The notes: generated by a model not told the origin, from the letters alone. A stretch of 41,085 nucleotides of DNA from Candidatus Aenigmatarchaeota archaeon (GCA_038998625.1 JAWADS010000004.1:1-41085), one strand, 5' to 3'; shown: positions 1 through 41,085, numbered from the stretch's first letter. Program-made: numbers and translations.

Positions 1-498
1 AAAGAGCTAAGAGCTTTACTTCAAAGATATGGTTTTAGAAACGACGGAAGGGAAGTTATGTATGATGGTAGAACTGGTAAGAGGTTTGAAGCGCAAATCT
101 TTATAGGTAGTTGCTTTTACCAAAAGTTAGATCATTTAGTTTCAAACAAATTACATGCTAGGTCCAGAGGACCAGTAACCTTGTTAACAAAGCAACCAAC
201 AGAAGGAAGAAGTAAAGAAGGCGGATTAAGATTAGGTGAAATGGAAAAGGATTGTCTAATAGCCCATGGCGCGGCCTTGCTTTTAAAGGAAAGATTCGAT
301 TCTGATAAAACTATCGTGCCTATTTGCACAGAATGTGGAATGGTGGCCATTTATGACCACATAAAGAAAAGAAAAATTTGTCCAATAGATGGAGAATCAA
401 AAATTGTTGATGTGGAAATGAGTTATGCCTTTAAACTTATGTTAGACGAGCTTAAGAACATGCTCATATATCCAAAGATTGTAGTGAAGGAGAGTTGA
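1..498 (+). CDS. rpoB: RNA polymerase subunit Rpo2 (B/B'), C-terminal part (truncated by window)
   Basis: Frame open from base 1; motifs [31 protein letters not shown], Zn ribbon CTEC..CP, SYAFKL. Confidence 0.98.
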
Positions 499-499
499 T

Positions 500-2989
500 A
501 TGTTAGTGGAAAGAATCGAATTTGGAGTGTTAAGCCCTGAATTAATTAAGAAAATGGCTGTAGCTAAAATTACAAAAACTGAATTGTATGATCAAGAAGG
601 TTATCCCATAGAAGGTGGGCTCATGGACCCAAGACTTGGAGTAGTGGACCCAGGAGTGAGATGCAGAACATGTGGAGGCTCTGTTGGCGAGTGTTTAGGA
701 CATTTCGGATATCTAGAATTAACGAGACCTGTTATTCATGTTCATTATGCTAAAATCATATTCGCCCTTCTTAAGATCTTTTGTAGAAAATGTAGCAGAA
801 TTTTGATTGAAGAAAAGAATTTAAAAGATATAAGAGGGAAAAAGGCGAGCTTTAAAGAAATTGTAAAATATGTAAAGAAAAAATGTCCTCATTGTAAAAC
901 AGAGCAAAAGAAACTAAAATTCATCAAGCCTTATACAATTGTAGAAGATGGTGATGTTTTAAACCCAGTAAAAATTAGAGAGAGATTAGAAAAAATCACA
1001 AATGATGATTTGGATTTAATTGGTTTGAGTGTTAGGCCGGAATGGTTCGTATTAACTTTATTACCTATTCCTCCTGTAAGTGTTAGACCTTCCATAACTT
1101 TAGAAACAGGTGAGAGGTCTGAAGATGATTTAACGCATAAACTAGTTGATATAGTTAGAATTAATGATAGGTTGCGGGAAAACATCGAATTGGGGGCTCC
1201 TGATTTTATAATCGAAGATTTATGGGAACTTTTACAATATCATGTATCAACATATTTCGATAACGAAATTTCTGGAGTCCCTCCAGCAAGGCATAGATCA
1301 GGAAGGATATTAAAAACTTTATCTCAAAGGCTTAAAACAAAGGAAGGAAGATTTAGAGGAAATTTAGCTGGTAAGAGGGTTAACTTCTCTGCTAGAACGG
1401 TCATAAGCCCTGATCCGATGATAGATATAGACGAAGTAGGAGTTCCGGAAATAGTAGCAAAGGAATTAACAATACCAGTAAGGGTTAATGAAGAGAATAG
1501 GGAAGAAATAATCAAATATGTTTTAAATGGTCCGAACAATTGGCCCGGAGCTAACTATGTAATCAGACCTGATGGTAGAAGAAAGAAAATTACTGATGAA
1601 AATAAAGAGGAAATAGCAAAAGAAATTGCACCAGGCTACATTGTAGAAAGGCATATTAAAGATGGCGACATTGCCATTTTTAATAGACAACCAAGCTTAC
1701 ATAGAATGAGTATAATGGCACATCGAGTGAGAGTAATGCCTTTCAAAACCTTTAGACTCAATCTCGCTACTACCACACCATATAATGCTGATTTCGATGG
1801 AGATGAAATGAATTTGCATATACCACAAAACGAAGAAGCGCAAGTAGAAGCTGAGACGCTTTTAATGGTTCCTAAACATATGAGAAGCCCTAGGTTTTCG
1901 GGCTTAATTATCGGAGCAGTGAAAGATCATATAACTGGCTTATATCTTTTAACAAAATATGAGAGAAAATTTAGAAGGGAAGAAGTAGTTCAGCTAGTAA
2001 AATCGGTTGACCCTGAAATAGAAATTCCTGATAAAGAATATATGACAGGAAAGGAAATCTTCAGTCTATTTTTGCCAAAAGATATATCAATAGAATTTAA
2101 ATCAAAGTCCGGAGAAAAAGTTGTAATTGAAAAAGGAAAGTTGTTAGAAGGTGTTGTAGATAAAGCAGCTGTAGGGGCTGAAGCTGGAAAACTCCTAGAC
2201 AAAATAGAAAAAGAGCATGGTAGTGAATTAGCAAAGAAATTCCTTTATAACATAACAAGACTCGCAATTAATTATTTGATGTATAATGGATTTTCCGTAA
2301 GCATATCCGACCAAGATCTTTCAAAAGAAGCAAGAGAAGAAATAAAAAATGTTATAGAAAAAGTTAGAAGAGAAGTGAATAAGCTAATAGAACAATACGA
2401 AAGAGGGGAAATAAAGATTTTGGTGGGTAGAACTAAGAAAGAGAGCCTAGAACACGCAATAAAAATTGTTGTCAGAAATGCTTTAAATGAAGCGGGAAAA
2501 ATTATTGAAAAATATATGAAAGAAAATCCGACCTTATTCATGGCTAAAAGCGGTGCGAGGGGTGATTTGGTTAATTTAGTCCAAACGGCTGCTATGGTAG
2601 GGCAAGAGATGATAATGGGAGAAAGAATGGAAAGAGGATATTATGGAAGAGTTTTTACTCACTTTAAGAAGGGAGATATGAGCTTAGAGGCAAAGGGTTT
2701 TGTGAGTAGAGGATTTAAAGACGGTTTAACTCCTTTTGAATTTTTCTTTGACGCCATCAATAGTAGGGAATCCCTTATGGACAAATCATTAAAAACAAGG
2801 CATTCTGGTTATATGGAAAGAAGATTGGTTGGTGCGCTACAAGATTTGAAATTAGAATATGATGGAACTGTTAGAGATAGTGCTAAAAGAATTATACAAT
2901 TCTTGCCCGGAGAGGATGGTTTAGATCCATCGAAAATAGAAAGGGTGGGTATAGATGTCAGAAGTATTGCAGAAAAATTATTCGGTTGA
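500..2989 (+). CDS. rpoA1: RNA polymerase subunit Rpo1N (A')
   Basis: Catalytic YNADFDGDEMN; KEGRFRGNLAGKRVNFSAR; CxxC..CxGH Zn site. Confidence 0.99.
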   Translation: MLVERIEFGVLSPELIKKMAVAKITKTELYDQEGYPIEGGLMDPRLGVVDPGVRCRTCGGSVGECLGHFGYLELTRPVIHVHYAKIIFALLKIFCRKCSRILIEEKNLKDIRGKKASFKEIVKYVKKKCPHCKTEQKKLKFIKPYTIVEDGDVLNPVKIRERLEKITNDDLDLIGLSVRPEWFVLTLLPIPPVSVRPSITLETGERSEDDLTHKLVDIVRINDRLRENIELGAPDFIIEDLWELLQYHVSTYFDNEISGVPPARHRSGRILKTLSQRLKTKEGRFRGNLAGKRVNFSARTVISPDPMIDIDEVGVPEIVAKELTIPVRVNEENREEIIKYVLNGPNNWPGANYVIRPDGRRKKITDENKEEIAKEIAPGYIVERHIKDGDIAIFNRQPSLHRMSIMAHRVRVMPFKTFRLNLATTTPYNADFDGDEMNLHIPQNEEAQVEAETLLMVPKHMRSPRFSGLIIGAVKDHITGLYLLTKYERKFRREEVVQLVKSVDPEIEIPDKEYMTGKEIFSLFLPKDISIEFKSKSGEKVVIEKGKLLEGVVDKAAVGAEAGKLLDKIEKEHGSELAKKFLYNITRLAINYLMYNGFSVSISDQDLSKEAREEIKNVIEKVRREVNKLIEQYERGEIKILVGRTKKESLEHAIKIVVRNALNEAGKIIEKYMKENPTLFMAKSGARGDLVNLVQTAAMVGQEMIMGERMERGYYGRVFTHFKKGDMSLEAKGFVSRGFKDGLTPFEFFFDAINSRESLMDKSLKTRHSGYMERRLVGALQDLKLEYDGTVRDSAKRIIQFLPGEDGLDPSKIERVGIDVRSIAEKLFG

Positions 2990-4076
2990 GCTACCAAAAT
3001 CTATACAAAAAGAAATAGAAAATGTGGCAAAAGAGATGAAGTTAAGAAAAGATCAGATCAAAATCTTAGAAGATGAAGTAAAGAAAAGGTATTTATCCTA
3101 TAAGGCCGAACCTGGAGAAGCAATCGGCATTGTCGCGGCTCAAAGCATTTCAGAACCAGCTACTCAAATGACAATGCGTACTTATCATTTTGCTGGTGCT
3201 GCAGGTATAAAAGTTACATATGGCTTGCCAAGATTAATTGAACTTTTTGATGCTAAACGTGTCCCTGAGACGCCTATGATGACTATTTTCCTTAAAAAAG
3301 AATTTAATAATGAAAATGACGCGAAAAAAATTGCTGAAGAGATAGTAGAAAAAAGAATTGTTGATGTAATGAAAAGGATTTCGATAAACTTAAGTGAAAA
3401 TTCCATTGAATTGGAATTGGCAGATAAGAAAAGAATGGGAACCGTTATAAGAGTTATAAAAGAAAAGTATAAAAATATAAAAGTTAGAGAAAAAGGAGAT
3501 TTAATTATTTTTAGTTTTTCTGAAGAAGTAGATATTAAAGAATTGAAAAAGATGAAGGAGAAAATTGTTCAAACCATAATTGGTGGAATTGAAGGCATTT
3601 CTAACGCTGTTGTAAGGAAAGAAGGTGAAAATTGGATTATAAATTCTATAGGAACAAATTTAAGCAAAATTCTATTAATGAAAGAAGTAGATTCAAAGAA
3701 AACTTATACCAACGATATTCATGAAATTGCTAGAACTTTAGGAATTGAAGCAGCGAGAAATGCAATAATCAATGAAGCATTAAAAACTATGCAAGAGCAA
3801 GGTTTAGATGTAGATATAAGGCATGTAATGCTGGTAGCGGATATGATGACCTTTACTGGAGAAGTTAGCCCTATAGGTAGATATGGTGTGGCCGGAGCTA
3901 AAACATCTATATTTGCAAGGGCTGCCTTTGAAGAAACCATTAAGCATTTAGTAAGGGCATCTATCAAAAAGGAATCAGATAATTTCCAGGGTATATTTGA
4001 AAATGTTATGATAGGACAAGTTATTCCAAGCGGTACAGGAATGTTTGAACTAGTAGCAAAACTAGAAGAGGAATGA
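2955..4076 (+). CDS. rpoA2: RNA polymerase subunit Rpo1C (A'')
   Basis: PGEAIGIVAAQSISEPATQMTMRTYH trigger loop, LGIEAAR, RAAFEET; exact start uncertain (35-nt overlap with rpoA1). Confidence 0.97.
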   Translation: MSEVLQKNYSVELPKSIQKEIENVAKEMKLRKDQIKILEDEVKKRYLSYKAEPGEAIGIVAAQSISEPATQMTMRTYHFAGAAGIKVTYGLPRLIELFDAKRVPETPMMTIFLKKEFNNENDAKKIAEEIVEKRIVDVMKRISINLSENSIELELADKKRMGTVIRVIKEKYKNIKVREKGDLIIFSFSEEVDIKELKKMKEKIVQTIIGGIEGISNAVVRKEGENWIINSIGTNLSKILLMKEVDSKKTYTNDIHEIARTLGIEAARNAIINEALKTMQEQGLDVDIRHVMLVADMMTFTGEVSPIGRYGVAGAKTSIFARAAFEETIKHLVRASIKKESDNFQGIFENVMIGQVIPSGTGMFELVAKLEEE

Positions 4077-4077
4077 A

Positions 4078-4338
4078 ATGCTCGAAGAATTAATAAAAGA
4101 TTCTATAAAAAGTAAAAAAGTAATTTTCGGTTATAGAAATTCTTTAAAATTTGTAAAAATGAATGCGCCGAAGTTAATAGTGATTGCTAAGAATATTCCA
4201 GACGGAATTAAAAAAAGCATAGAACAACATGCAAAAATTCATAAGACTAAAATTGAAGTATTTAATGGAAATAGCAAAGAGCTGGGAGCTTTGTGTGGAA
4301 AGCCATTTTCAATTTCAATAATTGTTATTAAAGAGTAA
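4078..4338 (+). CDS. rpl30e: 50S ribosomal protein eL30
   Basis: ELGALCGKPF motif; conserved position after rpoA2. Confidence 0.93.
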   Translation: MLEELIKDSIKSKKVIFGYRNSLKFVKMNAPKLIVIAKNIPDGIKKSIEQHAKIHKTKIEVFNGNSKELGALCGKPFSISIIVIKE

Positions 4339-4347
4339 GGGGACATA

Positions 4348-4770
4348 ATGGAAATAAGTTTTAATACGGAAACCATAAGAATGATTAATTTTTTTGAAAA
4401 TATAACAGGGGTGAAAATAAAAGATTGTATTATCGAGAATGAAACTAATACTGTTTATTTTGTCGTAGAGGAAGGAAAAATCAGATTAGTCATTGGAAAA
4501 AATGGTAGAATAATAAAGAATTTAGAGGAGAAAATAAAAAAGAAAATAAAAGTTTTTGAATTCTCTAAAGATCTGCCGACATTTATTAAGAAACTAATAC
4601 CACAAGCAAAAGAAGTAAGAATTAAGAATGAAAACAACAATATTGTTGTAGAAATAGAAGTTAACAAAAAAGATAGGGCAATAGTTATTGGTAGAGATAA
4701 AAGAAATTTAAAGATTTACAAAACATTTTTAAACAGATTCTATAACGTTACTGATTTAATAGTTAAGTGA
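4348..4770 (+). CDS. nusA: Archaeal NusA (KH domains)
   Basis: VIGKNG and VIGRDKRN KH loops; conserved synteny. Confidence 0.93.
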   Translation: MEISFNTETIRMINFFENITGVKIKDCIIENETNTVYFVVEEGKIRLVIGKNGRIIKNLEEKIKKKIKVFEFSKDLPTFIKKLIPQAKEVRIKNENNNIVVEIEVNKKDRAIVIGRDKRNLKIYKTFLNRFYNVTDLIVK

Positions 4771-4783
4771 AAGGTAGATAAGA

Positions 4784-5203
4784 ATGGGAGAATTTGGTGC
4801 AAGAAAATTAAAACAAAAAAGGAAAAAGCTTAGATGGAAGAAGGTTCAATTTAAAAGAAGGGTGCTCAAACTTTGGAAAAAGGATCCGCTAGAAGGCGCA
4901 CCAATGGCTCGGGGAATAGTTATAGATAAAAGAGTTGTCGAACAAAGAAAGCCCGCATCAGGATTATTAAAATGCGTAAGAGTTCAATTGTTAAAGAACA
5001 ATATACAAGTAACAGCTCATGTACCAGGAGAAGGAGCAATAGATCATATCAATGAGCATGATGAAGTAATTGTAGAACCTGTAGGGGGAGCCCAAGGTGG
5101 ACCAAAGGGAAGCATGGTTGGTGTAAAATATAAAGTTATTGCTGTGAATGGCGTGGCTTTAAAAGAAATTTTATTAGGTAAAAAACAAAAGCCAGCAAGA
5201 TGA
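4784..5203 (+). CDS. rps12: 30S ribosomal protein uS12 (divergent)
   Basis: [25 protein letters not shown]; synteny. Confidence 0.95.
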
Positions 5204-5808
5204 GCATGACAGAAATAAAAATTTTTGGAAAATGGCCAACAAATGGTATTGAAGTTTCTGACATAGGATTGAAGAAATACATAAATCTAGAACCAAGGAT
5301 TTTACCAAAAAGTGGAGGTAAATTTTCAAAACAACAATTCTACAAGTCGAAAATGAATATTGTTGAAAGATTAATCACAAAACTCATGGTACCTGGTCAT
5401 AGGGGAGATAAGCATGTAATCTCTTCTGGAAAAATTACGGGAAAGCATACCACAAATTATAAAGTTGTGAAAAAAGCCTTTGAAAAAATTGAAGAAATAA
5501 CCAAAAAAAATCCAATCGAAGTTTTAGTAAAGGCCATAGAAAATGCTGCATTAAGGGAGGAAATTGCATCCTATCAAGTTGGGGGGATTATCGTAAGGCG
5601 TGCGGTAGTGACTTCCCCTCAAAGAAGAGTTGACTTGGCATTAAGAAATATTGTACAAGCTGCTTATAGAAAGGCCTTTGGCAAAAAAACAACTATTGTA
5701 GATGCTTTAGTCGAGGAAATTATCGGAGCCTTCGAGAATAACCAAAGTAAGAGCGAAGCATTAAGAGAAAAATTCAGGATAGAGAAAGAAGCTGAAGGTG
5801 CAAGATAA
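5200..5808 (+). CDS. rps7: 30S ribosomal protein uS7
   Basis: [24 protein letters not shown]. Confidence 0.97.
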
Positions 5809-5868
5809 ATTTTTATATTAAAAATTTTAAAAACAAATCCTTATAGCATAAAATAAAAGGTGAAAATT

Positions 5869-8070
5869 TTGGTAAAGAAAGAAATGTTTGAAAGAATTAA
5901 AGAGGTAATGAAAGATCCGAGTAGAATTAGAAATATTGCGACTAGCAGCCATGTTCATCATGGAAAAACAACCCTTACAGATAATTTAGCGGCATTGGCA
6001 GGAATGATTTCAGAGAAAGTTGCTGGTGATGTAGAGTCTGGAATGCTTACTTGGTTTGATGAGCAAGAGAGAAAAAGACAACTAACCATTTATGGAGCAA
6101 ATGTAAGCATGGTTCATGAATATGAAGGTAAAGATTATTTGATAAATTTAGTGGATACTCCTGGTCATGTAGATTTTGGGGGCGACGTAACAAGAGCTAT
6201 GAGGGCTGTAGATGGTACTATTGTTTTGATTGATGCAGTAGAGGGGATAATGCCACAAACTGAAACTGTTTTTCGTCAGGCTTTAAGGGAATATGTCAAG
6301 CCTGTATTATTCATTAATAAGACTGATAGATTAATAAGAGAATTAAAGTTAACCCCACAACAAATGCAAGAAAGATTTGAGACCTTAATTAAAGAGGTAA
6401 ATGAATTAATTCAAAAGTATGCGCCGCCTGAATTTAAAAATAAGTGGTTGGTTAGCGTAATGGATGGGACAGTTGCCTTTGGTTCTGCATTTCGTAAATG
6501 GGCTATATCCATTCCTTTTATGCAAAAAACTGGAATAACTTTCAAGGATATAATAAATTTAACTCTAGAAGGAAGGGAAGAGGAGTTGGCTAAAAAAGCT
6601 CCACTCCATCAAGTGGTTTTGGATATGATTATAAAACATTTGCCCAGCCCTATGGAAGCGCAAAAGTATAGATTGCCAAAAATTTGGAAAGGTGATTTAA
6701 ATTCTGAAATTGGAAGACAAATGTTAGCCGTAGACCCCAACGGTCATTTAGCGGCAATTGTAACAAAAATGGTTCCTGATCCGCATATCGGATTTGCTGC
6801 TACTGCCAGAATATTTTCCGGAAAGATTTATAAAGGTAAGGAAGTTTATTTGGTGGGACAAAGAAAGAAAGAAAAGATTCAAGTGGTTGCTATATACAAA
6901 GGTATAGAAAGGATACCTGTAGAAGAAGTGACTGCAGGTAATATAGCAGCTATTGTTGGAATACCTGATGCCTTTACTGGTGAAACTGTTTGCGATGCTG
7001 ATTATATTATCGACCCTTTTGAGGAGATCAAGCATCTTTATGAGCCAGTTGTCACTAAATCTATAGAACCAAAAAATCCTATGGAATTGCCTAAGTTAGT
7101 AGATATGCTTAAAAAAATTGCTAGGGAAGATGTAACCCTTGTTGTGAAAATAAATCAAGAAACTGGAGAATATCTGGTATCTGGTTTAGGAGAACTACAT
7201 TTAGAAGCAAAAGTTGAAAATAAATTAAAAGAACTAGGAATAGAAGTGGAAATGTCTAAACCAATAGTTGTTTATCGTGAATACATATCGCAACCAGGGC
7301 CTGTTGTAGAAGGCAAGTCTCCAAATAAGCACAACAAGCTTTACATATCTGTGGAGCCATTGGAGGATGGGGTTTATAAAGCTATGTTGGAAGGAGAGAT
7401 TCCTAGTGAAATTGAGCCGAAAACAAAGCACTTAGAATTATTTAAAAAGTTAAGCCAGTATGGTATGAATTACGACGAGGCCAAAAATACCATCCTAATC
7501 CATAATAAAAATATACTTTTAGATCTAACAAAAGGTGTGCAATTTATGAATGAAATTATAGAAATGGTTAAGGATGCATTTGTTGAAATGATGGATGAAG
7601 GACCTTTGGCAAAGGAGCCTTGCACCAAATTAAAAGTTAAAATAATTGATGCGGATTTGCATGAAGATCCAGTGCATCGTGGCCCTGGACAAATAATGCC
7701 TGCTGTGAGATGGTGTATAAGAGAAAGTATGTTAAGATCTGGAATTGTTCTTTTAGAACCAAAACAAATTATAAGGATTGATGTGCCAAGCGAATTAATA
7801 GGAGAAGTTATAAGAGAGGTGGAAAATAGAAGAGGCCAAATTTTGGATATAAGAGAAGAGAGGGGCGCCACAGTTATCACTGCTAAGATGCCTGTAAGTG
7901 ATATGTTTGGTTTTGATGCTGCCTTAAAATCAGCTACCAGTGGGAGAGGTTTCTATAGTTTGATAGAAGTTAGTTTTGAAAAATTGCCTACAGAGCTATT
8001 TGAAAAAACTGTTAAAGAAATAAGGAAAAGAAAAGGTCTTCCTGAGCAGATACCGAAACCTGAAGGATGA
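5869..8070 (+). CDS. fusA: Elongation factor EF-2
   Basis: DTPGHVDF, NKTD, diphthamide loop HEDPVHRGPGQ; likely TTG start at 5869 after GGTGA SD (ORF open from 5860). Confidence 0.98.
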   Translation: MVKKEMFERIKEVMKDPSRIRNIATSSHVHHGKTTLTDNLAALAGMISEKVAGDVESGMLTWFDEQERKRQLTIYGANVSMVHEYEGKDYLINLVDTPGHVDFGGDVTRAMRAVDGTIVLIDAVEGIMPQTETVFRQALREYVKPVLFINKTDRLIRELKLTPQQMQERFETLIKEVNELIQKYAPPEFKNKWLVSVMDGTVAFGSAFRKWAISIPFMQKTGITFKDIINLTLEGREEELAKKAPLHQVVLDMIIKHLPSPMEAQKYRLPKIWKGDLNSEIGRQMLAVDPNGHLAAIVTKMVPDPHIGFAATARIFSGKIYKGKEVYLVGQRKKEKIQVVAIYKGIERIPVEEVTAGNIAAIVGIPDAFTGETVCDADYIIDPFEEIKHLYEPVVTKSIEPKNPMELPKLVDMLKKIAREDVTLVVKINQETGEYLVSGLGELHLEAKVENKLKELGIEVEMSKPIVVYREYISQPGPVVEGKSPNKHNKLYISVEPLEDGVYKAMLEGEIPSEIEPKTKHLELFKKLSQYGMNYDEAKNTILIHNKNILLDLTKGVQFMNEIIEMVKDAFVEMMDEGPLAKEPCTKLKVKIIDADLHEDPVHRGPGQIMPAVRWCIRESMLRSGIVLLEPKQIIRIDVPSELIGEVIREVENRRGQILDIREERGATVITAKMPVSDMFGFDAALKSATSGRGFYSLIEVSFEKLPTELFEKTVKEIRKRKGLPEQIPKPEG

Positions 8071-8086
8071 TAATAATATTGAATAG

Positions 8087-8103
8087 AACCACCTATAGTG
8101 GTT
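8087..8103. promoter_or_regulatory. Inverted repeat AACCAC-N5-GTGGTT upstream of the TrmB gene; candidate operator
   Basis: Perfect 6-bp arms with 5-bp spacer, 37 bp before the TrmB ATG. Confidence 0.35.
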
Positions 8104-8140
8104 AATAAACTAAATAAAGCCCTAAATTTAATTTAAAAAT

Positions 8141-8941
8141 ATGAAAGATAGTGAAATAATTGAATTTCTTCGTTCTTTGGGTCTAAGTGATTATGAGTCG
8201 CGGGTGTATTATGCTTTAATTTCTTCGGGTCCTTCTAAAGCCCTGAATCTTAGCGCTAGCACTGGCGTTCCTCAGTCGAAAATTTATGCAACTTTAGAGT
8301 CATTAATAGAAAAAAATTTAGTCGAAGTTTCTACCGGAAGACCAAAAAAGTATAAGGCCATTACACCCTCAATTGGATTCAAAAATTTATTAAAGTTTAA
8401 GGAAGAAGAAATGGAAAGAATTAAAACCAAATTAAATGAGATTGAAAAGATTCTGCTAGAATTGCCTAAAAAATCTTCGGATATTATTAGTGGTATATGG
8501 AGTATGAAAACCAATAAATGGATGGAATTTTTTGATAGAGTTGCTGAAATGCTAAATAGAAGCAAAAATTATGTTTATGCTATTACGCGAGATTATTCAC
8601 AAACATCAAGTCTTATGAAAGCTGCGCGCGTAGCAGTAAAGAGAGGAGTAAAAATTAGAGTAATTGGGATGGAACCACCAAAGGAAGATAACTTAATTAA
8701 AATTAAAATATACCATAAAAATGGTGTCGAACTAAAATATTTAACAAACCCCGTGTTGTATCATCCAAGAATTGTAGTTGTAGATGGAAAGGAAGCAATA
8801 ATTAGATTGGACAACGACTTTTCAAAAAAAGAAGGTTTTGCATTTAATGCAATTTGGACACAAGATCCAGCCATGGTATTGGTTCTTGATAATTATCTAA
8901 AATCTTTATGGGAGAAATCCGAAGCCATAAAACTGAATTAA
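8141..8941 (+). CDS. TrmB-family transcription regulator (wHTH + PLD-like effector domain)
   Basis: LGLSDYESRVY..L, GVPQSKIYATLESLIEKNLV..GRPKKY; C-terminal HPRIVVVD. Confidence 0.9.
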   Translation: MKDSEIIEFLRSLGLSDYESRVYYALISSGPSKALNLSASTGVPQSKIYATLESLIEKNLVEVSTGRPKKYKAITPSIGFKNLLKFKEEEMERIKTKLNEIEKILLELPKKSSDIISGIWSMKTNKWMEFFDRVAEMLNRSKNYVYAITRDYSQTSSLMKAARVAVKRGVKIRVIGMEPPKEDNLIKIKIYHKNGVELKYLTNPVLYHPRIVVVDGKEAIIRLDNDFSKKEGFAFNAIWTQDPAMVLVLDNYLKSLWEKSEAIKLN

Positions 8942-9228
8942 GCTTTAGTGATTTCTTCTAACTTTTTCTTTTTGGCAAAGTATTTAACCAAACCTTCAAA
9001 AGTTACGCCTTCTTTTAACCTTATTAAAACTGGCAAATTGGGCAGATTCATCCCGAGCTCCTGACTAATGGAACGTGTTATTATAAATTCTTGTAGCTCT
9101 TTTAGTGCCCTATGAACGGCCCCTGTGCTTAAATTTAAATTTCTTGCAATGTCGCTTAGATAAGAATTAGGATTTTCTTCTAGGTACTTGGCCACCTTTA
9201 AAATCTTGATCAATTTGTCTTTTCTCAT
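8938..9228 (-). CDS. Small winged-helix/HTH DNA-binding protein
   Basis: YLSDIARNLNLSTGAVHRALKEL HTH pattern. Confidence 0.75.
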   Translation of the reverse strand: MRKDKLIKILKVAKYLEENPNSYLSDIARNLNLSTGAVHRALKELQEFIITRSISQELGMNLPNLPVLIRLKEGVTFEGLVKYFAKKKKLEEITKA

Positions 9229-9477
9229 AAAAATGAAAAGCGTTTTCGCTTATTTAAACCTTTGCATAAAATAACAACAAAAAAACAAAAAGTAACTTTT
9301 TTAAAGAAAATTGTCCTATTTTTTTACTTTTTTAATAAAAATAAACACAATTTTTATTTTACTCCCAAATTAAAAGCGCATTTTGGCTATTTGTAATCAT
9401 TTTCTGAATGAGTATCAACAATATTTTTAATCAACTTTATATTTTTCTAAAACAAAATATATTTTACCGGTGATGAA

Positions 9478-9603
9478 TTGGGTAACATAACACTGTACAT
9501 GAACAAGGTTAATGTCCCATGCAAAAAATGCAATAATCTTGTGAAGGTAGGAATCAACGAGAAACTAACTATTTGCCCTATTTGCAATGCAGAATGGAAA
9601 TAA
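9478..9603 (+). CDS. Small Zn-ribbon protein (41 aa; 34 aa if ATG 9499)
   Basis: Hand-translated ...VPCKKCNNLVKVGINEKLTICPICNAEWK*; GGTGA SD before TTG; below the ORF-track cutoff. Confidence 0.55.
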   Translation: MGNITLYMNKVNVPCKKCNNLVKVGINEKLTICPICNAEWK

Positions 9604-9677
9604 AAGCTCTCTTTTCCTTCTTTTTCTTCTTTAAAGCTTTATTTAGACTTCTTTTTCCAAAATTCCCCTTAAATTAC

Positions 9678-9704
9678 TCAATCAATCATTAATCAATCAT
9701 CAAC
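9678..9704 (+). repeat. Degenerate CAAT/TCAA tandem repeat tract
   Basis: tcaatcaatcattaatcaatcatcaac at the 3' end of ORF 9700-10362. Confidence 0.7.
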
Positions 9705-10362
9705 CGGAAGAAACATATCTGACCCAGCCTCTACCATCCCTTTCAAATCTTTGTACCTGAGTTGTAAGTTTGCATACAGAAGATAATAACCCTCTTAGTC
9801 CATTTTCTGTTATTCTTAAAGCGATAGCAAGATCTTTATAGCTAATTTCTTTATGTTGCTTTACAATTTCTAAGAGTTCTTTCATCCTTGGTGTAAGTTC
9901 TTTTATTTCTATAGGCAAACTAGGAATTATTGTTGTACTATGCTTAGATTCTGGCAACACTTCAAACAACCGGCCAGATAAAATAATATTTTTTAATGCC
10001 TCAAATCTTTGCTGCTCATTTTCCTCATGTTTTCTTAAAATTTCAATGATTTCTTGCAGTTTTTCTGTAAATTGAACGTTAACCCAGTCTTTTGTTGCCA
10101 TCTGGGCTTCAATCCTAGAAAGACTAACCTCTATTTCTTTTAAAGACCTACCAGTATAGCCAGCAGCAAGCCCTAATTGAAAATAATCTTTTACTAACTC
10201 GGAAGTAGTAGTAGATTCAGTAGGAATAGGCGGAGGTCCTTGAGCGATTTCCGAAGAAATTTCCTCAGGGTCAACGATTGATTGATTGATTGGTGATTGA
10301 TTGATTGATTGATCACTCACTTTTTTTCTAAATAATTTTTTAAATAAACCCAATAACCACAT
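9700..10362 (-). CDS. Hypothetical protein: N-terminal amphipathic helix, low-complexity linker, coiled coil, C-terminal wHTH
   Basis: MWLLGLFKKLFRKK start; heptad region; LTPRMKELLEIV..ISYKDLAIALRITENGLRGLLS..GRGWVRY wHTH-like end. Confidence 0.7.
   Translation of the reverse strand: MWLLGLFKKLFRKKVSDQSINQSPINQSIVDPEEISSEIAQGPPPIPTESTTTSELVKDYFQLGLAAGYTGRSLKEIEVSLSRIEAQMATKDWVNVQFTEKLQEIIEILRKHEENEQQRFEALKNIILSGRLFEVLPESKHSTTIIPSLPIEIKELTPRMKELLEIVKQHKEISYKDLAIALRITENGLRGLLSSVCKLTTQVQRFERDGRGWVRYVSSG
10277..10311 (-). repeat. (CAAT)4-CAC-(CAAT)4 tetranucleotide microsatellite in the 5' coding region
   Basis: + strand reads (attg)4 gtg (attg)4; encodes QSINQSPINQSI. Confidence 0.9.
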
Positions 10363-10471
10363 ATTGACCTATTAACTTATTGAAAAAATACACTTATAAT
10401 CTTTTGCTATTTTGATATCAAACTCTCACTCTAAGAAAAAATGTTATTTTACCTAAAAAAAGAAGAGCGAA

Positions 10472-10508
10472 TTTTTTAAAATTTTAAAAAAATGTTATAT
10501 ATATAACA
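10472..10508. repeat. Two adjacent perfect AT-rich palindromes
   Basis: TTTTTTAAAATTTTAAAAAA (10472-10491) and TGTTATATATATAACA (10493-10508). Confidence 0.6.
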
Positions 10509-10538
10509 AAATTTATTTTAAATCTGCATAAACTATAG

Positions 10539-10933
10539 TATACACACAAAAATATATTTCAAAAAATATAAGTTAATCTTTTTAATTTCATAAAAAAGCT
10601 TGTATATCTTTGCTGTAAGGCTCAAAACCTAATTTTTTTAAAAAAGAGTCTATTTTTTCTCTCTCTTCCCTTACAATTTTTTCACTTTTTCTTAAAACTG
10701 AATGTTTAAAGTAATAACAAGCCCTTTTTCTTTCTTCGTAAATCGCAAAATGGTCTACTGGATATTCATCATCATTTATAATTATTATGAATGGTTCAGT
10801 AGTTATGAGTTCATAATTTTTAACATGTTTCTTTAATTCAGCAAGTAATCTTTCCACACTCATAAACTAAAAATAGACTTAAAGCTTAAATAAGTAAAAT
10901 TATACTCACAAAAATATATTTTGGAGAATATAA
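10539..10933 (+). repeat. Imperfect 33-bp direct repeats (10539-10571 and 10901-10933) flanking ORF 10588-10863
   Basis: tatacacacaaaaatatatttcaaaaaatataa vs tatactcacaaaaatatattttggagaatataa, 28/33 identical. Confidence 0.6.
10588..10863 (-). CDS. Hypothetical protein
   Basis: 91-aa ATG ORF with protein-like composition; no recognised motif. Confidence 0.6.
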   Translation of the reverse strand: MSVERLLAELKKHVKNYELITTEPFIIIINDDEYPVDHFAIYEERKRACYYFKHSVLRKSEKIVREEREKIDSFLKKLGFEPYSKDIQAFL

Positions 10934-10942
10934 ATATCTTTA

Positions 10943-10983
10943 AAAGAATATACGCTGGCTTAGTAGGCCAGTGTATATTTTTT
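10943..10983. promoter_or_regulatory. Inverted repeat (13-17 bp arms, 7-bp spacer); candidate tyrosine-recombinase core site
   Basis: AATATACGCTGGC-TTAGTAG-GCCAGTGTATATT (12/13 match), 20 bp upstream of the recombinase ATG. Confidence 0.55.
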
Positions 10984-11003
10984 ACTAAAATCAAATATTT
11001 ATT

Positions 11004-11816
11004 ATGCAAAAAAGCTTAGAAATCGAGTGGAAAGAATTTGCTGAATTCTGCTCACTTAAATCAAAAAATAGAGCTCATATAAATAATTTAGTAAATTATG
11101 CGAAAAAATATCATGAATTAATTTTCTTAAATCCTTTAAAGTTTGCATTAAAGTTTAAAGAAATTTCTCAACAGAAAAAATCTTTAAAAAGACACATACT
11201 GCAAGCTCTAGCAGCTTTTGCAAAATATCTGGACTTAAAATATAACACCAACGAATATTATGAAAAATTTAAAGAATTAAGATCTAAAGCTGGAATTAGC
11301 TGGGCTGAAGAGAAAGTCCCACAATTTTTAGTAAACGAGATTTCCAAAGAAAAAATTTTAGAAATAATAAAATCTATAGAAGAAGAAAGATTGAAAGCAA
11401 CCTCACTTTTACATCTGCTAACTGGTTTAAGAACATCAGAAGTTTTTTATCTTGTCAAAAATTTTGATAGGTTGAAAAAATCAGAGAATGAAAAGGGTTT
11501 TATAGTTGAGTTAGCTTATTTGAGGAAAACAAAAAAAGTTTTTGTAACATTTTTACATAGGGATGCAACAAATCTAATAAAAAAAGCTTTTAGAAGTAAG
11601 AGAAGTTATTGGAAAAATTTAAAAAAGTATGGATTAAAACCTTATGATTTTAGAAGAATTTTTGAATCTGTTTACAGTAATTTGAGAAGTCATGAGGTAG
11701 ATTTGCTTCAAGGTAGACTTAGTACAGAATTAACAATTCACTACACAAGGGATATTTCTTCTATAGCTGAAAGAATTTTTAGTACACAGGAAAAAATTTT
11801 AAAAAGTATAATATAA
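11004..11816 (+). CDS. Tyrosine recombinase/integrase, archaeal SSV1/pTN3-like family
   Basis: TGLRTSE (R), RKTKK (K), YDFRR (xxxR), DLLQGR and TIHY (Y) catalytic motifs. Confidence 0.88.
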   Translation: MQKSLEIEWKEFAEFCSLKSKNRAHINNLVNYAKKYHELIFLNPLKFALKFKEISQQKKSLKRHILQALAAFAKYLDLKYNTNEYYEKFKELRSKAGISWAEEKVPQFLVNEISKEKILEIIKSIEEERLKATSLLHLLTGLRTSEVFYLVKNFDRLKKSENEKGFIVELAYLRKTKKVFVTFLHRDATNLIKKAFRSKRSYWKNLKKYGLKPYDFRRIFESVYSNLRSHEVDLLQGRLSTELTIHYTRDISSIAERIFSTQEKILKSII

Positions 11817-11900
11817 AACAAAATAGAGTTAAGATTAAAAAAATAAAATGCTGCTGCTCTAAAAACAATTCGTGAACTTTTGTTAATATGCAGAATTAAT

Positions 11901-12044
11901 TCACAAAATTTCTACATCTTCACTTCCACATTTTGGGCAAGAAGAATGTTCATCACTACTGTAATAAATACCACAATTCAAACAGTGGAAATCCTTTACA
12001 TCTAGCGCTTTCAAAAATTCATCTCCTAAATCTTCCAAATCCAT
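11901..12044 (-). CDS. Small acidic Zn-ribbon protein (47 aa)
   Basis: Hand-translated MDLEDLGDEFLKALDVKDFHCLNCGIYYSSDEHSSCPKCGSEDVEIL*. Confidence 0.65.
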   Translation of the reverse strand: MDLEDLGDEFLKALDVKDFHCLNCGIYYSSDEHSSCPKCGSEDVEIL

Positions 12045-12208
12045 TTTTTACCAACAATAAAAAGAATAATAGCTAACTATTTAAATTTTATCCAAAATTT
12101 TTAAAGTTCAAATCAAGAAAAACTAATTTTTTTAATTATTCTTAAGCTGTTGATAAGTCTTCTTATTTACTTCTTCAATAATAAAAAAATTTATAATTAA
12201 ATTTTGTC

Positions 12209-12502
12209 TTAGCTTCCTCTTTCTTTCAGCTTAGAAAGTTTACTTAAAATGTTTTCTAATGCATGGGAAATATCTTCTCCCAAGCTTGTTAACCTTACAA
12301 TTTTTATTCTACCTTTTTTTTCAAAATCTACTAAGCCCATATCATTGAATAAGTCTAACAGTTTTACAGTATGAGAATAAGTTATGTTGGATTCTCTCGC
12401 TAATAAGGTTGTATATTTTGGTCCGCCACGTAGGCTAACGAGAATTTTCACTGGTTTTGTTCTCAAAAAAAGTTTAGGACCAAATTTTTCTTTCAGTGCC
12501 AA
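12209..12502 (-). CDS. Winged-helix (MarR-like) DNA-binding protein
   Basis: YTTLLARESNITYSHTVKLL..GLV..KKGRIKIVRLTSLG. Confidence 0.85.
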   Translation of the reverse strand: MALKEKFGPKLFLRTKPVKILVSLRGGPKYTTLLARESNITYSHTVKLLDLFNDMGLVDFEKKGRIKIVRLTSLGEDISHALENILSKLSKLKERGS

Positions 12503-12623
12503 TTATTTGCACCTTATTATATTTTTTACTAGCACATATTTATATATTTTAAAATATAAATTGAGGAAAAAATTTTACAACAAAATTTTATTTTTTATTA
12601 ACTTCAACAAGAATTTATTCAGT

Positions 12624-14288
12624 ATGAAAGATCTATTTTTGAAATATGCCTTATTGAATGCTGTAGAACATGGAGGAAAAGCCAATTTACAAGCAGTTAT
12701 AGGCAAAGTTATAGCAGAAAATCCCAATCTAAAAGAAAGAGTAAAAGAAGTTATTCCTGAAATAAAAAAAATTATAGAAGAAGTTAATGCTTTGAGTTTA
12801 GAAGAGCAAAAAAATAGATTAAAAGAATTGAAAATTGAAATAAAAAAAGAAAAAATTGAAGAAAAATTGGAACTTCCTGAATTAATTAATGCTAAAGAAG
12901 GTAAAGTTGTTTTAAGACTTGCACCGTTTCCAGATGCTCCACTTCATATAGGGCAAGCAAGGATGGTTATTCTAAATGATTATTATGCAAAAAAATATAA
13001 AGGCAAGCTGTATCTCGTAATGGATGATACTATAGGTAGTGAAGAAAAAAGTGTTGATCCTAAAGCTTACAAATGGATTTTAGAAGATTTAAAATGGTTG
13101 GGCATAAAACCTGATAAAATTTTTTACAAATCTGATAGGCTGAAAAAATATTATGAAGTAAGTGAGCTTCTAATAAAAAAAGGTTATGCTTATGTTTGTT
13201 TTTGTGATACCGAAACTTTGAGAAAAAACAGGAGAGAGGGGATTGCTTGCGAACACAGGAATCATAGTATAGAAGAAAATCTAAGATTTTGGAAAGAAAT
13301 GTTAAAAGGGAAGTATAAAGAAGGAGAGGCAGTTTTAAGATTGAAGACAGATATGAGACATCCCAATCCGGCTTTCAGGGATAGGGTTTTATTTAGAATA
13401 GTTGAAAGGAAACATCCAAGAGTTGGATTAAAATATAAAGTGTGGCCCCTCTTAGAATTCTCATGGGCTGTTGATGACTATTATCTTGGCATAACTCACA
13501 TCATCAGAGGGAAAGATTTGATTATGGAAGATTTAATGGAAGACTTTATATGGCAAGCTTTGGGTTGGAAAAAATCATATTTTATTCATTATGGCCTTTT
13601 TACCATAAAAGAAGTTGGAAAAATTAGTAAAACAAAAATTAGAAAGGCAATAGAAAGGAAAGAATATTCTGGTTGGGACGATCCTAGAACTTGGACCTTG
13701 CTATCACTTAAAAAAAGAGGAATTCAACCCGAAGCCATAAGAAACTTTATTTTGAGAATGGGTTTGAGTGAAGCAGATATAACAATACCTGTAGAGATTC
13801 TTTATTCAGAAAATAGAAAAATTATCGACTCTAAAGCGAATAGATATTTCGCAGTATTAAATCCAATAAAAATAAAGATAAAAGATTTGGTAATTGATGA
13901 AATAAAAATTTCTCTCCATCCAGATTTTCCTAATAGAGGATATAGAAAGATTCCAATAGATAAAAATAAAATCTATATTGAAAGCGAAGATTTTGAAAAA
14001 TTTGAAGATAAAAATATTGGATTAGCTTATTTAGCTACAATAAACCTTTCAAAAACTCCAAAATTTATATCAAAAAACATTCCTTTAGAATTGCAAAAAA
14101 TACATTGGGTATCCGAACCCCATGAAAAAATAAAAATTTTAATGCCAAATGGTGAAATAAAAACAGCAATTGCAGAGCCTGATATTAAAAAGGTTAAAGT
14201 TAACCAATTAATTCAATTGTTTAGAATAGGTTTTTGTAGGGTAGATAAAGTTGGAAGGGAAATCATTTTATACTATGCGCATAAATAA
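12624..14288 (+). CDS. gltX: Glutamate--tRNA ligase (archaeal)
   Basis: RLAPFPDAPLHIGQ (HIGH), RDRVLFR, THIIRGKD, KISKT, GWDDPR; probable ATG at 12624. Confidence 0.97.
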   Translation: MKDLFLKYALLNAVEHGGKANLQAVIGKVIAENPNLKERVKEVIPEIKKIIEEVNALSLEEQKNRLKELKIEIKKEKIEEKLELPELINAKEGKVVLRLAPFPDAPLHIGQARMVILNDYYAKKYKGKLYLVMDDTIGSEEKSVDPKAYKWILEDLKWLGIKPDKIFYKSDRLKKYYEVSELLIKKGYAYVCFCDTETLRKNRREGIACEHRNHSIEENLRFWKEMLKGKYKEGEAVLRLKTDMRHPNPAFRDRVLFRIVERKHPRVGLKYKVWPLLEFSWAVDDYYLGITHIIRGKDLIMEDLMEDFIWQALGWKKSYFIHYGLFTIKEVGKISKTKIRKAIERKEYSGWDDPRTWTLLSLKKRGIQPEAIRNFILRMGLSEADITIPVEILYSENRKIIDSKANRYFAVLNPIKIKIKDLVIDEIKISLHPDFPNRGYRKIPIDKNKIYIESEDFEKFEDKNIGLAYLATINLSKTPKFISKNIPLELQKIHWVSEPHEKIKILMPNGEIKTAIAEPDIKKVKVNQLIQLFRIGFCRVDKVGREIILYYAHK

Positions 14289-14301
14289 AAAATAAAAGGA
14301 T

Positions 14302-14682
14302 GTGGTAGAAATGCCGAAAAGTTATGTAAAATTTGAAGTGCCAAATGAATTAAATGATAAAGTATTACAGCTTGTGGAAACTGCTAGAAATACAGGTAAA
14401 ATTAGAAAGGGGGTTAATGAAACAACAAAGGCAGTAGAAAAAGGATTAGCTAAATTGGTTATAATAGCAGAAGATGTTGACCCCGAAGAGATTGTTATGC
14501 ATTTGCCTAGCCTATGTGAAGAGAAAAAAGTTCCTTATGTTTATGTAAAAAATAAACAAGATTTGGGCAGAGCTAGTGGGATAGATGTCGCGGCTTCAGC
14601 TGCTGCCATATTAGATCCTGGGGAGGGAAAGAACCTTTTAAAGGAAATTGAGAAAAGTATTGAAATGCTTTTACAAAAATAA
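14302..14682 (+). CDS. rpl7ae: Ribosomal protein L7Ae
   Basis: [29 protein letters not shown]. Confidence 0.98.
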
Positions 14683-14709
14683 TTTTTATAAATTAAAGGG
14701 AAGATAAAA

Positions 14710-14919
14710 ATGGCGCAAGATGCTTATCCAGCAGAAGTATTACAAATATTAGGTAGAACTGGAGTTAGGGGAATTGCCCAAGTTCGTTGTAAAGTTTTGG
14801 AAGGCCCAGATAAAGGAAAAATTTTAATAAGGAACGTTATAGGGCCTGTTAGGGTAAAAGATATTCTTATGTTAAGAGAAACTGAAATGGAAACTGCAAT
14901 GAAACTTGAAGAAAGGTAA
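14710..14919 (+). CDS. rps28e: 30S ribosomal protein eS28
   Basis: [25 protein letters not shown]. Confidence 0.96.
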
Positions 14920-14925
14920 TTGTAA

Positions 14926-15081
14926 ATGAAATGCTCTTTTTGTGGTAAAACTATACCCAAAGGAAGCGGAAAAATGTTTGTAAAAAATGATGGAAGCATT
15001 CTTTATTTTGACAAAAGTAAATGTGAAAAATATTACTTTATGGGCAAAAATCCAAGAAAATTAAAATGGGTAAAAAAATAA
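14926..15081 (+). CDS. rpl24e: 50S ribosomal protein eL24
   Basis: Hand-translated [51 protein letters not shown]; synteny. Confidence 0.95.
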
Positions 15082-15105
15082 ATTTAGTTTAAGTTATTTT
15101 TAGAT

Positions 15106-15189
15106 GGGCCGGTAGATCAATGGTAGATCGCCGCTTCGGCAATTATACTGGGTAGGCGGAGGCTCCGGGTTCGAATCCCGGCCGGTCCA
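15106..15189 (+). tRNA. tRNA-Ala(GGC) with 12-nt intron at 37/38 (15142-15153)
   Basis: Acceptor GGGCCGG/CCGGTCC with G3:U70, TTCGAAT T-loop, anticodon GGC 15138-15140, BHB helix TCGG/CTGG. Confidence 0.88.
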
Positions 15190-15351
15190 TTAAGCTTTAA
15201 GTAATAGTATTAAAAAAACATGATGATATAATGCTAAGGTTAGATCCAAAAACTTTAGGATTTCTTGTTAAAAGATTAATGCAACTGAAATTGGGGAAAA
15301 GAAGTTAGAAAAATTAGTTAAAAAAAGTTTATTGATACCTAAAATATACTT

Positions 15352-16182
15352 ATGAGAATTACTAAGTTCATGAAAGCAGTTTTTTATTCTAATCTGAAAA
15401 TATTAGAACGCAATAAAGACTTTCTTATTAGGGGCTTAATTATTATTCTTACTATTCTTTCAATTCTCATAGTAATTTTCTTTTTACCTATAACTTTTCG
15501 AGAAAAATTGGTATTAAATAAATTTAACCCGACTATATGGACTCTCTACACGACAAACTTTGTACATGAAGATTTAGAACATCTTAAATGGAATTTAGTG
15601 GGTTTTGCTACTTTTTCTACTTTGATTCTAATAATTCTTTCGTTATTCAATAGTCCCAAATTTTTCTATAAGATATTACTAATAAATTTGACGGTAGTAC
15701 CAATCTTACTTTCAATTTATTGGATTTTTGTAGAAACTCAAAACCAATACAGTTTAGGTTTTTCTGGAATAGTAGCAAGTATCTTTGGTTCTTTTGTTTT
15801 CTTATATGTAGATTTATTTAGAACAATTAAAGTAAATATAAATTCTCGCTATGCTTTTGTTTGGTTGATTACTTTCGTGGCTTTCGTATTTGCTTTGACA
15901 TATTTTCCTTTTCATAATATCTCGGTCATAATGACTTTAATTATATCTATTTTTTTCTACGCTATCACTATTAAAAATATTCAAATCTTGAATGAAAGAT
16001 TAAACAAAACTTTAGTTGTAATTTCCCTTACTTTGATTATGCCTATTATTTTAGTTTTTTCAAGCCCATTTTTTCCTATAGATATGGCCTCAATAAATAG
16101 AACAAACCTCTATACTCATTTTGGAGGCATTGTTTTTGGAATATTAACTACATTTTTTTTAAAACTTAATTATAATTCTTGA
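15352..16182 (+). CDS. Rhomboid-family intramembrane serine protease
   Basis: Multiple TM segments; H..LEHL.WN, GFSG catalytic Ser, HFGG catalytic His. Confidence 0.8.
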   Translation: MRITKFMKAVFYSNLKILERNKDFLIRGLIIILTILSILIVIFFLPITFREKLVLNKFNPTIWTLYTTNFVHEDLEHLKWNLVGFATFSTLILIILSLFNSPKFFYKILLINLTVVPILLSIYWIFVETQNQYSLGFSGIVASIFGSFVFLYVDLFRTIKVNINSRYAFVWLITFVAFVFALTYFPFHNISVIMTLIISIFFYAITIKNIQILNERLNKTLVVISLTLIMPIILVFSSPFFPIDMASINRTNLYTHFGGIVFGILTTFFLKLNYNS

Positions 16183-16370
16183 GTTGTATTTTAGTTCTAA
16201 ATTTTGTGATAATTTAATCTAATAATAAATAAGTAAGGAAACTTACTATAGTCGGTCTATTTTAAGGGCCATATTATGAACTTTAAGAATTTGTAGAAAG
16301 AAAGGATTTTTCAAACAAAAAACTTTAAAGCTATTTTCTTCAATATCTATACTTATCTTAAGGGGATTAA

Positions 16371-16964
16371 ATGGGAACTACAAGACCTAAAGACGAATAT
16401 AAAGAGAAATTAAAAGAAGAAGAGAAGAAGAAAATAACAGAAAAACAAATAAAGGTTGAGAAAGCAAAAGTTGAACCTAAAACAATAGTTAGGATAGTTA
16501 ATACAGATTTAGAGGGAGAAAAACCAACAGTTCATGCGATAACAAAGATAAAAGGTGTTGGATATACCTTTGCAAGGGCTGTAGTAAAAGCTGCAGGATT
16601 AGAACCTAAAAGGAAACTTAGTTTGTTGAAAGAAGAAGAAATCAAAAAATTAGAAGACGTTATAAAAAATCCGCAAAAATATGGAATACCATCTTATTTA
16701 TTCAACCGACAAAAAGATAGAGAGAGTGGTAAGGATATTCATTTAACTTCTTCAGATTTAGATATTGCAAGAAAATTCGATATACAAAGATACATTGACA
16801 TAAAAACTTATAGAGGTTGGAGACATATGTTAGGTCAGCCCGTTAGAGGACAAAGAACTAGAAGTCAATTTAGAGAAAGAGGTAGAGTTGTTGGTGTTAT
16901 GAGAAAGGCTGTAAGGATTCAGGCCCAGAAGACTTCGGCTGGAGAGAAGCAAAAAGGTGGTTAA
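16371..16964 (+). CDS. rps13: 30S ribosomal protein uS13 (Lys/Glu-rich N-terminal extension)
   Basis: IKGVG, YRGWRH..GQPVRGQRTR. Confidence 0.97.
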   Translation: MGTTRPKDEYKEKLKEEEKKKITEKQIKVEKAKVEPKTIVRIVNTDLEGEKPTVHAITKIKGVGYTFARAVVKAAGLEPKRKLSLLKEEEIKKLEDVIKNPQKYGIPSYLFNRQKDRESGKDIHLTSSDLDIARKFDIQRYIDIKTYRGWRHMLGQPVRGQRTRSQFRERGRVVGVMRKAVRIQAQKTSAGEKQKGG

Positions 16965-17438
16965 TTGAAAAGACAGAGAAGAAAATATGAAAAACCAAAG
17001 CGCCCTTTTGATAAAGATAGATTAGAAAAGGAAAAAGAATTAATGAATAAATATGGCTTAAAGAAAAAACAAGAACTTTGGAGGGCTGAAGCTTTACTAA
17101 GAAAATTTAGAAGATTAGCACGACAGCTTGCCTCTAAGAGGAATAAAGAATTAGAAAAGGTTTTGCTTGAAAAATTAGATAGATTGGGAATTTTAATCAA
17201 CGGCAAAAGTTTAGATGATGTATTAAGTTTAACTGTTGAAAATATCTTGGATAGGAGATTACAAACCATTGTTTTCAAAAAAGGTTTTGCAAATACTATA
17301 AAACAAGCTAGGCAACTCATTGCCCATGGTCATGTATTAATTGAAAATAGAAAAGTTAATTTTCCTAGTTATTTAGTGAAAAAGGATGAAGAAGATAAAA
17401 TACAAATTAATATACCAATTCAACTAAAGGCGAAGTAA
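16965..17438 (+). CDS. rps4: 30S ribosomal protein uS4
   Basis: [30 protein letters not shown] start. Confidence 0.96.
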
Positions 17439-17439
17439 A

Positions 17440-17853
17440 ATGGAAGGTCAAAAAACTGAAACAAAAAAAGAAGAAAGATGGGGAATAGCCCATATTTTTA
17501 GTACTGCTAATAATACTATTGTCCATATAACTGACATCACTGGGGGCGAAACCATCGCAAGGGCTTCTGGTGGAATGATGACTGATAAAGATAGAGAAGA
17601 AGGAATGCCCTTTCCAGCAATGCTAGCTGCAAAAAAAGCTGCAGAAGAAGCCATAGCAAGAGGTATTACTGGTGTGCATATTAGAGTTAGAGCCGCTGGT
17701 GGAACAAAATCTAAATCCCCAGGGCCAGGGGCACAACCTGCAATAAGAGCTTTGGCAAGGGCGGGCTTAAAAATTGGAATTATTGAAGATGTGACGCCAA
17801 TTGGACATGGGAAAATGAAAAGCAAAGGTGGAAGAAGAGGAAGACGTGTCTAA
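17440..17853 (+). CDS. rps11: 30S ribosomal protein uS11
   Basis: [37 protein letters not shown]. Confidence 0.98.
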
Positions 17854-17905
17854 GGATAAACTTAAATTATTTGAAAAAATATAAGTATAGCTATCTGGAG
17901 ATAAG

Positions 17906-18694
17906 ATGAAAATAAAAATTTTACAAAAAAATGATTCTGAAATCAAGTTTTTAGTGGAAGGAATTAAACCTGGGTTCGCCTCTGCGTTGAGAAGAATAAT
18001 TATTAGCGAAATGCCAACTATGGCTATCGAGTGGGTTGATTTTAAAAAAAATGATTCTATTGTAAATGATGAAATTATTGCCCATAGGTTGGGGTTGATA
18101 CCATTAACTTTTGATCCAGACGCTTACAATTTAATAAAGGAATGCACATGCAAGGGAAAAGGTTGTAGCAAGTGCCAAGTTAAATTAACTTTAAAGAAAA
18201 AAGGACCTGGAATGGTTTATTCTGGAGATTTGAAATCAACAGCAAAAGATGTTAGACCTATTTATGATAAAATTCCAATTATTGAACTTTTCGAAGGAGA
18301 GGAGCTCCAACTAGAAGCTATAGCACAATTGGGAATTGGTAGGGAGCATGTTAAATGGCAAGGGGGAATTGTTGGATATAAAAATAAAGCCAATATAATT
18401 GTGGGGAAAGAAGTTGAAAGTAAGTTAGAGTATTTAGAAGTTTGCCCAACTAATGTCTTTGATATAGAAAATAATAAGTTAATAACGGCAAGGCCTTTGG
18501 ATTGTATCTTATGCATGCAATGTGTAGAAGCCAGTGGAGGAAAGATTAAAGTAGAACCAATAGAAGATTCATTTATTTTCGATGTTGAAAGTGTATCTGG
18601 ATGGTCTGCAGAAGATTTAATATTGAAATCTATAGAAATTTTAGAAGAAAAGCTGAAAACATTCTTAAAAGAAATCAAAAAATTTAAAATTTAA
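17906..18694 (+). CDS. rpoD: RNA polymerase subunit Rpo3 (D) with Zn and Fe-S motifs
   Basis: ALRR, DEIIAHRLGLIP, CxCxxxxCxxC, CPxxVF..CxxCxxC. Confidence 0.97.
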   Translation: MKIKILQKNDSEIKFLVEGIKPGFASALRRIIISEMPTMAIEWVDFKKNDSIVNDEIIAHRLGLIPLTFDPDAYNLIKECTCKGKGCSKCQVKLTLKKKGPGMVYSGDLKSTAKDVRPIYDKIPIIELFEGEELQLEAIAQLGIGREHVKWQGGIVGYKNKANIIVGKEVESKLEYLEVCPTNVFDIENNKLITARPLDCILCMQCVEASGGKIKVEPIEDSFIFDVESVSGWSAEDLILKSIEILEEKLKTFLKEIKKFKI

Positions 18695-18721
18695 TAATCA
18701 AAGAAAACTCATATCTATATC

Positions 18722-18877
18722 GGTGGGGTCGCCTAGCCTGGTCAATGGCGCGAGAGGGATATAAGAGATTTGCAAATTCCCTCGCGACGCTTAAGTACTA
18801 GGCTTAAGCTCAGAAACCAGATGAAGAAACCTCGTGGCTTAGTGCCTTCGTGGGTTCAAATCCCACCCCCACCACCA
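18722..18877 (+). tRNA. tRNA-Leu (most likely TAA) with two introns (18755-18788 at 30/31; 18796-18828 at 37/38), encoded CCA
   Basis: Acceptor GGTGGGG/CCCCACC, long variable arm, GTGGG-TTCAAAT-CCCAC; removing both introns gives CGAGG-CT-TAA-GA-CCTCG. Confidence 0.8.
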
Positions 18878-18932
18878 TTGCTATTAAAAATCTCCAACCA
18901 AAATTCTCGAAAATTTATATACCAATAAAAGT

Positions 18933-19100
18933 ATGGTGAACAAAGTTATAATCATGGCTCTCCCAGGTGTTTGTGCATCTTGTGGTAGAAGTGCTGCTGG
19001 TTTATTCACGTGCCATGTTTGCAGATTAAGAGTATGCCCAAATTGTGTTATAGAGAAAACTACTTTTTGCAAAATTTGTAAAGGAGTTAAAAATTTCTAA
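18933..19100 (+). CDS. Small four-CxxC zinc-finger protein (alternative start 18954)
   Basis: Hand-translated ...GVCASCGRSAAGLFTCHVCRLRVCPNCVIEKTTFCKICKG. Confidence 0.75.
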   Translation: MVNKVIIMALPGVCASCGRSAAGLFTCHVCRLRVCPNCVIEKTTFCKICKGVKNF

Positions 19101-19107
19101 AAAATTT

Positions 19108-19452
19108 TTAAAACTTCATCAAGCTTTCTACTAATTTTCTTGTGGCTTCCTGAGATTCCTCGTCCGTTGGTTTTATAATTTCAGTGACTAATCTTTCAAT
19201 TTCTCTTTTTTTTGCTGCTTCCCCAATCTCTACTATTGATTTGAAAGGTGCTATAACTTTTGCTTGAGTCGCTTTCATTTCATTTATTTCTTTTTGCATT
19301 TCTAACAATGCTGTCCATAACTGAGCAACTTTAACATCTTCTGCTTTTTCATATGCGCAATGATGTTTTTTAGCTCTTTCTATGATTTGTAATAATAATT
19401 CCTTATCTTCTGGATGCAAACAGTTTTTCCAGTCTTCCTCTTTCATTTTCAT
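19108..19452 (-). CDS. Hypothetical coiled-coil protein
   Basis: 114-aa ORF, helical composition. Confidence 0.7.
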   Translation of the reverse strand: MKMKEEDWKNCLHPEDKELLLQIIERAKKHHCAYEKAEDVKVAQLWTALLEMQKEINEMKATQAKVIAPFKSIVEIGEAAKKREIERLVTEIIKPTDEESQEATRKLVESLMKF

Positions 19453-19513
19453 CTATTTTTTAATGAAGAGTAAAATTTAAATGTTTAATTGCAAAGATTT
19501 TTAAGCTGATATT

Positions 19514-20173
19514 ATGAAAACTGGCGATTTTATTTACATAGACTATGTAGGTAGAGTAAAAGATACTGGAGAAATTTTTGATTTAACAATAGAGGAAGTA
19601 GCAAGAAAAGAAGGTGTATTTAATCCTAATATAAAGTATAAGCCTGTGCCAATCGTTGTAGATGCAGGATTTGTAATTAAAGGTTTGGATGAAGCTTTAA
19701 AAGAAATGAAAGTTGGTGAGAAAAAAACTATAGAAATTCCTCCTGAAAAGGCCTTCGGCGAGAGGGATGAAAATTTGATAAGGCTTATACCTCTTTCACT
19801 ATTCAAAGAAAAAAATATTGATTCTACACCAGGTAGTTATGTGATGATTAATAATATAAGAGGTAGGATAATAAGCAATGATGGCGGTAGAGTAAAAGTT
19901 GATTTTAATCATCCTTTGGCTGGCAAAAAATTGCAATATGATGTGGAAATAAAGAAAGAAATAATTGATATTTCAGAGAAGATTAAAGCTATTATCTATT
20001 ATTTTTCTGGAATAGAATTTGATGAAATTTTGGTGGAAATTAAGGGAAAAATTGTAGAAATAAAGTTTGATAAGAAAATTTCCCTCAATTTAAATTTAGA
20101 AAGTAAAATAGCTGACGAAATTAAAAAATGGATTAAAGATGTTGAAAAGGTAAGATTTGTGTCTGAGTATTAA
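19514..20173 (+). CDS. slyD: FKBP-type peptidyl-prolyl isomerase (long-type SlyD)
   Basis: GEIFD, IPPEKAFGER, VDFNHPLAGKKL. Confidence 0.95.
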   Translation: MKTGDFIYIDYVGRVKDTGEIFDLTIEEVARKEGVFNPNIKYKPVPIVVDAGFVIKGLDEALKEMKVGEKKTIEIPPEKAFGERDENLIRLIPLSLFKEKNIDSTPGSYVMINNIRGRIISNDGGRVKVDFNHPLAGKKLQYDVEIKKEIIDISEKIKAIIYYFSGIEFDEILVEIKGKIVEIKFDKKISLNLNLESKIADEIKKWIKDVEKVRFVSEY

Positions 20174-20215
20174 AAACTTTTATCTTTAAAATTGAAATTA
20201 TATCATAGGTTTCTT

Positions 20216-22417
20216 ATGGGAATAAAACAATTAATTGAAAAGCAATCAGGAAAATTTACAGATGTTGACGAAGAAATTAGGGCAATTCTGGAAAAAAGAA
20301 AAACGAAAATAAAGGTTGTGGGTTGTGGTGGTGCAGGAAATAACACAATTACAAGATTGATGCAAGTTGGTATTGTTGGAGCTGAAACCATAGCAATAAA
20401 TACAGACGCTCAAGACTTGCTTTATACTGATGCTGATAAAAAAGTTTTGATTGGTAGAGAGCTTACTGGTGGATTGGGAGCTGGATCCGACCCAAAAATA
20501 GGAATGGAGGCTGCAAGAGAAAATAAGGAGGATATTAAGAAAGCCCTACAAGGGGCTGATATGGTTTTTCTTACTTGCGGTTTGGGTGGCGGATGCCTAA
20601 GAGGCAGTTCTTTAATATACACCAATCCTCATGGACCTGTAAGGATAGATTCGATAAAACCTAATTCCTTTGTGTATTCTCTTGAAGGAGATAAGCTTGT
20701 GAAAAAACGTGTTATTGCTGCTATGAAAACTGGAGTCAAAAGAGTATTTGAAATTAAAACAAACAATAACACATTAGTTGCTTCTTACGATCATCCTTTC
20801 TTAAAAGTAGTGCCAGAGAAAACAGATTATCGAGGTAGATTTCATAGATTTAGTTTCGAGTGGGTAGGAGCAGAGTCTTTGAAACCAGGCGATTTGGTTG
20901 TTATTTTGAGAAAGGTACCAGAAAGTACAGAAACTATACTCGATGATAATTTCATTGCAACAAAAAACTTTTGTAGACTGTTTGGATTTTTATTAGGTAA
21001 CGGATGGGTATCAAAAAGTAAAGGCATTTGGGCAATTCATTTTTCACCTTCACAATATGAAGAATTGAATAAAAAATACATATCGCTTATAAAAGAAGTT
21101 TTTGGCCTTGAAATGAAAAGAGGTACTAATTGGTATTATGCACATTCTAAACGAGTTTGTGAACTTTTATGGAAACTGGGATTAGATAAACATGCCAAAG
21201 AAAAAGAAATCCCTTCATGGGTATTTGAATTACCCGATTCTCATAAAAAAGAATTTATTCTTGGTCTTGCTGATGCAGATGGTTATTATTATAAAAGAAC
21301 AAAAGCAAATGGAAAAGAGCATATTCAACTTAGATTTGAAATGAGTAGCGAAAAGCTTATTCGGCAATTGAAAGTTTTGTGCGATTACCTTGGACTAAGA
21401 ACAAGTAATGTGTTATCAAGAAAGAGAGAAGTAAAACCACCTCATTCTAAACAAAAGCTAAAATTCACTTCTTGGGAGCTGAGAATTTATAAACTATATC
21501 AACTTAACGAATCCTTAGAAAAGTCAAGAGAGCGAAAAGGCATAGGATTCCTATGCGGATACAGGGGACCTACTAATTCTGAATTCTTTAAAAACTTTGG
21601 TTTTGCAAGAATCAAGTCTGTCAAATACTTAGGCGAAGAAGAAGTTTATGATATAACTGTAGAAGGTAGCCATAATTTTGTTGCAGAAGGTTTTCTTGTA
21701 CATAACACGGGTTCAGGTTCTATTCCAGTAGTAGCGGAAATTGCAAAAAAATTGGGAGCTTTGACAGTAGCTGTTGTTACATTGCCATTTAGCATGGAAG
21801 GAAGACATAGAATAGAAAACGCGAGATTTGGTTTAGAGAATCTGGAAAATTTAGTAGATACTTTAATCGTTATACCCAATGATAAGCTATTGGAAGTTGT
21901 GCCCGATGTTTCTCTAGCTACTGCTTTTAAAGTTTGTGATGAAATTTTAGTTAACGCAGTGAAAGGAATAACTGAACTCGTTACTAGGCCTGGCTTAGTT
22001 AATTTAGATTTTGCTGATGTTAAAGCTGTTATGAGCCAAGGAGGCTTGGCCATGATTGGTATGGGGGAGAGTGATACAGAAAACAGAGCAGTAGAATCTG
22101 TAGAAAAAGCTTTAAACAATCCGCTGATAACAGTAGAAATAGAGGGAGCGAAGGGGGCATTGGTGAATGTAAGTGGTGGGCCCGATATAACGATAAAAGA
22201 AGCTCAGAAAATAGTTGAAATGGTTTCTAGTAGATTGTCCGAAGATGCAAAGGTAATTTGGGGTGCTGTTGTAGATAAATCTTTAGGGGATAGCATTAGA
22301 ACATTGGTAATTGTAACTGGAGTTAAATCTCCACAAATCTTCGGACCAGAAAGACCATGGTCAAAAGAAAAGAAAAAAGATGTAGAAAAAATTTTAGGTA
22401 TAGAATTTTTAGAGTAA
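20216..22417 (+). CDS. ftsZ: Cell division protein FtsZ precursor containing an intein (about 362 aa after splicing)
   Basis: VVGCGGAGNN, INTDAQ, GLGGG|intein|TGSG, NLDFADV; ftsZ-secE-spt5 synteny. Confidence 0.97.
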   Translation: MGIKQLIEKQSGKFTDVDEEIRAILEKRKTKIKVVGCGGAGNNTITRLMQVGIVGAETIAINTDAQDLLYTDADKKVLIGRELTGGLGAGSDPKIGMEAARENKEDIKKALQGADMVFLTCGLGGGCLRGSSLIYTNPHGPVRIDSIKPNSFVYSLEGDKLVKKRVIAAMKTGVKRVFEIKTNNNTLVASYDHPFLKVVPEKTDYRGRFHRFSFEWVGAESLKPGDLVVILRKVPESTETILDDNFIATKNFCRLFGFLLGNGWVSKSKGIWAIHFSPSQYEELNKKYISLIKEVFGLEMKRGTNWYYAHSKRVCELLWKLGLDKHAKEKEIPSWVFELPDSHKKEFILGLADADGYYYKRTKANGKEHIQLRFEMSSEKLIRQLKVLCDYLGLRTSNVLSRKREVKPPHSKQKLKFTSWELRIYKLYQLNESLEKSRERKGIGFLCGYRGPTNSEFFKNFGFARIKSVKYLGEEEVYDITVEGSHNFVAEGFLVHNTGSGSIPVVAEIAKKLGALTVAVVTLPFSMEGRHRIENARFGLENLENLVDTLIVIPNDKLLEVVPDVSLATAFKVCDEILVNAVKGITELVTRPGLVNLDFADVKAVMSQGGLAMIGMGESDTENRAVESVEKALNNPLITVEIEGAKGALVNVSGGPDITIKEAQKIVEMVSSRLSEDAKVIWGAVVDKSLGDSIRTLVIVTGVKSPQIFGPERPWSKEKKKDVEKILGIEFLE
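20594..21706 (+). mobile_element. Intein (371 aa) with LAGLIDADG homing endonuclease domain
   Basis: N-terminal C1 (CLRGSS), block B SYDHPF, GFLLGNG and LGLADADG motifs, C-terminal VYDITV..HNFVAEGFLVHN, +1 Thr. Confidence 0.96.
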
Positions 22418-22430
22418 TTTTTGTGATACA

Positions 22431-22604
22431 ATGAAATTTAATATAAAAGAGTTTTTAGAGAAATATAAAAGAGTTTTGATAGTTGCCAAGAGGCCGGATA
22501 AAGAAGAATTGCTATTAACCATAAAAATTTGCCTTATAGGTATGGGTATAATTGGTTTCATCGGATTTTTAATTTATATGATATCAATTCTATTCATCGG
22601 GTGA
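22431..22604 (+). CDS. secE: Protein translocase subunit SecE/Sec61-gamma
   Basis: Hand-translated MKFNIKEFLEKYKRVLIVAKRPDKEELLLTIKICLIGMGIIGFIGFLIY...; synteny. Confidence 0.93.
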   Translation: MKFNIKEFLEKYKRVLIVAKRPDKEELLLTIKICLIGMGIIGFIGFLIYMISILFIG

Positions 22605-22609
22605 AAAAC

Positions 22610-23050
22610 TTGATATATACTGTAAAGACTGTTGTCGGAAGGGAAAATATAGTATTGGATATTATTGCGTCTAAAGCTAAAGCTGAAGGATTTAATATTA
22701 AAGCTTTGATCCATCCAGAAGAAATTAAAGGCTACATTTTTGTAGAGGGAGATATTAAAGATATAGAGAAATCAATACAATTAATTCCCCATGTAAGAGG
22801 CTTAATAAAAAAACCTGTTGAAGTTAGTGAAATCCAAAAATTTTTACAACCTAAACAAGTAGAAGTTGAAATAAATATTGGGGATTTAATTGAAGTTATA
22901 GGCGGACCTTTTAAAGGAATGAAAGGAAAGGTTACTAGATATGATAAGATAAAAAGAGAAGTTACCATAGAACCTTTAGAAGTTGCTGTACCAATACCAG
23001 TAACCATAAGTGTAGAATTTATAAAAGTTTTAGAAAAGGTTAGCAAATAA
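22610..23050 (+). CDS. spt5: Transcription elongation factor Spt5 (NusG)
   Basis: IYTVKT..GRE, KGYIFVE, KOW motif GDLIEVIGGPFKG; likely TTG start after GGTGA. Confidence 0.95.
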   Translation: MIYTVKTVVGRENIVLDIIASKAKAEGFNIKALIHPEEIKGYIFVEGDIKDIEKSIQLIPHVRGLIKKPVEVSEIQKFLQPKQVEVEINIGDLIEVIGGPFKGMKGKVTRYDKIKREVTIEPLEVAVPIPVTISVEFIKVLEKVSK

Positions 23051-23052
23051 TT

Positions 23053-23346
23053 ATGCGAGAAACAGTTGCCTCGCTTATAAAAAAGGAATTGGGTATTGAA
23101 GTAGCAAAAATTTCTCAAGAAGACAAAGCCAAAGGAATCACATCCATAGGAAACTTAAAAATGGAGCAAGTAGTAAAAATAGCTAAACAAAAATTAAATG
23201 ATATGTTAACAAAAGATTTAAGAAAAGCCATAAAGGAAGTTTTAGGCACTGCAAATTCTATGGAAGGAATTTTAGTAGAAGGTAAGAGGCCGAAAGAGAT
23301 CATAAAAGAAGTGAATGAAGGAAAGTGGGATGATTTAATTTATTAA
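23053..23346 (+). CDS. rpl11: 50S ribosomal protein uL11, C-terminal rRNA-binding domain only
   Basis: SLIKKELG, IGNLKMEQVVKIAK.K, KEVLGTANSM, EG.WD; conserved position after spt5. Confidence 0.88.
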   Translation: MRETVASLIKKELGIEVAKISQEDKAKGITSIGNLKMEQVVKIAKQKLNDMLTKDLRKAIKEVLGTANSMEGILVEGKRPKEIIKEVNEGKWDDLIY

Positions 23347-23567
23347 AGAATCCTTTTTTCCTCCAACACTATAGCTTCACACCCTGCATTCCTTATCATC
23401 AAAGCAATTTTAATTAATTCTTGTAAATTCTCTGATCTCCATGCGCTTGTTTGAATTTTTTCAGCTTTGATTTGCTCTAAAGCCCTGTGGACCTTTACCC
23501 TCAAAACATCTTTATTTTTTGGAATATCATAAATTAAAATTCCTGGCACAATTATTTTTAATTCCAT
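23343..23567 (-). CDS. Small Cas2/VapD/PaaX-like ferredoxin-fold protein
   Basis: LIYDIP..RVKVHRAL..KIQTSAW resembles the Cas2 YDI...R...QxSV pattern. Confidence 0.55.
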   Translation of the reverse strand: MELKIIVPGILIYDIPKNKDVLRVKVHRALEQIKAEKIQTSAWRSENLQELIKIALMIRNAGCEAIVLEEKRIL

Positions 23568-23628
23568 TGCCTTTTTATATTTAACCTAGAATATAATTTT
23601 TAAAAGACCGCTTAGGCGGGAGGGTAAA

Positions 23629-24249
23629 ATGGTTAACCCGAAGATATTAGAAGCAATAAAAGAATTGAGACAGAATTCTAAAAAGAGAAATTTTACCCAG
23701 AGCGTTGAGTTAATTGTAAATTTAAAAGAAATCGATATTAAAAAGCCTGAAGACAGATTTTCTGAGGATATAATTTTACCAAATGGTAGAGGAAAGGATG
23801 CAAAAGTTGTTATTTTCTCTGATGAAATAAAAGATTTAGGTTTGGATGTAGAAATCATCGATTCAGCAAAACTTCAAAGGATGAGTAAAAGGGAAGCAAA
23901 AAAGCTCGCTAGAGATGTGGATTTCTTTCTGGCAGAACCTAAATTAATGCCCACCATAGGAAAAGTTTTGGGTCAATATATTGGGCCAAGAGGTAAATTG
24001 CCAAAAATAATATCTGGCGATATTAAGGCAATGGTTGAAAACTACAAAAAATCAATCAAAATAAAAGTAAAGGATGCGCCTGTAGTTCAATGTTTAGTTG
24101 GGAATGAAAGTATGAGTGACGAAAAAATTGCTGAAAATATCGAAAGTGTTTTAAACTTTTTAGAAAATAAGTTGCCTAAAGGAAAAAGAAACATTAAAAA
24201 AATTCTAATTAAACTCACAATGGGCCAACCATTTGAAGTAAAGGTGTGA
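23629..24249 (+). CDS. rpl1: 50S ribosomal protein uL1
   Basis: KKRNFTQSVELIVNL, LGQYIGPRGKLP, KLTMG. Confidence 0.97.
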   Translation: MVNPKILEAIKELRQNSKKRNFTQSVELIVNLKEIDIKKPEDRFSEDIILPNGRGKDAKVVIFSDEIKDLGLDVEIIDSAKLQRMSKREAKKLARDVDFFLAEPKLMPTIGKVLGQYIGPRGKLPKIISGDIKAMVENYKKSIKIKVKDAPVVQCLVGNESMSDEKIAENIESVLNFLENKLPKGKRNIKKILIKLTMGQPFEVKV

Positions 24250-24252
24250 GGA

Positions 24253-24999
24253 ATGAAGAAAAGTGAAAAAATCGAATTTGCTAAAAAATTGAAGGAAGAT
24301 ATGAAAAAGTATCAAACCATAGGAATAGCCAATCTGTTTAAATTTCCAACAAAAGCTTTACAAACTGTTAGGAGAGAACTAAAAGATGACTTGAAAATAA
24401 AAGTGGTGAAGAAATCTTTGATTCTAAGGGTATTAAATGAAATTAATGAAAAAGATTTGGAAAAAATAATAACAAATCAATTGGCCTTGATTTTTTCAAA
24501 TGAAGATCCTTTTAAGCTCTTTGCTAAAATTAGTAAGATAAAAACGCAGATGTTTGCAAAGGAAGGAGATATAGCTGATGAGGATATTTTAATAAAAGCT
24601 GGTCCTACTGATTTAAATCCAGGCCCTGTTATAAGCGAGTTTGCAAAAGCTAAAATTCCGGCAGGTGTTGAAGGAGGTAAAATTGCAATAAAAAAAGATA
24701 CAATAGTTGCAAAAAAAGGAGATAAAATTTCTAAAGAGTTGGCTTCTATACTAAGGAAATTAAAAATCAAACCTATAAAGAAAAGTTTAGAGATTGTTGG
24801 TATTTATTCAAATGGTCAGTTGTATAGTAAAGAAGCTTTAGATTTAGTTAATGAAGTCCCCATGTTGTTAATGCAGGCAAAACAAAAAGCATTAAATCTT
24901 TCTATTTTTATTTTATACCCAACAAAAGATAATATATCATTTTTGCTATCTAAGGCTTATAATTATGCCAAAATTTTAGAAGAAAAATTGGAGGTGTAA
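24253..24999 (+). CDS. rpl10: 50S ribosomal protein uL10 (P0), lacking C-terminal hinge and acidic tail
   Basis: Domain II AGPTDLNPGP..KI.I.KD; spine helices around YPT; synteny. Confidence 0.93.
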   Translation: MKKSEKIEFAKKLKEDMKKYQTIGIANLFKFPTKALQTVRRELKDDLKIKVVKKSLILRVLNEINEKDLEKIITNQLALIFSNEDPFKLFAKISKIKTQMFAKEGDIADEDILIKAGPTDLNPGPVISEFAKAKIPAGVEGGKIAIKKDTIVAKKGDKISKELASILRKLKIKPIKKSLEIVGIYSNGQLYSKEALDLVNEVPMLLMQAKQKALNLSIFILYPTKDNISFLLSKAYNYAKILEEKLEV

Positions 25000-25004
25000 G
25001 TTGA

Positions 25005-25322
25005 ATGGAATATATATATGCGACCCTCTTGCTGCACTCTGCAAAATTACCAATTACAGAAGAAAACATTAATAAAATTTTATCTTCAGTAGGTATAACA
25101 CCAGACCCTGCAAAAGTAAAAGCTGTAGTGACAAGCCTAGAAAATGTAAATATGGATGAGATATTGCAGCAGGCAGCAGTAGCAGTAGCCGCACCAACCA
25201 AAACAGAAGAAAAGAAGAAGGAGGAGAAGGAGGAAGAAGGTAAGAAAGCTGAAGAAGCTGCAGCGGGTCATTTAACTTTAGTTATGGGAAGTTAAACCCG
25301 AATCTCAGCTTTATTTGGCTGA
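25005..25322 (+). CDS. rpl12: Ribosomal stalk protein P1/L12, spliced: exon 1 25005-25269 + exon 2 25303-25322 (94 aa, ends AAAGLSALFG)
   Basis: MEYIYATLLLH N-terminus, Ala/Glu-rich hinge; conserved tail restored only after removing the BHB intron. Confidence 0.93.
25270..25302 (+). other. 33-nt archaeal BHB intron in rpl12 mRNA
   Basis: Central helix CGGG/CCCG, 3-nt bulges TCA and AAT, inner stem TTTAACTT/AAGTTAAA, outer stem AGCTG(C)AG/CTCAGCT; contains in-frame TAA. Confidence 0.9.
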
Positions 25323-25394
25323 TGATGCCTTCTATCCCCAACTTATTTAGAAGTATCTATAAAATTAATAAATTACTAAAAATGTTGATAAAAA

Positions 25395-26030
25395 ATGGAA
25401 AAAATAATAGAATTGGCCAATCAGATAAAAGATGAAAATTTAAGAAAAAAGGTAATAGAATTTATAAAAAATCCTACTCTAAGCCATAAAGATTTCAAAA
25501 AATACCCAAGAACAGAAATGAAAGATGTTAAAACTCTTTTTTCAGTAGGTAGAGTTACTGCAGAAAGAGATTTGTTGAATCATACTATAACTGTAACTGA
25601 AACTTGTATTGCTATAGCTGATATACTTCAGAAAAATTACGGTATTCCTATAAACAAAGATTATTTAATAGCTGGTTCGTTGCTTCATGATATAATGAAA
25701 ATGTTTGAATGGAAAAGTCAAGGAGAAGAAGTTGAGCATAGCGGTATAACTTTAGATCATTCTTTGTTAGCTGTCGCTGAATTTTATCATAGAGGATTTC
25801 CAGAGCAAGTCATCCATATGATTGCTTCCCATCTACAAGGCGAATCAGGACCTACACCGCCAAGAAATTTTGAAGCATTGATTTTGTATTATGTTGATAC
25901 TTTACTTTCTTTAACAGAATTTCATTGGAATGTTATAAATAAACCAAAACCAAAATATCCTGTAATTCTTTTAGATGAAGAAACAATTAAAAAACTTGGT
26001 GAAAAGACTGAAGAGAGAGAAGAAAAATGA
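25395..26030 (+). CDS. HD-domain phosphohydrolase
   Basis: LLNHT...LLHD...DH...IASH...YVD. Confidence 0.88.
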   Translation: MEKIIELANQIKDENLRKKVIEFIKNPTLSHKDFKKYPRTEMKDVKTLFSVGRVTAERDLLNHTITVTETCIAIADILQKNYGIPINKDYLIAGSLLHDIMKMFEWKSQGEEVEHSGITLDHSLLAVAEFYHRGFPEQVIHMIASHLQGESGPTPPRNFEALILYYVDTLLSLTEFHWNVINKPKPKYPVILLDEETIKKLGEKTEEREEK

Positions 26031-27078
26031 ATTCCTATTGGCAAAAAATTTTATTGAATCAATAAAAAAAGATGAAAAAATTTTAATAATACATGATAAA
26101 GATTTGGACGGAATTTGTTCTGGTATAATTTTAATCAAAACTTTAGAAAAAATTGGAATTGGAAAAATTTATTCAAGACCTTTATCTATAAGGGATATTT
26201 TAGAAAAAAATGAACTAGAAAAATTAAATTTTAAAAAATTTTCAAAAATCATTGTATTAGATTTAGCTATTTATCAAGCACAAAAAAATTCAAAATTTTT
26301 TGAAAAAGATATTTTAATCATAGATCATCATCCTATTTTTCCTAAATTAAAAAATAAAAGAATTGTTTTGCTAAATCCAAGAAAAAAACACCCAGAAATT
26401 TATCAACCTACTTCTTACATAACTTACAAATTTTGCTCCGCTTTAACATATATTAAAGATTTAGAATGGTTGGCTGTATTGGGAACTATTGCTGACTATG
26501 GTTATGAGGATTGTAAAGATCTTTTAAAAAAATATGTTAGGATAAAAAAGAAAGATTGCCTTTGGAGAACAAAATTTGGAAAATCTGCAAATCTACTTTC
26601 GGCATATATTTCAATTTTTGGGGAAAAAAAAGCTTTTGATTTTCTAAAAAAATGTGAAAATATAAATGAAATTTTGAAAAATGAAAAATTAAAAGCTACA
26701 TTTGAAAAATATAAAAAATTAATTAAAATAAAAGAGGAGGAGTTTTGGAAAAATGCAGAAATTTTCCCCGAACTCAATTTAATTTTCGCAATAATTTCTA
26801 AAAAGAAAGAAATAAGTGGAAGTGTAATTGCAAGTAAAGTTTCCACAAAAAATCCTGATAAAATTATTATATTGCTTGAAAAGAGTGATGGATATTTTAA
26901 AATTCATGGTAGAAATCAAAGTGGAAGAATTCATATGGGAAATTTATTGAGATATTCCACTTTAAGTAGAGGTGGCGGGCATAGAGAAGCTGGAGGGGCA
27001 AGCATTAATGTAAAAGATTTAGAATCTTTTAAAAAAAGGTTTATCAATAAGCTAAAAAGAAATAAGGTAAAAATCTGA
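25975..27078 (+). CDS. DHH-family phosphoesterase (RecJ/NrnA-like)
   Basis: HDKDLDG, IVLD, IIDHH, GTIAD, GGGHREAGG; start uncertain. Confidence 0.9.
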   Translation: MKKQLKNLVKRLKREKKNEFLLAKNFIESIKKDEKILIIHDKDLDGICSGIILIKTLEKIGIGKIYSRPLSIRDILEKNELEKLNFKKFSKIIVLDLAIYQAQKNSKFFEKDILIIDHHPIFPKLKNKRIVLLNPRKKHPEIYQPTSYITYKFCSALTYIKDLEWLAVLGTIADYGYEDCKDLLKKYVRIKKKDCLWRTKFGKSANLLSAYISIFGEKKAFDFLKKCENINEILKNEKLKATFEKYKKLIKIKEEEFWKNAEIFPELNLIFAIISKKKEISGSVIASKVSTKNPDKIIILLEKSDGYFKIHGRNQSGRIHMGNLLRYSTLSRGGGHREAGGASINVKDLESFKKRFINKLKRNKVKI

Positions 27079-27227
27079 CCAAAATTGGCTATTTATCGCT
27101 TAAAAAGGAAAAATAGGTTTATATTTTTATTTTAAATTCTTATAAAGTATTCTTCTAGATTAAAATAGGAAATGACCTCCTGGGAAAACTAGGTATGTAT
27201 TAATCTTTAAAATTTTTTAAGATTGAT

Positions 27228-27404
27228 ATGCAATGTTTTAGATGCAAATCTGTTAGGCTAATTAAATTTATAGATGGTTTTGGTCAAAGAAGGTTGTTTT
27301 GTAGAAATTGTTGGAATAGTTTCCTAGAAAATTCTATAAGTTTTGAGAATCAAAAAAGATTGCTAGATTTCAAAACTTTTAGGGATGAATTGAAGATGGG
27401 ATGA
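27228..27404 (+). CDS. Small Zn-ribbon protein (58 aa)
   Basis: Hand-translated MQCFRCKSVRLIKFIDGFGQRRLFCRNCWNSF... Confidence 0.6.
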   Translation: MQCFRCKSVRLIKFIDGFGQRRLFCRNCWNSFLENSISFENQKRLLDFKTFRDELKMG

Positions 27405-27407
27405 AAA

Positions 27408-27527
27408 ATGGATATAATAGCCAAAATTGAAATGACATTGTTTAATGATAGGGATGTTAAGAAGTTTCAAATAAGTTTTATGAAAGGTGGTCGTATCTTC
27501 GGATTTATAAAGCCGGTAAAGGGTTAA
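27408..27527 (+). CDS. Putative 39-aa small protein
   Basis: ATG 3 nt after the previous stop; MDIIAKIEMTLFNDRDVKKFQISFMKGGRIFGFIKPVKG*. Confidence 0.4.
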   Translation: MDIIAKIEMTLFNDRDVKKFQISFMKGGRIFGFIKPVKG

Positions 27528-27554
27528 GAAGCTTTTAAATTTTTGCTTTTTAAA

Positions 27555-27597
27555 AAGGAGAGGAAGCTGCTAATCCTTCCCCTCTCCTTCTTTTTTG
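27555..27597. terminator. Hairpin followed by a T tract between convergent genes
   Basis: AAGGAGAGG...CCTCTCCTT arms then CTTTTTT. Confidence 0.45.
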
Positions 27598-27700
27598 ATC
27601 AAATTAAAACAAAAGATTTTTAACACAACAGCATTATTGTGTTTTTTATCTGTTTTTTATCTTTTGCGAAATAAAGAAGAGAAGCTACTCTTTTTCATTT

Positions 27701-28378
27701 TTATATTATTTTAGACCTTAAAACCACAAAAAGATGAGCCTTCTCGTAAGGATCCAATTCTACTTTATCTAAAACTTCAAAATTTTGAGAAAGTTCTTGC
27801 AGACATTCTTTATAAACTTGCTTTGGAGGTTTTGTAACATCTATACTTTGACTTTTTATAGCTATTATCGCGAAACCATTAGGTTTCAAAAATTTCTTTG
27901 CATTTCTCTCAAGGATTTTTATTTGATCTACATCAGCTATATCTTCATAAAGTATATCCACTTTATCCACAACAACATTTTCGTAAGTTTCGGGCATTCT
28001 AGCATCGGCTAGGATTGGTATAATATTTCCCCTTTTTTCACAAACTGGTATAGCCTCCCTTAGACTTCTTTCAGAAATTTCCACCCCATATATAAGACCT
28101 TCTTTACCCACAATATCACTAAAGAAACTAGCTGTTTTTGCCTCAGCCAAACCCAAATAGAGAACGGTATGATTTTTTTTCAAAGGAAATGTTTTTAATC
28201 GCTTTTTAAAGGCTGCAGATGGTTTTGAGGTCCAACAATCCCAAATTCTGTATTCTACATTATCTAGAACAATTAAATCTTCATTCGAGCTTTTGAAACC
28301 TGGAACTAAATTAATAGTAGCGAACTTACCATCAATTTTATAGACGCCCTCAAATTTATAGGGTGTTGCAGTAACCAT
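27701..28378 (-). CDS. flpA: Fibrillarin (C/D box 2'-O-methyltransferase)
   Basis: EYRIW..SK, VLYLG, YGVE, NIIPILADA, IAIKSQSIDVT, LDPYEKAH; adjacent to nop5. Confidence 0.93.
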   Translation of the reverse strand: MVTATPYKFEGVYKIDGKFATINLVPGFKSSNEDLIVLDNVEYRIWDCWTSKPSAAFKKRLKTFPLKKNHTVLYLGLAEAKTASFFSDIVGKEGLIYGVEISERSLREAIPVCEKRGNIIPILADARMPETYENVVVDKVDILYEDIADVDQIKILERNAKKFLKPNGFAIIAIKSQSIDVTKPPKQVYKECLQELSQNFEVLDKVELDPYEKAHLFVVLRSKII

Positions 28379-28405
28379 AAGGAACACTTCAATAATTTTA
28401 AAAAA

Positions 28406-29449
28406 TTATTTAGAACTTAAGATCTCTTTAACTTTTTCATCTAACTCCTTTCTCAGCTCTTGGGCTTTATTTTCTTTAGAGAAATAATCTATTTTCACAG
28501 CAATAGAAAGTTTTGAAGCTAAAGCTCTTGCAACTTTTCCTCTAAATTCTTCGGGAGAGTTTCTAACTAATGGATGAGAAAATAATATTCCATATTTAGG
28601 ACTTTTGCCCTTACCTTTCAAAAATCTGAAAAGAGCTTTTTCACTACCTAATAATTGAATAGTAGAAGAAGGTAATTTCGCTAATTTTTCCAAACCACCA
28701 GCCTTTGCTATAAATTTTGCTGTCAATATGGGGCCAGCTAATTCGGTAAAGTTGGGTGCTATTTCTTTAAGCAAACTTTCTAAATACTTCAAAAATCTTT
28801 CTTTGAGTTTATATAATTCTAATATTTGTTTAGCCAAAGCTTGAACTTCCTTAATATCCTCTTCCCTAAATTCCATACCCATACTTTTGTTTTTAAATGG
28901 TGCTAACTTTTGATCTTCTATTTTTTCGCGACTTCCAAATTTTTCCACTATACCTGCAAATTTCTCATGATCTGAAATTATTCTATCCATTTCTGGAAAA
29001 TGTAGACCATACCATTCCCTCAACCTTTCGACAAAAATATTTATACTCTTGTCTATCTCCTCTATGGCGCCATTCAGTTGAATAACAATCTTGTCTTTAG
29101 AAACAGCCTTCTTAATTTCAGCCTTTGTTAACTCAATGACAACTTGAGATAAAAATTTATTAAAATCAGTAGCATCCTTAAAAATTTTTTGATCTAAAAA
29201 AATTTCCCTCAAATGAGTTTTTACATAATCATAAAGGGGATTTTTAGAATCAACCTTTTCAACAATATAATTTTTCTTTCTCAATTGATCTATTACTTCC
29301 TTTTCTTCTTCTATTAAATCTTGTTGTGATAATTGATATTTTTCTGCGGCCTGAGAAGGATCTTTAGAAAAAGGTTTAACTAAAATTACTCTCTTATTCT
29401 CATCTATAGCAATAATGCCAATCAAAGTTGTGATAATAAAAGCTTGCAT
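28406..29449 (-). CDS. nop5: C/D box RNP protein Nop5 (Nop56/58)
   Basis: ERLREWYGLHFPE, APN, PSSTIQLLGSEKALF, PKYG. Confidence 0.96.
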   Translation of the reverse strand: MQAFIITTLIGIIAIDENKRVILVKPFSKDPSQAAEKYQLSQQDLIEEEKEVIDQLRKKNYIVEKVDSKNPLYDYVKTHLREIFLDQKIFKDATDFNKFLSQVVIELTKAEIKKAVSKDKIVIQLNGAIEEIDKSINIFVERLREWYGLHFPEMDRIISDHEKFAGIVEKFGSREKIEDQKLAPFKNKSMGMEFREEDIKEVQALAKQILELYKLKERFLKYLESLLKEIAPNFTELAGPILTAKFIAKAGGLEKLAKLPSSTIQLLGSEKALFRFLKGKGKSPKYGILFSHPLVRNSPEEFRGKVARALASKLSIAVKIDYFSKENKAQELRKELDEKVKEILSSK

Positions 29450-29484
29450 AGTTTTTATTAACCCTTTAAATTTAATATCATTTA

Positions 29485-30384
29485 ATGGATTATGTAACCA
29501 ATGAAATTTTAAAGAAAGTTTATCCCAAAAAAGATGAATGGAGTCATAAAGGAGATTATGGTAGACTTCTAGTTGTTGCTGGTAGCAAATGGATGACTGG
29601 TGCTCCAGTTTTAATAGGATTAGCTGCTTTAAGAGGGGGTTGTGATGTAATTTATTTTATCGGACCTGAGAGATCGATGGAAGTTGTTGCAAAGACTTAT
29701 CCTAGCTTTATTAGCCATCCTTTAAAAGGAGATTTCCTAGAAGAAAAGCACATAGAAGAGATTTTAGATTTTGCTTTTGAAATGCGAATTACAGGATTAG
29801 CTATAGGTCCAGGATTATATAGAAAAGATAAAACAAAAAAAGCAATTGTTAAAATTGTTCAAAATCTTGATTGTCCCATGGTAATTGATGCCGACGCAAT
29901 TCGCGCAATTAGCATAGCAAAAAATATTTTGAAAAATAAAAATGTTGTATTAACTCCCCATGAAAATGAATTTTATGAATTAACAGGCGTTCATTTAGAT
30001 ACATATCTGGAAAAAAGGGCTAACAAAGTAAAAGAAGAAACTTATAAATTAAATTGCGATGAAAAGGGAATTTGCCCCCTTGTACCAAATGTTGTAATGG
30101 TTGTTAAAGGACATGTTGACATAATTTCCAATGGAAGGGAGGTTGTGCTAAATAAAAAACAATTTGGTGTTTACGCAACTAAAGGAGGTTTTGGAGACAC
30201 TTTAACGGGAATTTGTGCAGCATTTCTATCAAGAAGAAAAAATAAATTAGATCTTTTTACTGCAGCTCAGGCAGCTACCTTTATAAATGGTAAAGCTATA
30301 GATTTAGCTTATAAGAAATATGGAAAAGGTATAGGACCATTAGATTTAATTGAAACCATCCCATTAGTTATTTCTAGTAAATAG
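29485..30384 (+). CDS. nnrD: ADP-dependent NAD(P)H-hydrate dehydratase (YjeF C-terminal)
   Basis: SHKGDYGRLLVVAGS, IGPGL, VIDADA, LTPH..EF, GGFGDTLTG. Confidence 0.93.
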   Translation: MDYVTNEILKKVYPKKDEWSHKGDYGRLLVVAGSKWMTGAPVLIGLAALRGGCDVIYFIGPERSMEVVAKTYPSFISHPLKGDFLEEKHIEEILDFAFEMRITGLAIGPGLYRKDKTKKAIVKIVQNLDCPMVIDADAIRAISIAKNILKNKNVVLTPHENEFYELTGVHLDTYLEKRANKVKEETYKLNCDEKGICPLVPNVVMVVKGHVDIISNGREVVLNKKQFGVYATKGGFGDTLTGICAAFLSRRKNKLDLFTAAQAATFINGKAIDLAYKKYGKGIGPLDLIETIPLVISSK

Positions 30385-30398
30385 AAAATGGGATAAAA

Positions 30399-30629
30399 AT
30401 GATGGAATACTTGGTTCCCATAGGAATTCTTGTGATTTTTATAGGATTTATTCTAATTTTAATTGGCGCCATCTTTGCGTCGAGCAAAGGAAAAACAGAT
30501 TTTGCTGTGGTAGGCCTAATCGGGCCTTTACCTTTTGGTATTGCTTCAAGGGAAGATTTATTAAAATTTGGGATAATAATTACTTTAATATTATTCGCAA
30601 TATTCATATTGATTAGCAGAAGTTTGTGA
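30399..30629 (+). CDS. Small membrane protein (DUF131-like)
   Basis: Two TM segments flanking GLIGPLPFG. Confidence 0.7.
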   Translation: MMEYLVPIGILVIFIGFILILIGAIFASSKGKTDFAVVGLIGPLPFGIASREDLLKFGIIITLILFAIFILISRSL

Positions 30630-30633
30630 TTTT

Positions 30634-31590
30634 ATGCCAGCTAATTTAATCATTACAATGTTTCTAACATTATTTTTGTTATTCGGATTTCTTTTTGCAA
30701 TTTTGGCTGCCATAGGTTATTATATTGGACTATCTGGTTATTTAATAGTTGCTATAGCTATATTCCTTGTTTTTATCCAGTGGTTAATTGGCCCGAACAT
30801 AATTTGGTGGACTACTAACATGAGACCCTTGGAAAAAAATGAATATCCTTGGATTTGGGAAACTGTTGAAGAAATTTCCAAAAAGCATAAAGTACCTATG
30901 CCGAAAAAAATTGCACTGGTTAGAAGTGGTGCTCCTAATGCTTTCGTTTTCGGAAGGACTCCTAGATCTGCAACCCTTGCTATAACACAAGGCTTGTTGA
31001 ACAACTTGACTAAAGAAGAAGTAAAGGCTGTAATTGGCCATGAAATGGGCCATATAAAACATAAAGATATGGTGGTCATGACTGTAGTGTCCGCTATACC
31101 AGTGATTGCCTATTTTATCGCAAGATTTTTAATATTCACAAGTGATAGTAAAAGGGAGAGGGGCGCTGCAGTATTAATAGGTTTAGGTGCATTTATTGTT
31201 TACTTCATCACAAACTTATTGGTTTTGGCCCTAAGCAGATTGAGAGAATATTATGCTGATAGATTTGGGGGATTAGCTACAAAACCTAAATTATTAGCTA
31301 ATGCTTTAGCAAAAATAACTTATGGTTTATCATTGCATAAAGAAGATGTTAATCAAGCTGCCAGAGCCTTTTTCATTGCTGACCCTATTACTTCAAATTT
31401 TGAAATTTCCCACTTCTCTTCAGAATATTCGGACTTAAAAATTAGTGGAGAGGAAGTTAAAAAAGCTATGGAATGGGAAAAGAAAAATATCTATGCTAGA
31501 ATAAGTGAAATCTTTAGGACTCATCCACTGAGTTTTAAGAGGATTCAAGCCCTACTGAAATTAGAAAAAGAATTAACTGAGAAAAAATAA
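30634..31590 (+). CDS. htpX: Zinc metalloprotease HtpX (M48)
   Basis: PNAFVFG, HEMGH, SRLREYYAD, THP...RI. Confidence 0.96.
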   Translation: MPANLIITMFLTLFLLFGFLFAILAAIGYYIGLSGYLIVAIAIFLVFIQWLIGPNIIWWTTNMRPLEKNEYPWIWETVEEISKKHKVPMPKKIALVRSGAPNAFVFGRTPRSATLAITQGLLNNLTKEEVKAVIGHEMGHIKHKDMVVMTVVSAIPVIAYFIARFLIFTSDSKRERGAAVLIGLGAFIVYFITNLLVLALSRLREYYADRFGGLATKPKLLANALAKITYGLSLHKEDVNQAARAFFIADPITSNFEISHFSSEYSDLKISGEEVKKAMEWEKKNIYARISEIFRTHPLSFKRIQALLKLEKELTEKK

Positions 31591-31599
31591 TTTTAAAAC

Positions 31600-32349
31600 A
31601 TGTTTAAATTTGGGGATTTGGTTTTATTAATTTCTAAGGATGAGAAATATTTGGTTGAGGTAAGAAACCAAAGGTTTAATGTAAAAAGCGGTTATATAGA
31701 GCTTTCAAAATTAAAAAACAAAAATTTTGGAGATAAGATCAAAACCCATTTGGGAAAAATCTTTCATATAGCTAGACCTAATCTTTCTGATATTATAGAA
31801 AATTTAAACAGAATGCAACAAATTATAACACCAAAAGATTTTGGAATGATTTTAGCTTACACTGGAATTGCCCCAGATAGTCTAATTCTAGATGCCGGAA
31901 CTGGATCAGGATTTTTAGCTATTTCATTGGCTTATTATGCCAATAAAGGAAGAGTTATTACTTATGAAAAAGATAAAAGGGCAATAAAAGTTGCTAGGAA
32001 AAATATAAAATTGTCGAAATTAAAAAACATAAGGTTGAAAGTTAAGAACGTGAAAAAAGGTTTTGATGAAAAAAATGCAGATCTAATAACCTTAGATTTA
32101 CAAAATCCTGAGAAAATTGTTCCATATGCCTATAAATCCTTAAAAATTGGAGGTTGGCTAGTGATATATTCGCCGACTGTAGAAGAGCTAATAAACAGTG
32201 TAAAAAAAATAAAAAACATAAAAGGTTTTTCTGAACCAAAAATTATGGAAAATATTGTTAGAATGTGGCAATCTGAAGTTACAACACGACCAAAAACAAC
32301 AGGTTTATTACACACAGGATTTTTAATATTTACAAGAAAGGTGGAATAA
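31600..32349 (+). CDS. trmI: tRNA m1A57/58 methyltransferase
   Basis: QIITPKD, DAGTGSG, LDLQNP, YSPTVE, HTGFL. Confidence 0.93.
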   Translation: MFKFGDLVLLISKDEKYLVEVRNQRFNVKSGYIELSKLKNKNFGDKIKTHLGKIFHIARPNLSDIIENLNRMQQIITPKDFGMILAYTGIAPDSLILDAGTGSGFLAISLAYYANKGRVITYEKDKRAIKVARKNIKLSKLKNIRLKVKNVKKGFDEKNADLITLDLQNPEKIVPYAYKSLKIGGWLVIYSPTVEELINSVKKIKNIKGFSEPKIMENIVRMWQSEVTTRPKTTGLLHTGFLIFTRKVE

Positions 32350-32350
32350 A

Positions 32351-32947
32351 ATGGGAAAAAAAGAAATGCAAAGAATTCCTGAAGAACCTTCTGGACCGGT
32401 GCCAGAAATCACACCAGAACTTATAAAAACAACTTATGAAGCTTTAGAAGCTTCTGGAATTCTTTTTTATTCTGAAGAAGGTGGGGTTTATGTCCCCACA
32501 GAGAGGGGTTGGAAATTATTAATGGAAATAAAACCTGTGAAGGAAGAAATAGAAGCTTATGGTCATCCTAGCATAAAAGCAACGAATTTGAAATTTTTAA
32601 CAATAACCAAAGAAAACAAGGTTTTAGATGATAGTGTCATTGCAATTAGGGCAAATAAAAGTTGTAAAGAATTAAGCAAAGAAATAAGAGAAGCTTTGAA
32701 AGATGGGAAAAAGGTTCAGATAACTATTGAAGCTGATGGAATAAAAGAAGTGATAAGCGCATTTGGATCACCTGCATTAAAACTAACAGACAGCAAAAAT
32801 ATTGTTATAAGAAAGGATGATAAAATTGATGAAAAAACTTTGGCAATAATGGCGGACAAATCAGCAGATGAATTAAACCAAGAATTGATAAGAGAATTAA
32901 GAAAATCTGAAAATAGGGTAAAAATAATTTTGGAAGTTAAGTCATAG
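32351..32947 (+). CDS. DUF371-like protein with an N-terminal extension
   Basis: AYGHPSIKAT, IAIRANKS, IVIRK, I.ADKSA.EL motifs. Confidence 0.75.
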   Translation: MGKKEMQRIPEEPSGPVPEITPELIKTTYEALEASGILFYSEEGGVYVPTERGWKLLMEIKPVKEEIEAYGHPSIKATNLKFLTITKENKVLDDSVIAIRANKSCKELSKEIREALKDGKKVQITIEADGIKEVISAFGSPALKLTDSKNIVIRKDDKIDEKTLAIMADKSADELNQELIRELRKSENRVKIILEVKS

Positions 32948-33111
32948 TATGGAAGTAGGTGATAAATGAAAAATTTCACTCTTGCTACAAAAAATTTTTA
33001 TAGAGCATCTTTAATTGATGATAATTTGTTCGATGAAGGATTAAATTTTTATCTAATTTTGATGAAAAAGATACATGTATTGATTTTAAAAATTATTCCT
33101 AAAAATTTTAT

Positions 33112-33200
33112 GGGGTCGTCGTCTAGCTTGGTTTAGGACACGAGCTTCGGGCGTTCGAAAGGTTTGCCGAAAAACCTGGGTTCAAATCCCAGCGGCCCCA
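33112..33200 (+). tRNA. tRNA-Pro(CGG) with 14-nt intron in the variable loop (33160-33173, position 45/46)
   Basis: GGGGTCG/CGGCCCC acceptor, CGAGC-TT-CGG-GC-GTTCG arm, BHB helix TTCG/CGAA with AAA bulges; the spliced variable loop is AAAC. Confidence 0.88.
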
Positions 33201-33271
33201 TCCAAAATTCAATGAAACTTATTGTGTTTAAACCTATGAATAAGTTGGTTTTAAAGTTAGTAAAGGTTAAG

Positions 33272-33847
33272 TTAAAATAATTTAACACTAATTTCCATAG
33301 CATCCTTGATATTTTTAAAAAATTCTAAAGGAACTTCTATGGTTTTACTCTTATACTTTCCAGAATTTCTCACATAATTAAGATAATCCTGCAAATGATA
33401 CGCAAATATGCCAACATTATCAGCAATAACAATGCTGCCTTTTTTCAAATTTTTCTCAGCTAACTTAAGATAATTCAAATATTCTTCTTTTGCGGCATCA
33501 ATAAATAAAAAATCAAATTTTTCTTTTAGTTTGGGGATAACTTCCAAAGCATCTCCAACAATAACTTTTATTTTATTTGATAGATTTGCATATTCTATAT
33601 TTTTTCTTGCTATATCAGCATACTTAGGATCTATTTCAATAGTTACTACCTTTCCGTCTCTAGGCAACAATCTCGCCATAAGTATAGCAGAATATCCAAA
33701 TAAAGCTCCAATTTCCAAAATTTTCTTTGGTAGATGCTTTTTGATTTCTCCCTCAATAATTTTTCCTTTTATTGGACCTATGGATGGAATAAATTGTTTT
33801 TCGCTTAACTTTTCAAGTATTCTGAGTACGTGTAAAGTTTTGTCCAT
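33272..33847 (-). CDS. SAM-dependent O-methyltransferase (YrrM/TrmR-like)
   Basis: ILEIGALFGYSA, GDALE, FIDAAKEEY, IADN. Confidence 0.9.
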   Translation of the reverse strand: MDKTLHVLRILEKLSEKQFIPSIGPIKGKIIEGEIKKHLPKKILEIGALFGYSAILMARLLPRDGKVVTIEIDPKYADIARKNIEYANLSNKIKVIVGDALEVIPKLKEKFDFLFIDAAKEEYLNYLKLAEKNLKKGSIVIADNVGIFAYHLQDYLNYVRNSGKYKSKTIEVPLEFFKNIKDAMEISVKLF

Positions 33848-33885
33848 AATCTATATCTTGATAAAAAATTTAACTTTTGAAATAA

Positions 33886-36081
33886 TTAAACACCAAACTT
33901 CTCTAATGTGCTTTGCTTCTCTCTAAACTCTTTTGCTTTTTTTCCTTCCAATTGATCTTTAATTATCTTAGCAATAGTTGGTCCAACTATCTTTGATAAA
34001 ATGTCTATTGGTATTTTTCTCAAATCATTCATAGTTTTAAGGCCTGCATCAAATAACTTTCTTGCCCTTATTCTTCCAACTTGCTCTAACCTAACTAAAG
34101 GAATTAATTCCTCTTTAACACCATACATTAAACGAATTCTAAGCTTTCTTATATCCTTCAAGATTTCTTTAAATCCTAATAGTAGGGCTAATTCTTGTAA
34201 GCAATAAATGAGCCAATCAGCAACTTCTAATCTTCCTCTTAGCTCTCCTGGTGCAACTCCATATTTTGTTAAGATTTTATCTTCACTTGCTTCATTTATC
34301 CAATCTTCTAACATTAAAGCTGTTTTAATTGATTTGAAAAATTCATCGAAATCTAAATCCCATTCTTCAGGAATTTTCTGAAGAAAAACTTTTTCCTTCA
34401 TGGCCAAAATATTCTCAATTTCAGAGAACTCTCCAGTTCTAACTGATAGAAGGGGTTTGAATTCTAAAGTATTACAAATGGTCTGCAAATAGCTAAAAGA
34501 TTCTGTTTCTTTATTCACAGCATTTTTTAGACATTCTACGAAATAATTTGCCGTTAAAGGATCGATATAGAGCTCCGAAACCCTTTTTCCCAATTTTGTT
34601 GCGGTTAGCTTCTCTTTATCTTTTTTTATAAACTCCCACTCTTCAAGCCTTTGCAATATCTCTTCTAATTTATCCTCTATCAACGAAATATTACCATATT
34701 GAAAAGCAAAAAAAGTTTTGGAAAAGAATTCATTAAGAGATTTTTTTGATTTCACCAATTCGCTAGCAATCAATGCTAAAGTATGCATTCGCAATATTGG
34801 CTCTAGCATCAACTTTGATGTGATTTCTTCGGGCTCACCTAAAATAAAATGATTTGTTAAATCTTTAGCATCCTCTTCTGTTTTAGATATAAGAATCGCT
34901 TCCCCAAATTCATCATATTGAGGCCTTCCTGCTCTGCCTATCATTTGTTTGTACTCTAAAACAGGAATATAAATCGTGCCGATGCCTGGATAATACCTTT
35001 TCGCATCCCTTATTATTACCCTAAAGGCAGGTAAGTTTACACCTAAAGCCAAAGTAGGTGTGGCAACTATAACTTTTATTAAACCATTCCTAAAATTTTC
35101 TTCAACAATTCTTTTTTGTGCACCTAGCAGACCGGCATGATGAAATGCTGCTCCTCTTTTAACACAATTAGCTAATCTTTTGCATTGTTGAGTTGGATTT
35201 TCAAGAACATTTAAGATTGCATCGGAAATCTTCGTTAACTCTCTTTCTTCACTTCTTTTAAGATAAGACTTAACTAGTTTCGACAATTTTTCAGCTAAAG
35301 CTTCTGCCCCCTTTCTAGTTGAAACAAAAAATAAACATTGTTTATTCATTTGTAATGTGTTTTGAACAATTCCTGCATCAATTTCTAAATTTGATAATTC
35401 ATAACCTTTCCTTCCATAAAACTGAATTTTAGAATTATAAGCTATGCCCTCAAAAAGTTTCACTGGCCTAAAATCGCTCATATAAAAAGAAGCATTTAAC
35501 CAATTAGCTAATTCATTTACATTTCGAATAGTTGCACTTAATCCCAATATCTGAGCTTGAGGAATGATTTTTCTCAGAAGTGCTAATAAAATTTCCAATG
35601 TTGGTCCTCTAGAAGGATCGTTTATTAAGTGAATCTCATCTGCAACAATCAATTTCACATCCTTAATCCAATTTGCGCCATGCCTTATCAAAGAATCACA
35701 TTTCTCGTTTGTCATAATAATAATATCGTAATCGGCCAGCCAAGGATCGGCACTATCATAATCTGAAACAGAAATTGCCACTTTATATTTTCCTTCAAAA
35801 AATTTTTTATAATATTCAAATTTTTCATAAGCTAAAGCGACTAAGGGAACTAAATAAATTACTTTACATCTTTCTTTAGAAAGTTTTTTGATCATCGCCA
35901 ATGTGGCTATTAATGTCTTCCCTCCAGCAGTAGGAACAGACAAAATCAAATTCCCTTTGTCCAACAATTTTTTTCTTACAATATCTGCTTGTGGTGGATA
36001 AAGGGTAAAAATTTTTTCTTCAGCGAATTTTTTAATAAAGGCTTCTTCTATATCAAATTTAGATAATTCTTCAATATTCAT
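33886..36081 (-). CDS. hel308: Ski2-like DNA helicase Hel308/Hjm
   Basis: LYPPQ, PTAGGKT, DEIH, LSAT, FHHAGL, QMIGRAGRP, VGRIRARKL. Confidence 0.95.
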   Translation of the reverse strand: MNIEELSKFDIEEAFIKKFAEEKIFTLYPPQADIVRKKLLDKGNLILSVPTAGGKTLIATLAMIKKLSKERCKVIYLVPLVALAYEKFEYYKKFFEGKYKVAISVSDYDSADPWLADYDIIIMTNEKCDSLIRHGANWIKDVKLIVADEIHLINDPSRGPTLEILLALLRKIIPQAQILGLSATIRNVNELANWLNASFYMSDFRPVKLFEGIAYNSKIQFYGRKGYELSNLEIDAGIVQNTLQMNKQCLFFVSTRKGAEALAEKLSKLVKSYLKRSEERELTKISDAILNVLENPTQQCKRLANCVKRGAAFHHAGLLGAQKRIVEENFRNGLIKVIVATPTLALGVNLPAFRVIIRDAKRYYPGIGTIYIPVLEYKQMIGRAGRPQYDEFGEAILISKTEEDAKDLTNHFILGEPEEITSKLMLEPILRMHTLALIASELVKSKKSLNEFFSKTFFAFQYGNISLIEDKLEEILQRLEEWEFIKKDKEKLTATKLGKRVSELYIDPLTANYFVECLKNAVNKETESFSYLQTICNTLEFKPLLSVRTGEFSEIENILAMKEKVFLQKIPEEWDLDFDEFFKSIKTALMLEDWINEASEDKILTKYGVAPGELRGRLEVADWLIYCLQELALLLGFKEILKDIRKLRIRLMYGVKEELIPLVRLEQVGRIRARKLFDAGLKTMNDLRKIPIDILSKIVGPTIAKIIKDQLEGKKAKEFREKQSTLEKFGV

Positions 36082-36146
36082 AAAATACAAAAAGGATTAA
36101 CGAAAAATAAATTTTATTTAAAAATTTTTGACATTAGAATATTAGA

Positions 36147-37124
36147 ATGATTTGCCTTGGCCTAGAACACACAGCACATACCTTTGGTGTTGGAATTATT
36201 ACAGATAAGGGAAATATTCTAGCTAATGAAAAGGATATTTATAAACCTATTATAGGAAAAGGAATCGTTCCTACTGAAGCAGCCCAACATCATAAAAAAG
36301 TAAAGGAAAAAATTTTAAAAGCTGCCTTAAAAAAAGCAAATCTAGATTTAAAAGATGTGGATATCATTGCTTATTCTGCAGGTCCAGGTTTGCCTCCCTG
36401 CCTTTTAGTAGGAGCAAATTTTGCAGAAGAGCTTACAAAGAAATATGAAAAACCTTTAGTCTTAGTAAACCATGCTGTGGCTCATTTGGAAATTGGTCGT
36501 TTAACTACAAAAACCAAAGATCCGGTTTATGTATATCTCTCTGGTGGGAACACTCAGATAATTGCTTTTATAGGAAACAGATATAGAATTTTTGGCGAAA
36601 CGCAAGATATTCCAATAGGAAATTGTTTAGATGTGGTGGCAAGAAAAATGAATTTGCCTATGCCTGGTGGCCCGGAAATAGAAAAATTGGCTAAAGGAGG
36701 AAAATATGTAGAATTGCCCTATGTTGTTAAAGGAATGGATTTATCTTTTAGCGGTATACAAACCGCGGCAATAAAATTGATAGAAAAAGGTGTTCCGAAA
36801 GAAGACGTTGCCTATTCTTTACAAGAAACTTGTTTTTCTATGCTTACTGAAGTTACAGAAAGAGCTTTGGCCCATACTAAAAAAGAAGAAGTTTTGTTGG
36901 TGGGAGGAGTTGCGGCTAATAAAAGATTACAAGAAATGATAAAAGTGATGTGTGAAGAAAGGGGAGCTAAGTTTTTTGTTGTGCCGGAAGAATATTCTGG
37001 AGATCAGGGAGTAATGATAGCTTGGACGGGAATATTGGCTTATAAATCAGGATGGAAACCCGACTTTAAAGATAAAATTAAACCCAATTGGAGAATTGAT
37101 CAAGTTTCAATTACTTGGATTTAA
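36147..37124 (+). CDS. kae1: KEOPS t6A synthase Kae1
   Basis: GPGLPPCL, NHAVAHLE, LSGGNTQ, GGVAAN. Confidence 0.96.
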   Translation: MICLGLEHTAHTFGVGIITDKGNILANEKDIYKPIIGKGIVPTEAAQHHKKVKEKILKAALKKANLDLKDVDIIAYSAGPGLPPCLLVGANFAEELTKKYEKPLVLVNHAVAHLEIGRLTTKTKDPVYVYLSGGNTQIIAFIGNRYRIFGETQDIPIGNCLDVVARKMNLPMPGGPEIEKLAKGGKYVELPYVVKGMDLSFSGIQTAAIKLIEKGVPKEDVAYSLQETCFSMLTEVTERALAHTKKEEVLLVGGVAANKRLQEMIKVMCEERGAKFFVVPEEYSGDQGVMIAWTGILAYKSGWKPDFKDKIKPNWRIDQVSITWI

Positions 37125-37137
37125 ACTTGAATGCAAA

Positions 37138-37335
37138 CTATTTTTTCTTTCTTTTCAACCAAGCGACTAGATTTATTACAATAAGTACCACAACAATAAT
37201 CGGTGCAATAAAAGCGGTCCATAGAAGCAACCAAAGGTATTTTCCATGTATGGTAAAGGCTAAAATAAATGGACCTGCCAACAAGAAAATTAATATAGCG
37301 ATTAAAACTAAATTTATTATTTTAAGACTTGACAT
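37138..37335 (-). CDS. Small two-TM membrane protein
   Basis: Two hydrophobic stretches and a basic C-terminus. Confidence 0.5.
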   Translation of the reverse strand: MSSLKIINLVLIAILIFLLAGPFILAFTIHGKYLWLLLWTAFIAPIIVVVLIVINLVAWLKRKKK

Positions 37336-37372
37336 TGTTGATCGATATACTTTTTAAGCAAAAAATTTTGAA

Positions 37373-37648
37373 TTAAATTAACTCATTCTCGCTAACTATT
37401 ACGAAGTCGCCAACAGATTTTACAGCACTGAAGGGAATTAAGTATCTCCCTTTTTCATCCGTCTTGAGATTCAATTCAATCAAATGCTTTGTTGCCTGGT
37501 CCACAATTAGATTTAACAATTCTCCGCTTTCAGTAACAAAATCGATATTTGATACGACCCCAAATTTTCTTCCTGTTTCTTCACTAATAACTTGTTTGCC
37601 CATTATATCACCAGCTCTTATTCTAGTTTCTGCCATAAACATCACCAT
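37373..37648 (-). CDS. PRC-barrel domain protein (CdpB-like)
   Basis: IMGKQV..GRKFG.V.NI...SG....IPFSAVKSVGDFVIV. Confidence 0.88.
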   Translation of the reverse strand: MVMFMAETRIRAGDIMGKQVISEETGRKFGVVSNIDFVTESGELLNLIVDQATKHLIELNLKTDEKGRYLIPFSAVKSVGDFVIVSENELI

Positions 37649-37683
37649 ATAATATTTTGTATTTATGAATTTAAAATCTTTTC

Positions 37684-38208
37684 ATGAGGGTCTTTATTGG
37701 AATTTTTGTGCCAGATGATTTAAAGGAAAAAATATTAGATTTACAGAATCAAATAAAAAATTTGCCGCTAGAAGTAAAAATGGTTGAGGCGGAAAACCTT
37801 CATATAACTTTGTCATTTTTAGGCGAAATTTCTGAAGAAAAAATAATGTTAATAAAAGATAAATTAGATCAAATCACAAAAAAACATAAAAAATTTGAAG
37901 CAAATATTAATGGAATAAAATTAATCCCAAATCAAAATTACATTCGAGTAATAGCTTTGGATGTTATTAGCAATGAGCTAAATAGAATTAGTCATGAAAT
38001 TAAAGAAATTATTGGTGGGGATGTGAAACCGCCGCATTTAACTTTATGCCGTGTGAAGAATATCTCAGACAAAAGTAATACTGTTCGTCAATTATTAAAA
38101 TTAGGGTTGAAAGAAGTTATAGAAATTAAATCCATTTGCATAATAAAAAGTGTGATTAAAAAGACGGGTCCGGAATATTCATCTTTATATGAAAGTAATT
38201 TAATTTAA
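37684..38208 (+). CDS. thpR: RNA 2',3'-cyclic phosphodiesterase (2H family)
   Basis: MRVFIGI, HITLSFLG, PHLTLCR, GPEY. Confidence 0.92.
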   Translation: MRVFIGIFVPDDLKEKILDLQNQIKNLPLEVKMVEAENLHITLSFLGEISEEKIMLIKDKLDQITKKHKKFEANINGIKLIPNQNYIRVIALDVISNELNRISHEIKEIIGGDVKPPHLTLCRVKNISDKSNTVRQLLKLGLKEVIEIKSICIIKSVIKKTGPEYSSLYESNLI

Positions 38209-38631
38209 CTTATTCAAAACTTTTTTTCTGTTTAAAGATTTTATATAAAAATTAATTGAGTTTTCTTCATTTCTTAAAAATTTTATAAAATAAGCTAGCT
38301 CTTCTAATTTTGCGATTTTGAACGTAGATTTAAACAAACTTGAAAGAAAAATGACCTTTAAATGATGAGCTTCAAAATATTTTTTAAGAAAACTATACAT
38401 TCTTCTCCCTTCCTTATCAAAATCTGTTAAAATAACTACTTCCTTAAATTTGCTTACAATATCATCAGCAATTTTTATTAAAGAATTCCCAGATATCGCA
38501 ACAACATTTTCAAAACCTAATTCTAATAAAACTTTCTTATCTCTAATCCCTTCTACAATAACTGGTTTATCTTTATAGATATCTATTTCCTTCAGAAATT
38601 TTTGAATTTTTGTCTCACTCAACATATTCAC
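38200..38631 (-). CDS. Small Toprim-domain protein
   Basis: IVEGIRD and ILTDFDKEG motifs. Confidence 0.88.
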   Translation of the reverse strand: MNMLSETKIQKFLKEIDIYKDKPVIVEGIRDKKVLLELGFENVVAISGNSLIKIADDIVSKFKEVVILTDFDKEGRRMYSFLKKYFEAHHLKVIFLSSLFKSTFKIAKLEELAYFIKFLRNEENSINFYIKSLNRKKVLNKLN

Positions 38632-39435
38632 TTAAAAAATTCTTTCTAATATATCTCTTTCAGTAATTATCCCAACTAAGTTTTTATTATCGTCAGTGAC
38701 TAAAATGCCTCCCACATCCTTTTCAACCATTAACCTCAAGGCCTGAGAAACATCTTCATCACTTTTAATAGTAATTGGACTCCTTTTAACTAAAAAATCT
38801 ATTGGCGCATGCAAATCTTCATATCGATACTCATGGGTTAAAATATAATTTATCAGGTCTGATGATGTAACAATTCCAACTAAATTCTTACCATCCATAA
38901 CAGGCAACCTTCTATAATGGGAGTTGACAATGCTTTTTAAGCAATCGTAGATTGAAACTTTGTTAGAAATTATTAATGGTTTTCTTGTCATCACTTCTTC
39001 TATTTTTTCATTAAAAGGTATATTAATAAAATGTTTTACAATGTCTCTTTCATTTGCTATTCCCAATAAAAATTTTTTATTTTCATCTTCAACTATAGGT
39101 GCTCCGCCTCGCCTAGATATTTTGAGTTTTTGGAGGGCTTGCTCCAAAGTTTCATCTTTACGGAAAAAAATAACCTCTCTAATCATTATGGACTTTATAC
39201 TTTCATTAAAATTCTGCTGTCTCAAAAAAGCATCTAATATATCCATGGTAGTCACTATTCCTGTTAATTCATTCTTCTTGTTTGTTATAGGAATTCTTCT
39301 ATGACCGGATAAAATTATTTTCTTAACCACTTCTTTAATAGAAACATTTTCATTGGCAAAAGTTGGATTTAGATTAGCAATTTTAATAATTTTATCTTCC
39401 CTCTTCAATCCAGAAACTTCTAGATTTACGCTCAT
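38632..39435 (-). CDS. CBS-domain protein (four CBS)
   Basis: Repeated RRxP...GIVT..D motifs. Confidence 0.92.
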   Translation of the reverse strand: MSVNLEVSGLKREDKIIKIANLNPTFANENVSIKEVVKKIILSGHRRIPITNKKNELTGIVTTMDILDAFLRQQNFNESIKSIMIREVIFFRKDETLEQALQKLKISRRGGAPIVEDENKKFLLGIANERDIVKHFINIPFNEKIEEVMTRKPLIISNKVSIYDCLKSIVNSHYRRLPVMDGKNLVGIVTSSDLINYILTHEYRYEDLHAPIDFLVKRSPITIKSDEDVSQALRLMVEKDVGGILVTDDNKNLVGIITERDILERIF

Positions 39436-40004
39436 CTTTCGGCCACTAAATCTTCTCTACAAGTTTCACAAAGCCATTGATCATTAACATATTTTAAATC
39501 GTCCGAATAACTATCACAATTATCACAAATTCCAGAAGTTACTGCTTCTTTAATTGTTGGTACTTCTTCCCTCATTTTTAATCTGTATTCTAACAATTCT
39601 ACCAACTCTGGAACAGTAACGGCTATGTCAGTCATAGATAGCATTCCGACCAATTTACCATTTTCAGTAATAACTGGCAACCTCTTTATATTATTCTTTT
39701 TCAATTTCTTTGCAGCCTCATAACAAGTCTCCTCAGGAGTAGTAGTTACTAAAGGTTTCGACATAACAGCGCTGACTTTTGTTTTAGCTGGATTTTTCCC
39801 TTTTGAAACAACCCTTCTAATTATATCTGTGTCTGTAAGAATACCAACTGGCTTACCTTTTCTTGTTATAACAACAGAGCCCACATTTTTCTTGTCCATT
39901 AGCACAGCAGCTTCTTTAACAGTCTTGTTTATATCAATCGTTTGAACTGGTTTTGTCATTATTTCTTTTACATATATTTTTGCAGGGGTTTCCAAAAAAA
40001 TCAC
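39432..40004 (-). CDS. CBS-pair protein with C-terminal Zn ribbon
   Basis: Two CBS domains; GICDNC...WLCETC. Confidence 0.92.
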   Translation of the reverse strand: MIFLETPAKIYVKEIMTKPVQTIDINKTVKEAAVLMDKKNVGSVVITRKGKPVGILTDTDIIRRVVSKGKNPAKTKVSAVMSKPLVTTTPEETCYEAAKKLKKNNIKRLPVITENGKLVGMLSMTDIAVTVPELVELLEYRLKMREEVPTIKEAVTSGICDNCDSYSDDLKYVNDQWLCETCREDLVAER

Positions 40005-40022
40005 CTAATAATATTTATATTT

Positions 40023-40349
40023 TTAATATTTAACTAAAAAATCTTTTAGTGCCATACCATCAGTTATTTTTATAACTTTTTTCGGCTTGACAACACGAAT
40101 TCTTCCATAACCAAAATCTACTATAATAAAGAAAGGAAAACCAGCCAATTTTTTTGAAGAATAGCCATAATAATAAAAGTTTTTCTTACGAGTTGATTTA
40201 ATTTGAAATAAAAAACATTTGCCGTTTTTTAAACAAACTAAATCTGCTTCTCCTAAACTTCCCCCTGCTCTAACAACAAGCCAATTGTTGGCTTCTAAAA
40301 TTTTCCTTATTTTTCTCTCAACCATATAACCTTTTCTTTTAGTGCCCAT
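40023..40349 (-). CDS. hjc: Holliday junction resolvase Hjc-like PD-(D/E)xK nuclease
   Basis: KG..ER, VRAGGS, DL, QIKST; probable ATG at 40349. Confidence 0.8.
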   Translation of the reverse strand: MGTKRKGYMVERKIRKILEANNWLVVRAGGSLGEADLVCLKNGKCFLFQIKSTRKKNFYYYGYSSKKLAGFPFFIIVDFGYGRIRVVKPKKVIKITDGMALKDFLVKY

Positions 40350-40392
40350 ATATTTGTATTTGGCCCCTCCAAAAATTAAAAAGGAGATGTAA

Positions 40393-41070
40393 ATGAATTT
40401 GTTGATAATATCGGATATCCACAATGATATAGAAAATTTGTTAACTTACTTAGATAAAATAGCTTTGTTAGATTTTGATGTAATAATTTGCCCTGGAGAC
40501 CTAACAGATATTATTATACCAAAAGGATTTTCTCGAACTGAAATCGCAAAAATTATTATCAATGAATTAAAGATACTGAAGAAGCCATTACTTATGGTTC
40601 CAGGAAATATGGATGCGGAAATTATTTCCTTATTGGAGGAGGAAGATATAAGCCTTCATGGAAGAGGAAAGGTAATAAACAATGTAGGTTTTTATGGATA
40701 TGGTGGGGCAAAAACTCCTTTCAATACGCCTTTAGAAGTTACAGAAGAAGAATTAAAAAAAGGTTTAGAAAAAGCTTACAATGAAGTTAAAAATAGTGAA
40801 ATAAAAGTTCAGGTTACACATATGCCACCCATAGGAACAAATTTAGATAAAATTGTTTCTGGTGCCCATGTTGGGTCTCAAGCAATTAGAGATTTTATAG
40901 AAAAACATAAACCTGAAGTAGCAATATCTGCCCACATACATGAAGCTAAGGGAATTGACAGGTTAAATGACACGATTTTAATAAATTCTGGTAGATTTCC
41001 GGAGGGGAATTGTGGTTTAATTTCTTTAAAAAATGGAAAGGCTGAAGCAAAAATAATTAGTTTAATCTAA
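40393..41070 (+). CDS. Calcineurin-like metallophosphoesterase
   Basis: SDIH, GD, PGNMD, THMPP, AHIHE. Confidence 0.92.
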   Translation: MNLLIISDIHNDIENLLTYLDKIALLDFDVIICPGDLTDIIIPKGFSRTEIAKIIINELKILKKPLLMVPGNMDAEIISLLEEEDISLHGRGKVINNVGFYGYGGAKTPFNTPLEVTEEELKKGLEKAYNEVKNSEIKVQVTHMPPIGTNLDKIVSGAHVGSQAIRDFIEKHKPEVAISAHIHEAKGIDRLNDTILINSGRFPEGNCGLISLKNGKAEAKIISLI

Positions 41071-41085
41071 CTTCTACAGAATACA

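Follow-up and report, generated by a model that had tools for sequence, protein, structure and literature searches.

The ribosomal stalk locus

The analysed stretch of DNA (the window; 41,085 nt, GCA_038998625.1, JAWADS010000004.1:1-41085, Candidatus Aenigmatarchaeota archaeon, genome G000) contains an archaeal stalk cluster, in which an L10/P0 ORF (24253-24999) is followed by the gene of stalk protein P1 (aP1/L12e), starting at 25005. Read without splicing, P1 is an ORF of 96 aa (25005-25295; C-terminal sequences are given here up to the stop codon: AAAGHLTLVMGS, in a longer excerpt ...EEGKKAEEAAAGHLTLVMGS). The Pfam profile Ribosomal_60s matches the unspliced ORF (E 5.2e-10) over residues 17-84, aligned with profile positions 2-74 out of 88, which leaves the conserved tail end without a match. 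Excision of 25270-25302 (33 nt) gives GGT CTC TCA GCT TTA TTT GGC TGA = GLSALFG and a P1 of 94 aa, ...AAAGLSALFG; a second TGA stands behind exon 2 at 25323-25325. The insert lies eight codons ahead of the natural P1 end, its length is a multiple of three, and the reading frame is equal on both sides. The codons at the junction are rare in this genome (GCG, 6.8% of Ala; CTC, 3.1% of Leu), and the rare Ala codon GCG is used in the 5' strand of the central helix. The features are collected in Table 1.

Table 1. Features of the P1 gene and of the bulge-helix-bulge (BHB) structure, in window coordinates
Feature	Position	Strand	Remarks
P1 (aP1/L12e) exon 1	25005..25269	+	ends at base 1 of split Leu codon C/TC
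Predicted 33-nt BHB intron	25270..25302	+	in frame: (C)AT TTA ACT TTA GTT ATG GGA AGT TAA ACC CGA A
In-frame TAA of the intron, inner-helix 3' strand	25293..25295	+	closes the unspliced ORF; same stop and place in G015
P1 exon 2	25303..25322	+	(C)TC TCA GCT TTA TTT GGC TGA = (L)SALFG, stop
Outer (exon-exon) helix, 5' strand AGCTG(C)AG	25256..25263	+	C25261 bulged; partner 25304-25310
Central 4-bp helix, 5' strand CGGG (exon)	25264..25267	+	partner CCCG 25297-25300 (intron)
5' bulge TCA	25268..25270	+	predicted cut after C25269
Inner hairpin	25271..25296	+	25271-25279 with 25288-25296; loop 25280-25287
3' bulge AAT	25301..25303	+	predicted cut after A25302
Outer helix, 3' strand CTCAGCT (exon 2)	25304..25310	+	partner 25256-25263

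An earlier note on this DNA had read the ORF end as AAAG-HLTLVMGS and had placed a BHB motif around the insert; this ending and every coordinate and letter of the motif are present in the sequence. Its statement that removal of 25270-25302 restores GLSALFG was confirmed, the tail matching that of 58/58 uninterrupted genes of the order, and standard annotation does miss the intron, as it had foreseen: the gene-caller ORF (25005-25295) stops before the conserved tail.

Structure of the insert and its flanks

Cleavage of a BHB takes place after the second nucleotide of each bulge; among the possible cuts at the P1 insert, only the pair predicted by this geometry (after 25269 and after 25302) restores G-L-S-A-L-F-G. 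The motif itself consists of two 3-nt bulges 4 bp apart (PMC6379350), and the G000 structure is of the canonical hBHBh' type (two opposite 3-nt bulges with a 4-bp helix between them), in which all 22 pairs form. The inner stem is made of TTTAACTT (25271-25278) and AAGTTAAA (25289-25296) and is extended by a U.G pair (25279/25288). Folding of the 67-nt stretch (RNAfold) gave −21.6 kcal/mol (z = −3.64; 0/200 shuffles as good). The minimum free energy (MFE) fold of G000 has a 5-bp central helix, formed by an extra U25268-A25296 pair (one-base slip); the canonical 4-bp register (−20.5 vs −21.3 kcal/mol) is 0.8 kcal/mol higher. With the exons fixed and the 33 letters shuffled, a 4/4 central helix together with at least three inner pairs in register was obtained in 3 of 200,000 trials, and together with at least eight inner pairs in none.

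A loose BHB scan of the whole genome yielded 65 'strong' matches vs 63 in a Markov-shuffled genome; since the two are indistinguishable, the motif on its own proves nothing. Strict BHB matches and the tRNA introns called by ARAGORN in the genome were mostly not in agreement. The evidential weight is in the to-the-base coincidence of the motif with the structure of the gene.

P1 genes of related genomes

P1 was found in 60 of the 61 genomes of the order searched (own genome included), and all 60 3' ends were examined. Precisely at this site 58 of the 60 genes are without the insert, and all 58 uninterrupted genes carry the canonical tail (55 G-L-x-x-L-F-G; 3 ...LFGF). In the closest relative (G008) P1 ends with EEGKKAEEAAAGLSALFG, to which the spliced G000 product is identical over the last 18 residues; in the same-genus genome G001 the insert is absent (GGT TTG TCA GCT TTG TTT GGA TGA) and the downstream gene is the same. 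Pattern scans (up to 3 mismatches) returned the insert in 2/70 genomes of the family and in 2/371 genomes of the class. Among 259 collected P1 proteins (a set that includes P0121, our own translation of the G015 ORF), 250 are canonical, 5 are of the intron type and 4 have the last one or two residues extra or altered. Three further intron-type ORFs occur in the protein collection: P0122 (99% identical to G015), P0134 (..GQLTFLIGS) and P0135 (..GQLTFIIGS); they are known here as proteins alone, and the DNA comparison comprises G000 and G015.

A second allele of the insert

G015, of the same family and another genus, has a 33-nt insert at the same site, 26/33 bases of which are identical to those of G000 (79%); its unspliced ORF ends with AAAGQLTLLFGS, followed by TCTCTGCTCTCTTTGGCTGATGA. 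Exon 2 differs between the alleles at 3 bases (TCA/TCT, TTA/CTC), none of which alters an amino acid, and both alleles retain TGA TGA; the 7 bases from the intron stop to the 3' cut contain 2 changes. A relic downstream copy should decay, yet exon 2 is perfectly canonical and the upstream copy is the diverged one, which argues that exon 2 is translated. As judged from the two alleles, exon 2 is under purifying selection and hence apparently translated. Read-through of TAA could likewise bring exon 2 into protein, as an insert of 33 nt leaves the frame intact; the structure would then be left unexplained.

In the two-allele alignment 42/44 cells are standard pairs, as compared with 31-57% when the partners are slid by 1-3 columns. 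The pair 25259/25307 is changed from U-A to A-U in G015, silently, since both bases are third in their codons (Ala, Ser), and the pair 25271/25296 from U-A to G.U. The covariation score, from two DNA alleles only and with two cells unpaired, was reached by 126/500 shuffles. An alignment of rpl12 from relatives had been suggested in the earlier note as a source of intron-less alleles and compensatory changes: the former were abundant (58/60), and the latter amount to these two pairs. In a stronger control, with the register kept the same, the exon-exon helix has 7/7 pairs in both intron alleles and 0-6 (median 3) in the 58 intron-less ones, namely 0 (1 allele), 1 (5), 2 (16), 3 (18), 4 (13), 5 (4) and 6 (1).

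The G015 motif is a relaxed one: the central helix consists of 3 Watson-Crick pairs and a G.A mismatch at the fourth pair, and the canonical conformer (−12.2 vs MFE −16.7 kcal/mol) is 4.5 kcal/mol above the optimum. Cleavage of this allele would need an enzyme that tolerates relaxed motifs.

Authenticity and further copies

Positions 25242-25500 were recovered with 0 differences and 0 gaps in contigs of the public hot-spring metagenome runs X1, X2 and X3 (two studies); the run that matches this DNA best may derive from the very sample that yielded the window. The exact 96-aa ORF has been recorded from 5 contigs. The insert, unchanged in three runs and represented by a homologous allele in another genus, is therefore not an artefact, the outcome named in the earlier note as one that would refute the intron. 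A second copy of the 33-mer was not found in the 469-kb genome (best other match 18 nt, E 0.065). The metagenome scan with GGAAGTTAANNNCGAATCTCNGC gave 1 match (L036; GC-rich, unrelated), and the genome-collection scan with it gave 2, L037 (cyanobacterial, chance) and L038 (identical with the sequence of the G015 locus L021); a third DNA allele of the intron was found in neither. A MITE or multi-copy palindrome was rejected as the nature of the insert, which is single-copy, always in P1 and flanked by a direct repeat of only 2 nt (TC).

The unspliced product

The ORFs read through the 5' junction retain a tail motif. Their tails are G-H-L-T-L-V-M-G-S (G000), G-Q-L-T-L-L-F-G-S (G015, P0122), G-Q-L-T-F-L-I-G-S (P0134) and G-Q-L-T-F-I-I-G-S (P0135); the look-alike L-x-x-[VLI]-[MFI]-G-S is common to the four lineages, its spacing L-x-x-hydrophobic-hydrophobic-G is that of L-S-A-L-F-G, and all three loop-encoded positions are hydrophobic in each of them. 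The claim of the earlier note that retention yields a tail-less P1 thus found no support.

The available parts of two papers on Pyrococcus horikoshii aP1 (PMC4267659, PMC5887453) state that L103S, L106S and F107S abolish aEF-1alpha binding, that aEF-2 binding uses the same residues L103, L106 and F107, and that the C-terminal carboxylate of aP1 forms a salt bridge to aEF-1alpha; in one of them (PMC5887453, as available) G102S too abolishes EF-2 binding. The unspliced tails are spaced like L103-x-x-L106-F107-G108 of this protein, and that of G015, L-T-L-L-F-G, holds equivalents of L103, L106 and F107. The likeness has its flaws: the equivalent of G102 is displaced by the extra H/Q, and the added Ser shifts the C-terminal carboxylate. 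Complex prediction for aEF-2 (encoded at 5860-8070 of the window; residues 1-390) with unspliced P1 (residues 60-96) gave a score of 0.02 and a mark of 0.34, which is evidence neither way.

In codon register, the intron shares with the tail codons of its own gene 6/18 bases in G000, second positions accounting for 5 of these, and 10/18 in G015; the likeness to the true tail at second codon positions is 5/6 in both alleles. The two intron DNAs show 5 coding differences (H/Q, V/L, M/F), every one of them at codon position 1 or 3. The ungapped base similarity of insert and tail was matched by 592 and 311 of 5000 shuffles, i.e., it is not above chance. Taken together, the likeness of the tails hints that the retained reading is selected or that the insert is an ancient duplicate, and is not significant. 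Since a plausible tail is already present on the unspliced ORF, splicing is not strictly needed to account for a working gene.

P0 of this family appears without an LFG tail: at 27/30 loci an upstream ORF of >100 residues ends next to the P1 start (at L014, L015 and L021 the upstream P0 ORF was not found; L033, counted among the 27, has an ORF of 132 residues that stops 38 bases short of the P1 start and is a doubtful P0). With P0 tails devoid of LFG, P1 would be the only carrier of the motif.

Splicing enzymes and proposed pathway

The host genome (469 kb, 92% complete) encodes one EndA and RtcB. EndA (PF01974, 90.4 bits; 188 aa) can be aligned over its full length with M. jannaschii EndA (1a79, alpha4 type, E 4.7e-30). 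Of the triad it has Tyr and His, separated by a 6-residue basic insert, but Ala in the column where the enzymes of M. jannaschii and M. kandleri have the catalytic Lys. The match of RtcB (PF01139, 471 bits) is split within a single frame of 985 residues, an intein being the most likely cause. Genes for EndA are also present in G015, G001 and G008. ARAGORN, a heuristic, predicts introns in 17/26 tRNA genes of the genome; DPANN alpha4 EndAs with extra loops accompany heavily interrupted tRNA genes, according to the available part of PMC5829648.

From these data it is quite probable that the P1 gene carries a 33-nt archaeal BHB intron that is spliced by EndA and RtcB. In the pre-mRNA, exon 1 would form the outer helix with exon 2 and the 4-bp central helix with the 3' end of the intron, leaving two 3-nt bulges around the intron hairpin; the host EndA would cut both bulges, after 25269 and 25302, and RtcB would ligate the exons into an mRNA that reads ...AAAG-LSALFG, whose restored tail would recruit EF-2, EF-1alpha and aIF5B. 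Actual cleavage and ligation, and their efficiency, we infer from the DNA. The single metatranscriptome contig (X7, 198 nt) covers 25025-25170, its end, at about 25170-25222, falling upstream of the junction; 25171-25241 was skipped as a repeat when run contigs were placed on the window. The proposal of a BHB intron in the coding region of P1, as made in the earlier note, is supported by the comparative evidence (relatives, G015 allele, exon 2). Translation of unspliced mRNA would be tolerated because the intron encodes the look-alike L-T-[LF]-[VLI]-[MFI]-G-S.

Distribution and origin of the insert

A P1 tree was computed from 63 rows and 92 columns (tails trimmed beforehand, no rows dropped), many of its forks being unresolved. 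The intron alleles stand at three places on it: G000 beside its intron-less sister G001 (support 100/92), P0134 together with P0135, and G015 with P0122 next to G011 and G031. The well-supported branches force at least 3 changes, and a single change suffices in 0% of 200 bootstrap trees. The flanks of the insert tell otherwise than the bulk of the gene: G000 and G015 agree in 59% of the bulk, in 18/20 of the last 20 nt of exon 1 and in 17/20 of exon 2; for G015 and its sisters G011 and G031 the corresponding values are 67-70%, 10-13/20 and 9-10/20. Either the intron moved together with short exon tracts, or constraints of the BHB drove convergence. On these sequences, the insert is sporadic, has probably spread laterally and is probably not a regulatory device; its scatter, with absence even from the same-genus G001, is more in keeping with something selfish or neutral than with regulation that is conserved. 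An origin by duplication of the tail-coding segment was considered and rejected on the base similarity, which is not above shuffles (the 592 and 311 of 5000 given above); G015 still allows it.

Alternative explanations

The insert might not be spliced at all: an in-frame 33-nt insertion, possibly an old tail duplicate, would have given P1 the replacement tail LTLVMGS and a stop, the downstream SALFG being an untranslated relic and the hairpin being incidental or acting at the level of DNA or of a terminator. Such a tail is plausible as far as the unspliced products keep L-x-x-hydrophobic-hydrophobic-G in four lineages, with all three binding residues in G015, and the same allele adds to this reading by its imperfect BHB and by the 10/18 bases that its intron shares with its own tail codons. 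It is nevertheless improbable as a whole. Exon 2 is undecayed, differs only synonymously and keeps both stops, so that the translated copy would be the diverged one; the exon-exon helix reaches 7/7 solely in intron alleles, and BHB pairs are formed from rare codons; the base similarity of insert and tail does not exceed that of shuffles; G102 is displaced by H/Q, and the carboxylate is moved by Ser. Exon 2 could be reached in protein by read-through of the intron TAA as well, to give ...GS-x-TRISALFG, the frame being equal on both sides of the insert. This would account for the purifying selection seen in exon 2 and would leave unexplained the BHB fold, the pairing between the exons and the rare codons. 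The linker, moreover, differs between the alleles (TR vs YR), and we know of no signal for TAA read-through in archaea; this reading is considered extremely unlikely. Still less credence, next to none, is given to an error of assembly or a palindrome of the multi-copy kind (MITE): a perfect hairpin within an AT-rich metagenome bin invites the suspicion, against which stand the identity of the insert in three runs from two studies, the homologous allele in another genus, the single copy in 469 kb and the merely 2-nt (TC) flanking repeat.

Given splicing by EndA and RtcB, the use made of it is a separate matter. The earlier note had seen in it a switch, regulated splicing setting the ratio of tailed to 'tail-less' P1 and coupling tRNA-processing capacity to translation. 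The intron directly precedes the functional tail, P0 is without its own LFG tail in 27/30 loci, which leaves P1 as the sole carrier of the motif, and a tail swap by RtcB-type splicing has a precedent in HAC1/XBP1. The gating of translation is all the same not supported and is very unlikely, the intron occurring in 2/371 genomes of the class and being absent from the same-genus G001, the retained form not being tail-less, and no sensor being suggested by the sequence. A somewhat less remote, though still doubtful, proposal is that of an intron with dual output, in which the canonical tail would be made from spliced and a selected mimic tail from unspliced mRNA, and which would spread laterally among Aenigmatarchaeota with short co-converted exon flanks. 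If true, stalks would bear two types of tail, or would be guarded against incomplete splicing; such an arrangement would suit a nucleus-free cell, where coupled ribosomes inevitably read unspliced mRNA. Hints of it are the hydrophobic loop-encoded positions in all four lineages, the confinement of the coding differences to codon positions 1 or 3, the second-position likeness to the true tail, and the flanks, in which G015 is closer to G000 than to its own sisters.

Relation to known introns

The P1 insert is best filed, on its sequence, with the BHB pre-mRNA introns, as a probable new member of their coding-sequence kind, which is known so far only from cbf5. The BHB intron of crenarchaeotal cbf5 pre-mRNA was reportedly described by Watanabe in 2002 and Yoshinari in 2006, and the BHB introns that interrupt tRNA genes in archaea, canonical as well as relaxed, are said to have been treated by Marck and Grosjean in 2003. 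In the available part of Yokobori 2009 (PMC2738675), pre-mRNA splicing in archaea is confirmed solely for cbf5, other cases being predicted; in that of Schwarz 2020 (PMC7714728), the EndA substrates beyond tRNA and rRNA are only cbf5 and the 5' UTR of HVO_1309. A 2025 paper (PMC12397907) cites, for pre-mRNA, cbf5 work only, as far as its reference list goes, and the available text of a 2026 review (PMC13149111) leaves archaeal mRNA introns unmentioned ('cbf5' 0 times). The full-text literature, searched with most subscription journals outside it, yielded no report of a BHB intron in the gene of P1 or of another ribosomal protein; nor was support found, in the archaeal BHB-intron literature searched, for the nanoarchaeal mRNA introns that the earlier note had mentioned.

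The predicted P1 intron resembles that of cbf5 (Desulfurococcales, Sulfolobales) in being a short BHB intron in the coding sequence of a gene of the translation/RNA machinery, in its cleavage by the tRNA splicing endonuclease (presumed for P1), in its patchy occurrence, read as gain and loss, and in being regularly mis-annotated. It differs in the host gene (P1, Ribosomal_60s) and host (DPANN Aenigmatarchaeota, not Crenarchaeota), and does not belong to the cbf5 insertion family; it is much rarer (2/371 genomes), and it lies eight codons from the stop, in frame, and brings a stop that follows its look-alike of the tail. Splicing of cbf5 has been shown by experiment, whereas that of P1 is deduced from DNA comparison. 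With HVO_1309 of Haloferax volcanii it would share an mRNA as EndA substrate outside tRNA and rRNA; the HVO_1309 intron is located in the untranslated leader, leaves the protein unchanged and was confirmed in vivo and in vitro, whereas the P1 intron is in coding sequence. The motif, and presumably the enzymes, are those of the archaeal tRNA BHB introns, and the host is rich in interrupted tRNA genes; unlike there, the host RNA is an mRNA, and the outer helix comes from two coding exons instead of an anticodon stem.

The eukaryotic introns of HAC1/XBP1 are cut by IRE1 and ligated by RtcB or Trl1, RtcB being the metazoan ligase. They are likewise non-spliceosomal, structure-defined and near the 3' end, and their removal swaps the C-terminal tail; RtcB-XBP1 is named in the available part of PMC8718801. 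The nuclease is another one, however, twin stem-loops take the place of the BHB, and the stress switch is proven to be regulated, whereas regulation of P1 is not supported.

If spliced as proposed, P1 would be a rare archaeal protein-coding gene that needs RNA splicing, and a second host gene, for a ribosomal protein and in DPANN, would mean that tRNA-type splicing of mRNA is not just a crenarchaeal oddity. Gene callers would silently mis-end such genes, so that P1 would be annotated without the tail that is central to studies of factor binding. The in-frame, stop-carrying intron with its look-alike tail would make it a testable question how coupled transcription and translation cope with an mRNA intron, and raises that of whether the look-alike is itself selected. 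With its perfect BHB, the 61-nt segment is a very small and clean test substrate.

Splicing enzymes and tRNA genes

EndA endonuclease: The window's own genome (G000) holds a single EndA; its alignment with the enzymes of M. jannaschii and M. kandleri places Ala at their catalytic Lys (NIRA vs their SVRK), and a basic insert of six residues (KLKRGP) lies between the catalytic Tyr and His.

RtcB ligase: The profile was matched in two pieces (profile positions 1–51 and 49–426) separated by ca. 1.4 kb within one frame; judged from this sequence arrangement, the split most likely reflects an intein within the splicing ligase itself.

tRNA genes: At 84–94 nt, the window's two tRNA-Pro genes are unusually long; throughout G000, introns were predicted heuristically (ARAGORN) in 17 of 26 tRNA genes, often at non-canonical positions.

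Features located in the window and elsewhere in its genome
Feature	Position	Strand	Basis or remark
tRNA-Pro gene	window 15105–15190
tRNA-Pro gene	window 33111–33204
FtsZ ORF with intein, 741 aa	window 20192–22417	+	domain matches
P0 (uL10), ORF upstream of P1	window 24253–24999	+	compared with loci L005–L033
AACTT[AG]TTTAG[AC]AG motif	window 25343–25356; downstream of P1 at L021 (P1 locus of G015)		G000–G015 comparison
HD-domain protein gene, next after P1	window 25395–26030
EndA, 188 aa, alpha4-like	C1, L001:1240–1806	+	sequence alignment
RtcB, single 985-aa open frame	C12:6941–9724 (L002/L003)	-	profile match
EF-1alpha/SelB-like GTPase, 543 aa	C14, L069:14–1645	+	best EF-1alpha match

Stalk partners

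P0 (uL10) tail: Archaeal P0 usually ends in the same LFG factor-binding tail as P1. P0 is short in the window's family (ORFs upstream of P1 of 249–338 residues, stop to stop); an upstream ORF was obtained at 27 of 30 loci, and the tail was found at the P0 end in none of the 27, a count that includes the doubtful L033 (132 residues only, ending 38 bases before P1).

EF-1alpha: No protein of G000 (92%-complete assembly) scored above the curated EF-1alpha cut-offs (502–540 bits); the best match, at L069, reached 163–185 bits and carries an N-terminal extension of ca. 130 residues.

Neighboring genes

Motif downstream of P1: The motif, common to G000 and G015 (same family, other genus), is conserved ca. 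45 nt upstream of the next gene's start and may be the promoter of that HD-domain protein gene.

FtsZ intein: In the domain search, the Tubulin/FtsZ GTPase and FtsZ_C domains flanked Intein_splicing and LAGLIDADG domains (residues ca. 158–505), inserted at the glycine-rich GTP-binding loop; by this domain order, the gene is intein-interrupted.
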